This document shows, piece by piece, positions 1 to 64,000 of a stretch of 64,000 nucleotides of DNA. Made by a program: the position numbers and the translations under genes. The notes beneath the pieces are model-generated. The model ran no database searches and was not told the DNA's origin. It worked only from the letters and a program-made list of their open reading frames with translations. The stretch is from an uncultured Chloroflexia bacterium (GTDB lineage: Bacteria > Chloroflexota > Dehalococcoidia > DSTF01 > JALHUB01). Numbering within the stretch: the first letter of the stretch is position 1; every line of letters begins with the position of its first letter. The stretch lies in contig CAWIGJ010000003.1 in assembly GCA_963835655.1 (NCBI GenBank), positions 1,314,281-1,378,280 on the forward strand. The letters are read 5' to 3'.

Positions 1-254
1 TCAAGCCCGTCGCGCTACGGGCTGTCTATCAGGTTAGCGGCGCCGTCGACGTGCCGGTTATCGGCTGCGGCGGCATTACACGCGGCGAGGACGCGATCGA
101 GTTCATCCTGGCGGGCGCAACTGCCGTTCAGGTCGGGACGGCGACGTTCACAAACCCGACGGCGCCTCTCGACGTGCTCGCCGGAATCGGGCGCTTCCTG
201 CGGGACAACGGCGTGCCGGACGTGCGCGAGCTGATAGGCTGTGCGCGTTCGTAA
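1..254 (+). CDS. pyrD: Dihydroorotate dehydrogenase catalytic subunit, 3' part (5' end is outside the window)
   Basis: Open frame from the window edge reads [47 protein letters not shown], the class 1B DHOD C-terminal signature. Confidence 0.92.
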
Positions 255-319
255 CGAGGCCCGGCGATTTCGCGCCTGCAGCAGATGTATAATCAACTTT
301 CGGAAACAGTCCCTTCACT

Positions 320-398
320 CGGGGTGTAGCTCAGCCAGGTTTAGAGCGCTTGGTTTGGGACCAAGAGGTCGACAGTTCGAATCTGTCCACCCCGACCA
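320..398 (+). tRNA. tRNA-Pro(TGG)
   Basis: CGGGGTGTAGCTCAG...CTTGG-TTTGGGA-CCAAG anticodon arm, GTTCGAAT T-loop, encoded CCA end. Confidence 0.96.
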
Positions 399-541
399 TT
401 TTCATCGTAGACGGTGCGCCGCGCGCTTCTGGCCGTGTCATCGCTCGTCCAGACACCCGGCGGGCATATGTGGGCGGAAAGCGACGGCAAGGATAGTGGG
501 GCGGCCTTCACCGTCGCGCTGCCCTCAGTGGCTTAGCTTCT

Positions 542-1294
542 CTACTGCACCTGGATAGTAACGCTGATCAGCGTATCGCCAGTGGCCAGGCTCTGAAGTA
601 CGTCCATCCCTGACTTTACCTGTCCAAACGGCCAGAAGTTCGTCGCGTCGAGCCGCGACGGATTGAGCACGATAAAGAAGCGGCTGCCGGCGCTCGTGCC
701 ATCGGCGCTACCCGCGAACATGCCCAGTGAGCCCACGTCGAAGGTGTGGCTATTCGTCTCGTTCTGGATTTCGTAGCCAGGACCGCCCTTGCCGTTACCC
801 GCTGGGTCGCCGGTAGCAGCGAAGGAACCGGAATCGACGTAGTAGAAGGGCAGGTTGTTGAAGAAGCCCTGCTGCGCCAGGAAGACAAAGTTGTTGACCG
901 TATTCGGCGCGTCGGCGGCGAAGAGCGAAACGACGATATCGCCCTTGTTCGTCTTAAGCGTCGCCGTGTAAGTCTTTGAAGTATCGATGGACATTGCCGG
1001 CGGCGTGGTCCACTGCTGGATCTGTTGGACAGTGGGTGTCGGCGGCTGATCGGCTGAGGGCGTAGGCGTTTCCGTCTCGGCCGCAGGCGTCGGAACCGTC
1101 GAATTCTGGCTAGCGCGACACAGGCTGCCGCCCAGCGCCAGGCTGCCGACCATGATGATAATACCGACTATGTAAAACAGCTTGACGTTGCTGAACAGGC
1201 CAAACGGGCCGTGTTTAGTTTCCGGCCCCGACCAGTCGACCGTTCGCCGCTGCCTGCCTTTTCGCTTGCTACGCTTTGGTGGCTTCTTAGGCAT
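542..1294 (-). CDS. Membrane-anchored cyclophilin-type peptidyl-prolyl isomerase
   Basis: N-terminal TM helix and Pro/Thr linker, then TNKGDIVVSLFAADAPNTVNNFVFLA...GDPAGNGKGGPGY. Several usual active-site residues have diverged (FYYV instead of FHRV). Confidence 0.85.
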   Translation of the reverse strand: MPKKPPKRSKRKGRQRRTVDWSGPETKHGPFGLFSNVKLFYIVGIIIMVGSLALGGSLCRASQNSTVPTPAAETETPTPSADQPPTPTVQQIQQWTTPPAMSIDTSKTYTATLKTNKGDIVVSLFAADAPNTVNNFVFLAQQGFFNNLPFYYVDSGSFAATGDPAGNGKGGPGYEIQNETNSHTFDVGSLGMFAGSADGTSAGSRFFIVLNPSRLDATNFWPFGQVKSGMDVLQSLATGDTLISVTIQVQ

Positions 1295-1574
1295 TTAAGA
1301 ATCTCCGACTCACTAACCGCGCCCTTTCAGCGGGCACAGCTAGTATAACAGAGCGAATTCTCTCGGCAAACTCGTGCTGGTAACGTCCTCGGTTCGGCCG
1401 GCACTACTTCCTCGGCTACAACGGAAGGTTCCCCGGATCCCTTGCTACCGCGGCGGCGGAAGCAGATTGCGGAACACGCCGGCACCTTGAAAGGGTGGCG
1501 TCCTTGGCTTGAGTTGGCCGTCAGTCAAGTTCCGCCGGCTGCCCTCTTGATTAGATAAGGCCTGTCGATTATTA

Positions 1575-1603
1575 TTAGGAGACCTTATAGTTAGGACTCC
1601 TAA
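1575..1603 (+). promoter_or_regulatory. Probable MarR operator pair overlapping the -10 of a short-leader promoter
   Basis: TTAGGA-G-ACCTTA (1575-1587) and perfect TTAGGA-C-TCCTAA (1591-1603) flank TATAGT (1586-1591), directly before ATG 1604. Confidence 0.6.
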
Positions 1604-3979
1604 ATGGGGCAGAATCGTCTTTCCGAACAAGCCGAGCGCATCAGTCGTCTATCAGTCAGCATCGCTCACAACATGCCGGTGGCAGCAATTGTCCAGTCGG
1701 CCTTTCCCGGTCTCTCCATGTCCCAAATGCACATCCTGTCGCTGATTGACGAACGCGGCGAGACCGAGGTGTCCATGAGCGAAATGGCCAGGGAGATGGC
1801 GGTGACGATGCCTTCCGTCACTGGCCTCGTCGACCAGCTCACCGGAAGAGGGCTGGTTTCGAGGCGGCACGACGATCAGGACCGCCGTCGAGTCCTCGTC
1901 GGCCTTACGGCCGCTGGTCGAAAGGCGCTAGACGACGCGTGGGAAGCGGTCGTCGTTCTCGTCGCCCGCCTGCTGGAAGGGATCTCTGAGGGGGATCGCG
2001 AGTCGTTGGTGGCCGCCACGGAACGGGTCCACGCTCTGTCATTGGAGATACGTAACGAAGAGATTCGCGACCTTGGAGTCGCGTACTGGGAAGAGGACGG
2101 CATGAAGAAATTCTCTCGATTGTTAGGGGAGTTCATCGAGCGGCATTCAGCCTGGGTGGCTCTAGCCGCCGCGCTTATCGCGATTGTCGGAGTCTTTGGG
2201 GCGACGAAGGTACAAATGCGCACGTCCCAGGACATGTTCATCTCCAAGAATTCGAAGGTCTACCAGGACTACCTTCGCATGAGTGATCAATTCGGCGGAC
2301 AGCAGGTGCTCGTGCTCCTCTCCGGCGATCCCAGTACATTGCTCTCACAGTCCAACCTGACGGCCTTCAGAGGTTTGCAGGACGAACTCACCAAGGATTC
2401 AAGGATTCAGAGTGTGGTAAGCCCGCTGACCTTCATCCAATCCGACGCCGAGCAGGCCGTTGCCGACGGAACGCAAAGCGGTTCCGTTGATGCCCTGTCC
2501 GTCGACCCTCAATTCGCCCATTCGGCTGTCTTCGATTCGAGCGGCCAAGTCCTCCCCCAGCTCACCAGGGTGATCCCCGACAACGACCATGTGCTCATTG
2601 CGGTGACGCTGGCGGGGGGTCTGACAACCGATGAGGAGAACGCTGCCGCGGCCTCCGTGCGCGATCTCGTGAAGTCCACCCAATTCTCCAACGCCAATGA
2701 TGTGATCGTGGCCGGCACGCCACTCCTCATGCAAGCAGTCCAGGACAAGATGAAGACGAGCATGGGGATAACCCTTGCCATCGCGGTCGTGCTTATGGTT
2801 GTCGCGTTGACCCTGATCTTCCCGGTGCGCTGGCGTTGGCTTTCTCTTCCCATAGTCCTCATCGGCGTCTTATGTACATTCGGACTCATGGGCTACATCG
2901 CGGTGCCGATCACAATGGTCACAATGGCCGGACTTCCGATCCTGATCGGCCTGGGCGTGGACTACGCTATCCAGCTACACAACAGGTACGAGGAAGAGAT
3001 CTTGCGAGGCGATTCGGCCGCGCAGGCCGTGATCGACGCCATCACGCATATCGGGCCGGCCGTCGGAATCGCCGTTTTTGCCACTGTCCCTGGCTTTCTA
3101 GCGCTGCTCGTCTCTAAGGTCCCCATGATCCGCGATTTCGGCGTCATGCTTTCGTTTGGCGTGGTGATTCTCTTCGCTGTGGGGCTGTTCCTCCTGAATA
3201 GCATCCTGTACCAGCGGGACAAGAGGCATCCGGCCGTCGTGGGCGGGAAGAACGGGCAGAAGGAGAGTCGTCGGGCCCTGTTCCTGGCGGGCCTGGCCAA
3301 GCGCTCTATCAGTAACCCCACCCCGATCATAGGTGTTGCCATACTCGCCGCCGCCGCTGGCTTCTGGTTGGATCACCGGATCCCGGTTCAAACCGACGTT
3401 GAGTCGATGATCCCCACCAACATGACAGAGCTCGTCGACCTGAACCGGGTACGCGCAGTCGTTGCCAAAGCAACTTCAGTGTCCTTCCTTGTAGAAGGCG
3501 ACGATGTGACCAATCCTGATACGTTGCGCTGGATGCAGTCGATGCAGGCGCAGGAACGGGCCCTCCATCCTGAGCTGCTCAGCGACGATAGCCTGGCGAG
3601 CGCCGTCGCTGACGGCACAACGGACAAGCAGATTCCGTCTGCGGCCGAGACGCAGCAGATTCTCGCTGGGTTGCCAGACATCGTTCGTAGCGGCCTCGTC
3701 AGTGCGGATGGCCATGAGGCAGTCGTCTCCTTCGGCATCCCCATCATACCTATCGGCGACATGAACAAACTAATCGATCAGATGGAGGCGGAGATACAGC
3801 CGCCTTCAAATGTGGACGTTGCTCCGGCCGGGACGACGGTTCTGATGGCTCGTACGGTGACGGCCCTTACCGCTAATCGCAACCTGGCTACGATCATTGC
3901 GCTGCTTGCCGTTGCCGGTGGATTGTTGCTTGTATACCGCAGGGTGGAAGGGCTCTCGCCCCACTGCTGCCAATCGTGA
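1604..3979 (+). CDS. MarR wHTH domain (aa ~1-160) fused in frame to an MMPL/RND (HAE3-like) transporter; C-terminus truncated by a frameshift
   Basis: MarR motifs (SEMAREMAVTMPSVTGLVDQL...DRRRVLVGLTAAG). An internal ATG at 2102 with an SD-like GAAGAGGA begins the RND part (GLGVDYAIQLHNRYEEE). Confidence 0.8.
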   Translation: MGQNRLSEQAERISRLSVSIAHNMPVAAIVQSAFPGLSMSQMHILSLIDERGETEVSMSEMAREMAVTMPSVTGLVDQLTGRGLVSRRHDDQDRRRVLVGLTAAGRKALDDAWEAVVVLVARLLEGISEGDRESLVAATERVHALSLEIRNEEIRDLGVAYWEEDGMKKFSRLLGEFIERHSAWVALAAALIAIVGVFGATKVQMRTSQDMFISKNSKVYQDYLRMSDQFGGQQVLVLLSGDPSTLLSQSNLTAFRGLQDELTKDSRIQSVVSPLTFIQSDAEQAVADGTQSGSVDALSVDPQFAHSAVFDSSGQVLPQLTRVIPDNDHVLIAVTLAGGLTTDEENAAAASVRDLVKSTQFSNANDVIVAGTPLLMQAVQDKMKTSMGITLAIAVVLMVVALTLIFPVRWRWLSLPIVLIGVLCTFGLMGYIAVPITMVTMAGLPILIGLGVDYAIQLHNRYEEEILRGDSAAQAVIDAITHIGPAVGIAVFATVPGFLALLVSKVPMIRDFGVMLSFGVVILFAVGLFLLNSILYQRDKRHPAVVGGKNGQKESRRALFLAGLAKRSISNPTPIIGVAILAAAAGFWLDHRIPVQTDVESMIPTNMTELVDLNRVRAVVAKATSVSFLVEGDDVTNPDTLRWMQSMQAQERALHPELLSDDSLASAVADGTTDKQIPSAAETQQILAGLPDIVRSGLVSADGHEAVVSFGIPIIPIGDMNKLIDQMEAEIQPPSNVDVAPAGTTVLMARTVTALTANRNLATIIALLAVAGGLLLVYRRVEGLSPHCCQS

Positions 3980-4401
3980 TCGTTGTCGGGTGGTCGTCGG
4001 CGTTCATGTATGCAATTGGTCTGAATCTGAACCCCCTCACCGCGGTCCTCGGTTCGCTGATAATCGCCATCGGAACCGAGTTTACGATCCTGCTTATGGA
4101 GAGATACGTGGAGGAGAAGGAGAATGGGCTGGAGCCACGCGAAGCTATGGTCACCGCTGTTTCGCGCATCGGGCCCGCAATCACTGCCTCGGTTGCTACG
4201 GTCGTTGCGGGATTCGCTACATTGATGCTCTCCGACTTCCCCCTGCTGAAGGACTTCGGCAAGGTCGTCGTTATCGACGTGATGTTCGCCCTGGTGGCGA
4301 CGCTTGTTGTGCTCCCGGCAGTCGTTGTTTGGCTGGACAAGGTCTTCTCCTCGCCGAAGCCACTGGGCGAGAGAATCGGTCTGACCCGATCACGTCGCTA
4401 G
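3945..4401 (+). pseudogene. C-terminal TM helices of the same MMPL/RND transporter, in a shifted frame
   Basis: Alternate frame GRALAPLLPIVIVVGWSS...IAIGTEFTILLMERYVEE mirrors the first RND half. Frameshift near 3940-3950. Confidence 0.75.
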
Positions 4402-4481
4402 CGTGGAGTGGTATCGACGAGTGAAGCGGACGCTTGCTGTGACAGCGTCAGGCAAGCCGCATCGCGATATCAGAGATCGTA

Positions 4482-4547
4482 ACGGCCTAGCGCACGAGGC
4501 GCTAGGCCGAAACAGATAACGGACAGGGCTCGCTGTCAGACGAGCCT
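4482..4547. terminator. Two GC hairpins between convergent genes
   Basis: CGGCCTAGCGC-ACGAG-GCGCTAGGCCG and AGGGCTCG-CTGTCAGA-CGAGCCCT. Confidence 0.6.
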
Positions 4548-7010
4548 TTAGACCTCGAACTCAGTCCTGGCGATGATGTCGTTCTGAATCGCCTTCGACA
4601 GGTCGATGAAGCGGTAAGAGTAACCCGAGACCTTGACCATCAGGTCAGGGTAGTTCTCCGGGTGCTGCTGCGCATCAACCAGAGTCTCCCTGCTCATCGG
4701 GTTGAACTGGACCTGCCTGCCACCGAGAGCAAAGTAGCCCTCCAGCAACGAAGCGAACTTCTCGACCCCTTCATCGCTCTTGATCGTCAACGGGTTCAAG
4801 TTCATGTTAACGGCTGTGCCCGAGGACAAGGGCGGGGCCGATACCTTCGCTGCGGAGTGGAGCATGGCGGTCATGCCCTTGACCTCCGTACCGTTGGCAG
4901 AGGACATTCCGTTAGAAACCGCTTCGCCCCGCAACCTGCCGTCCGGGGTGGCCCCCATCATGTGACCCTCCCCAATCTGAGACCCGCCGGCGGATATGAG
5001 GAGCGCTCGGTAAGGGCCGCCGTCCATCGCGCGGCGGTGCTTTCGTGCTTCCTTGTTCAGGGTTTCCGCTACCCACAGGGCTATCTCGTCGGCCTTCGGG
5101 TCGTCGTTACCGTACTTCGGGGCCTTGTGGAGCAACTGCTGTCGCAACTCCTCGGCGCCCTCGAAGTTGTTGTTCAGGTGGTTGACGAGCTCCTCCATCG
5201 TCACGAACTTCTCGTCGAAGACGGCCCACTCGATGGCAGCCAGCGAGTTCGCGACCGTGGCTACGCCCTGGCAGGAGACAGAGGCATGGTTGTAACGGGC
5301 GCCGCCCCGGGTATTGTCGAGGCCGGACTCCACGCAGCCTTCGATAGTGCAGGACAGCAGCGGCGTGGGGAACGACTCCGCAAAAACCCTGTCCTTCGCG
5401 TCTGTCAGCTTGCACATGACGTCGATGGAATTGGCGAGCTGGTCGGCGAAGGCCTTCTTCACATCTTCGAAGGTCTTGAACGTGGAAGGAGGCGGCGTCT
5501 TAACGCCAATGTCTTCCCAATCGGGGGCTGCGGCCCCTCCTTCGCCCTTCTGCATAAACAAGAAAGCACGGGGACTCATGTGCGCACGGCCTTCGTTCAG
5601 AGCCATCTCCAGCGGCCGCACGAAGTGGGCAATACTTCCCGAGGTATAGCCGTTGTTGTTGCCGGTCGACGTCAGTTCAACGCAGCCGACAACGCCGTAG
5701 TCGCGAGCATCTTCGAGCGAGTAGCCGTCAACCATGAGGTCCCTGATGCAGACGGCGTCATTGTAGAAGGCGACGCCGGCGGTGACGCGGTGAGTGGCGC
5801 AGGCATTGAGCAGGAACTGGCGCGGTGCCTTGTCGGAAATTCGAACCGCCAGCCCGTTGCGTAGGCCCTTGAGACGGGTGTACGACTCGAGCATCATGAA
5901 CGAGATGTCGTTGGTGCCGTCTTCGCCGTCCCGCTTCAGGCCGCCGATGGTGATGTTGTTAGGGCCGAAACCGGTGAAGGTGGAGACCTTGATGAAGTAC
6001 TCGTCGAGAGCTTGCAGTGCCTCTTCGCGGTCGATCAGGCCGGCTTTTTCGTCCTTCTTGTAGTAGGGATAGAGGTACTGGTCGACTCGGCCCGGCGCGA
6101 AGATGGCGTCTTCGCCGTAGCTTATCGCGGTAGCTGCCTGGGTCATCCAGATGGCTTGCGCGGCGTCTTTGAAACTCGTCGGCGGCTCTGCGGGGACACG
6201 CCGGCAGCGGTCGGCGATCTCAAGGAGCTCTGCCTTCCGCTCTGGGCCGGCTCGCTCCGCCTGCGCCTCGGCGAGGCGCGCGTAGCGCTCGGAGAAGTCG
6301 CAAACGGCGTTGGCTACGACCTGCACGGACTCCAGGAAGTCCTTGCGCTGCTCGTAGCGGTCGTCTCCCTCGTGGAGCTTGGCGAGTTGGTCAGCAGCCT
6401 GCTTAGCGATGCCCCGGAAGCCCATGTCCAGGACCTTCTTCATGCCAACCGTAACGTGGCCCTGCATGTCGCCAGCGGCGGCAACGTGAGGCATCGGATC
6501 GTTTTCGGGGACGAGGCCTTCCTTAATCCAGCGCGCCACCATCAAGGCGTGCGCGTCTTTACCTCTCCAATAGGGCAAGATCTCGTCTCTCAGTTCCTTG
6601 ACCTCTTCATCCGGCATCTCGAGGAGAGCCTTTACCCATTCCGCCGAAATAGCCTCGAGGTCTTCGACGAACTTGATGTCCTCGACGCTCTTGCCGTGGA
6701 ACGGTATGCCGATGAACACTGTACGGCTTACTGATGACCTTTCAATGCCTATAGGGGAGGCGACCGTCTTCGCGGATTTTGCTCCGACCAGAAGTTCATC
6801 GTCCTCGATATTGATGGTCATGTAGCGAAGAGTCTCTTCCAACCCCTTCGCAGCTCGCATGCACGGGGGCTGCCCTTCGGTCTTCCTGTAGGACCTGGTA
6901 TAGTACCTGGCCCGCTCAATGTCTGCCTCATAGGGGCTGGCAAGCAGCTTCTCGCGCAGCCTTCCGATCCGCTCGGAATACCCGACCTCCGGTTTCGCCG
7001 TCGCTACCAT
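4548..7010 (-). CDS. Glycyl-radical enzyme (PFL2/dehydratase-like), substrate unknown
   Basis: 820 aa; IERARYYT N-terminus, GRVDQYLYPYY, Cys loop GCVE, ATPDGR, C-terminal Gly loop HPENYPDLMVKVSGYS. Confidence 0.92.
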   Translation of the reverse strand: MVATAKPEVGYSERIGRLREKLLASPYEADIERARYYTRSYRKTEGQPPCMRAAKGLEETLRYMTINIEDDELLVGAKSAKTVASPIGIERSSVSRTVFIGIPFHGKSVEDIKFVEDLEAISAEWVKALLEMPDEEVKELRDEILPYWRGKDAHALMVARWIKEGLVPENDPMPHVAAAGDMQGHVTVGMKKVLDMGFRGIAKQAADQLAKLHEGDDRYEQRKDFLESVQVVANAVCDFSERYARLAEAQAERAGPERKAELLEIADRCRRVPAEPPTSFKDAAQAIWMTQAATAISYGEDAIFAPGRVDQYLYPYYKKDEKAGLIDREEALQALDEYFIKVSTFTGFGPNNITIGGLKRDGEDGTNDISFMMLESYTRLKGLRNGLAVRISDKAPRQFLLNACATHRVTAGVAFYNDAVCIRDLMVDGYSLEDARDYGVVGCVELTSTGNNNGYTSGSIAHFVRPLEMALNEGRAHMSPRAFLFMQKGEGGAAAPDWEDIGVKTPPPSTFKTFEDVKKAFADQLANSIDVMCKLTDAKDRVFAESFPTPLLSCTIEGCVESGLDNTRGGARYNHASVSCQGVATVANSLAAIEWAVFDEKFVTMEELVNHLNNNFEGAEELRQQLLHKAPKYGNDDPKADEIALWVAETLNKEARKHRRAMDGGPYRALLISAGGSQIGEGHMMGATPDGRLRGEAVSNGMSSANGTEVKGMTAMLHSAAKVSAPPLSSGTAVNMNLNPLTIKSDEGVEKFASLLEGYFALGGRQVQFNPMSRETLVDAQQHPENYPDLMVKVSGYSYRFIDLSKAIQNDIIARTEFEV

Positions 7011-7571
7011 CTCAGTCTCCTTTCGCTGTTCACCGGTAGGAATCAGACTTGCGGCCGCCCATCGTCATAATCGGCAGGCGCCCATACCACGATTAGCATT
7101 TTATGTATCGGTTCCTTGGCGGAAGGTTCTGTACCCGCCAGACAACCCTGTTTCTATGCTTTCCCTCCCAGATACTCATTCCGGCGCGGAATCTGAATTC
7201 TTCACCCTTCCGACGCCGCGAGATCCGTCGATCCAATTCTTGCCGCGACCTACTCACCTGTCAAACAGGCTCCGAGTTTTGCCTATACGCGCGATGCGCC
7301 GCAACCCGCCGTCCTCACAATGCGGTGTGAGGCAGCTGCCTCGCCTCGTTGAACTACTATCCCTCTGTCCCGACCGGGAGGGAGTACAGAGTTTCCCTGA
7401 TTTCCGGTTGTAGGGAGTCCGCCAGACGCCCAATGGCGCTAATAGCCGCTGCGTCGAGTGGGCGGAGGCTGCTGCTGTTGACGGATGATCTGGGGGAAAG
7501 GTGAAGCGATCTGCTCCTGAAGCGAGAACGGGGACGGTGTCGCGACTGATTCTGCTGCGTCGTGAGCCCTG

Positions 7572-8195
7572 CTAGGTCACAACTGGGGCAGGTGCGACGA
7601 TGGCCGCCAGGAAGAAGTCGGCGACGGCGTCCGCGGCGCCGCTGTATGTTCGTCTTGATGCTAGCGCCAGTAGCATGCCGGACTGGAAGATGGACGCCAG
7701 CGCCGCCAGCGCGACGGCAACGTCCAAGTCGGAGCGAAAGGAGCCGTCCTCTATCCCTCGCTGCAAGACGGCCGCGATGGGATCTGTGAGGTGCGGCGGG
7801 GCTTCCCGCTTGTGGTTGGGCAACTCGTCAATCTGTCCCCTCAGCACGACCTCGGTGAGGAAGCCGAAGCGCTCCAAGAGCGCCGCTGAGGCGTGGATCA
7901 TTTCCCGGAGGGCCACCCTCAGGTCCTCCCGTTCGGCAGCGACATTCAGCCTTTGTGCCAGTTCCTCCGCGGCCGCCTGCCTGACCGCCGTGATCAGCCC
8001 ATCGCGGCTATCGAAGTGTCGGTATAACGAACCAACGCCGACGCCGGCGCGCTCCGCGATCTCCCTTATCTCCGCGGACAGCCCCTTCTCCGCGAAGAGT
8101 TGTCGCGCCGCCTCCAAAATACTCTCGCGATTGGCAACGGCGTCCGACCTGACTGAGGGAAGATGAACTGGCTCCCCTGCTGAGCCCATCGTCAT
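7572..8195 (-). CDS. TetR/AcrR family regulator
   Basis: RSDAVANRESILEAARQLFAEKG...IAERAGVGVGSLYRHF helix-turn-helix. Confidence 0.93.
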   Translation of the reverse strand: MTMGSAGEPVHLPSVRSDAVANRESILEAARQLFAEKGLSAEIREIAERAGVGVGSLYRHFDSRDGLITAVRQAAAEELAQRLNVAAEREDLRVALREMIHASAALLERFGFLTEVVLRGQIDELPNHKREAPPHLTDPIAAVLQRGIEDGSFRSDLDVAVALAALASIFQSGMLLALASRRTYSGAADAVADFFLAAIVAPAPVVT

Positions 8196-8210
8196 GAAAG
8201 CGTTCCCCTA

Positions 8211-8265
8211 TTGACCGAAGCAGCAAGCGGTCCGATAATAAAGAGGAATCGGAATTCCTGTTCCT
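8211..8265 (+). promoter_or_regulatory. Sigma-70 promoter plus palindromic operator (probably TetR) for the MFS gene
   Basis: TTGACC-N17-GATAAT (8211-8239), followed by the imperfect palindrome AGGAATCGGAATTCCTGTTCCT (8244-8265). Confidence 0.6.
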
Positions 8266-8478
8266 ACTTTAGGCCTCCACTTTCGCGACGTCAAGGGGAA
8301 CAGGTGGCGAGTGCGGCTGTGCGCCCTTGATCAGAAGCGAGCCTTTTCACCCCTAGAGAGAATCGGAACCAAACAGTGCGTTGTGTTGTCTCCGGGCTGA
8401 CCGAGTATACATGCCGGAAGCCACTGCCGGTGCTCGCGGTTGACGGGCTCAGAATGCGCTTCAGCCGCCAACCATTGA

Positions 8479-10116
<1,638 letters not shown>

Positions 10117-10742
10117 CGCTGGTCGAGTTTATGGTGATGCCCGCCTGCGATGGACTGGGCGCAACCTACCTCTCTCGTCATCCACCGACGGCCCGAACGC
10201 TACCCGGCTAACGGGCTGGTGAGGGCCAATCTAGCAAGGAATAAGGCAGCGGGCTTCTCATTCGAGGATGGTGAGGGACGCTGGATCACAGCGAGTTAGC
10301 ACCGCGGCCCGCAGGGATTGAGGTTGGCCGAACTTCGCACCCTCAAAGGGCGTTCTTTCGAAATCTGTTATCACGGCGGTCTTCCGACCGCAGTCTGCCC
10401 CTCTTGACGCACCTAGATTGTGATCGGGCGGCCGGCACCGGACACATGTCCACACGCCTCGCAGGTCTGTTATCCTGCGCTTGCTTCTTGAACCCTGGAG
10501 GCTGCACAATCAGGCAAGGAAGCGTCGTTTGACATACCCTAGATAGCCGTTTTGGCCCGCCTGGGGCATCGCTTCCGACCTCCCAACCAAGGCTGTCTTT
10601 CGCCGGGCCGCCTGCGTGATCGGCACGAGGGTGCTGATCAGCGCCAGCAGCAGGCTGAAAAGAATAGTGAACGGCGTAGGAGGTTGCGACAGCTGCGCCG
10701 TGACCGCATAGACCGCGATATTTCGCCGCAGTTCATAGAACA

Positions 10743-12473
10743 ATGGACTCAACGAATACGAATCTGGAATCCTACAAATGGACGGCCTTGTCCAACACGA
10801 CGCTCGGCGTCTTCATGGCGGCGCTGAACACCTCGACCATTATTATCAGCCTTCCAGCTATCTTCCGCGGCATTAATCTCGATCCGCTTGCGCCGAGCAA
10901 CTCCGGTTTTCTGCTCTGGACCTTGATGGGATACATGGTCTGCACCGCCGTGCTCGTCGTCTCATTCGGCCGCCTGGGCGACCTCTTTGGCCGGGTCAAA
11001 ATGTACAATCTTGGTTTCGTTGTTTTTACCATCGCTTCAATCGCCCTTGGTCTTACTCCGGGCCAGGGGCCCAATGCGGCGCTCTATTTGATTTCTATGC
11101 GTATTTTTCAAGGCGTAGGCGGAGCGTTGCTGATGGCCAATTCCACCGCCATCCTTACAGATGCTTTCCCGCCAGAACAACGCGGGCTCGCCATGGGTAT
11201 CAACGCCGTTGCTGCTCTTGCCGGCAGCTTCATCGGCCTAATTGCCGGCGGCATCCTGGCCGATTTGCACTGGCGCTTGGTGTTCTTGGTCAATGCTCCG
11301 TTTGGCGTTTTTGGAACTGTTTGGGCCTACATGAAACTACACGATCTAAACAAAAAAGAAGAAATAAGAATAGATTGGTTGGGAAATATAACGTTTGCCG
11401 TTGGTCTCGTCCTTGTCTTGGTCGGAATCACATACGGCATTCAACCCTATGGCAACCACCTCATCGGATGGACCTCTCCTTCGGTTCTCTTCGAACTGAT
11501 CGCCGGACTAAGCTTACTCGCCGTCTTTGTCATTATTGAGACAAGGGTAGAAGCGCCCATGTTTGATCTCTCACTGTTTAAGATTAGAGCCTTCTCGGCG
11601 AGCCTTATTGCCAATTTTTTATCTGCGATCGGCCGCGGTGGCCTGCAGTTAATGCTGATCATCTGGCTTCAGGGCATCTGGCTTCCTCTGCACGGCTACT
11701 CCTTCGAAAGCACCCCGCTGTGGGCCGGACTATACATGCTGCCGCTAACAGTTGGTTTTCTCCTGGTTGGACCACTCTCTGGCTATCTGTCTGACAGATA
11801 TGGCGCGAAATACTTTGCCACTGGAGGGATGCTCCTTGGCGCTCTGAGCTTTGCATTACTCATGACGCTGCCGGCCGATTTCTCTTATTGGATATTCGCT
11901 TTGCTCCTTCTTCTCAACGGGCTCGGTAGCGGCTTTTTTGCATCGCCCAATACTACAGCCACGATGAATTCAGTACCGGCGGGAAAACGCGGCCAGGCGT
12001 CTGGTATGCGCGCAACCGCTATGAACGTCGGCCAGGTGCTTTCAACCGGCGTCTTTTTCAGTTTGATGATTGTCGGCCTTGCGTCGACGCTGCCCAAAGC
12101 AATGTCCAGCCAGCTCCTTGCCCAGGGAGTACCGGCATCTGTCGCCAACCAGACTGCCAGCGCGCCACCGGTCGGCAGCCTGTTCGCCGCCTTTCTGGGC
12201 TACAATCCGATGACAAGACTGCTGTCACCCCAGGTTCTCGCCTCCTTGCCTCAGGCAAACAGTGCGTACATCACTGGCACGTCATTCTTCCCCAATCTTA
12301 TTTCTGGTCCCTTCGCCCACGGTCTACGGATAGCCTTCGCGTTTTCGATAGTTCTGTTCCTGTTGTCTGCCGTGGCCTCGTGGCTTCGCGGCGGCAAATA
12401 TATCCATAGAGACGAAAGAGACGAAGAAACCATCCGCGCCGAAGTTGAGACTCTCGAGGAAACCATTCTTTAG
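10743..12473 (+). CDS. DHA2-type MFS transporter
   Basis: GRLGDLFGRVKMY, WRLVFLVNAPFG; visibly more AT-rich than its neighbours. Confidence 0.92.
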   Translation: MDSTNTNLESYKWTALSNTTLGVFMAALNTSTIIISLPAIFRGINLDPLAPSNSGFLLWTLMGYMVCTAVLVVSFGRLGDLFGRVKMYNLGFVVFTIASIALGLTPGQGPNAALYLISMRIFQGVGGALLMANSTAILTDAFPPEQRGLAMGINAVAALAGSFIGLIAGGILADLHWRLVFLVNAPFGVFGTVWAYMKLHDLNKKEEIRIDWLGNITFAVGLVLVLVGITYGIQPYGNHLIGWTSPSVLFELIAGLSLLAVFVIIETRVEAPMFDLSLFKIRAFSASLIANFLSAIGRGGLQLMLIIWLQGIWLPLHGYSFESTPLWAGLYMLPLTVGFLLVGPLSGYLSDRYGAKYFATGGMLLGALSFALLMTLPADFSYWIFALLLLLNGLGSGFFASPNTTATMNSVPAGKRGQASGMRATAMNVGQVLSTGVFFSLMIVGLASTLPKAMSSQLLAQGVPASVANQTASAPPVGSLFAAFLGYNPMTRLLSPQVLASLPQANSAYITGTSFFPNLISGPFAHGLRIAFAFSIVLFLLSAVASWLRGGKYIHRDERDEETIRAEVETLEETIL

Positions 12474-12700
12474 ATACACGACCCAAGCCGGTTTCTTCGG
12501 AGTCACGCTGGGGAAGTGACCTGCCCCCCCGAAGGCGAGTCGCAGAGGGCGTTGCGGGGCTGCCCCCTCGGCAATCCCGGATTAATGGGGTCCCGAAGGA
12601 GATTTCGAAACGGACGGTTTGGTACCCCCAATGGTTGTCATTTATAACTCCTAATCGGTCTAGTCCCAGCTACTAACGCGTGTCGCAGGCCGTTTCCGGT

Positions 12701-12729
12701 TTGACAGTATAGCACACGTGTGCTAAGTT
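12701..12729 (+). promoter_or_regulatory. Sigma-70 promoter with a perfect 16-bp palindrome (LexA-box-like)
   Basis: TTGACA-N17-TAAGTT. TAGCACACGTGTGCTA (12710-12725) fills the spacer and resembles GAAC-N4-GTTC. Confidence 0.6.
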
Positions 12730-12805
12730 TGACGAGTTGGGGCTCTAAGCTGAAGTTTGGCCCAATAATCCCGGCTGCCGTCACAGACCGTTTGCAAGGC
12801 GCAGC

Positions 12806-13768
12806 GTGGCCATTATTAGCAAAGCCTATCGGAAATCGGCAGTCTTGACGCCGTCAGACCTCCCCTGCTTGAGCACGATCCCCACCATCAACCTGACCGC
12901 TGGTTGCCTCCACGGTTGCCTGTATTGCTATGCCCGGGGCTACAGTCAGTTCCCTGGTGACGGCCGCGTAATCCTGTACGAGAACACGCTGGACATGCTG
13001 CGAGAGGAGCTCCCCAGGCGTCGCGCGAAGCCGGATGCGGTCTACTTCAGCCCTTCCAGCGACCTCTTTCAGCCAGCGCCGGACGTACTAGACCTGGCCG
13101 AAGCCGTCATCCGGTTTCTCCTGGGAAGGGGCATTGGTATTGCATTCCTCTCCAAAGGGTACATCCCTGATCGTCTGCTGGCGTTCCTCGGCGACCATCC
13201 TGATCTCGTTAGGGCGCAGATTGGCCTCATTACGACTGATGAAGGCATCGCCCGGACGTTCGAACCCGGCGCCGCCAGTCCCAAGAGGCGCCTGAAGCAG
13301 ATAGAAGCGCTAGTCAAAGCCGGAGTGAGGACGGAGGCTCGAGTCGATCCCATCTTGCCGACAGTGACTGATGATCCAAGAGACAGCGAACGCCTATTCG
13401 AGGCCCTGGCGAATGTCGGCGTCACGCGCGTAGCGACCGATTTGCTCTTTCTAAGACCCACAATCGTCCGGTCACTCAGCCGACATTTGAACGAAAGAGA
13501 TGTGCTGGCACGCCTTCTGAGCGGATTCTCCAGACCTGCCTCGCAGGGACTAGCAGGAACGGGGACATATACTCCGAAGCTGCCGCTCGAAGCAAGGCGC
13601 CGGACGTTCGCCCTGACGAGAGACTTGGCGGCGGCGCACGGCATCGTCACAAGCATCTGCGCTTGCGAGAATCCCGATCTTGTCCACGGCACATGCAACA
13701 TTACCGGCGAATGGCCTAGGCGCCGGCCGCTGACCTCACAGCTACCCTTCCCGTCCCTCAAGGCGTGA
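12806..13768 (+). CDS. Radical SAM protein, spore-photoproduct-lyase-like (Rv2578c-type)
   Basis: INLTAGCLHGCLYCYAR CxxxCxxC motif; SDLFQP; FEPGAASPKRRL; RVDPILP. Confidence 0.85.
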   Translation: MAIISKAYRKSAVLTPSDLPCLSTIPTINLTAGCLHGCLYCYARGYSQFPGDGRVILYENTLDMLREELPRRRAKPDAVYFSPSSDLFQPAPDVLDLAEAVIRFLLGRGIGIAFLSKGYIPDRLLAFLGDHPDLVRAQIGLITTDEGIARTFEPGAASPKRRLKQIEALVKAGVRTEARVDPILPTVTDDPRDSERLFEALANVGVTRVATDLLFLRPTIVRSLSRHLNERDVLARLLSGFSRPASQGLAGTGTYTPKLPLEARRRTFALTRDLAAAHGIVTSICACENPDLVHGTCNITGEWPRRRPLTSQLPFPSLKA

Positions 13769-14199
13769 CAGCTGGCATGGATTGTCCCGCGGTGGGTGGC
13801 AAAGGCGATAGACCAACAGTCAATTTTCGCTGCAAGAACTCATGGCGAGGGTGGGAGTTAGCCTATCCGAGGCAACGTTCAGAAAGCGGCTTGATCCCCT
13901 ATCGGGAACAGGGTGCTGTTCCCTGATTGCACAATAAACTCATTCGTTCAGCGGTATCTGCGCGAGCGTGTGCTGAAGCTGTTTGATGCCAAACCGCGAA
14001 AGCCTGCCAAGCGTGAATGAGTGTTTTCCACCCGCCCAATCCACCGTCGTTCCCTAGGGCGATGTCTCAAGAGAACAGACAGGTATTCGCTTCCGGATTC
14101 AAGCCGGCGGGGCGAGGCCTTTCGGCAGGAACTCTGGTCTCTTGATGGCCGAAAGAAGGAGTTGTAAAACGAATGGTGTGGGAGTCCTCGAATTGAACC

Positions 14200-14275
14200 T
14201 GGTACCCCCGGCGGGACTCGAACCCACGCACCCGGCTCCGGAGGCCGGTGCTCTATCCGACTGAGCTACGGGGGC
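14200..14275 (-). tRNA. tRNA-Arg(CCG)
   Basis: Reverse complement GCCCCCGTAGCTCAGTCGGATAGAGCACCGGC-CTCCGGA-GCCGG...GGTTCGAGTCCCGCCGGGGGTACCA. Confidence 0.96.
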
Positions 14276-14324
14276 CCGAGGCCATCTTACCGCCCGCACA
14301 CTCGCCTGACAAGCTAGTTGTCCC

Positions 14325-15035
14325 TCAATGACATTTGCGGTCGAACGACCGTCTCGGCGGGTTAGCAAATTGCGACGCGAGGGCTTGGTCGTACACCCAG
14401 GCGATAACGGCGTGACCGGCGTCGTTTGGGTGAAAGTTGTCACCCTGACCGTCATCCAGGAATGTGCTGTCTTGCGGAGTGGAGATGAGATTCAAACGCA
14501 GCTTCATTGCCGACCACAGATCGGCGACGGCGACCTGCCGTTTCGCCGCCTCCTCAATGATGATCTGGCTAAACAGGGTCGCGCGCTCATACTCAGGCGT
14601 CACGGCAGCCCAGCCGAGCCAGGGTATGGTCCCAACAACCACGACAGTATCCTCGCCCGTCACGCAGTCCAGAAGGGAGCCGTAGAGCTGGCGGAAATCG
14701 TCTGCGGATATCGATTGGTCAATGACGGAATGGACGCCGAGTTCGATGATGACGATCTGGCGGTCGCGCTCCATCGCCTTCGACGTCACTTTGAGATCGT
14801 TCTTGGGGTCGACCGAGATGAAGACGGCCCGCTGCTGGTCGCCTTTGACCTGATCGATGTAGTCGGTGACCAGAGGGGCGAATGCGTTCGCTGGCACGGA
14901 AGCGTCGGCACCCAGCGTAAGGCTATCGCCGACAAAGGCGAGGGGCCCCGGAGCCGAACCGCCTTCACAGCATGTGAAGAGAAGAGACATCGCGAGGGCT
15001 GTGAACAAGAGGAAGACAGGCCTGATTGAGCGCAC
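14325..15035 (-). CDS. Exported SGNH/GDSL hydrolase, possibly a lipoprotein
   Basis: Signal peptide ending in Cys; FVGDSLT block I; DNFHPNDAGH block V. Confidence 0.88.
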   Translation of the reverse strand: MRSIRPVFLLFTALAMSLLFTCCEGGSAPGPLAFVGDSLTLGADASVPANAFAPLVTDYIDQVKGDQQRAVFISVDPKNDLKVTSKAMERDRQIVIIELGVHSVIDQSISADDFRQLYGSLLDCVTGEDTVVVVGTIPWLGWAAVTPEYERATLFSQIIIEEAAKRQVAVADLWSAMKLRLNLISTPQDSTFLDDGQGDNFHPNDAGHAVIAWVYDQALASQFANPPRRSFDRKCH

Positions 15036-15252
15036 AGCGACTCCTTCGCAGTGTCGTGGGAGTTGGTCCGGCTTCTATTTGAAGCTTATCACAGAATCAA
15101 ACGCGTGGAGCGGCCACCATCTCATTCGGAAGGCTCTCAACGCAGCGTCCGCCGGTATCCGTCGTGATCAGCGCCCTGGATGACACTTGACCTTCGTTTC
15201 CGGAATTGCGATTATCATTACTTCCGAGGATCGACTGGTTGGAAGGGGAGAG

Positions 15253-16044
15253 ATGGACCTCAGCAAGCTAAAGGCAATCGTCAGGGGCGTCTGCACCAGC
15301 TATTTCCGAAGAGGCAGGGGGCCCGCTCTAATCGCATTACAGGGGTTCCTGGGACGCGATGCGACGGCAGTCGTCGATGAGATTCAGCACTCCCATGAGG
15401 GCTTTGCGCCCGACCTCCCGGGATTCTGGGACTCCGAGGAATCACCGGAAGCGGTCACCGTCCCGTTCCTAGGCGGTTGGCTCGACGACTTCCATTCGCT
15501 GGTCGTCGGACGGAGGCAGGTTGTGCTGTTCGGCTTTTCCGCCGGCGCCACGGCAGCGATCCACTATGCGGCGACGCATCGAGAAGCTGTGGAACGCATG
15601 GTACTCTACGAGCCGATCATCCGGGGGCAGGAGCTTCCCGCCTGGCTGCGCGCGCTAATCAGGATGACGGCAATTCCCCGCGCAACCTCTTTCATCCTGA
15701 AGACAGCGCCCAATATGGTCCCGATGTTGCCCCGAGTCCGAAGGGTCGGTTGGGAGAAGCGGCTAAGACTGATCGAAGGCGTGAGCTCGCCGAAGAACCT
15801 GGGCGAGGCCGCGCGCAGCCTCCTCAAGTGGGATGCCGCCGATGAGTTGTGGAACACCCGCGACGTACCCGTCCTAATCATCCGCGGTAGCAAGCCCAGT
15901 TTCGTTCCGTACGAGACTCTCGCCGAGATTACGCCGCGGCACGTGAGCCACGTCCAGCTACCGGGCCTCGACCACCTTCTCTCAAAGAAGGGACAGCTAG
16001 AAGTCGTGCGCGCCGCGGGAGATTTCATCAGGGCGCGCGATTAG
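15253..16044 (+). CDS. Alpha/beta-fold hydrolase
   Basis: APDLPGF, nucleophile elbow GFSAG, C-terminal His (LDHL). Start placed at ATG 15253 after GGGGAG. Confidence 0.85.
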   Translation: MDLSKLKAIVRGVCTSYFRRGRGPALIALQGFLGRDATAVVDEIQHSHEGFAPDLPGFWDSEESPEAVTVPFLGGWLDDFHSLVVGRRQVVLFGFSAGATAAIHYAATHREAVERMVLYEPIIRGQELPAWLRALIRMTAIPRATSFILKTAPNMVPMLPRVRRVGWEKRLRLIEGVSSPKNLGEAARSLLKWDAADELWNTRDVPVLIIRGSKPSFVPYETLAEITPRHVSHVQLPGLDHLLSKKGQLEVVRAAGDFIRARD

Positions 16045-16110
16045 GCATTCAGCCCCGTTGAGATCGGTCGGACCGGCTTTCCGAAAGAGCTCTCGCGTGG
16101 AGGTGCCGGC

Positions 16111-16725
16111 ATGGCCGAGGTCGAAATCGTTGCTCTCCCTGCGGACCGCATACAGGCCGCTGGCGAAGTTCTTGCGCGGGCTTTCTACAATGATCCCCTT
16201 GTCACATACCTCTTGCCCGATGAACCAACGCGAGCGCCGCCGCTTGCCTGGTTGATGCGCAGCTCTGTGAAGTTCGGCCATCTCTATGGATGCGTCTTCA
16301 CGACCCCGAACCTGGAAGCAGTGAGCGTGTGCCTCACGCCGCAGAGTCCGCCCGGCAACCTCTGGCGTCTCCTGCGCTCAGGCATGGCATTCGCACCCCT
16401 GACCCCTGGCCGACGTAGGTACGACCGCGTCGCCAGCGCGTTCCGCCCCCTGGGTTCTTGGCATTGCCGCGATGCGCCGGAACGGCACTGGTACCTGTGG
16501 TTGCTGGGAGTCGAACCTGTACTTGAGGGCAGGGGGATGGGAAGCGCTATGTTGCGATGTGTCCTGGGGCAAGCCGATGCCGAGGGGATGCCGTGTCTCC
16601 TGGACACGATGAATCAGACGGATGTCCCGTTCTACGAGAAGCGCGGTTTTGAGGTGTTTAGCGGAGGCGAATTCGACCGCACTGGGCCACACTACTGGCA
16701 GATGAGGCACGAACCGCCACGATAG
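16111..16725 (+). CDS. GNAT N-acetyltransferase
   Basis: HWYLWLLGVEP..EGRGMGSAML acetyl-CoA motif; FYEKRGF. Confidence 0.9.
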   Translation: MAEVEIVALPADRIQAAGEVLARAFYNDPLVTYLLPDEPTRAPPLAWLMRSSVKFGHLYGCVFTTPNLEAVSVCLTPQSPPGNLWRLLRSGMAFAPLTPGRRRYDRVASAFRPLGSWHCRDAPERHWYLWLLGVEPVLEGRGMGSAMLRCVLGQADAEGMPCLLDTMNQTDVPFYEKRGFEVFSGGEFDRTGPHYWQMRHEPPR

Positions 16726-16739
16726 GCGGCTCCCTACCC

Positions 16740-18266
16740 TCAGCCCCCGCGATGTCGATATTGCACGGCTTCCGCCAGATGTGACGGACCGATCTCCTCG
16801 CTGTCCGCCAGGTCGGCGATGGTCCGCGCCAGCTTCTGTACCCGATGGAAGGCCCTGGCGGAGAGCCCCAGCTGCGTCATCGCGAGCCGCAACAGACTCT
16901 TCGCCTGCTCCGACAGCCGGCTCTGGCAATACTCGCGTACCTCAGTGGGCGTCATCTCCGCGTTGCACATTAGCCGCGTTCCGGCAAACCGCTCCGTCTG
17001 ACGCCTTCGCACCGCGTCGATGCGCTCCCGCACCTTCGCGGAATGCTCTCCGACCGTGTCTGCCGCCAACTTCTCGTACTCGACGCGCGGCACCTCGACG
17101 AAGATGTCGATGCGGTCGAGCAGCGGCCCCGAGATGCGCTTCTGGTAGCGGCTGACCGTCGAATCGGAGCAGCTGCACTCCTTGGTCGGATCGCCGTAGA
17201 AGCCACACGGGCAAGGGTTCATGGCGGCGACCAGCATGAAGTTGCTGGGGAAGGTCGTCGTGCCGTGCGCGCGGCTGATGGTGACCATCCGGTCTTCCAT
17301 CGGCTGGCGGAGGACTTCCAGCACCGCCTGCCCGAACTCCGGCAGTTCATCGAGGAAGAGGACGCCGCGATGGCTCAGCGTTATCTCGCCCGGCCGGACG
17401 TTGTGCCCGCCACCGACCAGCCCTGCGTGCGAAACAGTGTGATGCGGCGCCCGGAACGGCCGCTGACGGATGAGGGGCGTATCGGCCGGAAGCAAGCCGC
17501 CGACGCTGTAGATCTTCGTCACCTCCAGCGCCTCTCCCGGGGACATCGGCGGTAAGATCGACGGCATGGCGCGGGCAAGCAGCGTCTTGCCGGAGCCGGG
17601 CGGGCCTGTCATCAGCAGGTTGTGCCCACCGGCCGCGGCGACCTCCAGTGCCCGCTTCACATGCTCCTGCCCCTTGATATCGGCGAAGTCGGCACCGTCC
17701 CAGACCGGTCCGTCCATCGAGAGTGGCTGAGAGACGGCGACATATGGCTGGATGGGCTCGAGGCCGGCGAGATGGGCGGCAAGCTGCGCCAGCGAAGCGA
17801 CGGGGATAACCGTCACGCCTTCGATGAGGGCGGCCTCCGCGGCGTCGTCCTGGGGCACATAGACCGTCTCCAGGCCACGCTCCTTCGCGAGGGCGACCAT
17901 CGAGAGGATGCCGTGAGCGTGGCGGACCTTTCCGTCGAGGGCCAGCTCGCCGAGAAAGAGCGCGCTCGAGAGGTCGGCGACGATTTGCTCGGAGGCCAGC
18001 AAGATGCCGACAGCGATCGGCAGGTCGTAGGCCGGGCCCTCTTTGCGGACGTCGGCGGGCGCAAGGTTGACAGTGATTCGATGTGTCGGGAAGCGGAGGC
18101 CGGCATTGCGGACGGCGGAGCGGACGCGCTCTTTGGCCTCCTGCACGGCAGCGTCGGGAAGTCCGACAATATAGAAGGCGCTTAGTCCGGATGCGATATC
18201 AACTTCGACCTCGACAAGAGCGCCGTCGAGGCCGACGACCGCGCAGGATAGTACTTTGGCGAGCAT
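16740..18266 (-). CDS. comM: ComM/YifB Mg-chelatase-like AAA+ ATPase
   Basis: ITVNLAPADVRKEG, GPPGSGKT, PFRAPHH, LFLDELPEF, AMNPCPCG; reading frame intact. Confidence 0.96.
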   Translation of the reverse strand: MLAKVLSCAVVGLDGALVEVEVDIASGLSAFYIVGLPDAAVQEAKERVRSAVRNAGLRFPTHRITVNLAPADVRKEGPAYDLPIAVGILLASEQIVADLSSALFLGELALDGKVRHAHGILSMVALAKERGLETVYVPQDDAAEAALIEGVTVIPVASLAQLAAHLAGLEPIQPYVAVSQPLSMDGPVWDGADFADIKGQEHVKRALEVAAAGGHNLLMTGPPGSGKTLLARAMPSILPPMSPGEALEVTKIYSVGGLLPADTPLIRQRPFRAPHHTVSHAGLVGGGHNVRPGEITLSHRGVLFLDELPEFGQAVLEVLRQPMEDRMVTISRAHGTTTFPSNFMLVAAMNPCPCGFYGDPTKECSCSDSTVSRYQKRISGPLLDRIDIFVEVPRVEYEKLAADTVGEHSAKVRERIDAVRRRQTERFAGTRLMCNAEMTPTEVREYCQSRLSEQAKSLLRLAMTQLGLSARAFHRVQKLARTIADLADSEEIGPSHLAEAVQYRHRGG

Positions 18267-18511
18267 TTCGTCCCTTTATCGCATATAGATGCGCGGTCAG
18301 ACAAGGGGTCCGGAAGTAACCGGCCACCAGGTGGACGCACGCGCCACCTTGGACGGCAACTCGCGCAGCACTTTGGACTCGGCTTGGACCTGGCCCTCTT
18401 GCTCGCCCTTCAGGCGTGAGCTTTTCTTGTCGATCAGTGCGAAAGATTCGGCGACAAGTGCGTGTTCCAACATACTCTTTACAAACAGGCGCGTTTTGTT
18501 ACATTTTCCCC

Positions 18512-18540
18512 TTGACAAGGCTATCCCGTAAGCATATGGT
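18512..18540 (+). promoter_or_regulatory. Sigma-70 promoter for the SpoIID-domain operon
   Basis: TTGACA-N17-TATGGT, about 240 nt before ATG 18784. Confidence 0.55.
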
Positions 18541-18783
18541 ATGCGAGCGCATTTAGCGGAGGGGATGCACGCCACTAGCGGTGAACTTTCAGCGGCATGA
18601 AATTTCCTAAACGAAAGGAGGTGGGGAACAGCGCAGAACCGGGCCCAACGCTCGCGCGCAGGCCGTCACTTCACAGATAGTGGTCATGTCACTAGGTTTG
18701 AGGTTGTCGTGTGGGCGGAGCATTGTGACGGCCTATTCTACTTCGGCGTGTGGAAGGAACCGGGCTGCACAAGGAGGTCAACA

Positions 18784-20454
18784 ATGCAGCGTCTACTCGT
18801 TCTTCTAGTGACTGCAGTTTCCGCAATCGTTCTGGCCGGGCTGGGCCGGGGCGTCGAGGCTCAAAACGCGTCCTCTAGCGTCACAATCAAAGCTGAGATC
18901 CTGGGCAGGCCCCTGGGTGTCACCCCGGAAGCCGCGACGCTCGGCACGGCCGATGTCGATGCCGTGGCGGTAGAAGACGCCACAATTCGAGTTCAATCAC
19001 CCACGTCCGCCGGATCCGCGGTCATTACGGCCGTGACAACCGATGTGACCGGCAAAGCCGAAACAGCCCCCATAGCGGCTTCGACAGATTGGCGCAACCC
19101 AGTTCGCGTTGACATAGAGGTTAGCGCGCCGGGCTACGCCTCCTTCTTCTACAAGTCACTTCCATTGTTTCCTGGCGGCTCACCGATTCTGACACCCACC
19201 CTCTCAGATTCGGTCCAGACGGACGATCTGCGGAATGACCCGTCGGTGGGGACCGGAGGTGCGGCAGCGTCGGGTGCGGTACCATTAACCATCTCGAGCT
19301 GCACCGGGTACACCAGCACAAACACGCCACCGAACGTGATCAAGGTGTACAGTGACAACCCGGATCATGGGGCTGACTACCAGGTTCATACGGTCGACTT
19401 CATGAAGTACGTGCAGCATGTCCTGCCGCGGGAATGGCTCGCATCGTGGGATTCGGATGGGCGTGAATCCTTGCGGGCCGGTGCCGTCGCCGTCAAGATG
19501 TATGGTTGGTACCACGTGCTCCATTCCGCCAGCACGGGATCCGGGTGCTACGATGTTGATTCAACCACCAGCTACCAGGTGTGGGATCCAAACTTGGAAG
19601 ACACTAGAACCAATGCGGCGGTGCTTGACACGTGGGACTACTACCTTATGTATAACTCGGACGGAACGCCATTTGAGACGCAGTACCGTAGCGGCTCGGT
19701 CGATGATACCTGCGGCGAGCTGAATGGTGGGACTCCACCTGGCAACATAATGTCACAGTGGGGGAGCTACGACTGCGCCGCGACGGACGGGTATCCGTGG
19801 TACACTATACTCAGCATGTACTACTTCAACCCCACCGAGAGCTTTGTCAATGGCCCATCGGAGGTCGGATCGACGGCGGAGAATCTCCCCGCGCTTGTGC
19901 CCAATATAGCACCTTACAATAACACTCAGGTGAAGATAAGCTGGACGGGACAGAGCGGGGTTACATATTATCGTTGCGCAGGTGAATTCCTGGACACCTT
20001 CTCGAGTTGCTCGACTATCGGGACCGGATCCAACAACACTGTTATTACTATCACGACGACTGATCAGTGGTACAAATACTACCGAATCAAAGCTTGCCAG
20101 AACGGCTACTGTTCCGCGACTCGAGGCGGAGCCGTCGAGTATCGCACGGTGTCGGGCAACAACTTCTACACCACTGCGAGTTATTATTGGCCATACAACA
20201 ATGCATACGTTGCGACGAGAAATCTGTCTTGGGTGACCGAGACCGACAAGTTATACGACGGTGCCGCCGGATATGGCGGGGTGCTGAAGAAAACTTGTAG
20301 CACCGGCGCAGGAGCAAACTGCGGACCATATTCCTGGCAGCCCTCGAGCGCTAGCTACTGGTTTATCACAGGCTGCCAAACGGACACGAACAACAACACC
20401 GCGTGCTCGCCGCTGCGGATAGTGGCAAAGACCGATCACGTAGGAGGCGAATGA
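18784..20454 (+). CDS. Secreted SpoIID/LytB-domain protein with a Cys/Tyr-rich C-terminal beta domain
   Basis: AAGGAGG SD, signal peptide, YVQHVLPREW...ESLRAGAVAVKMYG, DVDSTTSYQV, MSQWGS. Confidence 0.82.
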   Translation: MQRLLVLLVTAVSAIVLAGLGRGVEAQNASSSVTIKAEILGRPLGVTPEAATLGTADVDAVAVEDATIRVQSPTSAGSAVITAVTTDVTGKAETAPIAASTDWRNPVRVDIEVSAPGYASFFYKSLPLFPGGSPILTPTLSDSVQTDDLRNDPSVGTGGAAASGAVPLTISSCTGYTSTNTPPNVIKVYSDNPDHGADYQVHTVDFMKYVQHVLPREWLASWDSDGRESLRAGAVAVKMYGWYHVLHSASTGSGCYDVDSTTSYQVWDPNLEDTRTNAAVLDTWDYYLMYNSDGTPFETQYRSGSVDDTCGELNGGTPPGNIMSQWGSYDCAATDGYPWYTILSMYYFNPTESFVNGPSEVGSTAENLPALVPNIAPYNNTQVKISWTGQSGVTYYRCAGEFLDTFSSCSTIGTGSNNTVITITTTDQWYKYYRIKACQNGYCSATRGGAVEYRTVSGNNFYTTASYYWPYNNAYVATRNLSWVTETDKLYDGAAGYGGVLKKTCSTGAGANCGPYSWQPSSASYWFITGCQTDTNNNTACSPLRIVAKTDHVGGE

Positions 20455-21140
20455 TGGGGGGAAGGGCTCGTAGGCTCGGCCTGACGTTCGTGTTCGCGAC
20501 CGCGCTCCTTTGGTCGCCTGTCCTCAAAGGGGTGAACTCGATCACGACGGCAACTGATCGTACATCCGCGCCCCCAGCCCAATCCACGATTGTGCCGACT
20601 CCCACTCCCTACGTTTGGCCGTTCACTTATACAGTCAGCGGACCCGCGACCGCTTATGCCGGCGACCAAGTCACGTACCGCGTCCAGTACCGCCGGAACA
20701 GTTCCACAGCTCCAGATTCCGCTGGATTTGTGTTCAATTGGGAGCCGGCCGCGGCCCTATTTGTGGCCGCGACGACTGTTAGCGGCACGCAGGCGAGTTT
20801 AGCGGAAGTGGAGGCTTCCGATGCCTTCGTGGAAGTGCCAACCACGGAGGGGCAGGGTGAGGTTGACATCACCCTAGAGATAAAGCCGAATTTCGCAGGA
20901 ACGTTGACCGTAGGAATCGATGTTCGGGGGACAGGGATCACTATGCCCGCGGACTCGGTCGATGTGGCCAGGACAGCGGTTTCGGCTCCGTCTCCGAGGA
21001 CCTCGCCTCCTAACACGGGCACCGACCAGGCGTCGGGATGGGCTTCAGCGTGGATCGTGAGAGCTTTGGCGGCCGGAGGGTTGGCTCTCCTAGCAGCCGG
21101 CTCAATCGGCGTTCGCAAGATCCTGAAAGGGCGGCGCTGA
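20451..21140 (+). CDS. Exported Ig-like protein with an LPxTG-like sorting signal
   Basis: ATGA overlap with the upstream gene; signal peptide; PPNTG, hydrophobic helix and RKILKGRR tail. Confidence 0.7.
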   Translation: MMGGRARRLGLTFVFATALLWSPVLKGVNSITTATDRTSAPPAQSTIVPTPTPYVWPFTYTVSGPATAYAGDQVTYRVQYRRNSSTAPDSAGFVFNWEPAAALFVAATTVSGTQASLAEVEASDAFVEVPTTEGQGEVDITLEIKPNFAGTLTVGIDVRGTGITMPADSVDVARTAVSAPSPRTSPPNTGTDQASGWASAWIVRALAAGGLALLAAGSIGVRKILKGRR

Positions 21141-21158
21141 ACATCACTGTGTGAAGAC

Positions 21159-21187
21159 TTCGGGGCGGGTACCACACCCGCCCCGAA
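21159..21187. terminator. Intrinsic terminator-like hairpin
   Basis: TTCGGGGCGGGT-ACCAC-ACCCGCCCCGAA. Confidence 0.65.
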
Positions 21188-21318
21188 ATGTGTGGTCAGG
21201 GACTCATCTCAGGTAAATTAGTAAGAGATAGCTCATTCCGCGCTAGCTGACCGACGGCGATTGTCTAACCACTTGAGGGCAATGCGGCCATCTACGGCTC
21301 GGGTATTTGCAACTGGCC

Positions 21319-21344
21319 AAAAGGCCGGGCTCTGACTCCCGGCC
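21319..21344 (-). terminator. Terminator after rplT
   Basis: Minus strand GGCCGGG-AGTCAGAG-CCCGGCC-TTTT. Confidence 0.65.
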
Positions 21345-21365
21345 GCCGTGGTTCTGAGTGGCGGG

Positions 21366-21731
21366 TTATGAAGAGGGGGAGAGAGCGTCGCGAGCGGTTC
21401 CTACGAGCGAGGCGAACGTCGCGCTGTCGCGCACGGCCAGATCGGAGAGCATCTTGCGATCGACTTCCACGCCGGCCTTCGTCAGTCCCTCGATGAAGCG
21501 GCCGTAGGTCATCCCCTCGGCGCGCGCGGCGGCATTGATGCGCTGGATCCACAGCCGGCGGAACTGCCCCTTGCGGTCGCGACGGTCGCGATAGGAGTAA
21601 TCCAAGGAATGGAGGACGGACTCGTTGGCGCGACGGAACAGGCGGTGGCGGACACCGCGGTGCCCCTGCGCCATGTTCAGTATCTTCTTGTGCCGGTGGT
21701 GAGCGGTAACGCCGCGTTTGACTCTAGTCAC
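21366..21731 (-). CDS. rplT: 50S ribosomal protein L20
   Basis: RVKRGV...[22 protein letters not shown]. Confidence 0.98.
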
Positions 21732-21744
21732 AGACGTGTCCTAT

Positions 21745-21948
21745 CTATCGCAAGCCGTAAGGCAGAAGCTTGCGCAACGCCTTGGAAGCCGCGCTGCTGA
21801 CTTCGATCTTCCCGCTCAGATCGCCCTTCGCACGAGTGGCCTTATTGCGTCGCAGGTGGCTGATGTTCCCCTTGCGGCGCATCACCTTCCCCGTGCCGGT
21901 TATGTGAAAGCGTCTCTTCGCGCCCTTGTGCGTTTTCATCTTAGGCAA
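21745..21948 (-). CDS. rpmI: 50S ribosomal protein L35
   Basis: MPKMKTHKGAKRRFHITGTGK. Confidence 0.98.
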   Translation of the reverse strand: MPKMKTHKGAKRRFHITGTGKVMRRKGNISHLRRNKATRAKGDLSGKIEVSSAASKALRKLLPYGLR

Positions 21949-21949
21949 T

Positions 21950-22519
21950 TCACTGCTCCGTTGCCGTCTGGGCCGGCGGCGCGCCGTCGTTGTGGACTTT
22001 CGGCGGTTTGACCGCGACCGGCGCCAGGATCATCGTCATGAAACGCCCTTCAAGCGAGGCCGGCTTCTCGAGGGCGGCTATCGGCTTAACCTTTTCGTAT
22101 ATTTCGTCTAGCAGGTTTCTTCCCAGTTCCGGGTAGGTCACCTCCCGGCCACGGAACATGACCGAGACCTTCACCTTGTCGCCCTCGCGCAGCAGCTTCT
22201 CGGTCACACGCGCCTTCAGTTCCATGTCGTGGGGCGTGATCTTCGGCCGGAAGCGCACCTGACGGGTAACGACCTGCCGCTGGTGCTTGCGCGCCTCGCG
22301 CTCTCTGCGGGCCTGCTCGTACTTGAACTTGCCGTAGTCGAGGACGCGACAGACCGGAGGCCGCACGTTCGGCGCGACCTCCACGAGGTCAGAGTCCTGC
22401 TCGCGGGCGATCTCGAGCGCACGGGCCACAGGCATAACGCCCAGTCTTTCGCCGTTCACTCCGATCACGAGAACTTCTGGGACCCGTATGGCCTCATTAA
22501 TACGGAGTTCGCGAACTAT
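21950..22519 (-). CDS. infC: Translation initiation factor IF-3, non-canonical ATA start
   Basis: Frame extends upstream of the tracked ORF as ATA-VRELRINEAIRVPEVLVI, with a GAGGT SD; LVEVAP..PPVCR.LDYGKFKYE. Confidence 0.95.
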   Translation of the reverse strand: MVRELRINEAIRVPEVLVIGVNGERLGVMPVARALEIAREQDSDLVEVAPNVRPPVCRVLDYGKFKYEQARREREARKHQRQVVTRQVRFRPKITPHDMELKARVTEKLLREGDKVKVSVMFRGREVTYPELGRNLLDEIYEKVKPIAALEKPASLEGRFMTMILAPVAVKPPKVHNDGAPPAQTATEQ

Positions 22520-22678
22520 GCCTGTAACCTCGTCAGTGTTTTCGTCAGCAACATACCTTCGACTAAGACAAAACTATAGCACGCGCCATGAAGGCAGTCA
22601 ACGGGTCGAGGGTGCAGCGTAGGTTCAATCCGGCCCTACGGTGCTATAATATGGCTCCGTTCAGAAATGGGGTGCGCA

Positions 22679-23692
22679 ATGACCGATAAGCAGTCTTCTC
22701 CGCGTCCAGCTCCGAACCCCGTCGCTCGGGCGCTTGCCGGCTGGCAACCGGCGCGAGTGCTGATGACCGCCAACCGCCTCGACGTCTTCAATGCCATCGG
22801 CCGCGAAGCCCTCAGCGCCGACGAAGTAGCGCGGCGCTGCCAGGCGCATCCTCGCTCAATGCGACTGCTGCTCGACGCCTGCGTTGCCCTGAACTTCCTT
22901 GAGCGGCCCGACCAACGTTATCAGAACACGCCTCTCGGCCTGCGCATGCTCGTGAAGGGCGGCGAAGGCTACATCGGCGGCGCCATCAACCACTCCGACG
23001 ACCTTTGGCTCCGCTGGGGCTACCTCGCCCAGAGCGTGAAGGGAAATGCAGCCGCCTCGGTGCCGGAAGGCCCGGTCGACCGGAAGACCGGCTACCGCGA
23101 CTTCATACTGGCGATGCGCGACCGGGCGATGTTCAACGGCGCCATACTGGCAGACGAGCTTGACCTGACGGGACGTCATCAGTTATTCGACTGCGGCGGC
23201 GGTCCGGCGACCTATTCAATATTCGTCGTCAAGAAAAACCCGGAGCTACACGCTATCGTCTTTGACCTACCGCCAGCGATTGACATCGCGAAAAAGCAGA
23301 TCGCCGAGGCGGGCCTCTCCGACCGCATAACCACGCGCGCGGGCGACTACTTCGTCGATGACTTCGGCGAAGGGAACGACGTAGTGCTCCTGTCAGCCAT
23401 CGTTCATTCGATGGGGCCGGAACGCAACAAGCTGCTCCTGCGCAAGGCATGGGCCTCGCTGGTAAGCGGCGGCATCGTCGTCGTGCACGAGTCCCTGGTG
23501 GACGACAGTGGAACGGCGCCGGTCGGAGCCGTGCTCTTCTCGCTGAACATGCTCGTCAACACCGGCGAAGGGCAATCTTACAGCGGCCGCGAGATCATGT
23601 CGTGGCTGCAGGACACCGGTTTCGCGTCGCCTCACGTGCAGGACCTCTCGCCACCGGCCGGCACCTCCCTCGTCATCGGTACAAAGCACTAG
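22679..23692 (+). CDS. SAM-dependent O-methyltransferase with dimerisation domain
   Basis: wHTH-like N-terminus, LFDCGGGPA, FDLP, AGDYF, SLNMLVNTGEGQSYS. Confidence 0.9.
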   Translation: MTDKQSSPRPAPNPVARALAGWQPARVLMTANRLDVFNAIGREALSADEVARRCQAHPRSMRLLLDACVALNFLERPDQRYQNTPLGLRMLVKGGEGYIGGAINHSDDLWLRWGYLAQSVKGNAAASVPEGPVDRKTGYRDFILAMRDRAMFNGAILADELDLTGRHQLFDCGGGPATYSIFVVKKNPELHAIVFDLPPAIDIAKKQIAEAGLSDRITTRAGDYFVDDFGEGNDVVLLSAIVHSMGPERNKLLLRKAWASLVSGGIVVVHESLVDDSGTAPVGAVLFSLNMLVNTGEGQSYSGREIMSWLQDTGFASPHVQDLSPPAGTSLVIGTKH

Positions 23693-23761
23693 GGCCGCCT
23701 GCGTTATCGAAGGCTTCTTGTGTAGAATAGATATGCGAATGAGCACAAGGGGCATTTCAGG

Positions 23762-24136
23762 TTGCACGAGATAACACTGGCGCGCGAGATCGCCGCGAAG
23801 GTGACGCGCGAGGCTGAGAAGGCAAACGCTAAGGGCGTGGTTTCCATAGAACTCGAAGTCGGCGACCTGGCTTTCCTAGACGCCGCAGGCATGGAGATGT
23901 GGATTCGCCAGGCGCTTCGGGACAGCCTGGCCCAAAACACCGCCATCCAGATCGACACCGCGTCGTCGACGCTCACCTGCGCGGCCTGCGGTTTCCACGG
24001 GCCGCCGGAAGTCCCCGAATATCACGACCATCACCTGCCCCTGCCGCCGCTTCCCTGTCCCCGCTGCGGCTCAGACGACACGCGCCTCGACGCCCGGAGC
24101 GACTGCATCTTGAAAAGGATCGAGCTAGAGGTCTGA
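23762..24136 (+). CDS. hypA: Hydrogenase nickel chaperone HypA
   Basis: MHE N-terminus and two CxxC motifs (CAAC, CPRC). Confidence 0.93.
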   Translation: MHEITLAREIAAKVTREAEKANAKGVVSIELEVGDLAFLDAAGMEMWIRQALRDSLAQNTAIQIDTASSTLTCAACGFHGPPEVPEYHDHHLPLPPLPCPRCGSDDTRLDARSDCILKRIELEV

Positions 24137-26394
24137 TGCAACGCTTGAGAATCGCGATTCGCGGCGCCGTCCAGGGTGTCGGCTTCCGTCCCTTCGTCTA
24201 CCGGCTCGCGACAGAGATGTCGCTCTCGGGCTGGGTGAACAACAGCCCCCAGGGCGTCTTCATCGAGGTGGAAAGCGCGAAGGAGACGCTCGATGACTTC
24301 CTGCTGCGACTCGACCGAGAGAAGCCGCCCCTTTCATTCATCCAGAGCCTGGAATACTCACTGCTGGAGCCCGTGGGTTTCGAAGGCTTCGAGATCCGTC
24401 GCAGTGACGACGGCGGCGAGCGCTGCGCCGTTATCCTGCCTGACATCGCCACTTGCCCGCAGTGCCAGGCCGAGCTAATCGACCCGCGCGACCGTCGCCA
24501 CCGCTACCCCTTCACAAACTGCACTCTTTGCGGCCCGCGCTTCAGCATCATCCGCGCGCTACCGTACGACCGCGCCAACACGACGATGCAGAAATTCACT
24601 ATGTGCCCGCGCTGTCATCGAGAGTACGAGGACCCGAACGACCGCCGCTTTCACGCTCAGCCCGATGCTTGCGCCGTCTGCGGTCCGCGCCTCAGCCTGT
24701 GGGACGAACGCGGCAAAACGCTGGCGACCGACGACGACGCCCTCCGGCTGACAGCCGCATCCCTCAGACGCGGAGAGATCGTCGCACTGAAGGGGCTCGG
24801 CGGCTTCCAGTTAATGGTCGACGCCCGCAACGACGCCGCCGTTCGCCGGCTGCGCGAGCGGAAGCGTCGCGAGGAGAAGCCACTGGCCGTAATGTTCCCG
24901 GACCTCGATTCGCTGAAGCGCTACGCCTGCGTCTCCCCGATGGAGGAGCGACTGCTGACGTCGCCTGAGAGCCCAATCGTCCTCCTCGAACGCCGGCCTA
25001 AGAGCGATCTGGCGCTTACGGTCGCCCCGGATAACCCGTACATCGGCTCGATGCTGCCCTATACCCCGCTGCACCACCTGTTGATGCGCGAAGCGGCCTT
25101 CCCCGTTATCGCGACAAGCGGCAACCTGCACGACGAGCCGATTGTGACCGATGAGACAGAGGCCGCCGAAGCCCTTGCCGGCATCGCCGACCGCTTTCTC
25201 GTCCACGACCGGCCGATCGAGCGCCACGTCGACGACTCAGTTGCCCGCGTTCAACTGGGTCGCGAGATGGTGATGCGACGCGCCCGTGGCTACGCGCCCC
25301 TCCCAATCGTCGTCAGGCGAAGGCTGCCGCCGCTTCTGGCGGTGGGCCCGCATCTGAAGAACACCGTCGCCGTGTCGAAGGGCAACGAAGTCATCCTGAG
25401 CCAACACATCGGCGACTTAGAGACGGCCAAGGCGCTGTTCGCCTTCCGGAAGGTCATCGCTGACCTGCTGTCGCTCTACGAAGTCGAGCCGGTTGCCGTC
25501 GCCCACGACACTCACCCAGACTACCTCTCGACGCAATGGGCGAAGAGCGCGCCCTATCCGGCCATCGCCGTCCAGCACCATCACGCCCACCTGGCGGCCT
25601 GCCTGGCAGAGAACGACCTCGAAGGCGAAGTGCTGGGCGTCACCTGGGACGGTGTCGGCCTCGGCGATGACGGCAATCTCTGGGGCGGCGAGTTTCTGCT
25701 CGGCGATGCCCGCGGCTACCGGCGAGTTGCCCACATTCGCCCCTTCCGTCTGCCCGGCGGCGAGGCGGCGATTAAGGAGCCGCGGCGGACGGCGCTAGGG
25801 CTGCTACATGAGATTGGCCTGAGCTCCGACCTCATTCCGCCCGGTGACCAGCCTCTTTCGGACAAAGACATGGCGCTCCTGTCGCAAATGCTGGCGAAGG
25901 GCGTCAATTCGCCCATCACAACCAGCGCTGGTAGACTATTCGATGGAGTCGCCGCGCTTCTCGGCATCCGCTCCGTCTGCTCGTTCGAGGGGCAGGCAGC
26001 GATGATGGTCGAGTTTCGCGCCGAACGTGGCGTCGACGACCGCTACGACTTCGCGCTGAGGGACGGTGAGCCCCTGATTCTGGACTGGGAGCCGCTTTTC
26101 CGCGAAGTCCTGCGCGACCGCGATGCAGGCGTCCCGCAGGGTGTTATCTGCGCGCGGTTCCACAACACGCTCGCAGAGGCGATCGTCGACGTAGCGAAGC
26201 GCACAGGCGAGTTACGGGTCGCATTAACGGGCGGCGTTTTTCAGAACCGGTATCTAACGGAGCGCGCCTTCCGCCGTCTGGAGGCTGAGGGCTTCCGGCC
26301 GTTTACCCACCAGCGGGTGCCTCCCAACGACGGCGGTGTTGCCCTCGGACAGGTGCTGGTAGCGGCAGCAAGGATAGACAAGGGATGTGCTTAG
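24136..26394 (+). CDS. hypF: Carbamoyltransferase HypF
   Basis: GAVQGVGFRPFVY acylphosphatase domain, CxxC zinc fingers, QHHHAH, PPNDGG. Start at ATG 24136 overlapping the hypA stop. Confidence 0.96.
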   Translation: MQRLRIAIRGAVQGVGFRPFVYRLATEMSLSGWVNNSPQGVFIEVESAKETLDDFLLRLDREKPPLSFIQSLEYSLLEPVGFEGFEIRRSDDGGERCAVILPDIATCPQCQAELIDPRDRRHRYPFTNCTLCGPRFSIIRALPYDRANTTMQKFTMCPRCHREYEDPNDRRFHAQPDACAVCGPRLSLWDERGKTLATDDDALRLTAASLRRGEIVALKGLGGFQLMVDARNDAAVRRLRERKRREEKPLAVMFPDLDSLKRYACVSPMEERLLTSPESPIVLLERRPKSDLALTVAPDNPYIGSMLPYTPLHHLLMREAAFPVIATSGNLHDEPIVTDETEAAEALAGIADRFLVHDRPIERHVDDSVARVQLGREMVMRRARGYAPLPIVVRRRLPPLLAVGPHLKNTVAVSKGNEVILSQHIGDLETAKALFAFRKVIADLLSLYEVEPVAVAHDTHPDYLSTQWAKSAPYPAIAVQHHHAHLAACLAENDLEGEVLGVTWDGVGLGDDGNLWGGEFLLGDARGYRRVAHIRPFRLPGGEAAIKEPRRTALGLLHEIGLSSDLIPPGDQPLSDKDMALLSQMLAKGVNSPITTSAGRLFDGVAALLGIRSVCSFEGQAAMMVEFRAERGVDDRYDFALRDGEPLILDWEPLFREVLRDRDAGVPQGVICARFHNTLAEAIVDVAKRTGELRVALTGGVFQNRYLTERAFRRLEAEGFRPFTHQRVPPNDGGVALGQVLVAAARIDKGCA

Positions 26395-26612
26395 GAATAC
26401 CAGGCGAAATCGTCTCCGTTGAGGAGAGCGACGGCTCGCGAATGGCGAAGGTGAGCTTCGGAGGCGCCCTCAGCGACGTTTCGCTCGACCTCGTGCCCGA
26501 GGCGCAGGTCGGCGACTACGTGATAGTCCACGTCGGCTTTGCGCTGAGCAAGGTTGATGCGGAAGAGGCGGACAACGTGTTCGATCTGCTGCGGAAGCTC
26601 GGAGGACCGTAG
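26385..26612 (+). CDS. hypC: HypC chaperone
   Basis: MCLGIPG...[12 protein letters not shown]. Confidence 0.96.
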
Positions 26613-27712
26613 TGCGCTATCTCGACGAATATCGGGACGGCGACGCCTCCCGCAAACTCCTCAACGCCATCGCCGATGTTGTAACGAAGCCGTGGACAAT
26701 TATGGAGGTTTGCGGCAGTCAGACCCACTCTTTCCTCAAGTACGGCATCGACCGTCTGCTGCCGGAGAAGGTCACGCTCATCCATGGGCCCGGCTGCCCT
26801 GTATGTGTGACGCCAGTTGAGAAGATCGATCAGGCCATCGCCCTGGCGTCGCGCCCGGACGTCATCCTCGTCTCCTACGGCGACATGCTGCGCGTGCCCG
26901 GGAGCGCCAAGGACCTCCTCTCCGTGAAGGCGGAAGGCGGCGACGTGCGAATGGTCTACTCGTCGCTGGACGCTCTGCGCCTGGCGCGCGACAACCCCGA
27001 CAAGAAGGTCGTCTTCTTCGCCATCGGCTTCGAAACGACGGCGCCGGCGAACGCCATGGCAGCCGTTATCGCCGAGAGAGACGGACTCGGCAACTTCTTT
27101 ATGTTAACTTCGCACGTGCTGGTGCCGCCGGCCCTGGAAGCCATCGCTTCGTCGCCGGACAACCGAGTGCAGGGCTTCCTCGCGCCCGGCCACGTATGCA
27201 CCGTCACTGGTTACGTCGACTATGAGCGGTTGGCAACCAGGTACCACATGCCTATCGTCGTGAGCGGCTTCGAACCGGTCGACCTCCTTCAGGCGACTTA
27301 CATGCTCGTCCGCCAGCTCGAAGCGGGACACTGCGAGGTCGAGAACCAGTACAGCCGGTCAGTCAAGCGAGAGGGCAATCCGCACGCACTGGCGATCATG
27401 GAGAGGGTGTTCGAGGTAGTCGACCATGGCTGGCGCGGCATCGGCATCATCCCGGAGAGCGGCCTGAGGCTTAAGGGCGAATACGCTCGCTTCGACGCAG
27501 CCCGCGCCTTCGACCTTCCGGCAGCCGTGGCGCCGTTCGCCGACAGTGTTTGTATCGCCGGCGAAGTCCTCCGCGGCATCCGCAAGCCCATCGACTGTCC
27601 TGCCTTCGGGACCGATTGCACGCCGGAGCACTGCCTGGGAGCGCCGATGGTGTCGTCGGAGGGCGCCTGCGCAGCCTACTATCACTACGCGCGACAGGGG
27701 TCCGCTCGATGA
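26612..27712 (+). CDS. hypD: HypD
   Basis: [34 protein letters not shown]. Confidence 0.97.
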
Positions 27713-28752
27713 CCATCTTCCCAGAGTGCCCGCTACCGCTCGATGAATATCCTCGCGTCCTGCTTGCCCACGGCGGCGGGGGACGCCTGACTCAGAACCT
27801 GATCGAACGCCTCCTGCTGCCTTCCTTCGACAATCCCTACCTGGCGCCTCTTCACGACGGCGCCCTGCTCGACCTGGATGGCACACGACTCGCCTTTACG
27901 ACCGACTCCTACGTCGTCCAGCCGCCGTTCTTCCCGGGCGGCGACATAGGCCGGCTGGCTGTCTTCGGAACTTCCAACGACCTCGCGATGTGCGGCGCCC
28001 GTCCCCTGTTTCTGAGTTGCGGCCTGATTATCGAAGAGGGCCTGGCGATGGAGCAGTTGTGGCGCGTCGTCGTCTCGATGAAGGAGGCAGCGCACGAGGC
28101 CGGCGTCCAGATAGTCACCGGCGACAGCAAGGTTGTCGAGCGCGGCAAGGGCGACGGCGTGTTCATTAACACTTCGGGCGTCGGCGCCGTCCTGCCGGGA
28201 CTCGAAGTCGGCCCGCAGCGCGTGCAGCCGGGCGACGAGATAGTCCTCAGCGGTTCGCTCGGCCGGCACGGCATCGCTATAATGGCCCTGCGTGAAGGGC
28301 TATCGCTAGAAGCGACCATCGAAAGTGACTCTGCGCCAGTGTTCCCGTTGGTGAAGGCACTGGCCGACGAGGGGCTCGAGATCCACATGCTGCGTGACCC
28401 TACGCGCGGAGGCATCTCGTCGTCGCTGAACGAGATAGCGGGCAAGAGCGGCGCAGGAATCGTCATCAACGAGAGCCGTTTGCCGGTGGACACGGAAGTC
28501 CAGGGCGTCTGCGAGATCCTGGGACTCGACCCGCTCTACGTCGCCAACGAAGGCAACTTCCTGGCGTTCGTGCCGGCGGGACAGGGCGAGAGAGCTGTCG
28601 AAGTCATGCGAAGGCAGCGGCTGGGACGTGAAGCGGCGCTAATCGGTCGCGCGGTAGCTGAGCACGGTGGAATGGTGGTGATGAGGACACGAATCGGGGG
28701 TGAGCGCGTCGTAGATGTCATGAGCGGCGAGCAACTTCCGAGAATATGTTAG
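27709..28752 (+). CDS. hypE: HypE
   Basis: LAHGGGG, TTDSYVV, RDPTRGG, C-terminal LPRIC. Confidence 0.96.
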
Positions 28753-28764
28753 GAGGACGGCGAG

Positions 28765-29388
28765 GTGTCAGACGAAGACTGGCAAGACATTCCCGAGCTA
28801 CAGCTGCTGCGGTCGCTTCTGTCCTACGCCCCAATAGCCGCTGTCATCATCGTCATCATTGCCGCTGTCGGACTCGACCTGAAGTTCGGCGGGCCGGGCA
28901 AGCCCCAGATCGCCAACAGCGCGCCGCCCGCTGACAGCGTTCGGGCGACAATCGAAGCCCTGCCTACTTCGTCGACTACCGTCACTCCGCAACCGACGGC
29001 TACGGTTCCTGCGGCCGCAGCCACTCCCGCAGGGCCCGATTCGGCAGAGCGCGATCAGACGCGAATCGGCGATCTGATGAAAACCGTCGCCGCGCTTCAA
29101 CAGTATCATCAGCAGAACGGCGAGTATCCGAGCACGGGCGGCAATATCCAGACCCTTTGCACCTATCAGGACATCGACGCAGGCTGCAAACTCAAGGACT
29201 TCCTCAATCCGATCCCTCAGGACCCGCTGGGAAGCTCCGTCATTAACGGCTACTGGTACGTCTCGGATGGGCAGACTTACACGTTGATGGCAGGTTTGGA
29301 ATCGCCGGCCGCTTCGCCTTCCAAGTGCGACGCGAGCTGGCTCAAGCACACGAACAAGCCGAATCTGATCTGCGTAACGGGCCCCTGA
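28765..29388 (+). CDS. Membrane-anchored GspG/pseudopilin-like protein
   Basis: Reads on the + strand (GTG 28765, TGA 29386-29388) even though the ORF track labels it '-'. AGGAGG SD; TM helix; Pro/Thr/Ala linker; RDQTRIGDL...ALQQYHQQNGEYP...IPQDP...YWYVSDGQTYTLMAGLE. Confidence 0.72.
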   Translation: MSDEDWQDIPELQLLRSLLSYAPIAAVIIVIIAAVGLDLKFGGPGKPQIANSAPPADSVRATIEALPTSSTTVTPQPTATVPAAAATPAGPDSAERDQTRIGDLMKTVAALQQYHQQNGEYPSTGGNIQTLCTYQDIDAGCKLKDFLNPIPQDPLGSSVINGYWYVSDGQTYTLMAGLESPAASPSKCDASWLKHTNKPNLICVTGP

Positions 29389-29400
29389 ATCGAGTTCCGG

Positions 29401-30633
29401 TCAGGTCGAGAGGATGTGTACGGCAGCGACGGCATTTTCGGCCCGTATCATGCCACCCGCGTTCTCGGTGAGGCCCACCTTCGCATCGTTCACCTGGCGC
29501 TCGCCCGCCTCGCCACGTAACTGGACGAAGACCTCGTAGATTTGTGCTACGCCTGTCGCGCCTATCGGATGCCCTTTCGCGATCAAGCCGCCGCTGGTGT
29601 TAACCGGCAGCTTTCCGCCCAAGGAGGGAGCGCCGCTCTCGATGAACCTGCCGCCCTCGCCCTGCCGGCAAAAGCCCATCTCTTCGTACAGCACGAGTTC
29701 TGCCGGGGCAGTAGCATCGTGCAATTCTGCAAGATCAATGTCGCTAGGACCAAGGCCTGCCATTTCGTAGGCGGCAGCCGCTATGCGATCACCGATGCCC
29801 GGCTCGTCGGGGCTGTGATCCTTCCCCGTCGTTAGAACACTGGCTCGCACCCAGATCGGCTTCGTCGTCGACTGCCGCGCCTTCTCCTCCGAACAAAGGA
29901 TGGCAGCCGCCGCGCCGTCACCAATCGGCGAGCACATTAGACGCGTCAACGGCTCCGCTACCGGTGGCGAGGCAAGTATCTCATCCAGCGTGTAGCGTTC
30001 GCGATACTGGGCATGTGGGTTCAGACTGCCGTTGAAGTGGTTCTTCTCGGCCACGCGAGCGTACTGTTCCTTGGTCGTCCCATAGCGGCGCATGTGGTCC
30101 CGTGCTAGCGAGGCGTAGAGGTCCATGAACAGACTGCGCGACTCGCCGGCGCCTTCCGTTCCGCTCTTCTTGTCGCCGCTCTCCTGCTGACGGTTGGCAG
30201 CAGCCGCCGCCAGGATTTTCTGCATGATCTCGACGTCAACCGCGGCGCCGATGGCGGCAAAAGAGCGTTTCTTGTCCTCGTGGTAGAGTTTCTCAACTCC
30301 CAACGCAAGGGCAATGTCGTACATTCCCGAGGCAACGTAGAGCCAGGCGAGATGAAACGCCGTTGAAGAGCTGGCACACGCGTTTTCACAGTTGATCATG
30401 GGAATCCCTCCCAAGCCCATTTCACGCAAAATCACCTGCGCCCGCACCATTTCCTGGCCTGTCACGAGGCCAGCGGCCGCATTTCCAACGATGGCAACCT
30501 GAGGAACTGCCTTGTCTATGGCCGCCGATGCCAGTGCCGCCTCAACCGCTTCTCGCCCCAGGTCCTTTAGCCCACGGTCCAGATACTTGCCAAAACGCGT
30601 CATTCCTGCGCCAATAACGGCAACGTTTCTCAT
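29401..30633 (-). CDS. Thiolase, SCP2/SCP-x-like type
   Basis: MRNVAVIGAGMTRFGK, ENACASS, CSPIGDGAAA, ELHDA, GHPIGATG. Confidence 0.93.
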   Translation of the reverse strand: MRNVAVIGAGMTRFGKYLDRGLKDLGREAVEAALASAAIDKAVPQVAIVGNAAAGLVTGQEMVRAQVILREMGLGGIPMINCENACASSSTAFHLAWLYVASGMYDIALALGVEKLYHEDKKRSFAAIGAAVDVEIMQKILAAAAANRQQESGDKKSGTEGAGESRSLFMDLYASLARDHMRRYGTTKEQYARVAEKNHFNGSLNPHAQYRERYTLDEILASPPVAEPLTRLMCSPIGDGAAAAILCSEEKARQSTTKPIWVRASVLTTGKDHSPDEPGIGDRIAAAAYEMAGLGPSDIDLAELHDATAPAELVLYEEMGFCRQGEGGRFIESGAPSLGGKLPVNTSGGLIAKGHPIGATGVAQIYEVFVQLRGEAGERQVNDAKVGLTENAGGMIRAENAVAAVHILST

Positions 30634-30786
30634 TGCAGTTTCACCTTCCATATTCGTGACGAAAGAGGCTCGGCAATGACACCATATGCCTACCGTCGCT
30701 TGGCTACAAGCCCGCGCTCGGAGCAAGCCCAGATTCGCGGCTTTCAAATATTGCTCATCATGAACGCATAGCGGTAACCTTGTGGC

Positions 30787-31635
30787 ATGCCTCGGTGCAT
30801 TCTTTCCCTGCCGGCCGGCAGATGCGGCGTCGCCTGGCGCTTCCCGCGGCGGGATGGCGTTGCCCTCAAGATGGCGCAACCGCACAGCCACGACGAGTTC
30901 GAAGTCAACCTCGTCACCGCCGGCCGCGGCACCTATATCGTCGCCGGCCGCAGCCGGACGATACGGCCCCGTAGCCTGCTCTGGCTCTTCCCTGAACAGG
31001 AACACATCTTGAAGGACTTCTCGGACGATTTCGCGATGTGGATCCTGGTCCTCTCGCCGGAGTTCACGGCGCAGATGGCGCAGCGCGTGCCCATCCTGGC
31101 TGAGCGGGACCCAGGCTCTGTATTCCTCAAGACGCTGCCGCTAAAGTGCGTGCGCCTGCTCGATGAGATCGCACAGGAACTGTCGACCGGCTTTCAACCG
31201 CTCGACTGCCATGAGTTGGGGCTTGCCTGGTGGCTGGCGTCTGCGTGGAACGCGTACGAGCACGGTGAGTCGGAGGACGCCGGATCGCTGCATTCCGCCG
31301 TCGCGCGAGCGATGGCAATCCTGCGAGACGAGCCGTCCAAGAACCTGCGCACACTCGCTGCAGAGACGCGCATTAGCCCAAGTCAGCTGAGCCGCCTCTT
31401 CAAACGGCAGGTAGGCGTCAGCATCACCGACTTCCGAAACGGCTTGCGCCTTGACGCCTTCCTCGCCAACGGCGACGGCCAGCACGCGAACGCGATGTTC
31501 GAGATGGCGAAGGAGGCGGGGTTCGGGAGTTACGCGCAATTCAGCCGCGTCTTCCGGCGGCAGATGGGTTGTAGTCCCGAAGCCTACTATCGCGCCGGGC
31601 ACCCGGGCAGACCCTTGGCCGCTCCGTCGACCTGA
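30787..31635 (+). CDS. AraC family regulator
   Basis: Cupin HSHDEFE; two HTH motifs (SQLSRLFKRQVG, AGFGSYAQFSRVFRRQMGCSP). Start codon uncertain. Confidence 0.9.
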   Translation: MPRCILSLPAGRCGVAWRFPRRDGVALKMAQPHSHDEFEVNLVTAGRGTYIVAGRSRTIRPRSLLWLFPEQEHILKDFSDDFAMWILVLSPEFTAQMAQRVPILAERDPGSVFLKTLPLKCVRLLDEIAQELSTGFQPLDCHELGLAWWLASAWNAYEHGESEDAGSLHSAVARAMAILRDEPSKNLRTLAAETRISPSQLSRLFKRQVGVSITDFRNGLRLDAFLANGDGQHANAMFEMAKEAGFGSYAQFSRVFRRQMGCSPEAYYRAGHPGRPLAAPST

Positions 31636-31702
31636 CCCTTTTCCCACCCTTAGACCTCCCAAAGTCCGCCTATCCAGCGCGAAGCTACGCTATACTTATG
31701 GC

Positions 31703-32977
31703 ATGAGCCAGACCGTGAAGGTCGCGCAGCAACCGGCAGGGGATCCGCTCCTGGACGCCCTTTCGCAGTTCGACGCTGCCGCTGACATTCTCGGTCTCGA
31801 CCGCGGCATCCGCGCTGAACTGAGGACCTGTCAGCATGAGCTGACCGTCAATTTCCCCGTCCGAATGGACAACGGCGAACGTCGCGTCTTCACCGGCTAC
31901 CGTTGTCAGCACAACAACGCCCTTGGGCCGTACAAGGGGGGCATACGTTTCCATCCGAACGTGTCGCTTGACGAGGTAAGGGCGCTGGCTATGTGGATGA
32001 CCTGGAAGTGCGCTGTCGTGAGCCTCCCTTTCGGCGGCGCCAAGGGCGGTGTCGTAGTTGACCCGAGGGCGCTATCCGAGTTGGAACTGGAAGCGCTTGC
32101 CAAGCGCTACGCCACGGAGATCAGTCCCATCATAGGTCCTCGGAAGGATATACCCGCCCCTGACGTCAACACGGACGCCCAAACCATGGCCTGGATCATG
32201 GACGCTTACAGCCGTGAGCACGGGGAACTAACGCCCGCCGTCGTCACCGGCAAGCCACTCAGCCTCTTCGGCAGCCACGGCCGTCTCGAGGCCACAGGCC
32301 GGGGCGTGCTCTACGCAGGCCAGGAGGCTGCCGCCTATCGAGGGCTTTCGCTGAAGGACGCCAGCGTGGCTGTGCAGGGGTTCGGGAAGGCGGGAAGTGT
32401 GGCGGCGCAGCTCTTTCAGGCAGCAGGAGCCCGTGTCGTTGCCGCGAGCGACACTTCGGGAGGCGTCTACAATGACAAGGGGATCGACACGGGAGCCTTG
32501 GCCCGCTTCAAGCGCGAGGGCGGGCGGATCGCAGAGAGCAGTTTCGGCGACGTAATCACGAACGCCGAACTCCTCGCGCTGCCGGTCGACGTGCTGGTGC
32601 CCGCCGCGTTAGAGGGTCAGATCACGGAGAGCAACGCTGCTGACGTGAGGGCCCGAATTATCCTCGAAACAGCGAATGGCCCCGTTTCGTCGCAGGCTGA
32701 CGCGATCCTAGACGAGGCGGGCGTGTTCATCGTGCCCGATATAGTTGCCAGCTCCGGCGGCGTCATCGTCTCCTACTTCGAATGGGTACAGAACATCAAC
32801 GGGGTGTACTGGGAAGGGGACGAGGTGAACGAGCGGCTGCGCAAAATCATAGCGAAAGCCTTTCGCCGCGTTACCGAGGTCGTCAAGGAGCGGCGGCTGC
32901 CGATGCGAAAGGCGGCGTACGTGGTGGCCGTACAGCGCGTGGTTGACGCCGTGAACGCCCGCGGCATCTACCCTTAG
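31703..32977 (+). CDS. gdhA: Glutamate dehydrogenase (Glu/Leu/Phe/Val family)
   Basis: GPYKGGIRF, MTWKCA, GGAKGG, DIPAPD, GGVIVSYFEW. TATACT 6 nt before the ATG suggests a leaderless mRNA. Confidence 0.94.
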   Translation: MSQTVKVAQQPAGDPLLDALSQFDAAADILGLDRGIRAELRTCQHELTVNFPVRMDNGERRVFTGYRCQHNNALGPYKGGIRFHPNVSLDEVRALAMWMTWKCAVVSLPFGGAKGGVVVDPRALSELELEALAKRYATEISPIIGPRKDIPAPDVNTDAQTMAWIMDAYSREHGELTPAVVTGKPLSLFGSHGRLEATGRGVLYAGQEAAAYRGLSLKDASVAVQGFGKAGSVAAQLFQAAGARVVAASDTSGGVYNDKGIDTGALARFKREGGRIAESSFGDVITNAELLALPVDVLVPAALEGQITESNAADVRARIILETANGPVSSQADAILDEAGVFIVPDIVASSGGVIVSYFEWVQNINGVYWEGDEVNERLRKIIAKAFRRVTEVVKERRLPMRKAAYVVAVQRVVDAVNARGIYP

Positions 32978-33084
32978 CCCAATCGTTCCCTTTGGCATAA
33001 CGAGGAAAGACACTACAATTGCTTTTGGCTTCGGTCAAAGACCGTGGCCAAGAGCCGTTAGCGGCGACGCCCAGGAAGGTCACA

Positions 33085-34080
33085 ATGCTCGAAAGCGACA
33101 CGGTAGATACAGAACAGAAGACCGTCGCCATTCTCCGCGTGCTGAGTGAGTCGCCGGAGCCGCTGGGCTCGATCAGCATCGCCCGCGCCCTGGAGAATCA
33201 CGGGATACATCTGAACGAGCGCAGCGTTCGCTATCATTTGAGAATCACCGACGCGCGCGGCTTCACGCAGCCGCTAGGCAGAGACGGCAGGGCGCTAACC
33301 CGCCGTGGCCAGGAGGAACTGGCGAACGCCTTGGCACCGCAACAGATCGGCTTCGTCATCGAGCGAATAGCCTCGCTCGCGTTCCAGACGACGCTTGACC
33401 CCGCTCGAGGCGAGGGCGAAGTGGTCATCAATACGTCGTTCTTCCCGAAGGACAAGTTCAAGAAGGCGCTCACCGCGATGAAGGACGCCTTTTCCGGCAA
33501 CGTCTGCGTAAGCGACCTCGTCGCCGTCGCAGACGAAGGCGAGAAGCTGGGCGACGTATTCATCCCTGAAGGCAAGGTGGGGTTCGCTACTGTTTGCAGC
33601 GCGACGATCAATGGCGTTCTCCTCAAGGCGGGCATTCCCATGGACTCCCGCTTTGGCGGCATCCTCGAAGTTCGCGATTCGCTGCCTCGCCGCTTTGTCG
33701 CCATAATCAACTACGCCGGGTCGTCGCTGGACCCATCGCTCGCCTACATCCGGGCGCGTATGACAAACGTCCGGGAGGCAGCGATGACCGGCAACGGCAA
33801 GATCCTGGCCAACTTCCGCGAGATACCGGCGGCGGCCACACTAGTAGCGCAGGAACTGATCGCGAAGCTGCGGGCGATCGGAATTGCCGGCGTGGTTGCG
33901 GTAGGTTATCCGAGCCAACCCGTCTGCCAGATACCCGTGGGATTAAACAAGGTGGGCATGATCCTCGATGGCGGACTCAATCCGCTGGCCGCTGCCGAGG
34001 AAGCGGGCATCGAAGCCGAGAACATCGCTAACAGCGGCACTATGGACATCAAGCGGTTGGGCAGCTTCTGGGACATCTAA
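33085..34080 (+). CDS. nrpR: NrpR nitrogen regulator (wHTH plus a single NRD/DUF128 domain)
   Basis: LNERSVRYHLRITDARGFT HTH; ATVCSATINGVLLKAGIP..RFGG; SLDP; GGLNPLAA. Confidence 0.88.
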   Translation: MLESDTVDTEQKTVAILRVLSESPEPLGSISIARALENHGIHLNERSVRYHLRITDARGFTQPLGRDGRALTRRGQEELANALAPQQIGFVIERIASLAFQTTLDPARGEGEVVINTSFFPKDKFKKALTAMKDAFSGNVCVSDLVAVADEGEKLGDVFIPEGKVGFATVCSATINGVLLKAGIPMDSRFGGILEVRDSLPRRFVAIINYAGSSLDPSLAYIRARMTNVREAAMTGNGKILANFREIPAAATLVAQELIAKLRAIGIAGVVAVGYPSQPVCQIPVGLNKVGMILDGGLNPLAAAEEAGIEAENIANSGTMDIKRLGSFWDI

Positions 34081-34189
34081 CTCTACCCATTCGCCCGCCA
34101 TCTCAAGCGTTGCTGACCTGCCCGCAATCCCCTATACTGCTTTCGATCAGCAGAAGGACCACCTCTAACAACGGAAGGGAAGACGCGTC

Positions 34190-35002
34190 ATGGTGATGGA
34201 GACTTTTGACCTGAAAGGAAAAGTTGCAATCGTCACGGGAGCCGGCAAAGGCCTGGGGTTGGAGATGACGCTCGCTCTGGCTAAGGCCGGCGCCAACATC
34301 GTTGCGGCCGCGCGAACACAGTCACGTATCGATGCTATCGCCCAACGGGTCCAGGATCTCGGCGTCAAGGCTATCGCCGTCGCAACCGACGTGCGGGACT
34401 CATCGCAGGTCGATCGCCTCGTTCAGAGCACGCTCAAGGAGTTTGGACGTGTCGACATCATGCTCGCCAACGCCGGGATAGGCGAAGGCCGCGGCCTCCG
34501 GCAGCCGATTTGGGAAGTGACCGACGAGGACTGGCATGACAACATCGACGTCAACCTCTCAAGTGCTTTCTACTGTACACGCGCCGTTGCCAGGCCGATG
34601 ATCGACCAGGGCGGAGGAGTCATCATCCTCCTCAGTTCCGGTACTGCCTTGCGCGGCAGCCCGATCTTTCCTTACTCCTCAGCAAAAGCAGGAATCATCG
34701 CCCTCACCAAGTCGTTCGCCCTGTTGCTTGCCCGCTACAACATACGCGTCAACTGCATCATCCCCGGCGAGTTCGCGCGACGCCCTTCCGCAGACGCGGA
34801 GGAGGAGAAGTACTGGGCCGACAGGGGCAAGTTCTTCCCGGCGCAGCGTGTAGGCGAGCCTTGGGAACTCGGACCTCTGACGGTCTTCCTGTCATCGGAT
34901 GCGTCCCGCTACATTACGGGACAAGGAATCGCCGTCGAGGGAGGTTTCCTCTCCGCCGGCCTGGCGCCGATAGGTTTCGCGCCAAGCATGTCTCTGCAAT
35001 AG
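34190..35002 (+). CDS. Short-chain dehydrogenase/reductase
   Basis: TGAGKGLG, NAG, YSSAK, NIRVNCIIPG. Confidence 0.93.
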   Translation: MVMETFDLKGKVAIVTGAGKGLGLEMTLALAKAGANIVAAARTQSRIDAIAQRVQDLGVKAIAVATDVRDSSQVDRLVQSTLKEFGRVDIMLANAGIGEGRGLRQPIWEVTDEDWHDNIDVNLSSAFYCTRAVARPMIDQGGGVIILLSSGTALRGSPIFPYSSAKAGIIALTKSFALLLARYNIRVNCIIPGEFARRPSADAEEEKYWADRGKFFPAQRVGEPWELGPLTVFLSSDASRYITGQGIAVEGGFLSAGLAPIGFAPSMSLQ

Positions 35003-35062
35003 CCGGCAGTCCCCGCACCTCCAAAAGTGGCAGCTCCCTAGATAATAGGGAACTGCCACTAT

Positions 35063-35089
35063 TAAGTTTGGCGCAGCCGCTGCCGATAT
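35063..35089 (+). promoter_or_regulatory. Sigma-28 (FliA/SigD/WhiG)-type promoter
   Basis: TAAG-N15-GCCGATAT against the consensus TAAA-N15-GCCGATAA, upstream of the USP gene. Confidence 0.6.
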
Positions 35090-35145
35090 CTCTGTGAGCC
35101 GCAGCCGGATGGGTTCACTATTGCCGCAATCGGAGGTAGGACGCC

Positions 35146-35595
35146 ATGTACAAGAGAATGCTGGTCCCGGTGGATGGATCCCTTCGTTCCGAGGTTGTCG
35201 TTCGTCACGCCGCCGAGACGGCGAAGGCGTTCGGGTGCAGCATAAGACTGCTCACCGTCGTCGACCTCGACAAGCACAACGACAAGCTCACGCCTGACAG
35301 CCGCGGCGATGAGGCCGCCAGCCTCGACTGGGTGGAATCGCAGATCGAAGAGGCCGAGAATCACCTACGGCCCGTAGCTGCCCGGTTCGAGGATGAAGGA
35401 CTGAAGCCGGAGATGGAAGTGCGCTTTGGCAATCCACCCGCGGAGATCCTGAAGGCGGCGGCAGAGTACGGCACCGACATTATCGCTATGGCCACACGAT
35501 CACGGCGCGGCGTAGCGCGACTCATGTTCGGCAGCGTCGCCGACCAGGTTCTCAAAGAGTCGCACGTGCCCGTCCTTCTCATAACAGCCGCCTAG
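35146..35595 (+). CDS. Universal stress protein
   Basis: MYKRMLVPVDGS...GNPPAEIL...FGSVADQVLKESHVPVLL. Confidence 0.94.
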   Translation: MYKRMLVPVDGSLRSEVVVRHAAETAKAFGCSIRLLTVVDLDKHNDKLTPDSRGDEAASLDWVESQIEEAENHLRPVAARFEDEGLKPEMEVRFGNPPAEILKAAAEYGTDIIAMATRSRRGVARLMFGSVADQVLKESHVPVLLITAA

Positions 35596-35684
35596 CCGGT
35601 CCCGCGTCGCGTCAATCGTCAAGCGTCTGAATTCAGAAGCGACGACCATGGTCGTCGCTTCTGTTTGCCTCCAACGCAATGAGA

Positions 35685-35730
35685 AAGAGCGGTCGCCGGC
35701 GAAGAGACTCTCGCCGGCGGCTCTTTTGTT
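35685..35730. terminator. Bidirectional terminator
   Basis: AAGAGC..CGCCGGCGA-loop-TCGCCGGCG-GCTCTTTTGTTT between convergent genes. Confidence 0.6.
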
Positions 35731-35744
35731 TCGCTACCGATGCT

Positions 35745-36431
35745 CTACTCCTGAACCGGCCCGGCCATGACGCCAGGGCTACGAGGCTTGACGATTCCGA
35801 GCGGTAGAAGGTACCGGCCCCAGGTCTCGTTGACAATCTGAGCAAATGATGCGTAGAGCGCGGACCCGGCCGTGAAGAGGCCCTCGTAGCCGGCGATCCT
35901 CTGAATTGTGCTGTTGCCGGTATGCTCACCCAAGGCAAGCAAATAGAACAGGACGGCCAGGGATGCGAATACGGTCATCAGTGCCACGGAAATCCTGACC
36001 GTACCAACGAACATGTAAGTCGTGAAGATTCCCCATCCTATCAGGAACACCGTAATGCCGCCTTTAGCCGACACCGGGTCCAACACGCCATTCTTGATGA
36101 AGATCTCTAGCACAGCGAATGCCAGCCAGAAAGCGCCGAACGAGCTGAAGGCGGTTGCACCAAAGGTATTGTTCTTCTTGAACTCCCACTGGCCGGCGAG
36201 CAACTGAGCTAGACCGCCGTAGAAGAGACCAACCGGCAATACCATTCCGATATCAGAGGCGTTGATGATCTTCGCGTTGACCACGTTCAGCAGGAGCGTG
36301 GTGAGGCCGAAACCGGCGAGACCGAGAGGGGCAGGGTTCGCGATCGTCTCCGTGACCGTGACCGCCTTACCTTTGAGAGCTTCGACTTCTCTTTTTAGGG
36401 CGTCGAGTCTTGCCTCGATGTCGTTTGCCAC
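35745..36431 (-). CDS. satP: GPR1/FUN34/YaaH (SatP) acetate uptake transporter
   Basis: ANPAPLGLAGFG, FYGGLAQ, NTFGATAFSSFGAFW. Confidence 0.92.
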   Translation of the reverse strand: MANDIEARLDALKREVEALKGKAVTVTETIANPAPLGLAGFGLTTLLLNVVNAKIINASDIGMVLPVGLFYGGLAQLLAGQWEFKKNNTFGATAFSSFGAFWLAFAVLEIFIKNGVLDPVSAKGGITVFLIGWGIFTTYMFVGTVRISVALMTVFASLAVLFYLLALGEHTGNSTIQRIAGYEGLFTAGSALYASFAQIVNETWGRYLLPLGIVKPRSPGVMAGPVQE

Positions 36432-36687
36432 GAACGAAACCTCCTATTTCCTTGTTCGCTAGCCGATTGCGTATCGTATATCACGCCTAACGCCTAAAAG
36501 TCCACCGGCTGAGAAGTCGGAATAATAGGCCCGCTCAACGGATCAAGGGGGGACTCTAGCGGCCGCCTGGGTCCGCCAGAAATGACTGGGCACCCGCTCT
36601 CTCGAGCGGATGCCCAGTTCTTGACTCTATTTTCGGATGTTCTTACGGCCGCGTCCGCCTGCCTTCTTGAATCAGGAGGACATTCTC

Positions 36688-37296
36688 CTAGTGGAGGTCC
36701 ACCACACTGTCCAGGCCGGCAGGTGTCGTCCTGGCGATGGTCATGGTGCCACCGAGCGGCGGCTTGACCTCGATAGTGAACGGCTCATTCGGCCCAAGCG
36801 GCGTCGCGAGTACACTACCGGAAAGGTCAACTGTTATTTCCGCCAGCTCGCCCTCTGACAGCAGGCTGTCGGGGGCAGGTGTGACTTTGTCCTCGTCTGG
36901 AACGAGCCATTTGACCGCCCAGCCTATGTTCACTACGTCGTTCGAAGCGTCTCGATAGTCAATGACCATCTTGTTGTTTTGGGCGCTCGGGTCCAGGTTG
37001 ACCGGCTCGCCACCGGCGGCGTTGGCAATGTCGAACACGATGCTGTCGACACTCGTGCCGTCTGTGCTCAGAGCTACAACGCTGCCGCGCAGCTCCAGCG
37101 AACCTTCGGTCTTCTGCAGACCCGAGTAGACGGCCTCTTTGCCTCGCTCTGAGCTGAAAAGACCCGTGCTCAGGACGACGAACGCAAAAACGGTCGCCAC
37201 AACTACGAAGGCGATCAATATGATGGCGGTCTCCAGACCGGTGATGCCTTCCTCTTTCCGACTTACCTTTTTGATTAGACTGAGTAGTTTGCTCAT
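36688..37296 (-). CDS. Archaeal-type flagellin (archaellin, ArlB/FlaB family)
   Basis: Class III leader ...KKVSRKEEG/ITGLETAIILIAFVVVATVFAFVVLSTG; DSLLSEGE; C-terminal FTIEVKPPLGGTMTIARTTP..VVDLH; AGGAGG SD. Confidence 0.92.
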   Translation of the reverse strand: MSKLLSLIKKVSRKEEGITGLETAIILIAFVVVATVFAFVVLSTGLFSSERGKEAVYSGLQKTEGSLELRGSVVALSTDGTSVDSIVFDIANAAGGEPVNLDPSAQNNKMVIDYRDASNDVVNIGWAVKWLVPDEDKVTPAPDSLLSEGELAEITVDLSGSVLATPLGPNEPFTIEVKPPLGGTMTIARTTPAGLDSVVDLH

Positions 37297-37521
37297 GCGC
37301 TCCCTCCTATTCAGAGCAGGGCCTGTGACGCGGCCCACTTCCTCGCCGTTCAGCGAGAACTTGCGGCAGCCGTCCTCCCGGCCACCGCTCCAACCGTTTG
37401 GGGTCTATGTGTGTGTCGATACTCAGCAGGTCTGCATGAAGGGTGTCTACACCCGACTTAGGAAGGGGGATAGCACCTCAATGGATTCGAGGAGGGAGAG
37501 AAGGAATGTAATCCGAATGAG

Positions 37522-37827
37522 CTACCAGATGCCCAGTTCCATCCGGGCCTCTTCGCTCGCCATCGTCTTTGGGTCCCAGGGAGGGCTGAAGGTGAGCGAT
37601 AGTTCGACGTCGCGGACGCCGGGAACGTCGAGCACGGCGGCCCGAATCTGCTCGGCAATGAGCGGAGCGAGCGGACAGGCGGGAGTCGTTAGCGTGTAGG
37701 TGATGCGGACGGTATCGCCGTCAATCTCGATTGCGTAGATAAGCCCGAGGTCAACCACGCTGAGACGCATCTCGGGGTCGTATACGTCCCGCAGGCGTTC
37801 GCGGATTACGTCTTCAGAGAAGCGCAT
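37522..37827 (-). CDS. sufT: Fe-S assembly factor, DUF59/SufT
   Basis: VYDPEMRLSVVDLGLIY, TLTTPACP, PPW. Confidence 0.9.
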   Translation of the reverse strand: MRFSEDVIRERLRDVYDPEMRLSVVDLGLIYAIEIDGDTVRITYTLTTPACPLAPLIAEQIRAAVLDVPGVRDVELSLTFSPPWDPKTMASEEARMELGIW

Positions 37828-37830
37828 GGG

Positions 37831-38292
37831 CTAGCTCCTCGGCGCAGTCTCCTCGCGGCGGGAGAGGAGGTCGAGCAGGGCATGCCAGGCAAGGGTCGCG
37901 CACTTGACGCGAACGGGGTAGCGGGCAACGCCGCTGAAGGCCTCCAGGTCACCGATGTCCTCCGGGGGGGAATGCTCGGGTTCAGTCATCATCTGCGTGA
38001 ATTCGGCGATGAGCGAGCGTGCCTCTTCGATGGTCTTGCCTTTGACCGCTTCGGTCATCATCGAGGCGGAGGCCTGGCTCAGCGAGCAGCCACGGCCCTG
38101 GAATCCGATATCCGCTAGTACGTCACCGTCGAAGTGGCCCTCGACGGCTATCTCATCGCCGCAAAGGGGATTGTAGCCCTCGCCGACCACTTTTGGATCG
38201 GCTACCGGCCGGTGGTTCCGCGGCCGGCGATAGTGATCGAGGATCAGGTCTTTGTAGAGCTCGTCAAGCTCTACTTCGGGCGTTGACGGCAT
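37831..38292 (-). CDS. sufU: SUF-system NifU-like protein SufU
   Basis: LYKDLILDHY.RPRN, NPLCGD, GCSLSQAS, RVKCATL. Confidence 0.93.
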   Translation of the reverse strand: MPSTPEVELDELYKDLILDHYRRPRNHRPVADPKVVGEGYNPLCGDEIAVEGHFDGDVLADIGFQGRGCSLSQASASMMTEAVKGKTIEEARSLIAEFTQMMTEPEHSPPEDIGDLEAFSGVARYPVRVKCATLAWHALLDLLSRREETAPRS

Positions 38293-39511
38293 CTCCGAAG
38301 AACCTCGCAGCTTCTTGCACTCCCTCCGCCAGGGCGTCGATTTCCTCGCGGCGGTTGTAGATGTAAAAACTGGCGCGCGCCGTCGCCGAAATGCCCAGGC
38401 GCGTCATCAGAGGCTGTGCGCAGTGGTGGCCGGCGCGGATAGCGATCCCGTACTGGTCAAGGACAGTACCCAGGTCGTGCGGGTGCAGATCGCCGTAATT
38501 GAAAGAAACGGCGCAGCCACGGTCGTTGGCATCCCGAAGACCGTACAGCTTCACTCCCGGCACCTGGGAGAGCACGTCCAGGGCATAAGCCGTTAGCTCA
38601 ATATCGTGCTGGCGGACCGCATCCATGCTGATCCCTTCCAGATAATCGATGGCGGCGCCATATGCAATGACATCGGCGATGTTGGGAGTACCCGCCTCAA
38701 GGCGCCAGGGAAGCTCGTTCCAGGTAGTCCCCTCAAGGGAAACACGACTGATCATGTGGCCGCCGGTGAGAAAAGGCGACATGTCTTCGAGGACTTCGCG
38801 CCGCCCGTAAAGGACGCCGACGCCTGTGGGGCCCAACATCTTGTGACCGGAGAAGGCCAGGAAATCGCAGTCGATGTCCTGGACATCCACGGGCATGTGG
38901 GCGACGCTCTGCGCTCCGTCGACGAGTACGAGGGCGCCGTAAGCGTGCGCTACTCCGGCTATCTCCCGCACTGGGTTGATGGTGCCGAGAGCGTTCGACA
39001 TCTGCGTCACCGCGACCAGCCGTGTCTTCTCGCCGATGAGGTCGTGCCAGTTGTCGCGCAGCCGGCCCTCGTCGTCAATGTCGACGAAGCGAAGGACGGC
39101 GCCGGTCTCCTCTGCCAGCACCTGCCAGGGCACGAAGTTGCTGTGATGCTCCATCACCGTCGTCACGATCTCGTCACCGGCGCGCAGGTGCTTGCGCCCC
39201 CAACCGTAGGCGACGAGGTTGATCGCCTCGGTCGTGTTGCGCGTGAATATGACGCTGGCGCTGCTCGGCGCATTGATGAAGCGGCGGACCTTTTCGCGGA
39301 CCTCCTCGTAGCGCGCCGTCGCCTCCTCGGCGAGAGTATGCAGGCCACGATGGATGTTCGAGTTGTAGTGCTCGTAGTACTCGACAAGGGCGTCGATGAC
39401 GGCGAGCGGCTTCTGGCTGGTAGCAGCGTTGTCCAGGTAGACCAGCGGCCGCCCGTGGACCAGACGCTGTAATATGGGGAAGTCTTTCCTTATCGCTTCG
39501 ACGTCAAACAT
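38264..39511 (-). CDS. sufS: Cysteine desulfurase SufS
   Basis: YLDNAATSQKP, SGHKMLGPTG, RAGHHCAQP. Confidence 0.96.
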   Translation of the reverse strand: MFDVEAIRKDFPILQRLVHGRPLVYLDNAATSQKPLAVIDALVEYYEHYNSNIHRGLHTLAEEATARYEEVREKVRRFINAPSSASVIFTRNTTEAINLVAYGWGRKHLRAGDEIVTTVMEHHSNFVPWQVLAEETGAVLRFVDIDDEGRLRDNWHDLIGEKTRLVAVTQMSNALGTINPVREIAGVAHAYGALVLVDGAQSVAHMPVDVQDIDCDFLAFSGHKMLGPTGVGVLYGRREVLEDMSPFLTGGHMISRVSLEGTTWNELPWRLEAGTPNIADVIAYGAAIDYLEGISMDAVRQHDIELTAYALDVLSQVPGVKLYGLRDANDRGCAVSFNYGDLHPHDLGTVLDQYGIAIRAGHHCAQPLMTRLGISATARASFYIYNRREEIDALAEGVQEAARFFGDAVNARSRA

Positions 39512-39514
39512 GAC

Positions 39515-39835
39515 TCATCCTCCCAACGCGACCCTCACCCTCACGTCGCCTCCAGCCACCTCAACTGCATAGGTCCGGATAGGTACTATCGCCGGTAGGA
39601 CAACAGCGCGTCCAGTGTGGACATCGAAGCGAGCGCCGTGTCGCGGACATTCGATCTGGCCGTCACACAGCCTGCCGTCGCCTAGCGGGCCGCCGTCGTG
39701 GGTGCAGACGTCGTCGACAGCGAAGTACTCGCCGCCAACGTTACAGATGACGATCCGGCGCCCCTCGACTTCGACGGCTCTAGTCGTTCCCGGTGGGACC
39801 TGGCTCATCGCTATCGCCCTGGTGAAATCAGCCAT
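39515..39835 (-). CDS. Rieske ferredoxin
   Basis: CTH...CPRH Rieske ligands, located inside the suf operon. Confidence 0.93.
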   Translation of the reverse strand: MADFTRAIAMSQVPPGTTRAVEVEGRRIVICNVGGEYFAVDDVCTHDGGPLGDGRLCDGQIECPRHGARFDVHTGRAVVLPAIVPIRTYAVEVAGGDVRVRVALGG

Positions 39836-39837
39836 CG

Positions 39838-41154
39838 CTATGCCGCCTTCGTCAGCAAACGCCGCTCCAGCTCTCGACCGAGGCGTACATGCCGCTGGAC
39901 CGGCGTGAGACTCTCCAGCCCCTGCCGCAGGAAGCCTTCGATGATCGCTTGGGTCGCGTCCTCGCGGGTGAGGCCCCGCGACATCATGTAATAGAGCTGT
40001 TCCTCATCGACCGAGCTAACGGTGACCCCGTGGCTGCATCGCGCTACGTCGTGCGCCTCTATTTCTAGCACGGGAATCGACGCCACCCGAGCGCTTTCAC
40101 CTAAGAGAAGGTTACGGCTGGTCTGATTGGCGTCGCTCTCAGCGGCCCCCTTGTGGATGCGGGTGAGACCATTCCAGATGAGATGCGCGCTGTCCTTCAA
40201 GACCGATTTGAAGAGAAGGTCGCTCGTCGTGCTCGGCGCCAGGTGGTCCTGGAGAGTCGAACAGCTCATATGCTGTGCGTCTCCGGCCAGGAACAGGCCG
40301 ACGATCTTTGCGTTCGCGCCCGATGCCCGGAGCGTCGCGGTTACATCATCCTTCGTCACGTGGCCGCCGCTGCCGATGAGGCCAAGCTCCAGCCGGCTAC
40401 CGCCTTCCAGGACCGCACGGATAGCCGAGAAGCTGTTGACATTCTTCCCCCAGTCCTGGACGCGGACGTAACGAACCGTGGCTTCGTCGCGCGCCAGGAT
40501 CTCGACGACACTGCTGCTGAGGCTCTCCCGGCTCGCATCGGGCGAAACGTGCTCTTCGATGAGCGTCACGCTGCTGCCCTCCTCGGCCACAATCAGAGTG
40601 TGCGGGAAGACGGCGACGCCATCCTCGCTAACGCCGATGCCCGCATGCAGTGGGACGTTCACCCGAACGCCGGCCGGGACGTGCAGGAAGACCCCGCCTC
40701 GCCAGAGCGCAGCATGCAACGCAACAAGTTTCCAGGCAGTGGGCTGCACCGCTTCAGTCATGAAGCAGGCGCGAAAGAGCTCGGGGTGGTCCTGGGCCGC
40801 CAGTTGCAGGTCGCTGAAGATGACCCCCTGCCGTTCCAGTTCTATGTCCAGTTGGCGGCTAGAAGTGACACCATCGGTCTGGACAATGTCACCATCATAG
40901 CCATTCTTCGCGCCACGCATGAGCAGGGGCGCGGAAAAGTATGTCACGGCGCCGGGGAACAGCCGCACGTTTTCGAGATTGAGCACGCCGAGGTCCATCC
41001 GGCGCCAGTCTTCCTCAAGGCCGGTGGGCGGCAGCATGTCCTCGTACAGACGCCAGGCCTCGAGACGGTTCCGCAACAGCCAGGAAGGCTCCTCGCGACG
41101 CGCCGAGAGTTCCTCTATCGCCTGCCGCTCACGAAGAGGAATTGAGTCGATCAT
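39838..41154 (-). CDS. sufD: Fe-S assembly protein SufD
   Basis: EDWR, LEIEAHDVARCSHG, LYYMMSRG. Confidence 0.93.
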   Translation of the reverse strand: MIDSIPLRERQAIEELSARREEPSWLLRNRLEAWRLYEDMLPPTGLEEDWRRMDLGVLNLENVRLFPGAVTYFSAPLLMRGAKNGYDGDIVQTDGVTSSRQLDIELERQGVIFSDLQLAAQDHPELFRACFMTEAVQPTAWKLVALHAALWRGGVFLHVPAGVRVNVPLHAGIGVSEDGVAVFPHTLIVAEEGSSVTLIEEHVSPDASRESLSSSVVEILARDEATVRYVRVQDWGKNVNSFSAIRAVLEGGSRLELGLIGSGGHVTKDDVTATLRASGANAKIVGLFLAGDAQHMSCSTLQDHLAPSTTSDLLFKSVLKDSAHLIWNGLTRIHKGAAESDANQTSRNLLLGESARVASIPVLEIEAHDVARCSHGVTVSSVDEEQLYYMMSRGLTREDATQAIIEGFLRQGLESLTPVQRHVRLGRELERRLLTKAA

Positions 41155-41159
41155 CCTCG

Positions 41160-42566
41160 CTACCCTATCGACCCTTCCAGTTGCAGCTCGATAAGACGGT
41201 TCAGCTCCACGGCGTACTCCATCGGCAGCTCCTTGACAACCGGCTCGACGAAGCCGTTGACAATCATCTTCGTCGCCTCCTGCTCGTCGATGCCGCGGCT
41301 CTGAAGATAGAAGAGCTGCTCCTCGCTGACCTTGCTGACGCTCGCCTCGTGAGTGATCGTAGCGTCCCGCTCGTCGATCTCCATTGTCGGATAGGTGTCA
41401 GAGCGTGAGTCAGCGTCGAGGAGAAGAGCGTCGCAGCGAACGCTAGAGCGAACGCCTTTTGAACCGTGATACACCCGCACCAGACCACGATAGCTCGCCC
41501 GACCGCCGTCCTTACTGACGGACTTCGAGGTTATGACCGACGTGGTGTACGGCGCAGCATGCACCGCCTTGGCGCCGGCATCCTGGTGCTGTCCGCGCCC
41601 AGCGAAGCTCAACGAAAGGACCTCGCCGCGGGCGCCTGGTTCCATGAGATAAACGGCCGGATACTTCATCGTCACTCCGCTGCCGAGGTTGCCGTCGACC
41701 CATTCGACAATGGCGTCCTCGTAGGCGACGGAGCGCTTGGTCACGAGGTTGTAGACGTTGTTCGACCAGTTCTGCACCGTGCTGTAGCGCACGCGCGCCC
41801 CCTTCTTGACGATGACCTCGACGACGGCGGCGTGAAGCGAATTCGTGGTGTAGATCGGCGCCGTACAGCCTTCGATGTAATGGACGAAGCTGCCGGGCTC
41901 GGCGATGATGAGCGTCCGCTCGAACTGGCCGATGTTCTCAGCGTTGATGCGGAAGTAGGCCTGGAGCGGTATGTCGACGTGCACACCCTCCGGGACGTAG
42001 ATAAAGCTGCCGCCGCTCCAGACGGCGCTGTTCAGGGCGGCGAACTTGTTATCGGCGGGCGGGACAACTGTGCCGAAATAGCGCTGCACCAGCTCCGGAT
42101 TCTCGCGGACGGCTGTATCGGTGTCGGAGAAGATGACGCCCTGCTTCGAGAGCTCCTCGCGAATGTTGTGATAGACAGTCTCCGAGTCGTACTGGGCGCC
42201 GATGCCCGCCAGGAACTTGCGCTCCGCCTCCGGAATGCCAAGCCGGTCGAAGGTCTGCCGAATATAGTCGGGGACCTCGCTCCAGTCGCGCTCAGCGCGT
42301 TCACTGGCGCGGGCGTAGTAATACATATCGTTCAGATTGATGGCCGAGAGGTCCGGCCCCCAAGTAGGCATTGGCTTGCTCTCGAAGATCTCGAGAGCGC
42401 GCAGCCGCAGGTCGCGCATCCACTGCGGCTCTTCCTTGATGCCGGCAATCTCCTCGACGACCTTGCGCGAAAGCCCTCTCTCCGTACGAAAAAGGTACCG
42501 CGCTTCATCGTGGAAGCCCCACTCATAATTATCCGGCGCTATGTCCCTGACCTTCTGATCGGTCAT
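41160..42566 (-). CDS. sufB: Fe-S assembly protein SufB
   Basis: [41 protein letters not shown]. Confidence 0.97.
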
Positions 42567-43321
42567 GACGCCACCTCACCGGTGATGCGCTCATAGCCCT
42601 CGGCCTCCAGCTCGCGCGCCAACTCCGGTCCGCCCGACTTGATGATCCGTCCGTCGAAGAGGACGTGGACGAAGCCCGGATGCACGTAGTCGAGGATCCG
42701 CTGGTAGTGAGTTATGACAATCATGGCCCGGTCCTCGTTCATGAGGCTATTGACGCCCTCGGCGACCGTGCGCAGGGCATCGATGTCGAGGCCAGAGTCT
42801 GTTTCGTCGAGGATTGCGAGTTCAGGCTGGAGGATGCCCATCTGGAGCACCTCGGCCCGCTTCATCTCGCCGCCGGAAAAGCCGTCGTTGATGTAACGGC
42901 GCGCAAAGTCTTCATCTATCTTCAGCATTGCCATCGTCTCGCGAAGCATGCTGCGGAATTCTCGGACAGGCACGTCGCTACCGCGCACGGCGCGCAGGGC
43001 CGAGCGCAGAAAGTTGACCATCGTAACGCCGGGAATAGCTCGCGGATACTGGAAGGCGAGGAAGAGACCGCGTCGCGCCCTTTCGTCTGGTGAGAGGTGG
43101 GTTACGTCTTCGCCCTTGAAGAGAACGCGCCCCTTGGTCACCTGGTAACGCGGGTGGCCCATGATGGCGTTAGCGAGCGTGCTCTTGCCGGAGGCGTTCG
43201 GGCCCATTATGGCGTGCACTTCGCCGCGGTTGACGGCAAGATTGAGACCCTTAACGATCTCCTTGCCCTCAACGCTTACGTGCAGGTTGTCTATCTGGAA
43301 CAGCGGCCTTTTCACCAGCAT
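42563..43321 (-). CDS. sufC: Fe-S assembly ATPase SufC
   Basis: [32 protein letters not shown]. Confidence 0.97.
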
Positions 43322-43341
43322 CCCCTTAGCTTCCGTAGGAG

Positions 43342-43392
43342 GTAGGCTTCTTACCTACTAAAACTATAGGATGCGTTGAAGCTGATTGTCAA
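43342..43392 (-). promoter_or_regulatory. suf promoter with a downstream inverted repeat
   Basis: Minus strand TTGACA-N18-TATAGT, then GTAGG-TAAGAAG-CCTAC near the expected start site. Confidence 0.5.
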
Positions 43393-43518
43393 GGCTTAAT
43401 GGCTTTTTATGCTGGTTTTGCACGCAAATGCCAAACAGGCAAGACGGCAGAGAAAACAAGAGCCGCGGACGTTGCTAGCGGTCCGCGGCCCCAGTTACCG
43501 TCTGCGGGATCGCGAGCC

Positions 43519-44346
43519 TTACGGCGCGCGCGACTCCATGATTTTCGCTAGAGACTCTATGTTCACTGCCGATGACGCGCCTTCTGGAAGCATAGTCATC
43601 ACCATCAGAATAACGCCGCCCTTCTTGAAGACGTCCATATCGAAAGAGAGTGAGGTCGGCGTCTGCTGTCCTGTATCCTCAGTCAGGCCACCGAGAGCCT
43701 GAGCCAGGCCGCTCATGTCCATCACCATGTGCATGCTGACGCCGCCGTCGCCAAGACTGATCTTGTCCACGCTGAGCTCTTTGAACTCGATCCCCATCAC
43801 GGAGGCGCCACCCATGGCCTGCTGCAGGTCATCCGTTGTCACCTGATCTAGCTTGGAGAGCTGCTCGTCGTACTGATCGAGAGCGTCCTGGGACATTGTC
43901 ATCGCCGCAGAGACGATCGTAGGCGTCATCTCGGACGCGTTCGGGTCGCCTTCCGAGAAGGTGCGGAGGGCCATCGTGGCCTCGCCGCCACCCGGCATGG
44001 TCGTAGTGAAGCCCTCGTCATCGCCGACGCTGGCAAACGTGCTGGGCAGATCGGTGTCGGCGAGTAGCATGGAGGCGAGCTGCGGGTCAGCCGCCTCTGG
44101 CGTGGCATCCGAGCTGCCACCGAACATGCCGCCGGTGAGGAAGCTCAGCGATTCCAGCGCGCCAGCGGAGTCGCCGCTATCCGCCCCTGCCGTCGCCGCC
44201 TCTGTCGGCGCCGCATTGGTTGCAGACACCGTCGCGGCGGGCTTCTGGTTCTGATTCTGGTCCGAGGTCGACTGCTGGCCCGAGCCGCAACCGACAGTTA
44301 GGACAACGGCCAGAATGGCGAAGATTGCGGTCAGCTTCTTGAACAT
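43519..44346 (-). CDS. Lipoprotein of unknown function (paralog 1)
   Basis: AAAGGAG SD; MFKKLTAIFAILAVVLTVG-C lipobox; ADPQLASMLLADTDLP...SFDMDVFKKG. Confidence 0.8.
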   Translation of the reverse strand: MFKKLTAIFAILAVVLTVGCGSGQQSTSDQNQNQKPAATVSATNAAPTEAATAGADSGDSAGALESLSFLTGGMFGGSSDATPEAADPQLASMLLADTDLPSTFASVGDDEGFTTTMPGGGEATMALRTFSEGDPNASEMTPTIVSAAMTMSQDALDQYDEQLSKLDQVTTDDLQQAMGGASVMGIEFKELSVDKISLGDGGVSMHMVMDMSGLAQALGGLTEDTGQQTPTSLSFDMDVFKKGGVILMVMTMLPEGASSAVNIESLAKIMESRAP

Positions 44347-44497
44347 TAGCGTTCTCCTTTCACGCGGCGGCCCGGGACTCGTCCGAGTCCTGGGCATTGT
44401 GGCAGTCGTAGAGATAGTCGTCAATAACGCGAAAAGCCGAAGCCGACCCTGCGAACCGGGATGGTCTGCTGTTTCGAAAATGTGGTTAGCGGACTTC

Positions 44498-45430
44498 TCA
44501 CGATCGCTCGTCCATTGTCCTGGCGAGTTGCAGCGCGTCGAGAGGACAGGTTTCGGTGCCCATGCAGTTAACGTGTACCGCATAGGCCCTGGAGCCGCGC
44601 TTGAAGAAGTAGCTATCGAAGCTAATGCCCTCGATATCTCCCGAAGTCTGGAGAAACATGTGTATGCCGACGCCTGACTCGCCGAGACCGTCCACTTCAA
44701 AGGCCCGGCACTCAGTCATCCTATCTCCTTCCGGATCAGGCTCGACGGCTTCGGCCATGCCCTGCACACAGTCACCGCTTCCTCCGACAAGCTTGAATAG
44801 GTTTTCCACGCCGGCCTCCGCGCTCGACGGCATGTCGATGGCGACGGCAGAGACCATGGCAGCGTCCATGTCAGAATCATCCGCCGGGCCGAAGAAGCGC
44901 AGGGCAACGCTAAGCGGTCCGTCGGCGGAAGCAACATTGCCGGTCTTGTCGATCATCGCCTCGTATCCCGGCAAGTCACTCACCGACAGAAGAGCTGAGG
45001 CAACGTCCGGATCGGCCTCGCCGGACAGGATGGCGGTCAGGCCTTCCTGCGACATTGAACCGGTGTCCGACGAAGCGTCCTCGCTTCCTCCAAACAACAT
45101 GCCCAGCAACAGCAACGTCGGCTGGAACGTCCAGAGCAGGCCAACGGTCAGTTGATCGGCCGGTATCTCGCTTGGGTCATTGGCTGTCTGTAGAGCGGCG
45201 AAAGCTTCAGAGGCTGTGTCAGTAACCGTGAGAGGCGGCGAAGGCGGCCCGGCGGTCGCCGCAGACGCGACCGTAGCCGCAGCCGTGGGAAGGGCTGTAG
45301 CGACTGCGTCTGTCATCGGCGTCCCTGTCTTGACCTTTGGTGGCGCCACCTTGCCCGGGCCGCAACCAATCGCAAAGGCCGCCAGCAAACCGCAGGCCAC
45401 CGGCAGTAGAAGCTGACTGTTCTTTCGCAT
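44498..45430 (-). CDS. Lipoprotein of unknown function (paralog 2)
   Basis: AFAIG-C lipobox; ADPDVASALLSVSDLP...SFDSYFFKRG. Confidence 0.78.
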   Translation of the reverse strand: MRKNSQLLLPVACGLLAAFAIGCGPGKVAPPKVKTGTPMTDAVATALPTAAATVASAATAGPPSPPLTVTDTASEAFAALQTANDPSEIPADQLTVGLLWTFQPTLLLLGMLFGGSEDASSDTGSMSQEGLTAILSGEADPDVASALLSVSDLPGYEAMIDKTGNVASADGPLSVALRFFGPADDSDMDAAMVSAVAIDMPSSAEAGVENLFKLVGGSGDCVQGMAEAVEPDPEGDRMTECRAFEVDGLGESGVGIHMFLQTSGDIEGISFDSYFFKRGSRAYAVHVNCMGTETCPLDALQLARTMDERS

Positions 45431-45521
45431 GGTCTCGCACACCTGTCGTATGCGTTATCTCTTCTGCACGTATCATCGTCAGAGATTGTAATATCGGTAG
45501 CCCTCCGGCAGCACGGCAGTG

Positions 45522-45553
45522 AAAAGGCCGCAGGTGAGATGCCTGCGGCCTTT
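45522..45553. terminator. Terminator after arsM
   Basis: AAAAGGCCGCAGGT-GAGAT-GCCTGCGGCCTTT. Confidence 0.65.
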
Positions 45554-45574
45554 CGAAATCAATATGATGTCGGG

Positions 45575-46390
45575 CTATTTCTTCTTCGAGGCGGAGACGT
45601 AGGCGCTGAAGATGCTGCCGTCGGGCGCCGTGCCCTCCTTCGGCTCAAGCAGCACCCCCTCGAAGCCGGCGGCGCGAAGCTTCTCCGCGTAGTCGGCCTC
45701 CGTCAGCGCGCCGGCGACGCAGGCGGTCCAGCTCTGAAGGTCCTTCCGTTCCTGCTCCGTCGGCTCGCGCGCGAAGACGATATCCGATGCCCGCAGCCGT
45801 CCGCCCGGCTTCAGCACGCGTGCCGCCTCGCGGAAGACAGCGTCTTTGTCTGGCGAGAGGTTGATGACGCAGTTCGAGATGATGACGTTGAACGACCCGT
45901 CAGCGAAGGGCATCTCCTCCATCTCGCCGAGGCGGAACCGTACGTTTTCGGCGCCGACGCGTCCGGCGTTGCGACGGGCAAGTTGAATCATGTCGGCGCT
46001 CATGTCGAGTCCGACGACCTTGCCCTTCGGCCCCACCTTCTGTGCCGCCAGAAAGCAGTCGAGGCCGCCGCCGCTGCCGAGGTCGAGCACCGATTCTCCT
46101 TCGTGCAGCCCTGCAATGGCGGTCGGGTTGCCGCAGCCAAGCGAGGTGAGGACGTCTTCGAGCAGATCGCGCAACTCGTCTTCGGAGTAGAGAGCGCCGG
46201 CGACGTTGGCGTCGGCGAGGGCGTCGCTGGTCTCGCCGCAACAGGAGCAGCTCGACGCTTCAACGGCCGGCGCCGGGCCGCAGCAGGACGACGAGGCCGT
46301 CTCCTGGAGGGCCGCGAGTCGGCGCTGGGCGTGCAGGCTGTAGCGCCTCAGGACCGCGCGCTTGATGTCTTCGGGATTGTTCTCCGCCAT
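45575..46390 (-). CDS. arsM: Arsenite methyltransferase ArsM
   Basis: [40 protein letters not shown]; Cys-rich N-terminus (SCCG, CSCCG). Confidence 0.9.
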
Positions 46391-46436
46391 TGTGGTTCTC
46401 CTTTCGGCCTCTTCATTGGCCGCGTCTGGACGGCGA

Positions 46437-46865
46437 TTACTTCTCGATCCTTTCGGGCCCACAGCAGCCGTCAACGTTCGCCTGCTTGTCTGACGGCTTC
46501 AGGGCTGCGTCGACGGCCCGGTTGAGCGGCCCGAGCATATGCTGCCAGGCGGTTGCGCCGGCACGATACGCCTCTTCGCCCTTGTCCGTCAGGCGGCAGA
46601 CCTTCCGCGTCCGTCCCGCGACTACCTCGCCCCGGCAATCGACGTAGCCGCCGTCGACCATCTCGCGCAGGGTGGGATATATCATCGCGTCTGTCGGGTC
46701 GCAGCAGCCGGCGCAGGCGTTACGGATAGTGCGGGCGAGTTCGTAGCCGTGCATCGGCCGCTCGTGGAGGGCATAGAGCAGGAAGAAGCGCTGCACGCCG
46801 CGGCTGATCAGCATCTCCCAATAGTCGATGCCGCGCGCCTCCACTGCCGTCCGTTTTGCTTCCAC
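46437..46865 (-). CDS. PadR family regulator with Cys-Cys pairs
   Basis: PMHGYEL, IYPTLREM, GRTRKVCRLTDKG; CAGCC and GCCG. Start moved to GTG 46865 because the tracked TTG is the -35 box. Confidence 0.88.
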   Translation of the reverse strand: MEAKRTAVEARGIDYWEMLISRGVQRFFLLYALHERPMHGYELARTIRNACAGCCDPTDAMIYPTLREMVDGGYVDCRGEVVAGRTRKVCRLTDKGEEAYRAGATAWQHMLGPLNRAVDAALKPSDKQANVDGCCGPERIEK

Positions 46866-46884
46866 AATACCTATCCTCGCTACA

Positions 46885-46913
46885 TATATAGCCCGAATAG
46901 CTATTCCTGTCAA
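46885..46913 (-). promoter_or_regulatory. Promoter/operator of padR-arsM
   Basis: Minus strand TTGACA-N17-TATATA, with the perfect palindrome GAATAGCTATTC (46895-46906) in the spacer. Confidence 0.7.
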
Positions 46914-46957
46914 GTGAGAGAACGAGGATTATCGGAGGATTCTTTCGATACCCGAGG

Positions 46958-48148
46958 CTAGATGACGGCGGAGCGACGAAGGTCCGCGATCTCAGCATCG
47001 CTGAGGCCAAGGAGGTCGCGCAGCACCTCGTCGGTGTGCTCCCCCAGCGCCGGGGACGCGCCGCGAATACGGCCCGGCGTCCGCGACAGCTTCACGGGCG
47101 TGTCCGGCAGCGGCAGCTTCCCTATCACCGGATGCTCCACTTCGACCAGCATCCCTCGCGCCCCCACCTGCGCCTGCTTCGCTGCCTGAGCGATGTTGTT
47201 TAGGGGCCCGCATGGCAGCCCGATGGCATCGAACTCGCGCAGCCATTCCGCCGCCGTCTTCCGGCGCATCGCTTCGATCAACAGCGGCTCCAGCTCGTCG
47301 TGATGCTCTGTGCGCAGGGCCGGCGTGTCGAAACGCGGGTCGTCGATGAGGTCGAGCCGGCCGATAGTGGCGCAGTAAAGCTCCCACTGGTTCTCGACAC
47401 CCCAGCTCAGGGCTAGGACGATGTAGCCGTCCTTGGTCGGGAATGCCTGGAAGGGCGTCGCGGCCGGATGGCGCGTTCCCAGCGGCCTCGGCACCTCGCC
47501 GGTCACAAAGTAGCGGATGAATGCGTTTTCCAGGATCGATATCTGGCAGTCGAGCATCGACACGTCGACCATCTGGCCACGACCGCTGCGCTCGCGCTCG
47601 TGCAGCGCCGCCAGAATGCCGATGGCCGTAAACAATCCACCCGTGATATCACCCAGCGACGCGCCGGGCCGGACCGGCGGACCATCGGGCTCGCCCGTGA
47701 TGCTCATGATGCCGCCCATGCCCTGCACGACTACGTCGAGCGCCGGACGGAAGCGTTCCGGACCCGTCTGTCCGAAGCCGGAAGTCGCGGCATAGACAAG
47801 GCGAGGGTTTCGCTCGCGCAGCTTCGGATAATCGAGGCGCAGGCGCTCCATCGTGCCGGGCGTGAAGTTCTCCATGACGACATCGACCTTCTCGACGAGG
47901 CGCAAGAAGAGGTCGCGGCCACGCCTAGACTTGAGGTCCAGCGTTATGCTGCGTTTGCCACGGTTCACACTGAAGAAGTAGGCGCTCTCGCCGTTGACGA
48001 TCGGTGCCGTCCTTCGTGACACGTCGCCGACGCCGGGCCGCTCCACCTTTATGACGTCAGCGCCGAGGTCGCAGAGGACCATGCTCGCGAACGGGCCTGC
48101 CAGCACCCAGGTCAGATCGAGGACGTTGACACCTTCAAGCGGTCCCAT
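46958..48148 (-). CDS. Family III CoA-transferase (CaiB/BaiF)
   Basis: GPLEGVNVLDL..VLAGPF, LGADVIKVE, NRGKRSI, ENFTPG, SGFGQTGP. Confidence 0.95.
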   Translation of the reverse strand: MGPLEGVNVLDLTWVLAGPFASMVLCDLGADVIKVERPGVGDVSRRTAPIVNGESAYFFSVNRGKRSITLDLKSRRGRDLFLRLVEKVDVVMENFTPGTMERLRLDYPKLRERNPRLVYAATSGFGQTGPERFRPALDVVVQGMGGIMSITGEPDGPPVRPGASLGDITGGLFTAIGILAALHERERSGRGQMVDVSMLDCQISILENAFIRYFVTGEVPRPLGTRHPAATPFQAFPTKDGYIVLALSWGVENQWELYCATIGRLDLIDDPRFDTPALRTEHHDELEPLLIEAMRRKTAAEWLREFDAIGLPCGPLNNIAQAAKQAQVGARGMLVEVEHPVIGKLPLPDTPVKLSRTPGRIRGASPALGEHTDEVLRDLLGLSDAEIADLRRSAVI

Positions 48149-48277
48149 AGCCACCTCCCTCTTGCCGTGCTGCCCGCAGTGTGGCATCGGTTGCGAGCCT
48201 CGGTCAACGAGGCTGTTGATCCAGATGGCAAAGGCGGTATGATTCCCTCGATCCTGCATTTCATTCGAGGTGAAGCG

Positions 48278-49582
48278 ATGGCTGAAATCGACTGGGATCG
48301 AGCGACGCGCGAGGCAACCGACCTGCTCTGTCGCTATATCCGCGTCAACACAGCCAATCCACCAGGAAACGAGGCTCTTGCCGCCCGCTTCCTTGCCGAC
48401 GTTCTCGCCGAGAACGGCATCGAGAGCGAGATCTACCCGGTCGACACGAACCGCGCAAACATGTCGGCCCGCCTCAAGGGCGACGGCAGTAAGCGACCGC
48501 TCGTCCTCCTCAATCATATGGACGTCGTGCCGGCCGAGCGCGAGTTCTGGCAGGAGGACCCTTTCGCCGGCGTCGTCAAGGCCAGCGTCATCTGGGGACG
48601 CGGCGCCCTCGATATGAAGTCGATGGCCGTGATGGAGTTGCTGACGCTACTCCTCTTGAAGCGCCGGGGCCTGCCCCTCAAGCGCCACGTCATCTTCCTC
48701 GCCTGCGCCGACGAGGAGCAGGGCGGCATCAACGGCATCGACTGGATAGACGCGCATCATCCCGACCTGCTCGACGTCGAGTACGTCATCAACGAGGGCG
48801 GCTACGGCATGGCCGAGATGTTCGGTGTCCGGCGTCCAGTCTTCTCCTGCTCTGTCGGTGAGAAAGGGCCGCTATGGCTGCGGCTCCGCGCGCATGGAAC
48901 GCCGGGCCACGGCTCTATGCCCCACGACGACAACTGCATCGACCGCCTGGTCCGCGCCCTTCAGAGGATCCAGGACTGGCGCCGCCCGATCACGCTTCTG
49001 CCGGAGGTGGCAACAATGTTGGAGCGGCTGAGAGAAGTTGGCATCTTCCCACATGACGTCTCGGAGAAGTCGCTGGAGAAGGTTGCGGCGGACAATCCCA
49101 TGTTGGGCGCTCTTCTGACGGACACAGTCAGCGCGAACGTCTTTCAGGCCGGCGTGAAATCGAACGTCATTCCCGCTGTCGCCGAAGCCACGCTTGACTG
49201 CCGCCTCCTGCCCGGTCACGATCCCGCCGGTTTCATCGAGCAGGTGCGGCAGGTGATCGACGACCCGGCGGTTGAGATCGAACAGATCATGGAGTCGCAC
49301 ACGCCCATCTCGCCGGTCGACACGGAGCTTTTCCGGGTCGTCGATGAGGTCAGCCGCGAGGCAGTGCCAAAGGCCGTCGTGGTGCCTTCGATAGCGACCG
49401 GCTTCACCGACTCCCGCGTCTTCCGGCGACGCGGTGTGACAGCCTACGGCGTCGCTCTGTCTCTTCTCGAGACGGCGGAGATCGCGACCGTGCACGGCAA
49501 TGACGAGCGCATCCCCATTGAGAAGCTTGGGTTAGGGTTGCGCATGCTGTTCGAGATGGTCAGGCGCATGTGCGTCGAATAG
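48278..49582 (+). CDS. M20/M25/M40 metallo-hydrolase
   Basis: LNHMDVVP, GRGALDMK, DEE, GHGS, HGNDERI. Confidence 0.94.
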   Translation: MAEIDWDRATREATDLLCRYIRVNTANPPGNEALAARFLADVLAENGIESEIYPVDTNRANMSARLKGDGSKRPLVLLNHMDVVPAEREFWQEDPFAGVVKASVIWGRGALDMKSMAVMELLTLLLLKRRGLPLKRHVIFLACADEEQGGINGIDWIDAHHPDLLDVEYVINEGGYGMAEMFGVRRPVFSCSVGEKGPLWLRLRAHGTPGHGSMPHDDNCIDRLVRALQRIQDWRRPITLLPEVATMLERLREVGIFPHDVSEKSLEKVAADNPMLGALLTDTVSANVFQAGVKSNVIPAVAEATLDCRLLPGHDPAGFIEQVRQVIDDPAVEIEQIMESHTPISPVDTELFRVVDEVSREAVPKAVVVPSIATGFTDSRVFRRRGVTAYGVALSLLETAEIATVHGNDERIPIEKLGLGLRMLFEMVRRMCVE

Positions 49583-49616
49583 CTGAATAACGAATCCATC
49601 GATAGAAGGAGGAGAT

Positions 49617-50366
49617 ATGAAGCCGGACGAGATAAAGAACATAGGCATCATGGGCGGCGGTGTAATGGGAGGAGGCATAGCGCAGGTGCTGGCCGTCGCC
49701 GGCTACCAGCCCCTGATACGCGACCTGACTCAGGACCTGCTGGACAAGACGCGGGCGACCATCGTTGAAGGGCGGTTCGGGCTCAAGGGCGGCGTCGAGC
49801 GCGGGAAGCTGTCGCAGCCGGAGATGGATGCCGCGCTCTCGCGCATCTCCTTCACGACCGAGATGGCGGACCTCCGCGACGTCGACCTGCTAATCGAGGC
49901 CGTGCCAGAGGACCTGGAACTGAAGCGAAAGGTTTTCGCCGAGCTCGATAGCCTGATCCGGCCGGAAGCCATATTCGCCACCAATACCTCCGGCTTCCCC
50001 GTCGGCGATCTCAGTCAGGCCGTCTCGCGGAAGGAGCGCTTCGGTGGGATGCACTGGTTCAGCCCCGTGCCGGCGATGAAGCTGGTAGAGGTCATCTACA
50101 CGCCGGACACTTCGGAGGAGACGGTGGCCGGTATCGAATTCGTCGGCCAGAAGGCGGGCAAGGTGACCGTGCGCGTGAAGGACGCTCCAGGCAGATACGG
50201 CTTCATCGCCAACCGCATCTACTACGCCGCGGTGGCCGAGGCGCGGAAGGTGCTCGAGGAGGGCGTGGCCAGCGCGGACGACATCAACAAGGCGATGGTA
50301 TACGGCTTCAACTGGCCGGTTGGCCCGCTGGCCATGAGCGCCGGCGCCCGTAGCGGCTGGGGCTAG
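49617..50366 (+). CDS. 3-hydroxyacyl-CoA dehydrogenase family protein
   Basis: GGGVMGGGIA, EAVPE, TNTS, GMHWFSP, GFIANR, DINKAM. Confidence 0.93.
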   Translation: MKPDEIKNIGIMGGGVMGGGIAQVLAVAGYQPLIRDLTQDLLDKTRATIVEGRFGLKGGVERGKLSQPEMDAALSRISFTTEMADLRDVDLLIEAVPEDLELKRKVFAELDSLIRPEAIFATNTSGFPVGDLSQAVSRKERFGGMHWFSPVPAMKLVEVIYTPDTSEETVAGIEFVGQKAGKVTVRVKDAPGRYGFIANRIYYAAVAEARKVLEEGVASADDINKAMVYGFNWPVGPLAMSAGARSGWG

Positions 50367-50372
50367 GCAGTC

Positions 50373-50678
50373 ATGCCGAACTACTTCTTTGTGAAGCTGA
50401 ACCCGCCGCGCCCAACCTTTCCCGAAGACATTACTCCTGATGAGCTGACTATCATGCAGGCGCATGGAGCCTACTGGACGGAGATGACGCGGAAGGGGCT
50501 CGTCGTCGTCTTCGGGGTGGTGCCGGAGCTCGGCCAGACGTTCGGCCTGGGCGTCTTCGAGGTCGAGAGCGAAGAGAGGGTCTGGAAGCTTATCGCCGAC
50601 GACCCCGTGAAGAAGGCGGGCTTGGGCACCTACGAGGTCCATCCAATGAGGGTAGGCGCCCTCCGCGACAGGATCTAA
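50373..50678 (+). CDS. YciI family protein
   Basis: HGAYW, GLGVFEVES, DDPV..AGL. Confidence 0.8.
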   Translation: MPNYFFVKLNPPRPTFPEDITPDELTIMQAHGAYWTEMTRKGLVVVFGVVPELGQTFGLGVFEVESEERVWKLIADDPVKKAGLGTYEVHPMRVGALRDRI

Positions 50679-50751
50679 CGTATCATGGCTTGAGACGGCG
50701 TCGTTCGGCGCGCTATGATGAATCCAGGTCGATTCCGACGAGAGGAGCGTT

Positions 50752-51552
50752 ATGTCGAGTGAATCATCGCTGGACGCCAGTCTGAGCGACGCGGCGCGAA
50801 TCATTGCCTTCTCCAACTACGTTGTCGCGCTGGTCGGCGCCGGCATCTCAGTCGAGAGCGGCATCCCGCCTTTTCGCGGCCCGGGCGGCATCTGGACGAA
50901 GCTCGGCGAGCCGGTGTCCAACGGCTATCAGATCTTCATGGACGACCCTGCCGCCTGGTGGAGAGAACGCGTCTCGAACCGCGACCAGCTTTCCGAGTTC
51001 ATGCAGACGCTCGACGGGGCAAAGCCGAACGCGGCGCACGTGGCCATGGCCGACATGGAGCGCGAGGGCTTTCTCCAGCACATCATCACGCAGAACATCG
51101 ACAACCTGCACCAGGAAGCGGGCAGCCAGGCGATCACCGAGATCCACGGCAATCGGCTTAAGCTCCGCTGCATTGAATGTGACGCTCGCTACGACTTGAA
51201 AGGCTTCGACCTCGACGAAATCCCGCCACGCTGCCCGAACTGCCGAGGCATCGTTAAGACAGACACCGTCATGTTCGGCGAGCCGATTCCATCCGACGCC
51301 CTCCAGTCCTGCCGTTATCACACGCAGCTGTGCGACTGCATGCTGCTTATTGGCACGTCGGCCGTGGTCTATCCGGCGGCTGAGTTCCCGCTGATAGCTG
51401 TTCGCTCCGGCGCTGCCTTGATCGAGGTCAACCCGATGGAAACGCCCCTGTCGGGCCTCTCTCGGGTCGTGATCCGGGCGCCGGCCGGTCAGGCGCTGCC
51501 CTCTCTCGTCCAAAAGCTACGCGGAGCCGGCAACAAGGCCAAGTCCTGCTGA
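50752..51552 (+). CDS. cobB: Sir2-family NAD-dependent deacylase
   Basis: GAGISVESGIP.FRG, TQNIDNLH, EIHG, two CxxC motifs, GTSAVVYPAA. Confidence 0.94.
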   Translation: MSSESSLDASLSDAARIIAFSNYVVALVGAGISVESGIPPFRGPGGIWTKLGEPVSNGYQIFMDDPAAWWRERVSNRDQLSEFMQTLDGAKPNAAHVAMADMEREGFLQHIITQNIDNLHQEAGSQAITEIHGNRLKLRCIECDARYDLKGFDLDEIPPRCPNCRGIVKTDTVMFGEPIPSDALQSCRYHTQLCDCMLLIGTSAVVYPAAEFPLIAVRSGAALIEVNPMETPLSGLSRVVIRAPAGQALPSLVQKLRGAGNKAKSC

Positions 51553-51617
51553 CACTTTAGCCGCACCCTCGTCTTCTGCAGGAGAAGGCATCCGACTAGA
51601 AGTCCCTCCCCGGTGGG

Positions 51618-52847
51618 TTAGAGGTCTGTCAGAAGACGCAGCCAGTCGTCGACCAGGCGAGGCGTGAGGAAGCGCTCGCGAACACGCTCCTTGCCACGCG
51701 CGCCTATCTCCTTCGCCTGCTTGGGGTGCTCCAGGAGGTACAACGCTCGCTCCGCGCATTGCTCCGTGCTGTCGACCAGGAAGCCGCCGATGTTGTCCTC
51801 CATTTGAAGTGGGATTCCGCCGGCGCGATTCGCCACGACCGCCGTCCCCTTCCAAAGGCTCTCAGAGATGATGAGGCCGAAGCCCTCGCGGATTGACTTC
51901 TGGATGATCACGTCCGATTTCCGCTGGAAAGCGTTGATTTCCATATTGCTAACGCCGACGAGGTTCGTGCGGACGTGGATGTCCTCGTCGTCCTTCGTCT
52001 CGGCGACCACCTGGTTGTAGATTCCCCAGCCTTCCGGGTCGTCGAGCGCCATCGACCCGAGAAGGGCCAACTGGAGGCCCGGCACCTTTTCGCGCACCAT
52101 CCGGTAGACCTGGATGACGCCGAACGGGTCTTTCCACGGGTCGAAGCGCGAGACCTGCGTCATCAGCTTCTTGTCCGGATTTACACCCAGCCATACCAGC
52201 ATCTCGCGACAGAGGTCATCCGGCAGGTCGACGTTCTTCGGGCTCAGCGGGTCAATCGCCGGCGGGATCATGTAAACCTTCTTGTGCTCCAGCCCCGGCG
52301 GTACGAATCGCTCCATCGTAAAGACCAACGCGTCGTATTCGACGAAGTAGCGGGCCATGAAGGCAAGAACGTCTTCGTTTGGGTTCGACGTGTCGATGTG
52401 ACAGCGCCAGACCCATTTCGCATGGTTCGGCCCCTTAAAATGCCGAATTGCCAGCGGCTGCGGATCGTGAATGACGAAATAGTCGTACTCTTCGTCAAGA
52501 AGGTCGGCGTTGAGCTTGTTGTACATCAGGTAGGTCTCGCCGGCCAGGCGCGTCAGCTCCTCCGGGGCCCCCTGCAGGGCGTTATGAAACGCTTTGGTGA
52601 TGGCGAAGAACTGGGGGTCGCCATAAATGCACTTCCAATCGGCCTTTATGCCGAGGCCGCGATAGATGGGAACTACCGCTCGCAGCAGCTCTGACACGCC
52701 TCCACCATAGGGCGTCGCGTTAACGTGGAGAAGACGCGCGCCCTTCAGCTGTCGAGCGCGTGCCTTGATATCGGCAGCCATTTCGGGCGAAGTGAAGGGC
52801 TCGTAGCTCTTGAAGTTGACAACGCCAACGTCTACGTGGTCGAGCAT
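51618..52847 (-). CDS. treT: GT4 glycosyltransferase, TreT trehalose synthase-like
   Basis: HVNATPYGGGVSE, FHNALQG, IHDPQP, WRCHID, SRFDPWK, EGFGL. Confidence 0.88.
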   Translation of the reverse strand: MLDHVDVGVVNFKSYEPFTSPEMAADIKARARQLKGARLLHVNATPYGGGVSELLRAVVPIYRGLGIKADWKCIYGDPQFFAITKAFHNALQGAPEELTRLAGETYLMYNKLNADLLDEEYDYFVIHDPQPLAIRHFKGPNHAKWVWRCHIDTSNPNEDVLAFMARYFVEYDALVFTMERFVPPGLEHKKVYMIPPAIDPLSPKNVDLPDDLCREMLVWLGVNPDKKLMTQVSRFDPWKDPFGVIQVYRMVREKVPGLQLALLGSMALDDPEGWGIYNQVVAETKDDEDIHVRTNLVGVSNMEINAFQRKSDVIIQKSIREGFGLIISESLWKGTAVVANRAGGIPLQMEDNIGGFLVDSTEQCAERALYLLEHPKQAKEIGARGKERVRERFLTPRLVDDWLRLLTDL

Positions 52848-53015
52848 TGGTTCATCCTTCCTGATACGGGCGCGGCTCTCCCTGCCGGAGTAAGGGAACT
52901 CCTTGCTCCATATATCTTTACGGCAGGAGAAGTGTCAAGCTGAATCTCCGAACCTACAAGGCTCTCCCGGCTGAGATATAATTCATCAGTAGGGAACGAG
53001 AGGCAAGGCAGAGCC

Positions 53016-53183
53016 GTGCAGACACGCATTCGGGACCTGAGACGCTACGAAGCGGACATTGTCCTCACCGACGGCTCTAAGGTCGATCTATGTCCGATCC
53101 GGCCCGACGACACTGACGCTTGGCCCCGTGGGATCCCAGGTCGAGTTGATCAAGGACGTCGTCTCCTCAAGGCGCTCGCATGA
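53016..53183 (+). pseudogene. 55-codon remnant of a GNAT (acyl-CoA synthetase-associated type) N-terminus
   Basis: RYEADIVLTDGSKVDLCPIRPDD, after which the resemblance stops; its stop codon overlaps the next ATG. Confidence 0.5.
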
Positions 53184-54070
53184 CGACTTCTAACAGACCG
53201 CCGCGGCAAGCTCGCTCACTGAAGAAGAGACGTCTCGGACGGACGGACATCTTCGTCACGGAGTTGGGTGTTGGCGGTGCCCACCTATCGGCAGAGGACG
53301 CAGGCGAAGACGCAATGCTTGAGGCCTTTCGTCTGGGCATCAACTTCGTCGAGACCGGCCGCGCCTACAAAGGAAGCGAGTATATCATCGGTGGCGCGTT
53401 GATGCAGTCGTCGAACGGCGCCGATATTCACATCGCCAGCAAGACACTCGCCCGATCCCGCGATGGCGCTTTGGCCGACCTGGAGCGCAGCCTCAACCAC
53501 CTTCGCCTGCAGACCATCGATTTGTACCAGTTGAACAGCGTCGAGCCCGGCGATTGGGCGCAAGCTACGGGAGAAGGCGGAGCACTCCAGGGGCTGGAGG
53601 AAGCGCGAGAGCAGGGGCTCGTGCGCTTCCTCGGGATATCCAGCCACTCACCGGCTGTTCTGCGTCGGGCAATCGAAAGCGGTAAGTTCGACACCATTCA
53701 GGTCAAGTGGGGCGCCTTCCACGCCAGCAACGCGTCAATCATCCGGATGGCAAACGAGCGCGATATGGGGGTTATAGGCATGAAGCCATTCGGCGGCTTT
53801 GGAATGTTCGGCTCCCTAAAAGGCAGCGAATTCGAAAGGCAGCTCTCCGCCGCGACGCTCCTCCATTATGCCCTTTCCAATGCCGCGCTTTCCGTCTGCA
53901 TTCCGGGCATGCGAAAGCCACAGGAAGTCAGGGAGAACTTCCGAATCGCAACCTCTGCCCGTGAGCTCAACGAGGACGACAGGAGCCACATCGCTGAGCA
54001 GGCAAAGGCGTTCTTAAGGGCCATGGGTGGAGGCAATGATCGATCGCATCGCAGGCGTTCGACGGAGTAA
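53180..54070 (+). CDS. Aldo/keto reductase
   Basis: RRLGRT, GINFVET..AY..SE, IASK, IDLYQL, LGISSH, IGMKPF, IPGM. Confidence 0.92.
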   Translation: MTTSNRPPRQARSLKKRRLGRTDIFVTELGVGGAHLSAEDAGEDAMLEAFRLGINFVETGRAYKGSEYIIGGALMQSSNGADIHIASKTLARSRDGALADLERSLNHLRLQTIDLYQLNSVEPGDWAQATGEGGALQGLEEAREQGLVRFLGISSHSPAVLRRAIESGKFDTIQVKWGAFHASNASIIRMANERDMGVIGMKPFGGFGMFGSLKGSEFERQLSAATLLHYALSNAALSVCIPGMRKPQEVRENFRIATSARELNEDDRSHIAEQAKAFLRAMGGGNDRSHRRRSTE

Positions 54071-54141
54071 ACCAGTTGGCCTCATGAAGGTCGCTCAAGT
54101 CGAGTTGTTGTCATTGCCAGGTCCGGTACTGGTGGAAAGGG

Positions 54142-54462
54142 GTGGCTGCAATGACAAGGTCGGACGACGATAGATTCAAAGCGCTGGCTCACCCTCTGCG
54201 GCGGGCGCTGCTGGTTGAGATGCGCGATGCAGGTCACAGCCTTGCCTATCTGGTGCGACGGACGGGCGCAGCACCCTCTCGCGTCTCCAATCACCTGCGC
54301 TTGATGGAAGAGGCAGGCATCATTCGCACCAGGAAGAGCAGCGGCGGACGAGTCTATAGCCTGCGGAAGGAAGGCCTGCAACAGCTGCAGACCTTCCTCG
54401 ACGGCCTGCTCAAATCAGAAGGCCGTACCCCGAGCGCGCGCCAGCGTCTCGATCGGGACTAG
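54142..54462 (+). CDS. ArsR/SmtB family regulator (no Cys)
   Basis: FKALAHPLRRALL, VSNHLRLMEEAGII, RVYSL. Confidence 0.85.
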   Translation: MAAMTRSDDDRFKALAHPLRRALLVEMRDAGHSLAYLVRRTGAAPSRVSNHLRLMEEAGIIRTRKSSGGRVYSLRKEGLQQLQTFLDGLLKSEGRTPSARQRLDRD

Positions 54463-54493
54463 GCCTGAAACCATCAGATCGAAGGTCAGTCCC

Positions 54494-55915
54494 CTATTGA
54501 TTGGACAACCGCGGCATGAGGAGCGCGTCCTGCATCTGCGCTACCTGGATTGGCGTCTGCAAGTCGTAGTCGGTTAGCGTGAAGATGCCGGCCACCGACA
54601 GGACGTTCCCCTGCCGGAATCCCACGAAGCTCAGCTTCAACGGCGGCCCCGCCGCCGATTCATCAACTTTTTCGTCGGCGGTGAACATGCAGCTCTCCTC
54701 CCCGACCTGCGTGGCCTCGATCGCCTCCGGCTGGTAGAACTCGAAACCGCTGCTGGTGAGGAACTCCCACATCGTGTCTACGAATTCTGCGCAGTCACCA
54801 TTAGCGCTCGAGGCGTCGGCGGCGTCCTGGGCCGTCTCGTACAGGTCGACCTGTACGACTATCACGCTCGCTCCAGCGGTGCCGCCCGCTGCCGTAAAGT
54901 TGTTGAAGACGCGCCTCAATCCGCCAACGCGGCCATACTGCTCGTAGAAGCTTAGCGCTTCGTCCGGGTTGTCGTAGAAGGCCGCACGGTCTTCATTGCT
55001 CAACGATGTCTCTTCATTCATCTCCCAATCGACTCCAAGGTCGGTCGCGGAAAGAAGGGTGACGCTGAGGTCACCGATCGTAGTGGTCGGCTGCTCGATC
55101 TGCGGTATGACAACCTCCGTCGCCGCCTTCGCCTCCCTCAGCAGGTCATGAGCGAAGTTGACGGGCCGGATGCGTCCTGACTCTTCACCGCCAAGCTCCG
55201 AGATGTAGTAGATGGCCGTGGGTATTCCCACAAGCTCGCCGGCATCGTCGAAGGCGCCGCCGCCGCTGTTGCCGGCCGCGATGCGCGCATCTGTCTTGAT
55301 CCAGGCGTCCTTCTGGCCCTCCGCGGAGAGGAAGCCGCTTACCGCTCCTTTCGTCAACTCCAGCGACCCTTCGCCGACAGCCGGGTAGCCGAGAACCGTC
55401 AGGTTCTGTCCGATGTCCAGCTGTTCCGCATCGCCGATCGAAACAGGCTGAAGATCGAGGTCGCCGACGTTGATCTCGACGCTGTTCCGGTTCTCGGTGA
55501 TGCGAATGACCGCCAGGTCCAGGTCCTCATCCCAGGCCGCCAGGCCGCCGAAGTACTTGAGCTTCGGCATGTCCTTCGGGTTGTCTGAAACGTAGATCGC
55601 TATGTCGTCATAAGCGCCCACGTTGTTAGGATCGACGACGTGGTAGTTCGTCAGGATGAGACCGCTCTTATCGACAATGGTCCCGGAGCCGGTCGCGACG
55701 GGCGTGAACTGACTCCCGCTCAGAGTCCCTGGCGCGACCATGACCACCGAAGCCGCAAGGTCATCTACCGTAATCTTTGCCGGCGTGTCTGTCGCTTTCG
55801 GGGTGTTTGGCGCCTGCGTCGGTTCATTCTTACTTATAGGGCCGCCACCGCAGGCCGTTAGGACGATTGCGAGAACGACCACCAAAGACAATGTGAGAAG
55901 TCTGGATTTGTACAT
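54494..55915 (-). CDS. Lipoprotein with an S1 (HtrA-like, no PDZ) serine protease domain and a C-terminal extracellular domain
   Basis: VLTA-C lipobox; catalytic triad in TNYHVV, DLDLAV and GNSGG. Start at ATG 55915 after GAGGT. Confidence 0.9.
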   Translation of the reverse strand: MYKSRLLTLSLVVVLAIVLTACGGGPISKNEPTQAPNTPKATDTPAKITVDDLAASVVMVAPGTLSGSQFTPVATGSGTIVDKSGLILTNYHVVDPNNVGAYDDIAIYVSDNPKDMPKLKYFGGLAAWDEDLDLAVIRITENRNSVEINVGDLDLQPVSIGDAEQLDIGQNLTVLGYPAVGEGSLELTKGAVSGFLSAEGQKDAWIKTDARIAAGNSGGGAFDDAGELVGIPTAIYYISELGGEESGRIRPVNFAHDLLREAKAATEVVIPQIEQPTTTIGDLSVTLLSATDLGVDWEMNEETSLSNEDRAAFYDNPDEALSFYEQYGRVGGLRRVFNNFTAAGGTAGASVIVVQVDLYETAQDAADASSANGDCAEFVDTMWEFLTSSGFEFYQPEAIEATQVGEESCMFTADEKVDESAAGPPLKLSFVGFRQGNVLSVAGIFTLTDYDLQTPIQVAQMQDALLMPRLSNQ

Positions 55916-56269
55916 CTTGCACCTCAGCCTTCGCAGCTGGACCAGGATGCGACGCGCCGCCTGGCAATCCGCATCGGGTTGACCCTCGGCCGGACGACCT
56001 GCGCCTCTTCCCGGGCTCCGGCTGAGTGCGCACAGTATACACTGGGCTGCTGCTGTTAACCTATCGATCTCTGCGAGAAGAAACTGACTTGATCTTGACC
56101 TTCGAGAGCGCGCTATCACGGAGTTCGGTTTCGCGTTCGGCCTGTGGGATGGACTCTTCCCCCTGGCAGTCAATGACATTGGAATAGGAGATGTGGAATC
56201 AGCGACAGTAGGGGTGGCCCCCATGAGCCGCCTCTTTTTTCGCCCCATTGTTGTACACTGGAAACTGAG

Positions 56270-57100
56270 ATGACGGGCTACTCAGAAATCATCGAATCTC
56301 TGCGAAAAAGCGCCAGAGAACGTCCAGAGCTGGCGGATACGGTCGAGTTGTATTGTCGTCTTCTTGAGATCGAGTCGACGGCAGAACTACCACAGGCCGC
56401 CACGTTACCTTCGACCGAAGAGGCGCGATCGCTGCTCCAGCAGGGCAAGGCGCTGGTCGACCTGGAATCGCTCGAGATCGACAGTGGCAAGTTGACGGAC
56501 CTGGCAATGCAGATCGCCTTCGCCATCGCCGAGCAGCGGCGGGAGCGCGTCCGCCAGCTCGCCGACATCCACGCCTGGTTGCACCGCCGGCGCGACAAGA
56601 TGCGGTCGCTGGCGCTAGCTTACCTCCGCGGCAACGGGATTGCCGAAATCAACCGCAGCGTCGACGGCGAACTGCTGGAGTTCGTTCTTCACAGCGCGCT
56701 GCATCCCTTCCTGCGGGCCCACGCCGAGGCCCTCAACCGCTTCGTCGACACTTCGCTGTGGTATCGCGCCTCCTGTCCGATTTGTGGCGGCGAGCCTGAC
56801 ATGGCAGCGTTGGAACGGGCGGGCGGACGCCGTCGGCTATTGTGCTCGCGCTGCGACGCGGAATGGGCGTACCGGCGGCTCGGGTGTCCTTTCTGCGGCA
56901 ACGACGACCCTAAGGACCTCGCCTTCTTCGCCAGCGACGAAAAAGTCTACCGCCTGGCCGTGTGCGAGCGCTGTCATCGCTACATCAAGACGATCGACTT
57001 GCGCGAGACATCGACGGAGCGTCCCCTCGCGGCGGAACGCGTGTTAACGGTGGGAATGGATCTCACCGCGCAGAGCACAGGCTATCAGGCTCGAGCCTAG
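56270..57100 (+). CDS. fdhE: Formate dehydrogenase accessory protein FdhE
   Basis: CPICG, RRLLCSRC, CPFCGN, CERCHRYIK. Confidence 0.9.
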   Translation: MTGYSEIIESLRKSARERPELADTVELYCRLLEIESTAELPQAATLPSTEEARSLLQQGKALVDLESLEIDSGKLTDLAMQIAFAIAEQRRERVRQLADIHAWLHRRRDKMRSLALAYLRGNGIAEINRSVDGELLEFVLHSALHPFLRAHAEALNRFVDTSLWYRASCPICGGEPDMAALERAGGRRRLLCSRCDAEWAYRRLGCPFCGNDDPKDLAFFASDEKVYRLAVCERCHRYIKTIDLRETSTERPLAAERVLTVGMDLTAQSTGYQARA

Positions 57101-57248
57101 TCCCCTTTCTTGCTCCACTTTCCCAACACGTCTTGTAGGCTCACTGTCTCGTGAGCGTCTGCTGTCAACAGCCCTGTGAAAAACCAACGCAAATGCGATA
57201 TTCTTTCCAGATCGTCCAATATCACGCCAATAAAGGTTCGCACTCCCT

Positions 57249-57277
57249 TGACGACCCAAAGCGCCTTGAGTAGAATC
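57249..57277 (+). promoter_or_regulatory. Sigma-70 promoter
   Basis: TTGACG-N17-TAGAAT. Confidence 0.6.
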
Positions 57278-57308
57278 ACACGGACGGGCCTAGTGGTGGA
57301 GGGATGAC

Positions 57309-58826
57309 ATGCACATACCAGTCCGCGTCCCCGGTGGCTCATTCCGGGGCCTCTTGCTCCTGCCGCTCGCGGCAACCCTGCTTCTTCTGACCTCTTCCTG
57401 TTATACCCTGCACAATGAAAATTCCTGGATCCGAATCCAGAATATGGGCGGGGCGGACGCCACTATCGACATCAAGTACCTTTCCGAGACCGGCCAGGTT
57501 GTGGCCGAACAGTCCTGCCCGGCATGGGGCGTTTGCCCGTATATCGCGCCCGGCGCCGGCTATACCTTCTCCGAGCTCGACAATCCTTCTCTACCCGGCG
57601 GCTTCCAGGGTTCCGCAGTCATCACCAGCGACCAACCCCTTGCTGTCCTCCTGGCAAAGGACTACGGTGGCACGAACGGCGCCTACTCAACCGCAGGCGA
57701 TACCGTTGCCGTTAACGCCGGTTCTGACCACCTTTATCTGCCTCTCGTCGTCAATCGCGATGGGGTAGCTCAGAATTGGGACTCCCGCTTCGCTATCGAG
57801 AACATGGGGGGCACCACGGCCTGCGCCACCCTCGTCTACACCAGCAGCGGGACCGATTCCGAGGTCTCCCGCGACCCTGTGCCGGGCGCCGAGGCCCAGG
57901 CCGGTTGCTCCAAGGGCGGCATCCCGATTCCCGCCGGTGGCACCCTCTTCCGGTCCGTGCTGACGATGGGCGTTGGGCCGGGCTTCAACGGGTCTGTCCG
58001 CGTAGACCTGGTGCAGAACGACCAGGGGACCGCTCCATCCCAACAGTACCTCGTGGCAACGACGGACGTCTTCAGTAGCACCTCGTATCATTTCGCCAGC
58101 TACGCCGGACTGACCAGTGCCGACATGGGAACTTCGCTCGTCTTGCCGCTTATCGAAAGGACTGCTGACGGCCAGTGGAGCACCGACTTCGAGATCATGA
58201 ACTCAGACCCCACGAAGCCGGCCAACGTTAGCATCCGCATCGACGGCTGGGACGCCAACAACCAGTTCGTCTCCAAGACGACTTCGTTTGGACTGCGCGC
58301 CTCTCGGCAGTGCTTCCAGGACAGCGACACGGCTAACTGCCTCGCCGCGGGCGATACGCTGCCGCAGGGCTTCCACGACGGCACGGCCTGGGTGACCTCC
58401 GATCAACCCGTTGGGGTCATCGTCGACCGCAGCTCGAACCAGAGCGACGACTACGTAAGCTATCGTGGAATTCGGACTGACGCGGCCGGCCAGCAGGTCT
58501 ATCTGCCGCTCGTCAACAAGGATTCCGCCACAGGGAACGACCGCACGGGTTGGAACTCGTGGGTCCTCGTTATGGTCGCCGACGGCGGCCCGGCGAACCT
58601 CCACATCCGCTACATCGACCCCTCTTTGCCCGGCGGCGAAGTTTCCTACGACACCTCGATGTACCGGACCGCCACGTTCATCCAGAGCTGGGAGCAGGGA
58701 CTGCCGGACGGTTTCGCCGGCTCCATGATCATCGAATCGGACCGCCCGATAGTCGCTCTTGCCGACGTCACCGCCGGCCCCTTCAGCGGCGACCCGGACC
58801 TGATGTACGAAGGTGTCGGCGGCTAG
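57309..58826 (+). CDS. Exported (lipo)protein with four ~120-aa beta-rich repeats
   Basis: Signal ending TSS-C; repeated S.I.I.N.G...GF.GS..I.SDQP and (Y/V)LPL(V/I) motifs. Confidence 0.8.
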   Translation: MHIPVRVPGGSFRGLLLLPLAATLLLLTSSCYTLHNENSWIRIQNMGGADATIDIKYLSETGQVVAEQSCPAWGVCPYIAPGAGYTFSELDNPSLPGGFQGSAVITSDQPLAVLLAKDYGGTNGAYSTAGDTVAVNAGSDHLYLPLVVNRDGVAQNWDSRFAIENMGGTTACATLVYTSSGTDSEVSRDPVPGAEAQAGCSKGGIPIPAGGTLFRSVLTMGVGPGFNGSVRVDLVQNDQGTAPSQQYLVATTDVFSSTSYHFASYAGLTSADMGTSLVLPLIERTADGQWSTDFEIMNSDPTKPANVSIRIDGWDANNQFVSKTTSFGLRASRQCFQDSDTANCLAAGDTLPQGFHDGTAWVTSDQPVGVIVDRSSNQSDDYVSYRGIRTDAAGQQVYLPLVNKDSATGNDRTGWNSWVLVMVADGGPANLHIRYIDPSLPGGEVSYDTSMYRTATFIQSWEQGLPDGFAGSMIIESDRPIVALADVTAGPFSGDPDLMYEGVGG

Positions 58827-59111
58827 TAAAAGCTAGGCCGCCCTTCGCCGTCTGGTCGTCCCGCGTCCGACGCTGCCAGGCCGGCTCCGTCTCCGCACTT
58901 CGCCGCCACAAGCAATAGTTCGTTTGCCTCCACTTTGGCTTCCTCACGGCAAGGGATTCACGATACGTGCACGTTTCTCCGGAGGGAATTCACGAGACGC
59001 TCACACAATCTCTTTAGGATTTGCGGAGATGGCACTTATTTCCTGTTGGTCCAGCGCTGAAACTTCGCCGCCCGAAATGCGTTATATGCTTAGAGGGGAT
59101 TGCGAACACAC

Positions 59112-59140
59112 TTGACTTTTCTACCCGCCGAGCCTAATCT
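59112..59140 (+). promoter_or_regulatory. Sigma-70 promoter upstream of the riboswitch
   Basis: TTGACT-N17-TAATCT. Confidence 0.55.
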
Positions 59141-59207
59141 CGAACTAATAAGGCGGACGCTGGAAAGAGTCTTGTGTGTCCGCCGGCATGTGGAAAACTG
59201 AATAGGG

Positions 59208-59328
59208 TCTCCGAAAGGGCAAAGGCCGGGAAACCGGCCGGCGCAAAGCCACGGATTTAACGTCTCCGATAGCCAGCAAGGACGTCGGCAGGGAAATGGA
59301 GACCAGGGCAGCCGGGCTGCCGAAGAGG
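59208..59328 (+). ncRNA. c-di-GMP-I (GEMM-I) riboswitch aptamer
   Basis: GGGCAAA-GGCCGG-GAAA-CCGGCC-GGCGCAAAGCCACGGATTTAA...GGCAGCCGGGCTGCCGAA matches the GEMM-I layout; the G20 and C92 equivalents are retained. Confidence 0.9.
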
Positions 59329-59345
59329 TTGTTTCGGAGCGCTTC

Positions 59346-59378
59346 AGCCGCTGTCGCTCGCTGAGGCAGCGGCTTTTT
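59346..59378 (+). terminator. Intrinsic terminator (riboswitch expression platform)
   Basis: AGCCGCTGTC-loop-GGCAGCGGCT-TTTT. Confidence 0.8.
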
Positions 59379-59404
59379 AGTTGCTCCGAGAGTCTGGAGG
59401 TTCG

Positions 59405-62400
59405 ATGATGAGGATAGAAGACCCATTCAAGCCGATGAATCGCGGCAGGGCGAGGATTGGCCTGGCGGTTGTCCTCGGCTCGGCGATGATGCTGGCGCTG
59501 GGGCTGCTGATCATCCCCTGGCGGGGTAATTCAGCTCCCGACCTGGCACTGGCCACTACCGGCCAGACCGTTACCTGGACCGGGAACGGAACCAATAACG
59601 GCTACTGCAGCAGCTTCCAAAGCGACCCCGACCTTCATCCCGCGGCCGGTCAGCAGGGTTGGCTGTTCATCCTCACGTCTCCGAACAGCCCCGGTCTGGA
59701 CGCTCACGGCAAACTTCAACCCTGACGGGACGAAGTCCGGGTCCGTCATTTCTAGCGGTGGATCAATCCACTTTGCAGTTTACACCTCCGCCGGTGCGAA
59801 GCTACTTTCCGCTTCGGCTACGAACGGCACAGACAACAGCGTTCTCACCGTCAGTCACTGTGAACTGGGCGCGACGCCGACGGCGTCGCCGCCCACGGTC
59901 ACCAAGACCGCCACTGGCAGCTACGATGACACCTACTCCTGGACGATCGACAAGAAGGTCGACAAGACGGAGATCGACGGGTCCGGCGGCGGCTCGGCTA
60001 CCTTCCACTACACGGTGTCGGTCGACAAAGGCAAAAGCGTGGACAGCAACGTGCAGGTGAAGGGCACCATCACCGTCACCAACCCGAACTCCGCCAGCGT
60101 GACGCTCGATAGTATCACTGACGTGTGGGACAGCACTGGCACGTCTGTCACGTGTAGTGTGACGGGCGGCTTGACTATCGGACCGGGGAACACCACTTTC
60201 CCGTACGTGTGCAACCTCAGCAGTCTGCCAACGTCCGACAAATACAACAAAGTCACCATCAAATGGTCGACGCAGTCCGTCGGCGGCTCAAGCCTCTCCG
60301 GCGGCTCAGACGACGACTCCGTAAAGGTCGATGAGTGCGACTTCAAGGCGCATGAGATCAACGACTGCGTCAACGTGAGCGACTCACTCAAAGGCACCCT
60401 GGGCAGCAATGTGTGCTCAGACAAGACGTTCAGCACATACTCGGAGACCTTCACTATCCCCCAGTACGGCTGCCAGACGTACCCCAACACGGCCACATTC
60501 ACCTCCACCGACACGAGCTTGACCGGCTCGGCCAGCCAGAGCGTGAAGGCCTGCAGCCCGCTGGCGAAGGACCTTACGGTTACCAAGACCGCGACGCCCT
60601 CATTCACGCGCACCTATGCCTGGGGCATCACCAAGGGTGTCGACAAGCCGGAGATCGACATAGCCCAGGGCGGCAGCGCCACCTTCAACTACAACGTAAA
60701 CGTGACCCACGACTCCGGCACTGACAGCGCCTGGCAGGTCTCCGGCACGATCACTGTCAGCAACCCCAACAGCGGCGAGGCGATCACCGCGGACGTGACG
60801 GATGCTGTGGGCGACGGCGGGACTTGCGTGGTCACGGGCGGCACGGGCGTGTCGATACCGAAAAGCGGCAGCGTGACGCTGAACTACACCTGCACCTACG
60901 CCTCGGCCCCGAGCCCGAGCAGCGGCACGAACACCGCCACCGCGACCTGGGACAAGGCGGCCTACTTCACGCCGGACGGCTCGGCGAAAGGCACGCATAC
61001 GTTCAACTTCGGCCCGGTGAGCCCGACGATCGTTAACGGCAGCGTGACGGTGACCGACACTCTCGGCGGATCCCTGGGCACGGTTACTTACACCGACTCC
61101 AGCCCGAAGACGTTCACCTATTCCCACACGTTCACGGGCGATCCGGCCGGTACCTGCACCACACACGACAACACGGCAAAGATTGTCGAGACCAACCAGT
61201 CTGACGGCAAGACAGTCACGGTGTGCGTCGGAGCTGACCTCACGGTCGCCAAGACCGCGACGCCATCATTCACGCGCACCTTCAAATGGGGCATCACCAA
61301 GGGTGTCGACAAGCCGGAGATCGACATACCCCAGGGCGGCAGCGCCACCTTCAACTACACCGTGGATGTAACCCACGACAACGGCACTGACAGCGCCTGG
61401 CAGGTCTCCGGCACGATCAAGGTCACCAACCCCAACGGCTGGGAGGCGATCACCGCGAACGTGACCGACGCCGTAGATAACAGCGGGGATTGTGTGGTCA
61501 CGGGCGGCACGGGCGTGTCGATACCCGCAGCCGGTAGTGTGAATCTGAACTACACCTGCACTTACGCCTCCGCCCCGAGCCCGAGTGACGGCACGAACAC
61601 CGCCACCGCGACCTGGGACAAGACGACCTACTTCACGCCGGACGGCTGGGCGAAAGGCACGCATACGTTCGACTTCGCCTCTGTGAGCCCGACGATTGTC
61701 GACGGCAGCGTGACAGTGACCGACACTCCTTACGGATCCCTGGGCACGGTCTCCTACACCGACTCGAGCCCGAAAGAGATCCCGTATTCGGAGACGTTCA
61801 GCGAGGATCAGGCCGGTACCTGCACCCTGCACCCCAACACTGCCAGCTTCACCACCAACACCACGAGCACGAAGGGCTCGGACGGCAAGACAGTGAAGGT
61901 GTGCGTCGGTGAAGACCTCACGGTCGAGAAGGACGCAACGCCGTCATTCACGCGCACCTACACCTGGGACATCGCCAAGGCGGTCGTTCCGCCGGAGATA
62001 GACACATTCACGGGCGGCCTCGCCACCTTCGACTACACCGTGACGGTGACCCACGACGCTGGCACTGACAGCCACTGGCAGGTCGACGGCACGATCACTG
62101 TCACCAACCCCAACGACTGGGAGGCGATCACCGCGGACGTGGCCGACGCCGTAGATAACGGCGGCGACTGTGTGGTCACGGGCGGCACGAACGTGTCGGT
62201 AGACGCAAGCGACAGCGTGACGCTGAACTACTCCTGCACCTACGCCTTGGCCCCTAACCCGAGCGACGGCACGAACACCGCCACCGCGACCTGGGACAAG
62301 GCGGCCTACTCCACGCCGAAAGACTCAGCGACAGGAACGGCTGAGGCCAACTTCGGCCCGGTCAGCCCGACGATTGTCGACGGCAGCGTGACGGTGACCG

Positions 62401-62903
62401 ACAGTCTTGAGGGATCGCTGGGCACGGTCTCCTACACCGACTCGAGCCCGAAGGAGTTCACGTATCCGTACACATTCATCGGCGGTGCGGCCGGCACCTG
62501 CGCCCTACACCCCAACACTGCCAGCTTCACCACCAACACTACGGACACGACGGGCTCGGACGGCGCGACCGCGACCGTTTGCGTTCCTACCGGAACACCC
62601 GGAACGCCCATCACGACCATCACCATCACCATTCCTAACATCCCTGGCGGCCCCGGCAACTTTACGCTGCCTTCCAACCAGACAGTCGCCCCTCCGCCGG
62701 CGCCGACGCCCTTTAGTCAGGTCTCACCTGCCGAAGTGGCGAAGCAGCCGCAGGTAGTGGGGCCGAGCACCGGCTATCCGGCTGACCGGCATGGCTCCTC
62801 GAACGGGCTGCTGGCGCTGGCGATCCTATCGTCGGTTGTCGGCATCTCCCTGGCGATCACCGGATTCACGATTGCCAGAAAACGCCGCGAGGCGAGGCGC
62901 TAG
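59405..62903 (+). CDS. Large Thr/Ser-rich repetitive surface protein (adhesin-like) with a sortase-type C-terminus; one frameshift near 59695
   Basis: Signal peptide in the frame from 59405; continues in a shifted frame as WTLTANFNPDG... into the 60015-62903 ORF; four ~225-aa repeats; GPSTG, TM helix and RKRR tail. Confidence 0.82.
59892..62585 (+). repeat. Intragenic tandem repeats of ~666-678 bp (units begin near 59892, 60570, 61236, 61914)
   Basis: Recurrent DLTV.K.ATPSFTRT..W.I.K; units 2-4 share long identical DNA tracts, unit 1 is divergent. Confidence 0.88.
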
Positions 62904-62930
62904 TGTAGCGGCAACGCAACTTCAGGTCAC

Positions 62931-62968
62931 AAGTATCAGGCCCGACGTTTCCGTCGGGCCTGATACTT
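62931..62968. terminator. Long perfect hairpin between convergent genes
   Basis: AAGTATCAGGCCCGACG-TTTC-CGTCGGGCCTGATACTT. Confidence 0.8.
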
Positions 62969-62989
62969 ACTTCCTCTTAGGCCGGCCGG

Positions 62990-63481
62990 TTAGTAGATGA
63001 GGCTCGTGCCGCGCTGCGTCGCTACCAGCTTGCCTTCGGCGTTGCGATAGCTCGACTCCGTCGTCATGATCAGCATCTTCCCCAGGCTTGACGCCCGTTC
63101 CTGGAGGTCGACCACCTTGCTGACGCGTTTTAGGACGTCGCCGGCGCAGACCTCTTCGCCGTAGTACTCGAACTCCGTCCCGCCGTTCAACGCGCGCCTC
63201 ACCTTCATGCCCGGCAGCAGGCGGGCGGCCGACGGAGTGCTTGCGCCGCTGGCATCTCCCTCCGGAATGTAGATAGGCTGTCCCAGAAAGCCCGGCGGCG
63301 CCACGATGTTGCGATGTCCCTTGCTCTTCGCGAAGGCCTCGTCATAGTAGGCCAGGTCGGTGTGGCCGACCGCGCGAGCAAACCAGCGAATCGTCGTCTT
63401 GTCGACTTCGAGGAGAGAAGGCTCGCTTTCCTTGCCAATCGCTGCCCGCATTTCGTCCGTGATCAGTGATTCTTCAGCCAT
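62990..63481 (-). CDS. MaoC-family dehydratase, N-terminal (hot-dog fold) subunit
   Basis: IRWFARAVG...APPGF, LNGGTEFEY, AGDVL. Confidence 0.88.
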   Translation of the reverse strand: MAEESLITDEMRAAIGKESEPSLLEVDKTTIRWFARAVGHTDLAYYDEAFAKSKGHRNIVAPPGFLGQPIYIPEGDASGASTPSAARLLPGMKVRRALNGGTEFEYYGEEVCAGDVLKRVSKVVDLQERASSLGKMLIMTTESSYRNAEGKLVATQRGTSLIY

Positions 63482-63511
63482 GGCGACTGTCCTCCAACTA
63501 ACGCCCGCGTC

Positions 63512-63943
63512 TCAGGAAAGGCCCCAGGATATGAACTTCTCCGGCTTCAGTCTGATGAAAGCAGCGCTCGCCGGCGCCTCGGTCGGCAGCCGCTCCTCCG
63601 GCGTGCCGCGCTGCCTGGCCATCTCTCGCACGAGAGGCAGGACCTCATCCGGCGCCCTGATCACCTCAGCCGTTCCCTGAATCATCACACCCTTGATGTC
63701 TTGCATCGTGTGGCCTGCCTCCACCAGCGCGCTGAAACGCGGGTTGCGCTCGACGTTGATCGCTCTTTGCGTCCTGGCGCGCGACCCGACGAAGAACTCG
63801 TCGCCGCGGCGGAGGTAGCTGAGGGGAACGGAGTGGGGATACCCGTTCTTGCCGACGGTGGATAGGATTAGCCAGCCGGGGTGACTATCCAGGAACTTGT
63901 AGGCTTCTTCCTTGCTGGCAGCCGTTGTCATCGGAGCCCTCAC
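63512..63943 (-). CDS. Pyridoxamine 5'-phosphate oxidase-like (split beta-barrel) protein
   Basis: LSTVGKNGYPHSVP, INVERNPR, GVMIQGTAE, LKPEKFISW. Confidence 0.88.
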   Translation of the reverse strand: MRAPMTTAASKEEAYKFLDSHPGWLILSTVGKNGYPHSVPLSYLRRGDEFFVGSRARTQRAINVERNPRFSALVEAGHTMQDIKGVMIQGTAEVIRAPDEVLPLVREMARQRGTPEERLPTEAPASAAFIRLKPEKFISWGLS

Positions 63944-64000
63944 TTTCCTTCGGTGGCCGGCGGGTTTTGAGGCGGTCGCGCGCTCTCACCCTGCGCAAAG

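Follow-up and report, generated by a model that had tools for sequence, protein, structure and literature searches.

Here, we found that the gene at positions 36688-37296 on the reverse strand of the window (the whole stretch of 64,000 nucleotides that was analysed, C3:1314281-1378280) is a genuine, intact archaellin gene. This gene, arlB2, very probably encodes a functional second archaellin of a Dehalococcoidia bacterium, which would be able to swim by means of a horizontally acquired archaellum. It stands alone at the scale of the window only and is no orphan, nor is it an artefact. For Chloroflexota, archaella, multiple arlB genes and scattered flaB copies are already in print (PMC12488501, PMC10444878), as the sequence-only reading had said of the archaella, and arlB2 is ordinary for its lineage. 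As a discovery it therefore matters little. The gene is real and intact, and a complete machine for its product is encoded elsewhere in the genome. It also offers a testable handle on the wiring of a horizontally acquired archaeal machine into bacterial regulation, in the form of an archaellin-specific candidate operator and, next to the arl cluster, a candidate response regulator.

The reading frame of arlB2 is intact over 202 aa, from the ATG at 37296 to the stop codon TAG at 36688-36690. The longest listed ORF begins further upstream, at GTG 37338; we prefer ATG 37296 because the Shine-Dalgarno sequence sits six bases before it, at 37308-37300, and because the same M starts 12 of 12 syntenic orthologues. 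The features of the gene are, in window coordinates:

36688-37296, reverse strand: arlB2, archaellin gene, 202 codons plus stop (ORF, PF01917, PDB 9i5h_C).
37300-37308, reverse strand: Shine-Dalgarno sequence AGGAGGGAG, read from the sequence, with little or no variation among 12 syntenic orthologues.
37246-37296, reverse strand: class III signal peptide, codons 1-17, basic, ending in G17, with predicted cleavage between G17 and I18 (alignment to 9i5h).
36691-37245, reverse strand: mature archaellin of 185 aa, with an N-terminal core helix (about residues 20-63) and a C-terminal beta-sandwich domain (AlphaFold2 model).

Is the product an archaellin or a generic pilin? In the Pfam search, ArlB2 matched PF01917 (Arch_flagellin) with an E-value of 1.3e-26 and 94.3 bits against a cut-off of 29.5, over residues 17-188 and model positions 1-161 of 162. 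This was its sole Pfam family at E <= 1, and at the same threshold no match in ArlB2 was found for the bacterial type IV pilin and Flp pilin domains N_methyl (PF07963) and Flp_Fap (PF04964). The archaellin/pilin N-terminal domain TIGR02537 of NCBIfam scored 29.6 bits against a cut-off of 20. The leader peptide carries K or R at 6 of its 17 residues and ends in G17, followed by ITGLETAIILIAFVVVATVFAFVVL; G17 and the stretch I18-V31 do not vary across 28 homologues, and the mature chain of the L. aerophila archaellin (9i5h) begins at the residue aligned to I18. This alignment points to signal peptide cleavage between G17 and I18. The AlphaFold2 model (mean pLDDT 82.9) places a helix at residues 20-63, followed by eight strands. 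By sequence, ArlB2 aligned with PDB 9i5h_C over residues 18-201 (E 9.9e-51). Foldseek ranks 1-16 for the model were archaellum filament subunits only, led by the bacterial archaellum 9i5h of L. aerophila (E 1.6e-18, TM 0.66/0.71, 50% identity), while ranks 18-26 belonged to FlaF/FlaG and the first pilus appeared at rank 22 (E 1.3e-3). The archaellin call of the sequence-only reading thus stands against a generic pilin, since profile search and predicted structure both favour an archaellin. The motifs that it had named, G17-ITGLETAIILIAFVVVA, D143-SLLSEGE, IEVKPP and TIARTTP, were all found in the translation, and the bacterial Shine-Dalgarno sequence that it had noted is a strong one.

The position of the gene is conserved among related genomes. 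Its immediate neighbours are:

37522-37827, reverse strand: sufT-like gene, last of the suf operon and upstream neighbour (PF01883, E 5.5e-23), the same neighbour in seven related genomes.
35745-36431, reverse strand: satP-type (GPR1/FUN34/YaaH) gene, downstream neighbour (PF01184, E 4.3e-46), the same neighbour in relatives.

Upstream of arlB2 lie the sufT-like gene (FeS_assembly_P), sufU, sufS, a Rieske gene and sufD, and Pfam matches of the neighbours agree with the earlier placement of the gene between satP and the suf operon. The order sufD-Rieske-sufS-sufU-sufT-arlB-satP was also found in seven (G001, G002, G003, G004, G008, G010 and G013) of the 12 other genomes with regions examined, in three genera. 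All seven possess a cluster-linked arlB besides, and G003 and G008, which are single-contig assemblies, carry both loci on one chromosome. Across a species-representative collection, a suf and/or satP context was present at 9 of 67 arlB loci. Closest homologues of ArlB2 all come from Dehalococcoidia/Chloroflexota records. Because sufT-arlB-satP recurs in seven genomes and three genera, the locus is not a chimeric join, the case that had been named as refuting the sequence-only reading.

The machinery for an archaellum is encoded outside the window. On contig C2, at 29.5-36 kb, we found a complete cluster arlB-orf249-arlG/F-arlH-arlI-arlJ, and three of the four PF01917 matches genome-wide fall within C2:29.6-32 kb. 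With NCBIfam models, ArlH scored 285 bits (cut-off 194) and FlaI/ArlI 659 bits (cut-off 550); ArlJ reached E 4e-125, yet remained below its cut-off. Matches to ArlG/ArlF were weak, and the candidates for these are two cluster genes (L005, 11094-12061) with weak PF01917 matches. The 249-aa gene after the cluster arlB had no Pfam or NCBIfam match; its sole lead is a weak Atlas match (score 0.86) to a cluster with 11% Arch_fla_DE members. A LuxR-type response regulator gene (L005, 8414-9445, reverse strand, with a provisional start) adjoins the arl cluster in divergent orientation. One A24 prepilin peptidase was found genome-wide (PF01478, Peptidase_A24), a 202-aa protein at C3:871840-872151; no NCBIfam match was found for this short protein, which may be of PibD-like or of TadV/PilD-like type. 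A Tad-like system lies at C3:1135-1138 kb and a type IVa-like system at C2:759-770 kb, with a Flp pilin gene (C3:1130342) and N_methyl pilin genes (C2:761177, C2:767390) beside their own machines. Flagellin_N, the bacterial flagellin domain, had no match in the genome, a five-contig assembly of 2.49 Mb and 92.5% completeness. Pfam found neither Arch_fla_DE nor CheF in it, which makes a coupling of the archaellum to chemotaxis uncertain and weighs somewhat against the best explanation. The sequence-only reading had seen no motor or peptidase gene in the window, and indeed all matches to T2SSE, T2SSF and Peptidase_A24 lie outside it, as do the three further Arch_flagellin matches. Its proposed genome search for arlI, arlJ and arlH recovered all three, in the C2 cluster, and that for peptidase, Tad and flagellar genes gave the single A24 peptidase, the Tad-like system and the absence of Flagellin_N matches.

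How are the two archaellin genes related? ArlB2 and the cluster-encoded ArlB1 are identical at 142 of 206 aligned positions (69%) and throughout residues G17-V73, and each has its own insertion. arlB2 is under purifying selection: among syntenic orthologues (28 pairs), pN/pS was 0.036/0.40 in the core helix and 0.18/0.51 in the outer domain. Within genomes, core pS had a median of 0.32, compared with 0.40-0.51 between genomes. The suf-linked and cluster-linked copies formed no reciprocal clades in a tree that omits two G009 tandem copies and, for G012 and G015, the second copy; five changes were needed per label, and forcing the eight suf-linked copies together cost 35 log-likelihood units, a borderline result (p-AU 0.055). 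As the tree mixes both loci, orthology was taken from position and from locus-specific signal-peptide codons. The mixed tree suggests an apparent partial gene conversion between the arlB loci, and the dispersed arlB2 would then be a paralogue that is kept similar to the cluster copy while its position stays fixed next to the suf operon.

Taken as a second archaellin, ArlB2 would enter the membrane as a pre-protein by its hydrophobic N-terminus, and the single A24 prepilin peptidase would cut before I18 to release the class III signal peptide of 17 residues. The ArlI ATPase and the ArlJ platform, together with ArlH and the ArlG/F stator from the same C2 cluster, would then add the 185-aa subunit at the base of the filament. 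Because G17-V73 are identical, ArlB1 and ArlB2 should fit one helical core, and they would differ in the outward-facing beta-sandwich domain. The element common to both arlB upstream regions would probably answer to one regulator, for which the LuxR-type regulator divergent from the arl cluster is the likeliest candidate. Assembly of ArlB2, its co-polymerisation as opposed to alternative use, and the identity of the regulator are what we infer here. No filaments were seen on cultured SAR202 strains that carry archaellum genes (PMC12488501), so the presence of arl genes is no proof of a filament.

Other readings of the gene differ widely in probability. That ArlB2 was co-opted as the fibre of the Tad-like or type IVa-like machine is highly improbable: both machines are present and one A24 peptidase was found for all three systems, but the cognate ArlH/I/J are present as well, the other two systems have their own pilin genes adjoining, and the core helix of ArlB2 is identical to that of ArlB1. 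The sequence-only reading had offered either a dispersed extra filament subunit or a co-option if the motor genes were missing; the former is supported by the complete arl cluster with its 69%-identical arlB on C2, and the latter fails because its premise fails, the motor genes being present. A decaying or silent duplicate without function is very hard to reconcile with an intact frame, with a position and start conserved in three genera, with pN/pS well below 1 and with the conservation of the Shine-Dalgarno sequence, leader structure and upstream element. An assembly artefact, chimeric join or archaeal contamination we consider practically excluded. The five contigs of the assembly do place the arl cluster and arlB2 apart, and GC at arlB2 (0.575-0.593) is slightly low against that of the genome (0.617), but the gene order is the same in seven other genomes, two of them single-contig with both loci, and the closest homologues are all Dehalococcoidia/Chloroflexota.

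More weight is due to the idea that ArlB2 is an alternative subunit on the same motor, which would replace ArlB1 under some conditions or vary the filament surface against phages or grazers; we regard this as possible, though not likely. The cores of the two proteins are identical, yet the within-genome pN over residues 76-202 is 0.28 for ArlB1/ArlB2, the highest of eight within-genome pairs, and each protein has its own insertion. The leaders are unrelated save for the palindromic element, which leaves room for different post-transcriptional control, and haloarchaea with condition-specific archaellin paralogues offer a precedent. The common upstream element, however, favours joint over exclusive transcription, and the signs of gene conversion (core pS, mixed tree) speak for copies that are kept alike. 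Methanogens have minor archaellins with roles of a hook-like or capping type, and, having its own locus and leader, such a subunit could be made at another dose. For ArlB2, a minor specialised segment of this kind, e.g. a cell-proximal hook-like or capping part, is nevertheless improbable: the full-length protein can be aligned from one end to the other with an archaellin of the bulk filament, the gene has a strong Shine-Dalgarno sequence, and no structural feature sets ArlB2 apart.

Is arlB2, as a second archaellin gene, wired to the distant cluster? Upstream of it we found a palindromic element:

37441-37478, no strand assigned: bipartite palindromic element of two 14-bp sites, GGGTG-N4-CACCC, with starts 24 bp apart; candidate operator.

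A scan of the 2.49-Mb genome (pair spacing 23-25, <= 4 mismatches) returned only two such pairs, both upstream of arlB genes, the second at C2:29338-29375; as the motif was derived from these very regions, information lies only in its absence from the rest of the genome and in the way it is spread over relatives. In relatives, the element is conserved before arlB genes of both kinds, syntenic and cluster-linked. Among the arlB loci L069-L135, 9 of the 9 cluster heads that adjoin a LuxR-type regulator gene carry it, as does one more head whose cluster is cut by a contig end, and none of the 16 heads without such a regulator does, a co-occurrence that is phylogenetically confounded, as the relatives are kin and L051-L068 and L069-L135 partly share genomes. 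In the same set, 6 of 8 suf-linked copies carried it; of the solitary copies that have no regulator next to them, 2 of 31 did, and of the tandem copies, 0 of 8. Relative to the gene, its orientation is inverted between arlB1 and arlB2. Besides the element, the two upstream regions have one 11-mer in common, and their similarity beyond the element was not significant (best local score 22; shuffles, mean 17.7 and maximum 28). A sigma-70 consensus scan of 36300-37700 gave no promoter-like site. The element is most likely a real cis-regulatory site, and arlB2 is probably co-regulated with the distant arl cluster; that the adjacent LuxR-type regulator binds the element is an almost even prospect. 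The main texts of two Litorilinea papers mention neither the candidate operator nor the response regulator.

The transcript of arlB2 may carry further control elements at both ends:

37297-37440, reverse strand: conserved 5' leader of about 140 nt, from the palindromic element to the start codon (12-sequence alignment, 75% mean column identity).
37364-37387, reverse strand: leader hairpin with a 9-bp stem and a GGA-containing loop (5 of 9 pairs changed on both sides, 97.2% of cells paired).
36586-36617, reverse strand: terminator-like hairpin with a 14-bp stem and a 4-nt loop, followed by a weak U tract, about 70 nt past the stop (fold).

The consensus structure of the leader contains 25 pairs, with 94.3% of cells paired and compensatory change at six pairs, and was reached by none of 500 shuffles. 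GGA occurs in the hairpin loop of 9 of the 12 sequences, in our reading of the alignment, and a CUCC-GGAG pairing covers the Shine-Dalgarno sequence. Rfam gave no match at E <= 1 across 36000-38000. Downstream, the fold of 36540-36700 on the reverse strand has -75.1 kcal/mol (z -5.3), and none of 200 shuffles folded as well. A consensus terminator scan did not include the hairpin, and the one terminator-like site that it returned does not exceed the shuffled expectation of 1.0. CsrA controls bacterial flagellin; the genome encodes CsrA (69.9 bits), and FliW was not found in it. Since 41 of 41 relatives have CsrA, among them all seven without an arlB match, its co-occurrence with arlB is uninformative, and an involvement of CsrA in arlB2 control, suggested by the GGA motifs of the leader, is doubtful. 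We speculate, tentatively and with low expectation, on a two-layer control in which a NarL/LuxR-type regulator on the palindrome would tie arlB2 into the archaellin regulon and the structured leader would, by analogy with bacterial flagellin, possibly be read by CsrA. If true, bacterial regulatory circuitry would have been grafted onto an archaeal motility gene.

The closest characterised system is that of L. aerophila, which swims with an archaellum made of ArlB (PMC12488501). Its ArlB (9i5h) is, like ArlB2, a Chloroflexota archaellin, and the two align end to end. In our own reading of the alignment, the metal-site residues D127 and E134 (PMC12488501; 9i5h numbering) correspond to D143 and E150 of ArlB2, whereas D121 and E131 correspond to E135 and S147. 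ArlB2 also has an extra loop at about residues 133-142, of low pLDDT. The L. aerophila gene heads the arl cluster of a filamentous bacterium of Caldilineae/Anaerolineae class, whereas arlB2 lies off the cluster beside suf and is one of two paralogues. PMC12488501 covers 244 archaellum clusters of Chloroflexota, and its source data may already list arlB copy numbers and positions in relatives. 'Candidatus Lucifugimonas marina' (SAR202, Dehalococcoidia) likewise has extra archaellin genes away from flaB-flaGFHIJ and a PF01478 peptidase elsewhere (PMC10444878), but with six tandem and six scattered flaB copies, compared with one cluster copy and one dispersed copy here. The fixed sufT-arlB-satP position and the palindromic element common with the cluster copy are features of the present genome; the flaB passages of PMC10444878 make no mention of either for 'Candidatus Lucifugimonas marina', and Supplementary Fig. 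6 of that paper may list copy numbers and positions of arlB in relatives.

The ArlF/ArlG stators have an Ig-like beta-sandwich related to archaellins, a likeness that extends to ArlB2. Stator proteins are without a class III signal peptide (PMC13319060). Unlike them, ArlB2 has such a peptide and a full-length match to filament subunits; with this peptide, its location outside the cluster and its position not directly before arlH, an assignment as ArlF/ArlG was rejected. More than one archaellin paralogue, as here, is also found in Methanocaldococcus villosus (7ofq) and Halobacterium salinarum (9eq7), where the filaments contain two (_A, _B) and three (_J, _A, _B) distinct chains, respectively. 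We take the 7ofq and 9eq7 filaments to be heteropolymers. Host domain and envelope differ from those of the present bacterium.

Here, we found arlB2, the dispersed archaellin gene of the window, to be an intact, selected archaellin gene; the genome around it (G000, the uncultured Dehalococcoidia genome) also encodes the full arl machinery and a single A24 peptidase. The longest listed ORF over the gene starts at a GTG at 37338; we prefer the ATG at 37296, which opens a frame of 202 codons, because AGGAGGGAG sits six bases ahead of it and the same methionine begins 12/12 syntenic orthologues. All motifs quoted in the earlier sequence-only reading, which had correctly placed an archaellin ORF here, were recovered in the translation. 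The protein scores 94.3 bits (cut-off 29.5; E 1.3e-26) with PF01917 (Arch_flagellin), the alignment running over positions 1-161 of the 162-position model, and no other Pfam family reaches E ≤ 1; the archaellin/pilin N-terminal domain of NCBIfam also exceeds its cut-off. A SatP-type gene lies downstream and sufT, sufU, sufS, a Rieske gene and sufD lie upstream, and neighbours and genome searches agree with the earlier description of a window without any archaellum motor or peptidase gene. GC at arlB2 (0.575-0.593) is slightly below the genome mean (0.617).

Features of G000 (C2 and C3, contigs; L005 and L008, fetched loci; arl cluster in gene order)
Window 36688-37296, - strand: arlB2
Window 37441-37478: bipartite palindromic element, two 14-bp GGGTG-N4-CACCC sites with starts 24 bp apart
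arl cluster, first gene: response regulator of LuxR type, oriented divergently to the cluster
G000:C2:29566-30171: arlB (ArlB1), second gene
G000:C2:30266-31015 (L005 10266-11015), + strand: orf249, third gene, 249 aa
After orf249: two genes with weak ArlG/ArlF likeness
arl cluster: ArlH (NF004723, 285 bits, cut-off 194)
arl cluster: ArlI (NF058587, 659 bits, cut-off 550)
arl cluster: ArlJ (E 4e-125, under its cut-off)
G000:C2:36278-37414 (L005 16278-17414), + strand: Amidase_3 gene, after arlJ
G000:C3:871840-872151 (L008 1384-1992), - strand: Peptidase_A24 gene, single in the genome, 202 aa, short form

Across the genome (2.49 Mb, five contigs, 92.5% complete), in which the window spans C3:1314281-1378280, PF01917 has four matches, the three besides arlB2 falling at C2:29.6-32 kb. 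ArlB1 and ArlB2 are identical at 142/206 aligned positions, G17 to V73 being free of any difference, so that the core helix is the same in both. Thus, arlB2 is stand-alone only at window scale, because the arl cluster and an arlB with an identical core lie elsewhere in the genome. Flagellin_N, Arch_fla_DE and CheF have zero matches in G000, the last in agreement with the part of PMC13747009 that describes CheF as missing from Chloroflexota; C2:277-280 kb holds CheW and CheA-like matches. Three type IV filament systems would depend on the one A24 prepilin peptidase found, which has no NCBIfam match: the archaellum, the type IVa-like system at C2:759-770 kb and the Tad-like one at C3:1135-1138 kb.

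To which machine does ArlB2 belong? The sequence-only reading had offered either a dispersed extra filament subunit or an archaellin co-opted by another machine. We reject co-option, since the arl machinery is present and the Tad-like and type IVa-like loci each have their own pilin gene nearby, while the arl machine and second arlB bear out the extra subunit. ArlB2 would then be cut at G17|I18 and assembled into the archaellum by ArlI/ArlJ, and a LuxR-type regulator would control the arlB genes. We favour co-polymerisation of ArlB2 with ArlB1; alternatively, ArlB2 might be used in place of ArlB1. The organism itself would presumably be motile, and a filament is plausible yet not guaranteed, because L. 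aerophila swims whereas cultured SAR202 strains with archaellum genes are described as showing no filaments (both PMC12488501).

The structural comparison favours an archaellin over a generic pilin. By sequence, the nearest solved relative is 9i5h_C (E 9.9e-51; PDB title 'Structure of the bacterial archaellum from L. aerophila'), with ArlB2 residues 18-201 aligned to 1-182 of the 183-residue chain. The AlphaFold2 model, built on 28 homologues (mean pLDDT 82.9), pairs the long helix H20-63 with eight strands; its top Foldseek match is again 9i5h (E 1.6e-18, TM 0.66/0.71, 50% identity), archaellum filament subunits fill ranks 1-16, and the best-placed pilus is at rank 22 (E 1.3e-3). We predict cleavage between G17 and I18, because I18 aligns to the Ile that opens the solved chain, the L. 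aerophila structure begins at its cleavage site, Ile29 (PMC12488501), and G17 through V31 are unchanged across the 28 homologues. The metal-site residues D121, D127, E131 and E134 reported there, in numbering that agrees with the chain's own, correspond, in our reading of the sequence alignment, to E135, D143, S147 and E150 of ArlB2 (2/4 identical).

Is the suf-side position peculiar to this assembly? The closest homologues, among 120 listed, share 76-55% identity and are Dehalococcoidia records wherever named, and 34/41 related genomes, G000 counted, carry a homologue. We compared 18 regions from 12 other genomes with the proteins of G000 and found the order sufD-Rieske-sufS-sufU-sufT-arlB-satP in seven, five of the same genus (G001, G002, G003, G004, G008) and two of two other genera (G010, G013); in G010 the Rieske gene is unmatched and the distance to satP is greater by about 2 kb. 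The sufT-arlB-satP position is old and conserved, and the chimeric join considered earlier is therefore excluded; G003 and G008, which are single-contig genomes, hold both arlB loci on one contig. All seven also have a second arlB heading a LuxR<>arlB-orf249-arlG/F-arlH-arlI-arlJ-amidase cluster. A single contig of G010 holds both loci with only about 10 kb between them (L059, G010:C19:340001-360000), which may be the ancestral layout, with rearrangements later parting them in the genus of the window. A tandem arlB pair heads the cluster in G009 and G011 (same family, other genera) and in G040 (another family).

Among 67 archaellin loci of a species-representative collection, which overlap in part with the genomes compared for synteny, 24 have arl context, 9 have suf and/or satP, and 34 lack all of these markers over flanks of about 5 kb, so that archaellin genes standing alone appear common across Dehalococcoidia. 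In two more distant Dehalococcoidia records (L097, L098) the cluster reads LuxR<>arlB-orf249-arlG-arlF-arlJ-amidase, arlJ directly following arlF; arlH and arlI had no match in the fetched stretch and are either located elsewhere or lost.

The palindromic element lies about 145 nt ahead of the arlB2 start codon in upstream-region alignments. G000 contains two exact single sites and, with a spacing of 23-25 and up to 4 mismatches allowed, only two pairs, at window 37441-37478 and at C2:29338-29375 upstream of cluster arlB, so the element is limited to both archaellin genes of this genome. It has opposite orientations relative to the two genes, whose upstream regions share no significant similarity besides it. 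In 881 kb of fetched loci the pair occurs in 33, just upstream of an arlB in all except L130. The counts by context come from a motif derived from the very sequences scored, in genomes that are kin; of the two suf-linked copies scored as lacking the element, one or both carry it slightly beyond the mismatch limit. The same palindrome pair also precedes the archaellin genes of the solitary loci L100 and L119, which come from one record.

Palindromic element by context of arlB genes in loci L069-L135
Cluster-head arlB with adjacent LuxR-type gene: 9/9, plus one on a cluster cut by a contig end
Cluster-head arlB without adjacent LuxR-type gene: 0/16
suf-linked arlB: 6/8
Solitary arlB without adjacent LuxR-type gene: 2/31
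Tandem arlB: 0/8

In a 22-row arlB tree a single clade (support 100/100) gathers the 18 copies of this family, the G011 and G040 tandem copies falling outside. Suf-linked and cluster-linked copies do not sort into two reciprocal clades (5 changes needed per label); constraining the suf-linked copies to one group costs 35 log-likelihood units (p-AU 0.055), and the two copies of G003 pair together (94/91). Signal-peptide codons are locus-specific (Nei-Gojobori pN 0.30-0.33 between paralogues, 0.16-0.26 between same-position copies), and core-helix codons are closer within a genome (median pS 0.32, minimum 0.11) than between genomes (0.40-0.51). From this mixed tree, the locus-specific signal codons and the within-genome core likeness, we read the pair as the product of an ancient duplication, later homogenised in part by gene conversion. 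The within-genome core-helix synonymous difference is 0.11-0.17 in G008 and G004. Across 28 pairs of syntenic orthologues pN/pS comes to 0.036/0.40 for the core and 0.18/0.51 for the outer domain; judged by these ratios arlB2 is under purifying selection, which argues that the gene is in use. In the outer domain the pair of G000 is the most diverged among eight within-genome pairs (pN 0.28).

Over 12 sequences the leader of suf-linked arlB is conserved, mean column identity being 75%, and its consensus fold has 25 pairs with 94.3% of cells paired; pairing drops to 42-51% when partners are slid, and six pairs show compensatory changes, a number reached in 0/500 shuffles, although the fold was predicted from the same 12-sequence alignment and the tests are thereby biased in its favour. 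One 9-bp helix holds five covarying pairs, and a CUCC-GGAG pairing in the predicted fold masks the Shine-Dalgarno sequence. A 14-bp hairpin about 70 nt past the stop codon (z -5.3) may end the arlB2 transcript ahead of satP. The fixed suf-side position, the shared palindromic element and the structured leader add a little to a known kind and do not make a new category. LuxR, response regulator, promoter and amidase are unmentioned in the main texts of PMC12488501 and PMC13319060, as are transcription and CsrA in that of PMC12488501.

Orf249 has no Pfam or NCBIfam family. Its position between cluster arlB and arlG/F is kept (50-60% identity within the family, 36-37% in G009 and G011), and the one weak Atlas lead (score 0.86) is to a cluster with Arch_fla_DE in 11% of members; orf249 might encode a divergent switch protein resembling ArlC/D/E. 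The N-acetylmuramoyl-L-alanine amidase after arlJ (Amidase_3, E 1.2e-36) is present in each family cluster with a fetched 3' end, and also in L097 and L098, and could open peptidoglycan for the archaellum.

Flagellin and FliW have no match in G000. A typical CsrA gene (69.9 bits) stands directly 3' of one for a response regulator of NarL/LuxR type (L136 312-1701, G000:C2:674.5-675.9 kb). Another CsrA-like match, a weaker one (G000:C3:542177-542395), consists of two stretches in one 127-aa frame, and CsrA occurs in 41/41 relatives.
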